A stretch of 64,000 nucleotides of DNA from Euprymna scolopes (Eukaryota): NCBI GenBank assembly GCA_053919585.1, contig CM132821.1. One strand, 5' to 3'. The position numbers and the translations under genes are program-made. This document shows positions 1 through 64,000 of this stretch, piece after piece (the first letter of the stretch is position 1; each line of letters starts with the position of its first letter). The notes under the pieces are model-generated. The model made no database searches, was not told the DNA's origin, and saw nothing but the letters and a program-made list of their open reading frames with translations.

Positions 1-350
1 AAATAAAGTGGTAGTATGCAGGCAAGCTCGAACACGTAACGGGAAATAGGAAAAATGTGCTGCCCTCTTAATCGATGTCTCCATCGCTCGACTGATATGT
101 GAGAACTTTGACATTAAGGCTAGTCAATCGAAAAGAATAGATGACTTGTGAAAAAAAAATGGCGATGAAAAATCCGACCCATCCTTGTAGAAAACGGCGG
201 ACGTTCGAGTGTATGAATTATTGTTTTGTGCCAGCTTTTCGATGTTTTTAGTCTGAATAGACGGAGGTTTTACTTGATTCCGGTTTTTTTAAGGCTCCGT
301 CACCTCTGTAGAAATGTTCTTCGAGACATACAAACACACAGGCACACACA
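1..350 (-). mobile_element. Non-autonomous Helitron-like repeat, partial copy 1 of a tandem group
   Basis: Shares blocks with 463-964 and 965-1402 (aaagtggtagta..caggca..gaac; aaaaatc.gaccc.tccttgta.aaaac; (ca)-rich end). Confidence 0.5.
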
Positions 351-405
351 TTTTGCCTTACGAATTACCTGGATGTCAAGGTTTGTCAGGGTATTTTGAG
401 GTGCG

Positions 406-408
<3 letters not shown>

Positions 409-463
<55 letters not shown>
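409..463. repeat. (TA)n microsatellite, representative of more than 20 such tracts in the window
   Basis: Direct reading; source of the IYIYIY pseudo-ORFs. Confidence 0.97.
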
Positions 464-466
<3 letters not shown>

Positions 467-964
467 GTAGTAGCTAGGCAGGCTCCAGCCCGAGAATGTA
501 GAGAGATGTTATAAAAAATGATGATAGTAGCGTGGAAAGGGAATCAAGACAACAGTAGGCAACCAGAGTGAGGAGGTGGATAAAAAAGTGGTAGTAGACA
601 GGCATCCTTGAACCCGTGACAGCAAATCAGAAAGTGAAGGAAAATCTGACGTCTTAGCCAATGTCACTATGACGGGACCGGAAGTCAAAAGTGTTGAAAT
701 AAACCGAAGTCAACCACGCGGTGGCCATGCCTTACTAAAATATCGGCCAAAAAAAATCGGCCCCTCCTTGTACAAAACGAGCGAGTTGAGGGTGAAGGAA
801 TTAATATTTTTGGCCGATTTCCCGATATTTGTCGTTCGTGATGTCGAGCTTCAAAATGCTACTAATCTAGCATTTGTCGAATGTTTTGCGGGGCATACAA
901 ACATACATACATAAATTAATAGACACATACATTTAAACAGATATTGTAAAATTTATATCATAGA
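463..964 (-). mobile_element. Non-autonomous Helitron-like repeat, copy 2
   Basis: Homologous to the neighbouring copies; minus strand starts TCTATGATATAA (Helitron-type 5'-TC end) at 964. Confidence 0.55.
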
Positions 965-1402
965 CTAACTTGGGTTCCCGGCGTTGCCCGGGAGTTTGTA
1001 GGTGTGTGTTAAGCAAAAACAAATGGTAATAGGCAGGCAGATTCGAACCTGTATCGCGAAGGAGGAAGGAGTGTGAAAAAGAAACTGACGTCTTTGCCGA
1101 TTTGTTCATCGCCAAACAAGAAGTTATGAACGTTTAAATTAAGGCTAATCAATCCAAAAGAGAGAATGTCTTTCGAAAATATCGGCGAAAAATCGACCCC
1201 TCCCTGTGGAAAACTGCCCAGTTGAGAGTGAAGTAATTAATGTTTTCAGCCAATTGTTCGATATTTGGCGCTTGAATGGTAGTGATTAAAAGAATACTAA
1301 TCTCATGAAAATTCGTTGCCTCCGTCGAAAGTCTTAGGCAGTCATATAAACACATATACATACATATATTTAAACAGCCAGTTTAAACTTATATTATATA
1401 TA
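965..1402 (-). mobile_element. Non-autonomous Helitron-like repeat, copy 3
   Basis: Minus-strand 3' end cccgggcaacgccggg (GC hairpin)-aacccaag-TTAG (decayed CTAG); the other end is AT-rich tatata. Confidence 0.65.
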
Positions 1403-1404
1403 AA

Positions 1405-2410
1405 CGTAGGTGGAAGATTGGTAGGCGCGATTTATTTTTATTTTTAATTTCGATGTTCTTATATTTAATATATTTAATTTATTAAAAATTATTTAATAAA
1501 GTTAGAGTATTTCTCACGGTATTAAATGAGATTTGGTTAATAAGAGGCTGTTTTTTGTCTGTTGATTAGTATTGTTTTAGTACTTTTAGTCTTCGTTTGA
1601 AATTTTTTATGTATCAAATTTTAGTATTATTGGTCAAAATATTTCGAAAGTCGGACAAATAAATGTGTTACATTGAATGTTTGGTGTTGTTTAATCGTGC
1701 TATTGTAAGGTAAATTATAGGTTTTTCCCCTGGAGAGTGTCGTTGTAGCGAGGCATGTGTATGCGTTGTATGAGTGTTTGGAGTGGGTTCGGAGAGTTTA
1801 TTCGAAGGGGCTAATAAATGCAAACACTATATTAGTTTTACTTGGTGTGGTGTTAGTATTATTGTTGTTTTAATTATTAAATTGGAGTTTTAAAATTTAG
1901 TATAATATATTATATGATTTATCTTTTTTGTTCTAGTCTTTTAATTAGGTTTATTTGTATTTTTTCGTCTGTTAAGTAGTTAATGGGTAATTGTTTTATA
2001 TAGTATTTTTTGACGGTGACGTTTTTTGAAAGGGTTAGCTTTTATGTTTTTTATTTTGGATCGAATTAAATAGAGTTGTATGTGCTTATCTACAATTGCA
2101 TTCTGGGAATATTGTTTATTAGGGTTTGTTTTAAGTGTTTGGTTCTTTGTAAAATAGGTGTCGTGTTGATGCTATATTATATGAGCGGTAAATTATTATT
2201 TTATAAGAGGAGTTTCATTTTTTCTGTGCGGTCGCTTTTGTAAGTTAAGAGTATTTCATTATTGTAAATAGTTTTTGTTGTTTAGGTAATGTATTTAGTG
2301 GCCTTGCTAAAACTTACTAATATGTCAAGAAATTGCGTTTTGTTATTTATGTTTGGTTCAATGTAAATTTGAGAAAGGACTGTGTTTCTGGGTTTAGTTG
2401 GAGTTTAGTA
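1405..2410 (-). mobile_element. Decayed Penelope-like retroelement (C-terminal RT/thumb + GIY-YIG endonuclease)
   Basis: Manual minus-strand translation across frameshifts: LKFT/IEPNINNKTQFLDILV, IIYRSYNIASTRHLFYKE, LKQTLINN..IVDKHI, AYTCLATTTLSR (cf. YIGxTTTTLSRR), STIKQH. These match PLE motifs in the expected order. Confidence 0.75.
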
Positions 2411-2491
2411 AAAAAAAAGATATCCAGGAAAATCGAAAAAAATAAGGAATCCTGCCATGTTCAACCAGAGGCGCGTGACTAATGATTGCTG

Positions 2492-2568
<77 letters not shown>

Positions 2569-3875
2569 CTGTCCTTTTTTTAAATCTCCGAAACAGCTAC
2601 ACGGTACGCAGCTGATGATCCCCGTTTTCTTATTTAAAAAAATAGTTAAGGTTATCTCATTCCATCCTCATGTAGTTAAATTCTATTTTAAAATTGAAGA
2701 CTTTTGCGAAATCGGCTCATGCAAATGCTAAGTCTTTCTATTTAACAGGTTTAGTAAATGCTTCTTTTTTTTTCTTTCTTATATAAATGAGTTCTGTTTT
2801 GTCATTATAAACATTTTTAAAGTCGGATTATGTAGGTGCTAAGTCTGTGATAGGTTAAAAGTAAAATATTTTTCCTCCCGGGAATTTAAACTTCATACTT
2901 ATNNNNNNNNNNNNNNNNNNNNNNNNNNNNNNNNNNNNNNNNNNNNNNNNNNNNNNNNNNNNNNNNNNNNNNNNNNNNNNNNNNNNNNNNNNNNNNNNNN
3001 NNNNNNNNNNNNNNNNNNNNNNNNNNNNNNNNNNNNNNNNNNNNNNNNNNNNNNNNNNNNNNNNNNNNNNNNNNNNNNNNNNNNNNNNNNNNNNNNNNNN
3101 GTAGGAAATAAAACTCTGACGATGTTACAGAAAAAAAATAAAGCTGAAAATGTTTATATTCAACCATATTATTAGGATCTTAAAATGATTTTCCAAATGA
3201 TACACTTTATGTTTAGCTACTAGTAATTTATTAGTCTAGCAGTTTAGTTCGAGGAACCCCCTACCCGCATCTTGTTTACCATTATCATATAAATATGCAG
3301 GAACTCAATTGTAATATGAATATCCTACAAATAAAGTTCTTCTTAGTAGTGCATTGTATGCAATTCACCTTCATCTATTAAGATCTACCTATCTGTGTAT
3401 GTGTATTCTATCACTGTATCTAATATATACCAGGCTATGTGTTTGTCTGCCTGTCTCTATATTTCACACTGTATTTCTTCCGAAACTAAAAGTCATAGGC
3501 ATAGGGGCCTTAAATGATTGGATGTGTTATGGACCGTTCTTTTATAGGTTTTTAGTTTTAAAGGCAGAAAAATATCTAAAATTGAAATAGAAATCGTTAT
3601 AGATTTGTATATTAATTTTAGTTTATGTTTTTCGTTTGACTTGAAGCCACCAGATTACAGTCAGTTTTAAAACGATCCGTAATATCGCGCTTAATCGCGT
3701 TTGAGAAGTGGAATGTTATAGGAAATGAAATGTGTTCCTTGANNNNNNNNNNNNNNNNNNNNNNNNNNNNNNNNNNNNNNNNNNNNNNNNNNNNNNNNNN
3801 NNNNNNNNNNNNNNNNNNNNNNNNNNNNNNNNNNNNNNNNNNNNNNNNNNNNNNNNNNNNNNNNNNNNNNNNNNN

Positions 3876-4050
3876 TCCAGAATGAGTTTACATATTGTTT
3901 CAACTTGAGGAAGATCCCCAAAGAGAGGAAATGTCCAACTAGCATCGTCAGAATTCATAGATAGACTATGAATTCTGACGATGCCAGTTGGGCATTTTCT
4001 CTCTTTGTGGATCTTCCTCAAGTTGAAACAATATGTAAACTCATTCTGGA
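3876..4050. repeat. 85-bp inverted repeat (arms 3876-3960 and 3966-4050) carrying an HHR-like motif; probable PLE terminal repeat
   Basis: Arms are reverse complements with 4 substitutions and a 5-bp spacer; each contains CTGACGA...GAAACAATATGTA. Confidence 0.75.
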
Positions 4051-6611
4051 CTCACAGTAATAAATTTCTTATATATTGCTCTGGCTACACATTGAGAACT
4101 CTGTTNNNNNNNNNNNNNNNNNNNNNNNNNNNNNNNNNNNNNNNNNNNNNNNNNNNNNNNNNNNNNNNNNNNNNNNNNNNNNNNNNNNNNNNNNNNNNNN
4201 NNNNNNNNNNNNNNNNNNNNNNNNNNNNNNNNNNNNNNNNNNNNNNNNNNNGCCCGAGAAAAAAGCATATGCCTATCTATTATTTGTTGAAAACAATACT
4301 TTTTTTTTGAAATTTTAGCTGAGGCCAGCACCAAAAATTAATACAGAAAAAGGATAATTGCACCCTTTTTGTTTAAGAGATGAAGAACATATTATCCATT
4401 ACTAGATTTAGAAGTCGATCCTCTACTTTATTATTTGAGCACCCTTAGTCTTGATATGATAATAATACGCCTGATTGGTAATAATACAGAAAAAAGGAGT
4501 GTATTAGGATTTACATTCTAATCTGAGTAGTCGAATCATGAACCCATTTTTCAAGCAACTTTCGTAATAGAATTGATATAAATTTTCCATTTCATTATGA
4601 AACCGTATACAAGTGAAGTGCAACGTTCCGTAATATTACCGGCAGTTTGATTTATGAAACACGTTAATATTATATTTGTTCCTGTTGCTATGTCTCGGGC
4701 AATGATTTAGTCCTCTTATTATCAGCAATTCGTACAAATCAGATTATTGCATTAAATTTATTGCCAGCACGTGTTATAATATTGTTTTCGGTATTTATTT
4801 TCGAACCTCGAGCGTTTGAATTTCTCTGGAGACAAAAGATTCACATTTCCTTCTCGATATTTGCGCCTTTGAGCGTTTTAGTACTTTCTCTAAGGAATTC
4901 TTTGCAATTTTAGTAATAATCTCCAACATGTAACGAGTCGATATTTGACTTTTAAATTGGGTTATAACAAAATTCCGCTCGTTAAGAAAAATAGATGTGC
5001 TCTGCAAGTCTCTATGGCAAGCCAATCGCTTTTACATTAAGTTAGCGCATGTTCATCATATAACCTGTGATGCATAAAATAACATTTCATATTTTACTCC
5101 CCAAAAACTTAAGTTCAAAATGCATTTGCTAAATGTGTACGCGTAGTTATTTGTACATTTTTTGTTGTCATATAGAGAAACCAATGTAAGTTGAAATGAC
5201 TTATAATATAGGGGGATTACTTAACGTAAAAAAAAACATTTACTGATAAGACTGTTTACTAATAGACAGGGAGACGAAATTCTAAATACCATTGGAGCAA
5301 TAAATATCAAAATGAAAACGTTTGCTAGCTTGCTTACACTTTGTATTATAAGGTGAGAGTGAATGTTGACCAGAGTAATTCTGAAAAAAAAAGGGACGTC
5401 CTCCCCTACATTTTCATTTATTATCTAACGAAATAGTTTATGACGGTAAAGTTATGATTTCTATTGAATAATATTTCTTTGTATATCCTGATCGATACTA
5501 ATTGCAGGGATTCTCTCAATACAAGAATAAAACATTGATCGACATCAGGAAAGCGATAGGTTTTATCTAATCCTGTGCCAATACTTACAGTATTTTTTCT
5601 AAACATGTTTTGTGGTATGAAATTTGTTCATTAACATATATTTAATTGTTTCCGTAAAGTTATTAAAGGATGAAAGGACGGTAACAGATTTGGAACCTCA
5701 GCGTGTAATTGAATCGATACGGTTTTCACTCTTATACCCCCACATACAAATTTGGTATGGGAACTAATGTTGAGACAACTCTTATTGCGAGTTTTTGTTT
5801 ATTCTACGTTTTTAAGTGCGTTTTGTTCGGTATATTTCCTTAAGATATTTATACATATAAAGAGCCGGGGGGGTATCCATTTCAACCTTCATATCTTCCA
5901 CAATTTTTACTCACATTCAGTTTTCGGAAGATAAATTCCAATAATCCATCTGACTGTGAATAGTTTTAATCTTGTTTTGTGTTTAATTAGCTACAGCATA
6001 AAATCCCCTACATTCCATCTCCCCTTTTTTGTTTTATTTCACTTCACTCGAAGTTCTCAGAAATCAAGGGGCCCATTACCTGGAGCTAAAACTTGAACTC
6101 TATATGAGATACATGCATATTCGAATGACCCATTTAAAACCTTTATCTCTCAACCTAGGTTAGTAAAAAAATTGAGACCACAAATTTCCTCTCCCTAATT
6201 AACCATTTTCATATGTTGTAGCTTATATTTCGTTTTGGTCTCTTGGTATTACGGACTCCATGATCAGGATTTATCTATTCTGGTGGAGTATCAAGCTTCG
6301 TGCTATTACTTGAGGTAACATCACTTGTAGAAGGTGCATCATTCCTCGTAAAAGCTAATGTGAATACGCCATAGAAGGGTGATATTATTTAGGGCGCGAA
6401 TGCTGTGGTATTTTGAACATTTAGTCAGGGATTACTCCTAGGGAAAAGAATCCTCATTCGACGTTGTTCTGACAAACCCCTGGACATGTAGATTTTAGAC
6501 CTTAGTAGGTATTCAAGTTCTCTCCTGAATCGTCACTCATATTTCTAGTAGCGAAGTCTTCATGCACAGTAAGTAATTCACATTTATTATATTTTATATT
6601 TAGATGTTATT

Positions 6612-6795
6612 TATTTTTTTACAGAATAGTACACACTTATCAAGTCACAGAGTACACACAAGGAGAAGGGTTAATTAGTGTACGCGAGTAATGGGGACAA
6701 TAGCGTAGCAATCGATAGTATTACACATTTGTTATAATTTGAGTATTTAAGGTAATGGCTCAACCCGAACTTGTTTACTTTGGATTAGATGACGA
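6612..6795 (-). mobile_element. Diverged 3'-UTR fragment of the CR1/Jockey-group LINE
   Basis: Poly-T followed by the reverse complement of the LINE 3' end seen at 58500-58655 (cttatcaag..., aagggtta, cttgtttac.ttgga). Confidence 0.5.
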
Positions 6796-7134
6796 CCAAA
6801 GATGAAAACAACAATAATTAAGAAAGTATAAGCAATGATGACAACAATAGAGATAATAAAAACGAAGGAAAATGAATAACAAAAATAAATAAATGTGATT
6901 GAATAAGATAACTGAAAAGGAAACTAAATAAGCATTAAAATGATCTATAGTTAGAAGTGCAATAAATCCTGGACAACAAAAAGCTGTAACATCTTAAGCT
7001 TACCATATATTAAAATTGATAGACGATTTACTAAATAAACACTAACATGTGATTCGAGGATGCTTGTGCCCCGGATTAAATAGGATTAAATATTATCATT
7101 TAAATTAAATTGTGATATGTACAGGGGCTAATCG

Positions 7135-7404
7135 GGTTGGTTGGTTGTTTTTTTTACGGCATATCAACCCTTTTCGGGTTATTTAATGCCGAATCCAAAG
7201 ATTTAGGAAACATTTTTTTTAATAGAATATATTTGTTGTTTTCACGTAGGTTTCTATTTAACCCATAGTTGGGACCCTAACAGGTACTACCACTCCGGGT
7301 TTTATTGGACCTGGGAGCGATGGTAATTAAAGGGTGGCTGCACACTCCCCAAAGACCACAAGCTGGGGCCTCACCACTGGATATACTTAAGTTATATCCA
7401 GGAC
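7135..7404 (-). mobile_element. SINE-like retroposon (5'-truncated) with (CCAA)n tail and 13-bp TSD
   Basis: Flanked by identical caggggctaatcg (7122-7134 and 7405-7417); homologous to 60055-60288. Confidence 0.8.
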
Positions 7405-7534
7405 CAGGGGCTAATCGTGATCAAATTATTACATAAACACAATTAATAACAATCTAGTAAAATATAAAACAAATATTAAAATCATGAATGTAAATAGTAT
7501 TTTAAGTACAAAGTAATTTAATGATACCAGACAG

Positions 7535-7605
<71 letters not shown>

Positions 7606-7624
7606 CATAGCATAAGATTCTACA

Positions 7625-8068
7625 GAATGCAAATTAGACTTCGTGGCTTAGTGGGGGTTCCCTTTTCTCTTCCCTGCAACCTCTCCCCACAGATGAGACG
7701 TTGCGAGCCTGTCTTTGTTTTATCGTTATTTCCATATCAAGTGCTCGTCTGAGCTTCAGTCTTTGCCCCCCCTCGCCAATCTTTCAAGAAAAACACCGGT
7801 CTAACTGAAAACACTGTCAAAAATATTCCCCATTTTTATCTGCGCATAATTTAAAACGTAGATTCCATGAACAAAGCTCCTTTCTTGAAAGTGCACGCCT
7901 GTTGAACACTCTTTCTGACTACAACTTGGATGTCTTCAAGTCCAACATAAACACATTCCATTACTAACGATTACTATGATATTATCCCATTGATTGTTGT
8001 ACGCGCAATAACCCTTGCCCCGAGTGGCTTTCGGACCTTGATAACTGGTGACTACCACGTAAAAAAAG
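7625..8068 (+). mobile_element. 5'-truncated CR1/Jockey-group LINE 3' fragment
   Basis: Encodes SLQPLSHR.DVASLSLFYRYF; 3' UTR ccttgccccgagtggctttcggaccttgataactggtga plus A-tail, matching other copies. Confidence 0.8.
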
Positions 8069-8159
8069 TAACATGATAGAACTAATAACCTTAGTAAGTA
8101 TCATAAATAAATGGTAATGATATCCATCATTTATTAATGATAGATGATAGCAGAAATTA

Positions 8160-8485
8160 GTAAATGCTGATACACTAAATGTTCATGCAGGATAATGCTC
8201 CCATTGCCAAAGCTGGCAAGGCCAAGAGGATCATTGACGAACATGGTATTCCGTGTTTGGATTGCCCTGCACAATCTCTAGACCTTAATCCTATCGAAAA
8301 CGTATACCATTACATCAGGCAACAGCTATGCAACGATCAAAATTTAAATTTGATAGCATTTTGGAAAAAATTAAAGAGAAGTACATTAGCTTTTAACCGG
8401 AGTATTGCCGCTAACTAATTACAGGAATGCCTAAAAAGTTGCAGGATCTAAAATTGCGCATGAACCATGCTACTAAATATTTACT
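8160..8485 (+). pseudogene. Tc1-family (DD34E) transposase C-terminal fragment
   Basis: FMQDNAP...PAQSLDLNPIENV (cf. WPAQSPDLNPIENLW). Confidence 0.8.
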
Positions 8486-9232
8486 AGTTTATTGTGTTCC
8501 TGTATTATTTGCATTTAAATAAACGTTTCTCATGTGTGGAGATTCTTTTTACCTTTTCGATTTTAACTTATATTTTTAAATTGACGTGAGTACGGAGATA
8601 CGTCAATTAAAATCTATTATGAACAGAAAAAATAGGGAAATAAAATGAGAATAAAATGGTGTATGGGTTTCTTAAGCAGTACACTCAATTTAGCTTACAT
8701 ACATACATATATATGCATATATATATATATATATATAACATGGATAGATAGATAGATAAATAGACACATGCTATTGGCACTCACGAAAATGCGGTTGATG
8801 GACGATATCGAATATGTCTATCTGTAAAGAATTCTCGCATGATGAACGAGATTCGCGATGCTCGGAGAAACAACGTCACAATGATAACACTGTTGACCCC
8901 TATTGGCAGTCAGTACAGAACCGTTCATTGTTAGATTTGTGTAAAATACGTCATGCTGTTCGAAACATTTTCTAAGTTTATCATATTAAGATTTCTTCTG
9001 CAAGCTAACAGAATAACAACGAGGCATCTGAGAAGATAGGCTTGCATGCACACACATCCACATATATGTTTATGTCTGTGTGTGTCCAAAACCGTTCCTT
9101 TTATACATATATGAGCTATACTTCCTCTCTAGAAATATAGATAAACATGCACCCCCGTTTATATAATCTGTATAATACAGAAATGATATAAGCTCCTTGC
9201 TATTTCCTAATATTTAATTTTTCAAACACTCG

Positions 9233-9297
<65 letters not shown>

Positions 9298-9799
9298 GCG
9301 AATATTTTATTGAAGAGGATCTTCGTTCTTCCTTTTATGATCTTTCTTTCGAATTTTTCTTGTTTTCGTACAAGTATTTTTGTTGTGGGATCCAAAGTTC
9401 TTATAAAGTCCCCTTAGTTTACCGAACGTTTTCTGTCTCGATTGACCATCGTCAGCGTTGTTCTTCCTGTGCATACTATATATTGATTGATTTGTTCTCT
9501 GTCGTTTTACTGTTTTTATTACTAATAAAAGAGAATTCAAATTAGGCGAAACTACACATAGTAAATTAGTAATAAAAACGGTAATTTTGTAGGGAAATGT
9601 ACACACAGTGACACACCATAGAAATGTACACTTTCATATATAGACGTATAGATTACTTTATTTCTTATTACTGTTCTCATTATACTATGATTCTGTCTAT
9701 CCCCTACGTCTCTTCTCTCTGTCTTTATTTCCTATTTTTAATTTCTCTTCTTATTGATTATTCCCCTTATCTATAATCTACATCTTGCTATAAAGGATT

Positions 9800-10269
9800 A
9801 AATCTTTTGAACTTTGACCCCTTTGGCAGCTCAAATTTTCGACCCCAACCGATTAAAAACTTGCCATGCATTTGAATACCCTTTATTTAAAATTCAAATG
9901 TTTAGACCAGAAATCAGCTTAGTAATTTGGTAGAGACCACAGAGGTCACGTTTTTAACTTTGACTCTCATTTTGATTCCTAACCATTTATTGTTTTTGGA
10001 TCACATAAGATTAAAAAGTTTGATGAACGTCCAAGTAATCTACGTTTTAAATTTCAAGTTTTTAGACCCAACCTTTCTCGACGAATTTGGAAGAGTGTTC
10101 TCAGGTAAAATCGTTGAATTTTTACGACTTTAACCGTCACATTTCTGGCTTAAAATCAATTTAATCAATTTTTCCAAATCTCAATACCGATTATATCAAA
10201 TCTCGAGTCTCTAGAACGAACAAGAGTTATTTGGTAGGGAAATGTACACATACACACAGAGACATGTAC

Positions 10270-10275
<6 letters not shown>
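9800..10275 (-). mobile_element. Non-autonomous Helitron-like repeat (ttgacccc / aaatttc.agtgtttagacc family)
   Basis: Same internal subrepeats and gggaaatgtacacac..cactttatata terminus as 34421-34840, 40085-41225 and 48246-48570. Confidence 0.6.
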
Positions 10276-10335
<60 letters not shown>

Positions 10336-11749
10336 TGTATGATTTTATAAGATATATATACTCAATATTATAATAGTGTTTATATTTTTCGATTTGTTAA
10401 GTAAGGAGTAGACATTATATTTATAAGTGACAAATTCTGCACTCATTATTACTAAATCAAGCCCTCGACTAATTGTAAGTCTGTTGCCTGCAAAATTATT
10501 GCGAATACATACTCATGACACAAATGGGCTCTGTTCTGTAAACTGAGATGTACGACACTCGATGTTGTCAGTGTACTTTCAACAATCAGTGCGACAGACA
10601 CTCAACGTTTTTGGACTTTTAGTGGATTTTTGTTATCCGACTGATGTAAAATGTTCTGCATAGCACAAGGAGGTCCACCCTCCCAGTCCTTTCTGCAAAG
10701 TTATCGGGAAGAGCAAGTTTATCGCTTGTTGCCTATGGCGCCCTTACCCTTATGCTGTCGTAGAAACTCAGGCAAATTTTTGAAGGGTCGATATAATCCT
10801 CTCTAAGGAATGGGCTATTTTCCTACGTTTCGACCTTGTATAACAACCTCTCGAAATGCAACAGAAAATTAAATGTCAGTATGTATACGTCGAATTACGC
10901 TATCCTAGCGGTACTGCTACCTTCCACTGTTGTTTTTTTTATGTGTTCTTCGTTTTTCTAATTATACTTTACTTTTCTAACCTATATTCATATCAGTGTT
11001 TTACTTACGAGCCACAGAAATTGGCGTCGGAGTATGCGAATCAACAACAACCATCAAACGAAGATTCAAGATGTCACAACAAGAAATCTTAATGTACTGC
11101 AGTGTTTCACAAATGTTGGCGACAAACAGCATTAATCAACAAATGAATATTCCTCATAACTTTGCGATGAAAAATTCAATTTAAAATAATACCAATTACA
11201 AAAACATTTATCGTTGATTCAATAAGAGAATTACACCAGTTAATAATGTAAGATGTCCTCTCTATGTAATGAACGATACAAATTATATGCATTAGTATAT
11301 GTTTTATATTATCGTTTATTTTATTATTCAGTTAAAAGTTAATAATTGTGAATAGCAAATCAGTTCCTAAAAGAAAAACAAATATAATTAATTTGATTGT
11401 ACGATCGTTTCGAAGATAGCGTTCTTTTTATTGCACTTGACAATAATTATTGACCATGATTTTACAAAAGTTTTATTCTTGAAAAAAAAATAGTTTGGTC
11501 TACACAAATAGGGTGGTGAGAAAGAAGTAAAAAACACAAAAATAAAACTAGGATTTTAGTCGTGATTAATGCAAAACATCCCTATTTATCTCCATTATAA
11601 AACTTTTAAATTTTTATTTCAGCCAGTCCATCGTTGTATTTGGTCTCCGAATTGAGATAATTACTTAGAGTTTTGAAACTTATTTTTAATTCATAATCAA
11701 GATCGTTTTACTATGTCAATTTTCAGTCTACAGACTCGATATTTAACAT

Positions 11750-12421
11750 AAGGAGTATTGAGACTTGGGAAAATCGTTCCAATTATGTTTCTGCCAGAAA
11801 CTTGGGTGTCAAGGAGAAAAAGTTTAACGATTTGACTTTTAAAACTTCTACAAAACTCCCCGGCTTATTCTTTTTCTAAACACTTGAAATTTTGGACGTA
11901 GGTTACTCGCACATAGATCAAAATATTTAATTTGATTTTACACCAAAGCAATAAATGTTACGGGGTTATAATTTGTGCCAAATAAAACAAATGACTTCTC
12001 AATTAATTTTTGGTCTAAAGATTTTAAATTTTACACAAAGTGTATTCAGACATAGGGCAAGCTTTTAATCAATTTTTGGCCAAAAATGTCGCTATCAAGG
12101 GGTCAAAGTTAAAAAAATATTACCTTTGCGGTCTCTAACAAACTATTCAGCAAATTGGGGTCTAGACATTTGAAATTTTACACAAAGTGTATTTAGGCAT
12201 GAAGCAAGCTTTTTAATCAGTTTATGGGCAAACATTTAGCTTCCAAGGAGTAAACGTTGAAAGATTTGCTATTTGCAGACTCTACCAAACTCGTCCGCCA
12301 ATTCTTGGTCTAAACACTTAAAATTTTCGATGTTGGTGTCACAAATCAAACTTTTTAATATTCAAATATCCATATGCCCATAAACTTATGGGCCCCTACC
12401 CAAGCTGAGTGCAACTACTAG
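11750..12421 (+). mobile_element. Same Helitron-like family in the opposite orientation, with a 3' end
   Basis: Reverse complement of the family subrepeats (ggtcta.acacttgaaatttt x4); hairpin gcccataa-ac-ttatgggc, then ...caactaCTAG|T at 12418-12422. Confidence 0.6.
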
Positions 12422-14299
12422 TATAATAATATATTTTTTTACTAATTTTTCATCCTTATTTTATCATTATATAAATATTATTGTTCTCTTTTCTATTATT
12501 CTCTATTTCATACCTTACTTTTATCAACTATGTTTCAATTTCTTTTTTTTTATATTTCCTATGTTTCATCTTTATGTTGTTTATTTTCTTTTTTATGGCC
12601 TCCCCATTTCCTCTAAGTATTTTTTGTGCCCAATCTCTTTCTAACTCACTACCACTTTTTCTTCACCTTTGGAATTATTTCTAATAATCTCACTCCTCTC
12701 CTTTCTCATTATTTGTACATCTGAACTTTCATATGTTAACCTTAAAGGTGTTGCTTTCTTTGCTCTTATTTTCATATAATATTGATTGTTTATCCTCTTC
12801 TATAAGTATATATCTTTAAAAGCAAATTAGCTTTGAGAATAATGTAGCTTTAAGATCTCATGAATTATAGAGATCCCCGCCGTTATTTCCTATTAAATTA
12901 TTATAATCACTGTCATTCTAATTGACATGATAATGTAATAAAGTTCTGATATAATTAAAATTATTANNNNNNNNNNNNNNNNNNNNNNNNNNNNNNNNNN
13001 NNNNNNNNNNNNNNNNNNNNNNNNNNNNNNNNNNNNNNNNNNNNNNNNNNNNNNNNNNNNNNNNNNNNNNNNNNNNNNNNNNNNNNNNNNNNNNNNNNNN
13101 NNNNNNNNNNNNNNNNNNNNNNNNNNNNNNNNNNNNNNNNNNNNNNNNNNNNNNNNNNNNNNNNGTTTACATGTAATAATGATCATTCAATGAGAGTGAT
13201 TAATCGTTTTTGTCTGACGAATTCGACATGAAAACTCAGTGCTAATATCAAAATGATCATTCATCGCCTTCTCGCGCGATTATCCTTTTATACCTATTGC
13301 TTCTAATTAAACAATTATGACAGATATTTAGGTGAGATGTCGATGGCAAGATACCAATGAACAGGAGAAGAAAAAAAGGCGCCATTTGAAGCGACTCATC
13401 AAGTACCATTATCTCATTGTAAGGAAAAGGCGCCGAAATTGCCTCTGGATAAAACTGATATTTCTATCGAATAAAAAAATGGAAGAATAATAATAATAAA
13501 AAAAGAAAATTGAGAAAATATGTTTTTAACGTTGTAAATACGATCTGAAACGGAATTAAGGACACATCCTCTTAATGAGTTGTGCATACGCTTCTAAAAT
13601 GCTCTTGCAACCTGTCAGACATTAAAGGAAGCAATTTGCACATTTAATCATGACAAATGAAAAGAATACACACGTCAATCTTTAGCAAGTTTGATTTTAT
13701 ATAGATTCTACGACGTGTCTTAAGTAAGACAGAGCTTATTCAATTTAAAACCACCGTATAACTGCTTTTCCCACCCCTTCCCATTAGTCATAGAAGTTAA
13801 ACGACGTAATGCCTGACCCGTATTAGATGTTTTCTCATTTGCAAATGCTAAGCGCTCAATGAAATCCTCCACTGACTTGGAAATATATGCGGCTTGGAAA
13901 CGTTTGTGAATGTGATATTCCCTGTAAAAATGGGATATGGGATAACACTATACGTTGTTAATTTTTTTCATTTAGTTTACAGATATAGCGATGAACATAA
14001 GCATTACTGTGACATGAGAGATGACTGTAGGGCATCTACATTTAGATAGACTTGTTTTCTGGAGTTGGAGCATTCTGTTATAGACCCCCTTCTGCTTTTT
14101 CGGACATTAATTCCCTATTAATATTCTATCTGCCCCTTTAATTGATATTTATTTGTTTACCATTTCGAAGTTGTTTACCGGTTACATTTGCCATGTACAT
14201 TTTGAAATTGTACCTCATTTTTATATTAATTTATTTTTCCTTTGGAGATTGTACTGCTGGAAATAGCAGCCAAAACTGCTGCCAACATTGTCCTGCTTT

Positions 14300-14990
14300 T
14301 TATTGAAAGCAGCAAATAGATTCTGTTAGTATCCTCGCTTTTCCTTTAAAGGCAATTTTCTGAATGTCTTTTGCACTTGGCTCACCAGGAATATTAGTTA
14401 GGTAGGACTCCGGCTTGATTTTAATAAACCCTATTTCACCTATAATAACTTGTATGATTGATCCCTCCCTTAGATTCGAGTTTCTTTTCATATCATACAT
14501 GAGACATCGATATTTGGTCTGTTTCCTCTCTTCAGCTCTGTAAAGACCTTCATCATTAGGGACCCACGCTTCATCCAAGGTTACAACTCTCTCAGACTCA
14601 TTCCATATAACTAGATAAGGTTTGACAGCAGCATTTTCTTTGTAGGTTGCTATAGAGATTACATGGTCGTAATGTATATTATATACATGATTGCAAACTG
14701 TTCTTTCAGGTGTATTTTTCAAAGAGTTGCTGCTACACTGGATGTGTAATTTTTTTTACAGATGGTCTAGTGGAAGTATTACATCTTCCATCATGTTGCA
14801 GATTTACACAAGATAACTCAATATTTCCAATTCTGTGTGGCAGTCAGTCTCGTTATTTCTGTAATAATTTAAATGATAGGAATCTTTCAGATATTCCAGT
14901 TTTTCTTAGGTTTTTCCGTAAAGTCTTGGTGTTTTAGTATCTCTTCCCTCCCAGATTTGTTTTACCGAGCACCATGTGGGATACTAATTA
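14300..14990 (-). mobile_element. R4/Dong-like non-LTR retrotransposon C-terminal fragment (restriction-like endonuclease region)
   Basis: ORF 14300-14722: KPYLVIWN..LDEAWVPND..AEERKQTKY..QVIIGEIG..YLTNIPGEPSAKDIQKIAFKGKARIL, resembling RLE-clade PD..D..VP.D..EK..KY and IQK.A..GTA.IL motifs; decayed Cys/His knuckle upstream. Confidence 0.65.
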
Positions 14991-15084
14991 CTACTAAGTT
15001 TGTTTATTTATATTTTTGTCTCATATCACTATGATGCTGGGTTAAACAGAACTAAACGGGAAAAGAAAACAAATCAAGATATTA

Positions 15085-15230
15085 TGGAAAGAAATTAGAA
15101 CCTAAGAACATGAAAAAGAATTTCAAAAACTACCTGGGAAATATACCCGGTGAATCAAATGTTAGAGAAAGACAACGAATTGCATTCAAAGGGACGGTTA
15201 AAAGCCTTTAATGATCTCTTGGTTTAAGAT
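15085..15230 (+). mobile_element. Second fragment of a related RLE-LINE C-terminus, opposite strand
   Basis: Translates KNFKNYLGNIPGESNVRERQRIAFKGTVKSL, paralogous to YLTNIPGEPSAKDIQKIAFKGKARIL. Confidence 0.6.
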
Positions 15231-15396
15231 AACAGGTAAATGTCTGGAATCTAGTAGGATGCTCCATCCCCAGCTAGAACAACATAAGGAAATTGAAGAA
15301 ATGTATTTGAATATACATACATACGTACTTACATGCATATGCACACAAATATACACATACCTACAAATATATATATATATATATATATATACTTTT

Positions 15397-16283
15397 AGCT
15401 CCGTTTTCTATGTACGTAAGTTAAGGATTTGTTTATATACGTGGATATATGGATAGGAGGGTTTATGAGTTATATACACCTGTTTTTTTCTTATATTTCT
15501 TACCAGAACATGCTGCTGCATTCAATATGTATCTTTTTAAAGATGTCTCAGTGGAAATATTTACACACTCCAGTGTCGCATCGTATAATATACACCTCCA
15601 TGCAGAGACTCCCAGCTGAATATAGAGCGTCGCACAATCTTTACTCCTGTGTGTTAGAATCTACATTTGTTGGTGTTGCTGAGACCACTCACCGCCTTAT
15701 AACATTGGTCATCAAACCTTTATGTATTCTTGCCTAATTTTACCTGGATTCTCGTGAATTTCTATCAAGCATGGATCAGGCGAGACCGGCAATCATCGGA
15801 TTCAGCCGAGCGTTGTTCAAATGTTTAAACGTCAACCTGACTTTTTATTGTATTTAAACAATTATTTTTCTGTTATGTTTTTAGTAATTTTAAGGTTATA
15901 TGAAGGGGGGATTTTTTTATTTCCTGGTTACTTATTTTTCTCATAGTGCTCCGTTTTCTATGTACGTAGGTTAAATAGTTTTTACAGACGTAGATATAGG
16001 AATAGTCATAATGGACGATGTATGAGTTATATCGAACTTTTTTTTCTGATATTTCTCACCAGAATATGCTGCAGTGTTCGATATGCAGCTTTTTAAAATG
16101 GCCCAGTGGAAATATTTTGAAAATCCACAGTGTCGCATCGTATAATATATACCTCCATGCAGAGACTTCCAGCTGAATACAGGGTATCGCACAATCTTTA
16201 CTCCTGTGTGTTAAAATCTACATTTGTTGACATTGCTGAGAGCACTCATCTTCTTATAACATTGGCCATCAAGGCTTTATCTT
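15397..16283. repeat. Direct duplication of a ~340-bp block (15397-15735 and 15946-16283)
   Basis: Both copies start gctccgttttctatgtacgta and share cctccatgcagagact.ccagctgaat..cgcacaatctttactcctgtgtgtta. Confidence 0.85.
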
Positions 16284-16820
16284 AGGCAGTGATTCTACTC
16301 ATTTCCTAAACATAATAGATCGAAGCTTATTTCAAAAAGTCTGCAGAGCCCAGCTTACCTTAAAATTCATTGCTAATTTTATACTTGTTGCATGTAGTTA
16401 TGTTGATAGGTTGTCACTTTTACAACTCTCTTTTATTTGCATTGGAAAGTGTTGCTATAGCATTTGCGACTCTATTGAGTTGTTTTTATAGCAATTTTTT
16501 TATATTCTGACTTATTTGTAAGATAGTATTTTCTAATACATTCGTATTTCATGATTGAGCTTGTTCTTTTTACTTTCGTGATAATGATCACTAAGATTCT
16601 GGGAGCTCATCAAGTATTTCCCAGTGACTACTATATTGAAACGGTATCGATGGTCAGTAGAGTACAGACATATACAAAGTAGCCCGACACTGGTGTTGTA
16701 TAATATTCGTTTCAGTGCCAACATTTTGCGTATTATACGGAAATTATATAAATAAGTTATGTATCTCGTTATGTTCTTATATTACAGTTTTCAAAGGCAA
16801 GCATATATATGTGTATATGC

Positions 16821-16852
<32 letters not shown>

Positions 16853-16867
16853 ATATTTATACATATA

Positions 16868-17105
16868 TATGTTGTTTTGAAAAAAGGAAAATCGAATGAA
16901 TTTATGAAATGATCAATGTTTCGTCCCTATTGCAGAGGGCATCTTTTAGATATTAAAAGTAAAAATGCAAAAAAAAAAAAAGAAAACGATCATAGACCAT
17001 ACGAAAATGATTTTTTTTAATATCCTGAAGATGCTCTCTGCAATAGGGACGAAACGTTGATCATTTCATAAATTCATTCGGTTTTTCTTTTTTCAAAACA
17101 ACATA
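16868..17105. repeat. ~90-bp inverted repeat (16868-16958 / 17015-17105) with a minimal HHR-like motif; probable PLE terminal repeat
   Basis: atc-CTGAAGA-tgctctctgcaatagggac-GAAA-cgtt-gat at 17022-17061, with its inverted copy upstream. Confidence 0.65.
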
Positions 17106-17624
17106 ACGTCAACCATCGCTGGTATNNNNNNNNNNNNNNNNNNNNNNNNNNNNNNNNNNNNNNNNNNNNNNNNNNNNNNNNNNNNNNNNNNNNNNNNNNN
17201 NNNNNNNNNNNNNNNNNNNNNNNNNNNNNNNNNNNNNNNNNNNNNNNNNNNNNNNNNNNNNNNNNNNNACATGCACACTTATTTGATTAAACAGTGTCAA
17301 ACTTATCTATTATAAAATACCTTTCTGCATTAATCTTCAAATGCACTTTGAAACAGTAGCTTGACAGACCGGTCGCAAAGCGGGACACACGGAGGTAAAT
17401 AATGACATCAAAGCCACTTTATTGCAGACTAGAAGATCTTGGTCATAAAACCTAATTAAAATAAATTTCTGCTGAGTCGCTCGTTTGATTAATAAACATA
17501 TACGCATTTTATTAAGCGTTTTAAATCATCTCATATTAGTTTGGATGATACGAAATACATTCGGATACACCTTTATTTTTATGGTGATTTCGCTTAGGTA
17601 ATTTGTGTCACATGAGTATGAGTA

Positions 17625-17900
17625 TTTTGTTACACAGGAATCAAAACTTATCAAGGCCTGGAGGCTACTTGAGGATAAGGGTTAATGGATATACATTAGT
17701 TAATGTAGTTCTAGCGTAGTAAACATAAGTAGTGGATTTTTTTTTAAAAATTGGATTACTCAGAAACTTGTTTACGTTGGACTTAAAGATAATCAGATCG
17801 CAGTCAAGTGGTAAGCAGGCGTGCCATTCTAAGACTTAAGATTAGTTCATGGAATCTACTTTTAGGTTTAGGGATAGATAAAATGTTTGGGAATTTATTG
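17625..17900 (-). mobile_element. Diverged 3' fragment of the CR1/Jockey-group LINE
   Basis: cttatcaaggcctggaggctacttgaggataaggg, aggcgtgc and gttcatggaatctac match the reverse complement of the LINE 3' end. Confidence 0.7.
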
Positions 17901-20900
17901 ATGAAAAGGCGAATACATCAAACAATCTAATAATTCTACTTCAATGTTTAAAATGTTTTTATTATAATGTTCAATTGTAGATTATCAGTCAGGCACAGAC
18001 TCTATTTTAGCATGGCATATTTCTGCCTACTCTAGGGAAAGTCATGATAATGTGATACGATAATCGCGGGGTGATCGAAAAGTGGATTTGTGAATCGAAA
18101 TTATATCACTGTTCGTATTAAAGAGATGCACATCATTTTTTTAAGGTTGGAATGTGACTGTAATTTCTCTTATAATTTCAAGTTTACAAGTAAAATTAAA
18201 TTGCACAAAATTAAAATTGTTTTGTTATTTTTCTAAATTTATCCGATGACTATTGATAATTGGAAACGTTTCTATTATTCGGACTATAGATCATGTTTTG
18301 AGTGTTACTTAAATATATATTTTATCCATTGAAAACTCCAACGTCATTCATGTCTAACTCGTAAAACTACAGCATTTACAAACTTTGTATCATCCATCAG
18401 TTTTGCAATAATGAGGCCATCGCATGCATACAACTTTAAAAATGTATAATCAAACTGTTTTTTGCACATCGGGTCGATTGTATGACATAAATAATCCTTA
18501 AACTTCCCCAAGGGCATTCTACACTCTAATTCGGTAATTTCTCTTTGATCAGGACGCGGATTTCGTATTCAACCGCATAATGACTATGCAGGATACTAGG
18601 CATCGTTTGCATGTGCGTTTCGTGTCTTTTGTGTTTATATTAGGTTAAGAAAGCAAAACTATTAATGTGCGTCCGCATTAGGAAGCCCCTATTATGAAAC
18701 GCATATACTTGCTGCGGGCATAGTTTGATTTTACTGAATACATTAATGTATACGAGTATTGTTAGTCTAAGGAATGGATACGTGGGTGGTCACATGAATA
18801 TACGTATTCACGAGATTGTTGTGCCTTTTACTTTTACGAAAATCGACAATGGAAACATCATAGTAATAGCGAGAAATGTAAGCTCGCGGTGGATAAAGCC
18901 TTTGTTGCCAATGTGCCTGGGACCTATGAATCACTGCCAGAGATACTGTATTTTCTGCATTATCGTGTTTATCAGAATACCGTTAGGCACTTGTCTAACA
19001 TAAGTTGAGAAAGCTTGCAGATATGTTCGTGTTGGAGCGGGTTCTTTTCTCAAGCATCGATTCTGCTAAATTTTATGATTTTTTTCTAAGTTAAAAATTT
19101 AGTTTTTTATATAATATAGTAAATTGAATGCATCCAACCTTTAATGCGCTGTATGAAGACTTTTAATTTAATTAGTATATATCTTTTGACTGATTATTTT
19201 TTATTTGTTAAACGCTAGTAAGCGTTAAAATTTTGTATCAGTATTGATATATTTGAATATAATGATAGATATTCAGCTTGTTTACACGTTTAATGACGAA
19301 TTATGTGCATTTTAGTGTTGTTTAATTATCATTGCCGCGAGATCGTTGGTTAAGCCACTAGTTAATCACGAGAACGGCTTGAATCATCTAAGGTATGAAT
19401 TTAACTGGAAAATAGACTTGGTGGTCATTTTTATTCTTATCATACAAAGGTAAAATTGAACACAATCTTCGTTTACCCTGGGTAAATCACTCAGTTCCAA
19501 TCAAAAAATGTATTTGAGAAACTATACACGTTGCCTTTATTTTGACATTGAGTCTTCATTGTCAGGAAGGCAGATTAAATGAGTGTGAAAATCTGAAGCT
19601 AATACTGCATTTTCCTCTCAGTGAAAATGGCCCCAAAATAAAAGTAGGATAGAAAGCATAAAAAAACCAAAGCAGTATTCGTTGATTGCCACACATTATA
19701 ACCACTCGCTCGAAATATCATGTTTGAACTTGAATAAAGCAAAATCGTAGTAGGAGAAAGGCGACCAATGCGTAACTATATTACAGACTTCTAGCAAAAC
19801 TACAATTATGCACGAATCATAATCTCTAAACAATGAAATAATGTTAACTTTAGTTTTCTATGCATTTGCCCGAATTTTCTTTTCCGATTTTAATAAACTA
19901 ATCATTCTTACATAGCCCGTAATTAATATTGATTAATGCTAAGCACACAGTTTTTGATTCAGGTGTTTTATTATTATTTTTTTTGTTTTGATAACCTTCA
20001 TTGGCGCGAAAACTCTTTAGCAGCTATTAATAAACGGTAGAAATAAGAACAGTATATTTCAAATGCGTCATATATTCATGAATTGATCATGCAATCGACA
20101 CTTCGCAGTTACACATTTCCTGTGTATATTATTTGCTGTGGGAACAAGTCAAACGAGACCTAGTTTTTCAACAATGAATAATAACGAAAGTAACATATCG
20201 ATCAGCAATTTGGTTATATGAACTACATTTAATCAAGTTACATGTGTATTTGTGCGTTGCTTCGTGATTTAATAAGTTTGCTAGCTATAATTAAGAGTGA
20301 ATATAAAAGAGAAAATACCTTTGATCACCTTTAAAAAGGTTTGAACAACCAATATTGAAATACAACTGTCAAATAATGTAAAATGGTTAAAACTAGCTAA
20401 TATTAGAATGCAATAATTTGATCTGATATTGTTAAATTTGGAAGAGAAAGAGGACCAAGCAACGTTTATTTTCTAATGTATTACAAAGTCAATTAGTACT
20501 CAGCGGAGTTGAATTATTTTCGACTTGCTGTGATATCTCATCCTTCTGGCTTCGGCTCAATCTTATCGGTTGGAAGTTGATTTTTTACCTACTTTTAAAA
20601 TACTCATGCACTTCAAAATATAAAAGAAAAACAAAATATTTCTTCACTACAAAAAGTCAAGACCAAACCAAACGCCATGAATAGATATTTGAACATATCA
20701 GGAAGCTCCAGCATTACATGTTTACAAAAATGCTTGAACAATAAAGAAATCCCTATCTCGTAAAACCAAGAAATCAAACCGAGCAGTGTAAAGAAATAGG
20801 TGTAGGTTTTGAATGTACCTTTTCATGTAAATGGACAAAAGATATACTCATTTTCTTTTTATAATAAGCCCCATTCTTTTAGTAAATGGCAAATACTAGC

Positions 20901-21038
20901 CTCGGATAAAGGTTTAAGAGATTATTCGGTTTGTGGTTTCCAATCTAATGAATATATTAAAAACCGCTAATTAAATTTGTAAATGTTGAGTTCTTAAATT
21001 ATAGGGGAGAAGGTTCTGCTTAAATTGAACATGAATAG

Positions 21039-21313
21039 AGTTAACTTTGCAGGCGGAAACAATTAAGGTAGAAATCAATACAAATGACGACTCAACAAAC
21101 AAAGGTAGATCAAATAAGAAGTGTATTAGGAAAAGGTATATTTACAGGATATTTACATAATGGTGTCAAATAAGACAGTCTTTGCTGGAGAAACATATCT
21201 GCTCTCGGCGACATTCGGTGGCTTCTGGTGAACACACACTCAGACTAACTGAGTCTTCCTATTTATGTGTAATTACTATCCACATATGCAAATGAATGGG
21301 TGCCACCACAACA
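21039..21313 (-). repeat. Gypsy 3' LTR (~275 bp)
   Basis: Starts TGTTGTGG on the minus strand immediately after the PPT; homologous to 23815-24474. Confidence 0.9.
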
Positions 21314-21329
21314 CCCCCCTCTCAATATT

Positions 21330-23685
21330 TGAAGTCGCACAGATTTCAATATCTTTTTCTCTCGGGATTTAACATTAATGGTTCATTAAACTTTCTTTTT
21401 TTACCTGATCTTCGGGGTTCAGGTGTATATTGAGGCGGTTCCAAATTAAAGGATTCGTATATGATGTCCATGGTTTCCTCCTCTTCGACTGCTGTTGTAT
21501 AATCCCCATCTTGAATGTGGCGTTTTTTATTTGGTTCAGGTGCTTTTTATGTATATTTTGTGGATCTTTAATCATGTATGTACACTCACCAATGCGTTTA
21601 TCCACTGCTCCACATTCCTAGTAAGAAGTGTTATTCCTGTAGCACTTAAAATATACTCGATCTCCCGAGTTATATTACTTTCTTATCATGTGTGTAGTGT
21701 TTCGGACAATTTCCTGTCTTGACAATAGTTTATCAAACGCTGATTTCACCTTTCTGGTAAACGTTAAATCAGCTGGTGATGTTTGACGGGGTATTAGGGT
21801 GCCGTGTTATCCTATATATTTGCAAAAATTGTTGCAAAGCTTTTTCCGTCGGTATCCCAATGGATTTTTTCAACGCTCGTTTTAACGTGTCCACGAACCT
21901 CTCCGCGAGGTCGTTCGATCTTGGATGATACGGTGGAGTAGTGATGTGCTTTACTTGGAACGTGTCACAAAATTCCTTAAAGTCTGTGGATGTGAATTGA
22001 GTTCCATTGTCAGTGACCAGTGTGCCTGATACACCTAATCGTGCAAATAACTCGTGTATGAATCCTATTGGGTTATTCGTTGTTGGATTCCTGCAACGCA
22101 TTACCTCAGGTCATTTTGTATAACTATCTACTACAATTAAGTAGTAATTTTCTCCTACTGGACCAGCGAAGTCCATGTGAATTCTCGACCATGGTTGGTC
22201 GGATTTCGTCCAAGGTTTGTGTACTATAGGTGGGGATTTTGCCGCTAACTGGCATCCTTCACATCTATTTATTGTTGTAGCTATGTCGACGTCCATGTTA
22301 CGCCAGTATACGTAGCTTCTCATAAGAGACTAATCTGATTTATCCCCGGATGTCCTGTGTGGAAGTCTCTCAAAATCCTCTTCTGCAACGTTTTAGGTAT
22401 TACTACTCTCTCGCTATATAATAACACATCGTTACATATGGAAAACATTTCCTGAACCTTTTTGTCATTTATAATTTTTTTCTTTTATATCATTTATATA
22501 TTCATCTTTATCGGCTTCTCTTTTAATGTCCGACAATGTTACCGGTAGTTCTTTAATGATGCTACCATATTTTTCACTTCGACGTTTGTTCGAATTGCTG
22601 CAATCACTGATTCTTCCAAATTATGTTTCTGTGGTATAAGTCTTGAAAGTCCATCCGCATGGCAAATTTTTTTCGATGCTAGATGTTGTAACTGGAAATC
22701 GTAATTCAGTAGGATCGTCCCCCAGCGCAGCAATCTATTTGCGGTGTATACAGGCAATCCTTTTTTTTTTTTGATCCGTAGATTGTGACTAATGTTTTAT
22801 GGTCGGTTTCAAGTATGAATTGTCTACCATATAAATATCGTTGGAATTAAGTCACTGCAAAGATTATTCTCAACGCTTCTTTTTCAATCTGTGAATACAC
22901 CTTCTCTGCTGGAAGCAGCGTTCTTGAAGCGTAAGCTATCGGCTTTCTAGATCAATTAGGCATGATATGTTGAATGCATGCTCATATGCCGTAGGAACTA
23001 GCGTCACTAGCGACGACTATATTTAATTTTGTGTCATAGTGAGTTAGAAAAAATTCAGATGTTAGTGCGCTCTTTATTTTGTCAAAAGCGGTTCGACATT
23101 CTTGCGTCCAGTTCCAAGGTGTGTCCTTTTTTAACAGCTCATTTAATGGAGCTAGCAAATTATGCATCCCCTCAATAAAAGACTGGTAATAATTTGCGAG
23201 TCCTAAGAAACTCTGCAAGGGTGTTACCTTATTAGGTGCTGGCATGTTTTTTATTGCCGCAGATCTTTCTGGGTCTGGACGTCGCCCATGTTTATTTATT
23301 ATATGTCCAAGATACTTAATTTCGCTCATACAAAAGTGGCATTTATTTTCTTTTACTTTAAACCGAATTCTTGTATTCGAGTGAATACTTGTTTTAAATG
23401 TTTCTTATGTTCTAGGGATTTGCTCCTGATAACAATGTCGTCCAGGTATGCATATGCGCACTCAATACGACTTAGCATGGTGTCTATCACTTGTTGAAAA
23501 ATGGCAGGCGCGACTTTGATGCCAAAGGGCAACCGGTTGTACTTATACAATCCCTTATGCGTGTTGATGCATAGTATTTTTGAGCAATTCTCCTCGACCG
23601 GTATTTGTAAATACGCGTCGCTCAAGTGTATCTTGGAGAAGATATTACCACCATTCAACTTTGTGAATATTTCCTCTGAGCTTGG
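21330..23685 (-). pseudogene. pol: Gypsy pol remnant (RT-RNase H-integrase) with frameshifts and stops
   Basis: FSKIHLSDAYLQI, YNRLPFGIKVAPAIFQ, YLDDIV, SDASSYGI, TANRLLRW, HADGLSRL, PWSRIHMDFAGP, LIVVDSY, VTDNGTQF, PPYHPRSNDLAERFV. Confidence 0.92.
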
Positions 23686-23814
23686 TTTTTACGAATATTT
23701 CGTTCGTCAAAACTTGTATTCCTTAGAAAGGTTAACGGTTGCGTTGTACTTTTTTTTAGTGAGTTCGTTCCATTTTTTCGTCAAACTGTTATATTTGTAC
23801 GTCGTCGTCGTCAT

Positions 23815-24474
23815 TGTAAAGTTTGCAGGTTGAAACAAGTAAGGTAGAAAGCAATACAAATGACGACTCAACAAATAAAGGTAGATTAAATAAGAAGTGT
23901 ATTAGGAAAAGGCATGACAGATGCTCGTCTGAACTCCAATCTCTGGTCCCCCTCGCCAATCTTTCACGAAAAACACCCGTCTAGCTGAATCCACTGTGAA
24001 AAAATTCCCCCACTCTATATCTATGGATAAATCAAAACGCGGATTCCATGAACAAAGCTTCTTTCTTAGAACTGCACGCCTATGGAACTCTGTTCCGTCT
24101 GCCTGCTTCCCTCCGGACTACAACTTGGATGGCTTCAAGTCCAATGTAAACAAATTCCTAATGAACCGCCCCGTTAAGTAAACACTTCAGCAAATCTCCA
24201 CACTAACCTAATGTACTTGCAATAATCCTTATCTCTGAGTGGCTTCCGGGCCTTGATAACTGGTGATAACTGTGTAAAACAAAAAAAGAAAAAAAGGTAT
24301 ATTTACAGGATATTTACATAATGGTGTCAAATAAGACAGTCTTTGCTGGAGAAACATATCTGCTCTCGGCGGCCTTCGGTGGCTTCTGGTAAACAGACAT
24401 TCAGGCGAACTGAGTCTTCCTATTAATGTGTAATTACTATCCACATATGCAAATGAATGTGTGCCACCACACCA
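23815..24474 (-). repeat. Gypsy 5' LTR interrupted by a LINE insertion
   Basis: TG...CA ends on the minus strand; collinear with the 3' LTR except for the 23913-24291 insert. Confidence 0.9.
23913..24291 (+). mobile_element. 5'-truncated CR1/Jockey-group LINE inserted in the Gypsy 5' LTR
   Basis: ORF end SFFLRTARLWNSVPSACFPPDYNLDGFKSNVNK, 3' UTR and A-tail; aaaagg duplicated on both sides. Confidence 0.9.
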
Positions 24475-25644
24475 AATAGCATTATGTTTTAATATAGAGC
24501 ATAGCGGACTCGAAACTGTATATTCAACTTATGACGACTGTTTGGCATATTACATTTTTTTTCAGAAGAAATCTCGCGTGGATTAAGCTGTTCAGCGATA
24601 GACACTTCAGCTATAATATCAGAATATAAGGAGTTATTGTTCTGAATTGTTTAACTAAATATATCTTTAACACAGGGTATGTCTTCCATCGCATAACAAA
24701 TAGACGAGAGGGTGATCAACAACGTCTCTTTTGTGAAAAAAACAGGTTAATGGGAATGAATAATATTAGAATCAATTCATAATATTCTTATTTAAATATT
24801 GTCTGGAAAGATTATAGCATTAAATAATAGTGGAGGCTTCATCACGTACGACCGTTGTTATTATAGCAATTATATTAAAATTATATTTCTAGTAAAAAAC
24901 ATCGTTCAATGAAGTCATTGAGAAAAATAGCAAATATTATTTTACTTGCAATTTTAAAACACGTTTTAAAATTAAAATTTTTAATCTAATTTAAGTACTT
25001 GATTATTTTTTTTTTGATTGAGGTAAAAGTGATTTGGGGTTTCGAGGTAAAATTACCTTGCAAATGATTTGTAACTAATAGGTCAAAAACAGTGTAAGAT
25101 TTTTACACTTTTTAAAGAAGATGTGCTATAAAGCTGTCCGGAAAGATTCTACGGCTTTTTATTAGTAAACATAATACATATTCAAAAAGAGGAAGAATCA
25201 AATATTCTTTCACATGAATCTAGTGACAATTAAAAGGTAAAACGACATTTAACTTGTAACTTCGGAGCTATTTCAGAATGGAAGAATGTAAGATTTTTTG
25301 GAGAAGGTTGATGATTCTTATTTGATTCATATGGCGAAAACGCGAATCAAGTAGTAATATAACAATATAATTTTACGACACAATATTTAATTATTAAACA
25401 TGACATTTAAATCGACATGTTTTTAATAGACATATTCTCATATTCTCTCAATAAAAATGTAAATTCTATCGCAGAAATCTTAAATTATGCATTACTTTTT
25501 ATCTAATTCACGAGCATTGCGTTTACATTCATTTTGGCTTTAAATAAACGAACAAAAGAAAAAAACACAGAATTATCTAATACTACGTTTTATATATTGA
25601 AGCATATACACCCTGTCTAATTGGATTTACATATACGTTTTACT

Positions 25645-52269: not shown

Positions 52270-52660
52270 TAGTAAGTTATAAAATATATATGGCGATTAC
52301 GCTACGCTGAATATTCCGCGTTTCATCCACTGTAGGACACTTCAGACTTATGCGCGAATTGTGTGGTTGTTTGTCGTTTTTATATACGAATCTTCTATTG
52401 AGATACTAGAAAGCTGATTGGCTAACTAAAATCTCAACAGAAGATGCGTATATAAAAAAGACAAACAACCAAAAAACTCGCGCATAAGCCTGAAGAGTCC
52501 TATAGTGAATGAACGCGGAATATTCAGTGTAGCTTAATCGCCATATATACTTTATAACTTACTAATGTATAACATACAAACTAGCGCTACCTACGTATTG
52601 GGCACTTTTGAAGTAAATACTTAAAGTTTACGCATTAATTTATACTTTCCTATATTAATA
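52270..52660. mobile_element. PLE-type terminal repeat with a ~118-bp inverted partial copy; two decayed HHRs (52297-52350 minus, 52485-52536 plus)
   Basis: Arms ~52270-52388 and ~52447-52564 are reverse complements; homologous to 47870-48228. Confidence 0.75.
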
Positions 52661-54095
52661 NNNNNNNNNNNNNNNNNNNNNNNNNNNNNNNNNNNNNNNN
52701 NNNNNNNNNNNNNNNNNNNNNNNNNNNNNNNNNNNNNNNNNNNNNNNNNNNNNNNNNNNNNNNNNNNNNNNNNNNNNNNNNNNNNNNNNNNNNNNNNNNN
52801 NNNNNNNNNNNNNNNNNNNNNNNNNNNNNNNNNNNNNNNNNNNTAATTCTGTTAACGATAAAACCGGATGACGCCCAGACCGAGACTTGCCAGTTTATAA
52901 AAGAGTCGGCCTTGCTAACTTCTTGGGTAAAATCTGAGTGCTGAGAAGAACAGTTGAATTGACAATCTAATTTTGTCGGACGCCGACATATTGGATTTAC
53001 ACAATTGTAAATTCTTATGCGGTTCTTGCAGTGGACGGTTTCGCTTTACACAAAACTCATCCAAAGATACCCAACATATCTAGTCACACAGAAACTATCT
53101 GTTTCGTTGTATTCAAGCTATTATTTTCAGTTATACAGGTAGCTGTATCGTTGGGAGACATAAAGTCAATGAAAGGTAGAGCAGGTAGAGAAATAAACAG
53201 TATTAGTAAATTAGATAATATAAATTAAAAAAATACACTTGCAAACACATACAATCAAACAAGTAACGATAGTTTTCTATCTGCATAACACCAATAATAT
53301 TATATATACCGGGGTTATACAACATACACCCATGCATACTAACGTACGGACGTCCTCACAATGCGCAAATCATAGGACGCATAGCTGGAAATTACCATAA
53401 CCAGTTTACATCAATGTACGTGTTAATTGCATTGTCGAATCATATTAGTTCCGCTCAAGAGCTGACCCCACAGATGACCAATCGAACGCTACGACACAAA
53501 AGAAAAATTGTCTGCGTTCAAAATGTTCTTCCGAAAGGCAATTCTTCACGTCACGTCGCGTGCATTCATTCTTGGCCCGTTAACCTGGCACGTCTCATCT
53601 CCACAAATTGAAGAGTCTTCAACGCGACACCTCCTAACGAACAGCACGCTTCATACACATCGTTTTCCTACCAAAGCATGCTTAAGCTAACACCAATTCA
53701 TAGTTTGTAATTCGTCGCATATATTAATTGTATCTATGTTTATTTCTCTCTCGGATATATGCGTATGGTATATCAACAGAAGTATGTGTTTGTATGCTTG
53801 TGTGATTTTGTGTATATTAGTAGGGTGTTTTTTCCAATTATGTTTGTTTTAATTTTGTTTTCCAATTATGTTTGTTTAAAAATTGAGGATTTGCTTTTGT
53901 ATTATTGTGCATTTGTGTATTATGCGCATAAAAAATGCAAAACTGTCGCAACATTGACTTATCTAGCTACAACCGCTACAATAATTGTGCATACGCTATG
54001 CGTCTTGTTTAAAAAGCTAATTCAATGAACAAGAATACTATTGTTAAACTGCCGCCTGTTGAAGTCTGTATATGAATCTGCTTCCTAGAAGACTA

Positions 54096-54470
54096 CAGTG
54101 TATAACGATAAAATTATCACCATATTTAAAACAAAAATATAGATTTATTTTTAAACTTTTATAGAAAATATAAATTCAGGTTACTTGATTATGTTACACA
54201 GATGACATCTATTCAATGCAAGCGCCTTCAGCTTCAGTCACCGTCTCGACACGGCCACAAACGCTGGTGGCAGCTCGGTGACTACTCGCGGATGGCGACG
54301 ATTAGGCTGGTTCCAGTGTTGTGGGACATCATGTTTGTGATGTTCACAACGTTCGACCAAACGAAGTAATCCAGAGGGTTCATGTCAGGGGGGGGCGGAG
54401 TTCAGTATGGGAAGGATATACATTCGTAGCACTTCCTGCATCTATTTGGACTTGTGAGCTTGCATTGTAA
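54096..54470 (-). mobile_element. DD37D (maT-type) transposon 3' end
   Basis: Minus strand PDMNPLDYFVWSNVVNITNMMSHN; TIR-like TA|cagtgtataacgataaaatt; related to 46138-46991. Confidence 0.7.
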
Positions 54471-56044
54471 ATGAACACAATAATAAGCTATTATCTTTAA
54501 CCGTATGTGATTTCTGTGGTGAGAACAAAGATATTTTATATAATCCCGTTTTGGTGTTACCGTCTGCAAGTATAATGTATTCTCAGTTTTTTGTTCTGTG
54601 CTTCAAAAGAAGCGTGTCATAGCTTCCCTTTGCGGTATGAATACCTACTTTAAACTTGGGGGTGACTAACGTATAAACGCAGATCTCCTGTTGTTTCTAA
54701 ATACTTCAACAAATTATCCTCTGTAAAATCTATCTCTACAGAGGAACAATGTCTATATGAAGTTATATGCATGGAAACGGGATTGGCCTCTTGGAATGTT
54801 TAGCCGGATAATGTATGATTTATTACTTATACATGATGAAAAATATTCCCGCTTTTTTCTCCGAATAAATGATCGATATAATTTTGTCAGAGATCATGTA
54901 AATGTTACTTATATGTGATGGGACTGTTCCGTCATAATGACATTCTTTAAATGATTTTATTAGCGATGAGGAGGTTTACTTAACAATTATGCGCGGGTAA
55001 TAGCAATAGATAGACATACAACAAGTAACACACAATCATATCATGGAACACATTAAAGATAATTCCGACCATAGTTCGTGAGAAATATATTTTTGAGTGT
55101 TCGATCGTATATAGCGGTGTTTAATCGTATCTACTTTATATTAAAATTAAAACGGATTACGATATTTATCCAATGTATTAGGCAAACTGACGAGACATCA
55201 GCTTGGATACGCGAATATATATCTGAAAGGAGAAGCCATTATATCAAGGAATGAAACAAAGGTTATGTGTGTCGACTGAAGCTATATTTTGTGATTTTAT
55301 ATATGCATATATGGATTCAACATCATCGTAAATATACACGAGTTTCCCTCTTGTATGTATCGATTTTTTATATCGCTGGTTCGAAGTGAAAGCAATTCCA
55401 TGATAAATATCTTATCGCCTGTGCATAGGATTGATTTGTTATTCATTTTCCTTTATTTTTTTCCTTTCTAAAATGTTTGGACTTGTTCCTATTCCAAGTG
55501 AGTGTTTTTTTCTTAGTACACTTTACGTTTTTCCATTTACACTAGTAAAAGCAAAACATCATCTTCTTAATAATATTCGGATAATCCATCTCGTTGAGAT
55601 TTTTGTAACCCTATCGAATATGGATTCAGGCATACAGCTATATATTAATACATAGAAAGGAACATGACGCTAACCAGAAATGAGATATTCTGTTTTTTAT
55701 CTATTGGGAAATTATGCTGAAATAAAAACGAATCTTTAATACAAATCAATTGAATTTGTGAGTGTTGCAATGCACATATAACAGTTTTTATTGTATTAAA
55801 TAAAAACATTAGTAAATGCATGATAGTGCATTTTATACGATATGCTAAATTTTATTTGCAATAAAAAAAAACATCTTCGATAAATTACCCACTGCTGGTG
55901 AATACTCTTTGTTCATTCGTAGATTCTCAAATTATTTGCAATGAGAAACGACGCCAGGTGCGATTAGTACGCCTTTTGTGAATACTTATAAAGTTGCTGT
56001 CTACAGCGAAACTTGAATAGGGCTAACCACTTCCCTAGATGAGT

Positions 56045-58655
56045 TTATAATTAACGGATACTCTAATTTAACATCTAAATCTGACCTCCAAGATCGCCAT
56101 GGGTATGGAATGTGTGCCAACATTAAAGATGGCTTCCCGTGTGGCATGGATATCTCCGGAGAAGATCCTAATTTACCCTATATGTGCTTCCGGGTTGCAC
56201 TTGCTTACACCACTGCATTTTTATTTGCCCTCTATCGGCCACATAACAGCGGAATTACTATCTTTAAGAGCATATCTGAGAAAATAGACCATATACTGTC
56301 TGCACATCTATCGGCTTACATACACATCTGTGGTGACTTCAACGTCCATAACGTGTAATGGCTGACCCATTCAAATAAGACAGACGATGAGGGAAGGTTT
56401 TGTCATGATTTTGCCATTGCTTATGACCTCACTTAGATTGTTCGCAAACCCACCGTGTGCCCGATACTACTGGTCAATATGCAAGCCTCCTAGACCTTAT
56501 TTTCTCAACTTCCCCTGAGCTATTTTCATGTTCCCTTCATTCTCCTCTAGGATCCTCCGACGACTCCGTCGTATCAGTTCAGATAAAAATTAAATGTAAT
56601 AAGTCCCAAGATGTACCCCTCCACATTACTGTATACCTATACTATATGGTTGACTGGGATAGCTTCCGTACATTCTTATCTGTTTTACCTCTGCATTCTA
56701 TGTTTAAAAAGGAGGGGTCCTCTATAGTATCCGATCTGACCGAATGGTTAACTGTAAGCATAAGCAAATTCCAACCATCTAAAAAATTCCAACAAAAACC
56801 TAACAGCCAGCCATAGTTTTCCCCAGAATATGCTGCTGCTATTGGACACAGACATCACTTTTTCCACAACTACCAATGAAATAGATGGACTGTGACTCTA
56901 GCTGATTTCAGAAACGCCATAAACCTCTGTAAAAGAGTAATAAAAATGCAAGAGAGCTATATGCTCAGTGTTTAATCCAAAGTAGTTGATCAGCGGCTTA
57001 ATTCCCACCAGTTTTGGCAAATAGCAAATAGGATCCTGAACAGAAGTGTGCGTTCTATACCAACCATTATCAATGGACCAGAGGTCATCTCGTCAGCATC
57101 AGACAATGCCAAACTATTTGCAAAGAACTTTGCAGCTAATTCTACCCTATGCGACAAAGGCCACCAACTCCCCATCCTTCCTCCTATAACACGGAACACG
57201 CTTGGTAACATACAAATATCGGGGCATAGGAGCGCAAAGCTAATCAAAAACCTTGGTTCCAGTAAAGCAACGGGCCCTGACGGCATCCCAATTATAGTGT
57301 TAAAAAAGCTTCACCCAGAACTTGCTCCCATACTTACAAAACTTTTTAAGTGTTGCCTTAAGGAGAAGTGCTTTCCGACTCCCTAGAAAACCTCATCAGT
57401 ATGCCCTGTATTTAAGACTTCAGTTGATAAGTCATCTTCCTCTCAGTACATACCAATAAGTCTCCTGTGTGTTATGAGTAAGTTGCGGGAATCCGTATTA
57501 AATAGAGAAATAGTAAAGCACCTCAGCAGAAATAACCTTCTTAGTGACACACAATATGGTTTCCGTTCTGCAAGATCTATCGCAGATGTGCTAACGGTTA
57601 TATCTCAAAGGATTAGTAAATCTCTTTACAAAGGCTTTTTTCTAGGGCAATTGCTCTTGACATATCAAAGACCTTCGACAAGGTATGGCATAAGGGGCTA
57701 CTTCACAAGATTTCCAGCTACGGTATAACTGGAAATGTTTTCTCAATCATTAAATAATTTCTCTCCGATAGGCTCATAAGAGTAGTGGTCGATGGACAAA
57801 AATCAGAGGCCTGCAGTATTAATGCTGGAGTCCCTCAAGGGTCAATCCTTGATCCAACTCTCTTCTTGATCTACATCAATGATCTCCCTAAACACATACT
57901 TAAATCATTTGTTGACATCTATGCTGATGACACGACAATCTACGGAAACAAATCAAAGGCTGTAAACGACAAAGTTCTCTCTGATTCTCTCTCGTCTGAT
58001 CCCGAGCGCGTGGTTTGTGGGGGAAGACGTGGCTGGTTACCTTTAATGCATCTAAAACCAAACTCCTATTTTTACATCATAAACGTTCTGATCCTCATCT
58101 GGCATCAATTGAAATGGATGACTCTCGTCTAGGAGAAGCCCCTGTTTTGACAAGCTTCTGGGTGTGTCCTTTACTCCCGATCTGAAATGGAACACGTACA
58201 TCAAGTATGTTGCCAAGTCGCTGGAAAGATGGTGGTATCCTTCTACCGCTCCAGAAGATATCTCACTACTGATGCAATTATCTTTCTATATAAAAGCAAA
58301 GTACGTCCAAGGATGGAATACTGCTGCCATATCTGGGAAGGAGCTGATAAAAACACCCTATCCTGCCTTGCCATAGTACAAAATATTTATCTGTGCCTAA
58401 ATCAAAACGTAGATTCCATAAACAAAGCTTCTTTTTTAGAACTGCACGCCTGTGGAACTCTGTTCCGTCTGCTTGCTTCATACCTGACTACAACTTGAAT
58501 CTCCTTAAGTCCAACCTTAACAAATTTCTAATGAACCATCCTCTTAAGTAAACACGTTATTATATCTCCACACTAATTGACTGTACTTGCAATAACCCTT
58601 ATCCCTGAGTGGCTTCCGGGCATTGGTAAGTGGTGAACACCGTGTAAAAAAAAAA
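56045..58655 (+). mobile_element. CR1/Jockey-group LINE ORF2 (APE endonuclease + RT), decayed, with 3' UTR and poly-A
   Basis: ICGDFNVH, LDLIFS, PLGSSD, KATGPDGIP, LLSDTQYGFRS, GVPQGSILDPTLFLIYINDL, YADD, VRPRMEYCCHIW; A-tail 58646-58655. Confidence 0.93.
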
Positions 58656-58918
58656 GAATAAAAATACATCTCTAAGAAACCAGTGTGTCTCAAAAGGTTG
58701 TGGTATTTTTCTGATTGATTGCTCTTTGACAGTAAACTCTAAGGGTATTAGTTTCATGCTCTAATACGGCATAATATAAAATGCACTTTAAAAACGGATT
58801 CATGAACAGATGCATCTTTTTTGTTTGAATGCATTTGCGCAAACTGCAACAGATTAATCGGTTCTATTATAAAAGACAGACAAGAAAGACACATACACAC
58901 TCAGCCCCGACTCCCACC

Positions 58919-59131
58919 CGACAAGCTAGTGCAATAAGACTGATCGAGATGCGATATTGCTCAAAACAACAAGGTAGTATAGTAAGAATGACTGAGATGC
59001 GATGTAGCTCAAAACGACAATCTAGTACAATAAGACTGACTGGGATGCGATATAACTTAAAACGACAAGCTAGTACAATAAGACTGACTGAGACGCGATA
59101 TTGCTCAAAACGACAAGGTAGTACAATAAGA
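58919..59131. repeat. 48-bp minisatellite, ~4.4 copies
   Basis: Consensus cgacaagctagtacaataagactgactgagatgcgatattgctcaaaa. Confidence 0.92.
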
Positions 59132-59563
59132 TGCCATATGAGATCACATCAGTGATGCCCTCATGGGGAAATATCATTTCTCTTCCTGCGGAATAATGCG
59201 CAAATATAGACTAGTGAATGGTTCAAAGCAGCAATTGACACACTGAAGTTCTAGAGCAAACTTCACTCTCCCCCAATGGTTTACTTCTGCTTGCGCAGCT
59301 TCCATTGTGCTGAGGATATATTATTGCCGCAGCTTTATCCGGAATAAGTCCAGTAAAACCGATAAAAAGTTTATAGATTCAAGAAGTAATTGAAAGAAAG
59401 AATTGGCGAAAACTAAGCGAGAATGTAACGAAATCAACAGACAATGCATCGAAGCGTAGAAATTAGGAACTCGTCATGTGTGAAAAAAATTACAACAATT
59501 TAGGAAATAATAACTAGACAACAATTCCCTCAGTATCATACAATCATGAGGTGATTTGCATGT

Positions 59564-59630
<67 letters not shown>

Positions 59631-59631
<1 letters not shown>

Positions 59632-59847
59632 GGGGTGACCAAAAAAAAACGGGGCCTAACTCTAATTAGGCCCCGTTTCTTTATGTTTTGTACGAATAAA
59701 ACGAAACTTTGGTCATAACTAGTTTATTATATTCAAAACATCACATCAAAATACTAGGGACTTTGGCCTTTTTTTCTCCGTTCTCCAGCATATGTTCTAG
59801 ATGACCTCCATTTAGCTTTTGTTTTTGTTTTGTTTTTTGTCACCCTG
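59631..59847 (-). mobile_element. 217-bp MITE-like deletion derivative of the DD41D element
   Basis: TA|cggggtgacc...gtcaccctg|TA; body is the reverse complement of 39180-39353, including the last transposase codons. Confidence 0.85.
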
Positions 59848-60054
59848 TATATGCATGTGTGGATGTGGGTCATTTTGTGTATGTGTTGTTAATATTTCAT
59901 ATATTTCCATGTCTTTTAATTGTGAGGCGACATTTTTTTGCGTGTGATTCTGTAGGTTTCCGGGAGAATAATGTGCCTTTTTATAAATTCCCTAACCAAA
60001 TATTAGTTTAATTACGTATTTCAAAGTCCTAGATATTACCTTAACCTAATATTT

Positions 60055-60288
60055 AGGGGGTTGGGGAGTGTGAAGCCACCCTAAAATTGCCATTGCTTCC
60101 AGGCCCACTCTGACCCGGAGTGGTAGTATATGTTAAGGCCCCAACTATGGGTTTAATAGAAACTGACTCTGAAAAAAAAATATATTCTATTATTTTTTTT
60201 CTTCATAATAACTGGATTCGGCATTCAATAACCTGAAAAGGGTTGATATGCCGTAAACCAAAAACAACCAACCAACCAACTAACCAAC
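60055..60288 (+). mobile_element. SINE-like retroposon with (CCAA)n tail (same family as 7135-7404)
   Basis: ccaggcccactctgacccggagtggtagta...ggattcggcatt.aataacc.gaaaagggttgatatgccgtaaa..(ccaa)n. Confidence 0.8.
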
Positions 60289-60334
60289 TTATTTCAATTT
60301 GGTCAGCGTTTTATTTTTTATTTTATTTCTTTCA

Positions 60335-60385
<51 letters not shown>

Positions 60386-60960
60386 CTAAATTTACTTACA
60401 TAAAATAAGATAAATAAAATATATGATTTGCTCTATTTAGTTCAGCGCAATCCACAAGCTTTGGCGGAATCAATGGATTCTAATGTTNNNNNNNNNNNNN
60501 NNNNNNNNNNNNNNNNNNNNNNNNNNNNNNNNNNNNNNNNNNNNNNNNNNNNNNNNNNNNNNNNNNNNNNNNNNNNNNNNNNNNNNNNNNNNNNNNNNNN
60601 NNNNNNNNNNNNNNNNNNNNNNNNNNNNNNNNNNNNNNNNNNNNNNNNNNNNNNNNNNNNNCATAAATTTTCCCATAAATGGTCTTTCGTAAACAGGTGG
60701 GCAATTACCTGATCCTGTGATTTAACCGAAACAGCTATAATGGAAAAATGTATGATGGAATAAAAGAAGGTTATGAACAAATTGTAAGTCTTAGAGTTAT
60801 TGCAAAAAATCTATTCTATATATGCTCTGCTACCGTAAAACATATGCATTGAGATGCATTCTTATTTAATGGTTATTTGGTTTGTTTTCGTTCCAATCTG
60901 TAGACATTAAATAAAAAGGAAAAACATCATTATAAAATAAATATTCACTATATATTCATA

Positions 60961-61014
<54 letters not shown>

Positions 61015-61072
61015 CTGATTGACGTAATGAACATTTAAATTAAAATGTTAAAAATTCAACGCTATTTCACAT

Positions 61073-61216
61073 GGTTAATGGTAGCCGAATGGATACGGTC
61101 TCCGCTAATCGAGCCAGAGATGTCTCGTGTCGCGGGGTTCCAATCGTTCGGCTTGTGTTAATCGTAACACCCTGCACTGAAGAATCCCGAAAGGATGAAA
61201 CACTAGTGTCTGTAGG
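61073..61216 (+). mobile_element. tRNA-head + hammerhead SINE/retrozyme-like unit (family B)
   Basis: A box TAGCCGAATGG (61082-61092), B box-like GGTTCCAATC (61136-61145), hairpin gtgtta-atcg-taacac, then the HHR; lies between two (TA)n tracts. Confidence 0.7.
61171..61216 (+). ncRNA. Type I hammerhead ribozyme with intact core and palindromic stem III
   Basis: cctgca CTGAAGA atcc(cgaaa)ggat GAAA cac(ta)gtg TC tgtagg; predicted cleavage after C61210 (GUC). Confidence 0.88.
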
Positions 61217-61240
61217 TATTTAATTATTATAGTAAAAAAA

Positions 61241-61291
<51 letters not shown>

Positions 61292-63388
61292 TCTTACTAG
61301 ATGACGACTTACATTTTCTTGTGATTGAATGAGGATCAATGAATATTACATACTCCTTATTCTTTTGTTATCATTGAAATCAGTGTAGTCATATAGGGTT
61401 TGTTTATGAAATTTATAGAATGCCTGCTTTATCTGGAGACCAACAGCGGTGCACTGGGGAGAAGTTTCCTATGCATCCCCTTCGTAGTTTCCTTATTTTC
61501 AATAAATATTGTAGGTCTACACTGATAAAAGGAACCATAATGTTGATTTTATAAAATGATTGGTGTATAGCAATTGAATTACGGATAAAATTTAAAATAA
61601 AATAAAGTATCATTGTCTGATTATACTCTAATCAAAAACAGTTATTTTGAACGCACCTATGTCTTATCAAATAACTTACTGTTTATTTAAATCGCCGGAC
61701 CCTTGTACCTCAATAAAAGTGCTCAAGTGATCTTATTATGCGAACTGTATCAGAGTAAAAATCGAACTGTATATTCACATATCGAGTTTTGAATGTCTGA
61801 GGCATTCCGATACAACACCTTTCTAAGAACTCTTCCAGATACGTAAAGTACATTTGTTTGATATTTTATCACGAAATAACTCAAACATAGACAAAGTGTC
61901 TTATATATAAAACTTGAAACGTTAAGATTGTCTCAATTTAATATGTACTCGTTTTATGTGCAAGATGCATGTGTTACCGTAGTTTTTCTTGTCATATCCA
62001 AAGTTATCTATAAATTAGGGATATGATTAAGTTACTACCAGTGCAGCTAGCATGCTGTTTATATTACATATACAGTAATGCGTCTTGTCATGGTCGAAAA
62101 AATGGAACAAGGATAGAAATTCTAAATGTGAGCAATTCGATGCAAACGTCAATATCTTTCTGGTATTTGGGACCTTCTAAAATAAATGTGTGTAATAGTT
62201 TTATGGGGCAAACTTAGCGGTCGTTTTATTGTGATTAAATGAAATGCAACAGATTCTTCGGAGAATATTCCGAGGTAAGTTTTTAAAATAATTACGGTGA
62301 TGCAATATCGCAATACTTTAAACTAGGTAAGACAGTGTTCAAATTATCAAGTCAAAGACTTTTTCCGTTCCTACTAAAAAAAATGGCTAAATATTAGAGG
62401 GATATACCAGATGTGAAGAAAATACTTCATATTCCCGAGTTGAATATAGTAGTGTTATATCATACAAGCAGGTTTAGTTGGCTTACTAGTGCATTAGAGT
62501 GATTCCATTGGCTTTGCGGCAGCCTCGACAGTATCTTCTATATATATTCCTTTATATTCATGTTGTCTATGTGCATTTTGCGTAAGTTTTTGAAATCTAG
62601 ACAAGCAGTTTAACGTGCTCAGTTTTTCATTTCGTGGTTTTCTACTGAGTTCAAATTATTTTTAATGAAACAGTAATCATTCAGCGATAATTGGAGACGG
62701 CGACAGCTTAAAAGTGTTTGCTACAATTTCTTCACGGCTTTTTATCCGTGCCACAAATGATTCTTAATTGTAAATCAATAGATGACGCGTTTGTGAAGTA
62801 TACTGCTTTAGTTTTCTCGTGGAGCGCTAGAAAACACAAATCTAAATTATCATCTCAAAAAAGGCGTCGACACATTGACAACTCTTAATAATTCCTGTCC
62901 GATACCTGCCAAGTCATATTTGGCGTAGTAACTCTAAAAATGTGAACTTCATTAGCTTACTGTTCTCTAGTTGTTGTAGCGACTTAAATCGATCAATTGT
63001 TTGCCATCAAAAATACCCCGTTCGGATGCAATTTAACGTTTTCAATTAAAATAAACGTATCCTCTTTCGCACGTTTAAATTTTCATCTGTCATACAACAT
63101 TTATAGATATAAAACTCTATTTGCTCTACTGAAGATATACTCGAGGCTCCGTGTAACGCTAAACTACTGTCGATACCGAGGTTGGATTCGATAAATGAAT
63201 TCCGAGAATATTTTTTACAAGAATTCTATCAGTATAAACATATCTTCATTTTGTAGACATTTACTCTTTTAAATATGGCAAAATTACTTCATGTTTAACG
63301 CGATATGTTAGCAAGATAATTTATTTTTACACTGTCTAGAATAATAAATAACTTATATGAACCCTGTTTTGTTTCCTAATATAATCTA

Positions 63389-63552
63389 CTAGCAGTTCTG
63401 CCCGGCGATGCTCGGGCCCTATGTACTGTTCATAAAGTCATGTGCACATGTATATATTAAAAAGTATGAATATATAAACTAATGACTTTCTGTAAAATAG
63501 TCAACCATAGAGAAAAGACATACATACATTTTAACTTATATAGATAGATAGA
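63389..63552 (-). mobile_element. Mini non-autonomous Helitron (164 bp), both ends intact
   Basis: Minus strand A|TCTATCTATC...gcccgagcatcgccgggc (hairpin)-agaactg-CTAG|T; inserted in an AT site without TSD. Confidence 0.8.
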
Positions 63553-64000
63553 TTGGATGCAATATATATCAGTGATTTAAAAAGTATAAAAAAGACTCAT
63601 GCGCCACCACCGAGAATCGAAATCCAAACTTCCAGCTCAAGGTTTTGCCTCTGCCCTCAATGACTGGGCTATGAACACATGTTTACTGCGAGGCTAGAAA
63701 TTAAAACATGAACCAATAGCTACTACGTTTCACATTCGTAATGCCGGCGTTCGAGCTTCACCTGGCAAATTATTTTTTCCCCGGGCTAAAACCTGAATAT
63801 AATGTTTTGCATGTGTTACATAGGGTTCTTCATTGAAGGGCACTTTTTACGTTTAGTTGTATACACTGTATAACATCAAAAGATTCCGTGTGCGTATGAT
63901 TGTCTCTAATATAAATGGTTGTGTGTTTGATTATCATAAAGGGAATCGTGTGTGTGACATGTAATTTCTGAACCTACCTCTGCTTCTTCAAAACGGACCA

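What the first reader, a model, noticed from the sequence alone, without database searches (positions are those of the whole stretch)
61073..61216. Second, unrelated tRNA-head + hammerhead unit with an intact catalytic core
Seen: A box, B box-like motif, a short hairpin, then a type I HHR with all core nucleotides, a GUC triplet, 6-bp stem I, 4-bp stem II and a self-complementary stem III (ACACUAGUGU). No similarity to family A is visible outside the core and boxes. Established: palindromic stem III marks the minimal HHRs of Penelope-like elements, which can act as dimers. Inference: a SINE built from a tRNA promoter fused to a PLE-type terminus. This is the best candidate for an active ribozyme in the window.
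Basis: partly seen in the sequence, partly recalled or inferred. Interest (0 to 1): 0.82.

Follow-up and report, generated by a model that had tools for sequence, protein, structure and literature searches.

The report
Hammerhead-ribozyme retroelement copy in TA microsatellite
This is one copy of a short non-coding jumping element that joins tRNA-gene-like promoter boxes to a self-cutting hammerhead RNA motif and sits inside a (TA)n microsatellite; the motif is real and intact, but the kind is already known and this scan has met it many times in the same mollusc genome.

Summary
A complete type I hammerhead (HHR) lies at 61171-61216 (+). It is preceded by an exact Pol III A box (61082-61092) and a B-box-like motif (61136-61146). 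The roughly 233-bp insert sits between two pure (TA)23 tracts. Each motif, and their linkage, is well above chance.

- Positions 10.1-11.1 are A-U, not the usual G-C.
- Helix III is only 3 bp plus a CUAG loop as a monomer, and is predicted unstable.
- The predicted dimer is the classical double hammerhead.
- Neither ARAGORN nor the Rfam tRNA model sees a tRNA in the head.
- The HHR has the canonical metazoan architecture (Sm-alpha, newt, retrozyme), not the Penelope "minimal" one.
- The element is not fully unrelated to family A. The module order matches, and the 30-nt linker between B box and ribozyme is significantly similar.

The best reading is a solo copy of a non-autonomous hammerhead retroelement, probably copied into (TA)n by a Penelope-like enzyme. 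I could not find other copies, because no eukaryotic genome collection is available. Family size, mobility and activity are therefore untested. This scan has already found the same kind on other DNA of this genome, so I class it as a new member of a known kind.

The parts
60965..61011 (.). 5' flanking (TA)23 microsatellite (target)
61012..61081 (+). AT-rich leader of the insert, upstream of the A box. It has no similarity to anything else in the window. It begins TGTCTG, the same hexamer that spans the ribozyme cleavage site; this is unexplained.
61082..61092 (+). Pol III A box TAGCCGAATGG, an exact match to TRGCNNARTGG. It is part of a D-arm-like hairpin GCCG-AAUGGAUA-CGGU (61084-61099).
61100..61136 (+). 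Long hairpin: CUCCGC pairs with GCGGGG, with an inner CGAG/CUCG stem. It occupies the place of the anticodon and variable arms and is not cloverleaf-like.
   Evidence: the tRNA model is silent
61136..61146 (+). B-box-like motif GGTTCCAATCG, with 2 mismatches and the invariant T-loop positions kept
61147..61170 (+). Linker between the B box and the ribozyme. Counted up to CUGA it is 30 nt, against 31 nt in family A. It starts TTCGGCTTG, as in family A.
61171..61216 (+). Type I hammerhead ribozyme motif with predicted cleavage after C61210
61217..61244 (+). AT-rich 3' tail of the insert, including an A7 run. Its boundary with the microsatellite is not sharp.
61245..61290 (.). 3' flanking (TA)23 microsatellite
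61314..61317 (+). First run of four or more T downstream, a possible Pol III terminator. It lies about 100 nt beyond the ribozyme cleavage site.

Best explanation
The roughly 233-bp stretch 61012-61244 is a single-unit copy of a non-autonomous, non-coding retroelement of the hammerhead-bearing kind (animal non-LTR retrozymes; schistosome Sm-alpha SINE-like elements), inserted into a (TA)n microsatellite.

Shown:
- The anatomy, in order: AT-rich leader, A box, B-like box, 30-nt linker, type I hammerhead, short AT-rich tail, with (TA)23 on both sides.

Inferred mechanism:
- The A and B boxes recruit RNA polymerase III, which would start near 61070-61075. It would read through the ribozyme, because there is no T4 run before 61314.
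- The hammerhead cuts after C61210 and so defines the 3' end of an RNA of about 140 nt carrying a 2',3'-cyclic phosphate.
- Helix III is a 10-nt palindrome that is unstable as a hairpin. Efficient cutting would therefore need two ribozyme copies pairing as a double hammerhead, either two transcripts or tandem units.
- The RNA is reverse-transcribed and integrated at (TA)n by the reverse transcriptase and GIY-YIG endonuclease of an autonomous Penelope-like element located elsewhere in the genome.
For: - The HHR is real. Rfam gives a full-length alignment at 25.6 bits, E 5e-4. My descriptor finds 2 hits against 0.03 per shuffled window.
- The box pair is unique in the window (0.05 per shuffle) and lies 30 nt upstream of the HHR on the same strand.
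- Pure (TA)23 tracts flank both sides. All four HHR-bearing inserts in the window lie in (TA)n.
- ViennaRNA results: the monomer HHR fold is -6.3 kcal/mol against a competing minimum-energy fold of -8.0; the helix III hairpin is +1.7; the dimer minimum-energy fold is -29.4, against 2 x -8.0, and is exactly the double hammerhead with a 10-bp helix III.
- Literature: type I HHRs with short palindromic helix III act as dimers (PMC4209133, PMC7229834). Animal retrozymes are 170-400 nt, low in GC, and linked to Penelope-like elements (PMC7229834; bioRxiv 10.64898/2026.07.22.740005). Some Penelope-like clades (Naiad, Neptune) prefer (TA)n (PMC8557442). Sm-alpha is a tRNA-derived SINE-like element with an HHR (PMC2770079).
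- Earlier notes of this scan report the same design in many windows of this genome. These are leads, not independent evidence.
Against: - No second copy was found in the window or in the metagenome, prokaryote or viral collections, so repetitiveness and mobility of this family are not shown here.
- The Rfam score is below the gathering threshold.
- The A-U pair at 10.1-11.1 replaces the conserved G-C.
- The locus has only one HHR, so it cannot make a circle or a cis dimer.
- The head is not detected as a tRNA.
- No Penelope-like ORF appears among the ORFs scanned; the nearby reverse transcriptase belongs to a LINE with an AP-endonuclease.
- The tail-versus-leader similarity expected of a partial tandem is at chance level.
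Confidence: 0.72

Rival explanations
1. It is a fragment of something larger: a 5'-truncated piece of a longer tandem retrozyme array, or a solo pseudo-LTR of a Penelope-like element. In that reading the boxes and ribozyme are internal features, not the head and tail of a SINE.
For: - About 70 nt of leader lie upstream of where a Pol III transcript would start, which a simple tRNA-derived SINE would not carry.
- Family A in the same window occurs as a 3.6-unit array and as a single unit.
- Retrozymes are related to Penelope pseudo-LTRs (bioRxiv 10.64898/2026.07.22.740005).
- The insert starts with TGTCTG, the hexamer that spans the cleavage site.
Against: - There is no second HHR, and no significant similarity between the leader and the post-cleavage tail.
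- No Penelope ORF lies nearby.
- The HHR architecture is canonical, not the Penelope min-HHR (PMC4209133).
Confidence: 0.2
2. It is a chance juxtaposition of motif-like strings in AT-rich DNA, with no biological unit.
For: - The Rfam score is below gathering. By simple scaling of the E-value, a 25.6-bit Hammerhead_1 hit is expected about once by chance in roughly 6 Gb.
- There is only a single copy in the window.
Against: - The joint occurrence of a full HHR (0.03 per window), an A+B box pair (0.05 per window) 30 nt upstream on the same strand, and (TA)23 on both sides is far below chance.
- GC is 51% in 61073-61216, against 34% for the window.
- The module order and linker match family A.
Confidence: 0.02
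3. It is a host-domesticated small RNA gene: a Pol III transcript whose 3' end is set by the ribozyme and which has a cellular function. In that reading it is not a selfish element.
For: - The ribozyme core is intact while all family A copies in the window are mutated.
- The head is modular and strongly paired.
Against: - It lies inside a microsatellite, like the obviously mobile families.
- No conservation data are available.
- The fold z-score is only -2.1.
Confidence: 0.04

Closest known systems
Schistosoma Sm-alpha / Sj-alpha SINE-like elements (Ferbeyre et al. 1998; Laha et al. 2000; as cited in PMC2770079 and PMC8490949)
   Same: Both are short non-coding repeats that combine a Pol III tRNA-type head with a type I hammerhead. 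The ribozyme architecture is the same: 6-bp helix I, 4-bp helix II, and a very short palindromic helix III. The Rfam Hammerhead_1 consensus aligns column for column.
   Different: - Sm-alpha heads are recognised as tRNA-Gln pseudogenes by tRNA finders (PMC2770079), whereas this head is not recognised as any tRNA.
- Here 10.1-11.1 is A-U.
- There is no sequence similarity outside the core.
- The host is a mollusc and the insertion is in (TA)n.
- The element is about 233 bp, against about 335 bp for Sm-alpha.
Animal non-LTR retrozymes (Cervera and de la Pena 2020, PMC7229834)
   Same: Both carry a type I HHR, have a unit of 170-400 nt, are low in GC and non-coding, and are presumed to depend on Penelope-like elements. 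Amphibian members also have ribozymes that depend on dimers.
   Different: - Retrozymes are defined as tandem repeats with two or more HHRs that give circular RNAs. This locus has one HHR and less than one repeat.
- That paper does not mention Pol III, and mentions tRNA only in other contexts such as tRNA ligases.
Minimal hammerheads of Penelope-like elements (Cervera and de la Pena 2014, PMC4209133)
   Same: Both are type I, are thought to work as dimers, and have a palindromic 15.x-16.x region. Both are associated with retroelements that insert as tandem or partial copies, often in microsatellites.
   Different: Min-HHRs have no helix III or loop 3, or almost none. They also have a longer helix II (about 6 bp) with a bulged base after A9, and a conserved G10.1-C11.1. 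None of these applies here.
Family A of the same window (31664-32860; 45559-45962 minus strand)
   Same: The module order is the same, the B-box-to-CUGA linker has the same length (30 against 31 nt) with significant similarity, both have GCA next to the core, and both end a few tens of nt after the cleavage site in (TA)n.
   Different: - BLAST finds no similarity.
- The A-to-B spacers differ (43 against 32 nt) and are unrelated.
- Helices II and III differ.
- Family A is tandem with a 325-bp unit, and all its cores are mutated.

Membership tests
Hammerhead ribozyme, type I (Rfam RF00163) | Conserved core: C3 U4 G5 A6 N7 G8 A9, G12 A13 A14, A15.1-U16.1, H17 | tested here: met
   CUGAAGA ... GAAA ... 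U-C are read directly and aligned to the model.
Hammerhead ribozyme, type I (Rfam RF00163) | Three helices around the core, with helix I open | tested here: met
   Helix I is 6 bp, helix II 4 bp, helix III 3 bp as a hairpin or 10 bp as a dimer.
Hammerhead ribozyme, type I (Rfam RF00163) | Score at or above the curated gathering threshold (34 bits) | tested here: not met
   25.6 bits; absent from the gathering scan.
Hammerhead ribozyme, type I (Rfam RF00163) | Conserved G10.1-C11.1 pair | tested here: not met
   It is A61184-U61196 here. The second HHR candidate at 48047 has the same A-U, so this may be a lineage trait.
Hammerhead ribozyme, type I (Rfam RF00163) | Self-cleavage | not testable with these tools
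   Needs in vitro transcription. Thermodynamics predict a poor monomer and a favoured dimer.
tRNA-derived SINE | Internal Pol III promoter: A box and B box at tRNA-like spacing | tested here: met
   A box exact, B box with 2 mismatches and the invariant positions kept, spacing 43 nt; unique in the window. Promoter activity itself was not tested.
tRNA-derived SINE | Head recognisably derived from a tRNA (cloverleaf or sequence) | tested here: not met
   ARAGORN finds none. The Rfam tRNA model gives no hit at E<=10 in 501-nt and 101-nt scans. Only a D-arm-like hairpin is present.
tRNA-derived SINE | Many dispersed copies with target-site duplications | not testable with these tools
   No copy in the window and no eukaryotic genome collection is available. 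Metagenome, prokaryote and viral scans were uninformative. Target-site duplications are masked by (TA)n.
tRNA-derived SINE | 3' tail shared with a partner LINE, or a poly(A)/simple-repeat tail | tested here: not met
   No similarity to the LINE at about 56100-58550. By contrast, the classical SINE pair at 7639 and 26138 has a tail that appears, by eye, to match the coding end of that LINE.
Animal non-LTR retrozyme | Tandem units (two or more) each with a type I HHR, able to give a circular monomer | tested here: not met
   The locus has a single HHR, and leader-versus-tail similarity is at chance (392 of 2737 genomic controls). The family as a whole could still be tandem elsewhere.
Animal non-LTR retrozyme | Unit of 170-400 nt, GC below 50%, non-coding | tested here: met
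   233 bp and 38% GC; no ORF.
Penelope-like element min-HHR | Helix III or loop 3 absent or minimal, longer helix II with a bulge after A9, located in a pseudo-LTR next to an RT/GIY-YIG ORF | tested here: not met
   The architecture is canonical. No Penelope ORF is in the window among the ORFs scanned.

The most novel reading that the evidence does not exclude
The cassette 'A box, B box, fixed linker of about 30 nt, type I hammerhead, short tail' may be an old shared module that underlies outwardly unrelated families in this cephalopod-like genome. Pol III transcription with a ribozyme-defined 3' end would then be the general expression strategy of Penelope-dependent elements here. Such a strategy is not described for animal retrozymes outside schistosomes. 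Each insertion may also bring or regenerate a full-length (TA)n tract, which would help explain the very high density of (TA)20-30 tracts.
Probability: 0.2. Interest if true: 0.55.

Novelty: new member of a known kind. Interest (0 to 1): 0.3.

Why it matters
If the family is confirmed genome-wide, it adds a further lineage to the tRNA-box-plus-hammerhead retroelements. This design has been studied experimentally only in blood flukes. It would also support the view that Pol III heads are a regular part of hammerhead retroelements in cephalopod-type genomes. This particular copy has an intact core and a 10-nt palindromic helix III. That makes it a convenient natural substrate for testing monomer against dimer cleavage, and for testing whether A-U at 10.1-11.1 is tolerated. 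It does not open a new category.

Tried and rejected
1. Whole-window Rfam scans, at gathering and at E<=10, did not list the HHR because of filters. Only the local scan did.
2. ARAGORN and Rfam tRNA searches of the head, and of a family A head for comparison, gave nothing.
3. blastn of the insert against the window with word size 7 found only chance-level short hits.
4. An exact-pattern scan for the HHR (21 specified bases) in metagenome contigs gave one hit, L001. It is a phage-like contig with an unrelated CUGAUGA...GAAAC string, about what chance predicts. Prokaryote genomes and viral contigs gave none.
5. The search of earlier findings by sequence and by detailed words was blank.
6. The partial-tandem hypothesis, that the tail after the cleavage site is homologous to the leader, failed. 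The alignment score is reached by 14% of genomic controls.
7. CpG observed/expected as an age proxy is uninformative, because the window is not CpG-depleted (0.98).
8. The equal (TA)23 flanks could have been a long target duplication. This was rejected as evidence, because 20-32 repeats is the ordinary tract length in the window.
9. The search for a Penelope-like partner found only a degenerate AP-endonuclease LINE and LTR-element pol fragments.
10. Ferbeyre 1998 and Lunse 2017 are not held in the library, so Sm-alpha features are cited second-hand.

Full report
**What is there**

Read directly, 61171-61216 on the + strand spells a complete type I hammerhead.
- Helix I is CCUGCA paired with UGUAGG: 6 bp, including G61174.U61213.
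- The core is CUGAAGA.
- Helix II is AUCC/GGAU with loop CGAAA, followed by GAAA.
- Helix III is the palindrome ACACUAGUGU.
- The cleavage triplet is GUC, with the cut predicted after C61210.

Rfam's Hammerhead_1 model aligns over its whole length (positions 1-45). The score is 25.6 bits, E 5e-4, in a 501-nt local scan. That is below the curated threshold of 34 bits. The hit was invisible in both whole-window scans because of the speed filters.

I wrote a structural descriptor requiring the core, helix II of at least 3 bp, helix III of at least 2 bp, a UH triplet, and at least 5 of 6 pairs in helix I. It finds two motifs in the 64-kb window: this one and 48047-48101. The expectation is 0.03 per Markov-shuffled window.

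The 10.1-11.1 pair is A-U, not the conserved G-C. As a monomer, helix III can be no more than ACA/UGU closed by CUAG.

**The head**

- TAGCCGAATGG (61082-61092) matches the A-box consensus TRGCNNARTGG exactly. It lies in a D-arm-like hairpin, GCCG-AAUGGAUA-CGGU.
- GGTTCCAATCG (61136-61146) differs from GGTTCGANNCC at two positions. It keeps the T-loop positions G53, T54, T55, C56, A58 and C61; that these are the critical ones is my own knowledge of tRNA-gene promoters.
- The spacing between the boxes is 43 nt.
- This is the only such box pair on either strand of the window, against 0.05 per shuffle. It ends 30 nt upstream of CUGA on the same strand.

The head is not a recognisable tRNA, however. 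ARAGORN finds none. The Rfam tRNA model gives no hit at E<=10 in a 501-nt scan or in a 101-nt scan. Between the boxes, the predicted fold is one long hairpin, not anticodon and T arms. I therefore call it a head with tRNA-gene-type promoter boxes. Descent from a tRNA is plausible but not demonstrated. A family A head gives the same negative result.

**Context**

The insert (61012-61244, 233 bp, 38% GC) lies between two pure (TA)23 tracts, 60965-61011 and 61245-61290. The GC-rich core 61073-61216 is 51% GC, in a window of 34%.

(TA)n tracts of at least 6 repeats cover only 2.3% of the window. Yet all four hammerhead-bearing inserts sit in them:
- the family A array at 31664-32860;
- its inverted monomer at 45559-45962;
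- the insert at 47868-48227;
- this one.

The equal flank lengths are not evidence of a duplication, because 20-32 repeats is the normal tract size here. The first T4 run downstream on the + strand is at 61314. A Pol III transcript would therefore run through the ribozyme.

**Relation to family A**

BLAST sees nothing in common. The A-to-B spacers (43 against 32 nt) and the upstream sequences are unrelated.

The order of modules is identical, though. The linker from the B box to CUGA has the same length (30 against 31 nt) and aligns with family A linkers. Only 13 of 3000 and 9 of 3000 shuffles reach the observed score. Both linkers begin (T)TCGGCTTG and end GCA. This is a small, post-hoc test. 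Still, 'unrelated' is too strong: the two may share an old cassette, or the 3' half of the same tRNA.

Every family A ribozyme in the window has a core mutation: CAAA, GACA, CUGAUGU, CUGAGAA, or a deletion.

**Would it cut?**

ViennaRNA gives the following.
- The catalytic secondary structure of the 46-mer is -6.3 kcal/mol.
- A competing fold that pairs CACUG with UAGUG is -8.0 kcal/mol.
- The helix III hairpin alone is +1.7 kcal/mol.
- Two copies co-fold at -29.4 kcal/mol, against 2 x -8.0. The structure is exactly the classical double hammerhead: a 10-bp intermolecular helix III (-13.4) and swapped helices I.

This agrees with the literature. Metazoan type I HHRs with a short palindromic helix III cleave poorly as monomers and well as dimers (PMC4209133, PMC7229834, PMC6155905).

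This locus has only one ribozyme. A dimer would therefore need a second transcript. The effect of A10.1-U11.1 is unknown. The candidate at 48047 has the same helix II (AUCC/GGAU), which suggests a tolerated lineage trait rather than decay of this copy.

**What kind of thing it is**

The closest described systems are three.
- The Sm-alpha/Sj-alpha SINE-like elements of schistosomes have a tRNA-derived head and a type I HHR (PMC2770079, PMC8490949).
- The animal non-LTR retrozymes are tandem units of 170-400 nt with type I HHRs, expressed as circular RNAs (PMC7229834).
- A 2026 preprint ties the retrozymes to the pseudo-LTRs of Penelope-like elements (10.64898/2026.07.22.740005).

Some Penelope-like clades (Naiad, Neptune) show a bias for (TA)n microsatellites (PMC8557442).

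The ribozyme here has the canonical metazoan architecture: 6-bp helix I, 4-bp helix II, and a short palindromic helix III. It does not have the Penelope 'minimal' architecture of no helix III and a long, bulged helix II (PMC4209133).

The locus fails the retrozyme definition on tandem structure. It has one HHR, and leader-versus-tail similarity is at chance level. It also fails the strict SINE definition on a recognisable tRNA and a LINE-type tail.

No Penelope ORF is in the window. The reverse transcriptase about 3 kb upstream belongs to a degenerate LINE with an AP-endonuclease, and another lies in an LTR element.

**What could not be done**

No tool here searches the source genome or any eukaryotic assembly.
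- Pattern scans of metagenome, prokaryote and viral collections gave one chance-level phage-like hit and nothing else.
- The scan's own notes say that the same genome, described there as a 5.9-Gb mollusc and probably a cephalopod, holds tens of thousands of such ribozyme motifs. They describe several families with tRNA-like heads inserted in (TA)n. I treat these notes as leads.
- The notes make it likely that this is one more family of that population. They also mean that the kind has already been reported by this scan on other DNA of the genome.

**Verdict**

This is a real, apparently intact solo copy of a hammerhead-bearing non-autonomous retroelement in a (TA)n microsatellite. It is a new member of a known kind, of modest interest.

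Noticed in passing
window 48047-48101 (+), inside the insert 47868-48227 between (TA)n tracts: A third full hammerhead motif by my descriptor: helix I 5 of 6 pairs, CUGACGA, and helix II AUCC/GGAU identical to that of the 61171 ribozyme (also A10.1-U11.1). Helix III is 4 bp with a 10-nt loop holding the palindrome GAAUAUUC, and the triplet is GUA. Rfam gives no hammerhead hit at E<=1. No clear B box lies upstream.
   Followed up: partly
window 31664-32860 (+) and 45559-45962 (-): All five family A hammerhead copies carry a mutation or deletion in the catalytic core (CAAA, GACA, CUGAUGU, CUGAGAA, and a deletion after CUGAU). The array and the dispersed monomer are therefore ribozyme-dead.
   Followed up: partly
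window 7639-7958 (+) and about 25800-26138 (-): Two copies, about 82% identical over 320 bp, of a classical SINE with an exact A box at its 5' end. By eye, its 3' tail (CTGACTACAACTTGGATGT.TTCAAGTCCAACATAAACA) translates like the C-terminal end (PDYNLNLLKSNLNKF) of the degenerate LINE at 56100-58550. That would make it a LINE-mobilised SINE, in contrast with the hammerhead-tailed elements.
   Followed up: partly
window about 56100-58550 (+): A degenerate, frameshifted non-LTR retrotransposon. It shows a GDFN endonuclease motif, an RVT_1 hit (E 2.7e-9) and YADD. It is not a Penelope-like element.
   Followed up: partly
window 21769-23655 (-): Fragments of an LTR-retroelement pol gene: RVT_1 (E 8e-19), RT_RNaseH_2 and the integrase core.
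   Followed up: no
whole window, e.g. 29156-29206 with 29305-29357, and 32876-32924 with 33016-33079: The window has 41 (TA)n tracts of at least 6 repeats (2.3% of the window), mostly 20-32 repeats. They often come in pairs that bracket short unique inserts of 100-350 bp. The pairing suggests that insertions split or regenerate the microsatellites.
   Followed up: no
window 61012-61017 against 61207-61212: The insert begins, right after (TA)n, with TGTCTG. This is the same hexamer that spans the ribozyme cleavage site (GUGUC|UG). It could mark a template that started at a cleaved upstream ribozyme, or it could be chance. The sequence following it is not significantly similar.
   Followed up: partly
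window 41884-41998 (-): A partial U2 snRNA-like match at 34.8 bits, below the gathering score of 46. It is probably a pseudogene or retro-copy.
   Followed up: no
window 38211-38615 (+): An ORF with helix-turn-helix matches (DUF4817, HTH_32). It is likely a remnant of a DNA-transposon transposase.
   Followed up: no
L001 221-260 (+), metagenome contig Ga0307417_10120352: A CUGAUGA-AUCC-AAAA-GGAU-GAAAC string in a short phage-like contig. It was found only because it matches the search pattern, and its flanks are unrelated.
   Followed up: no
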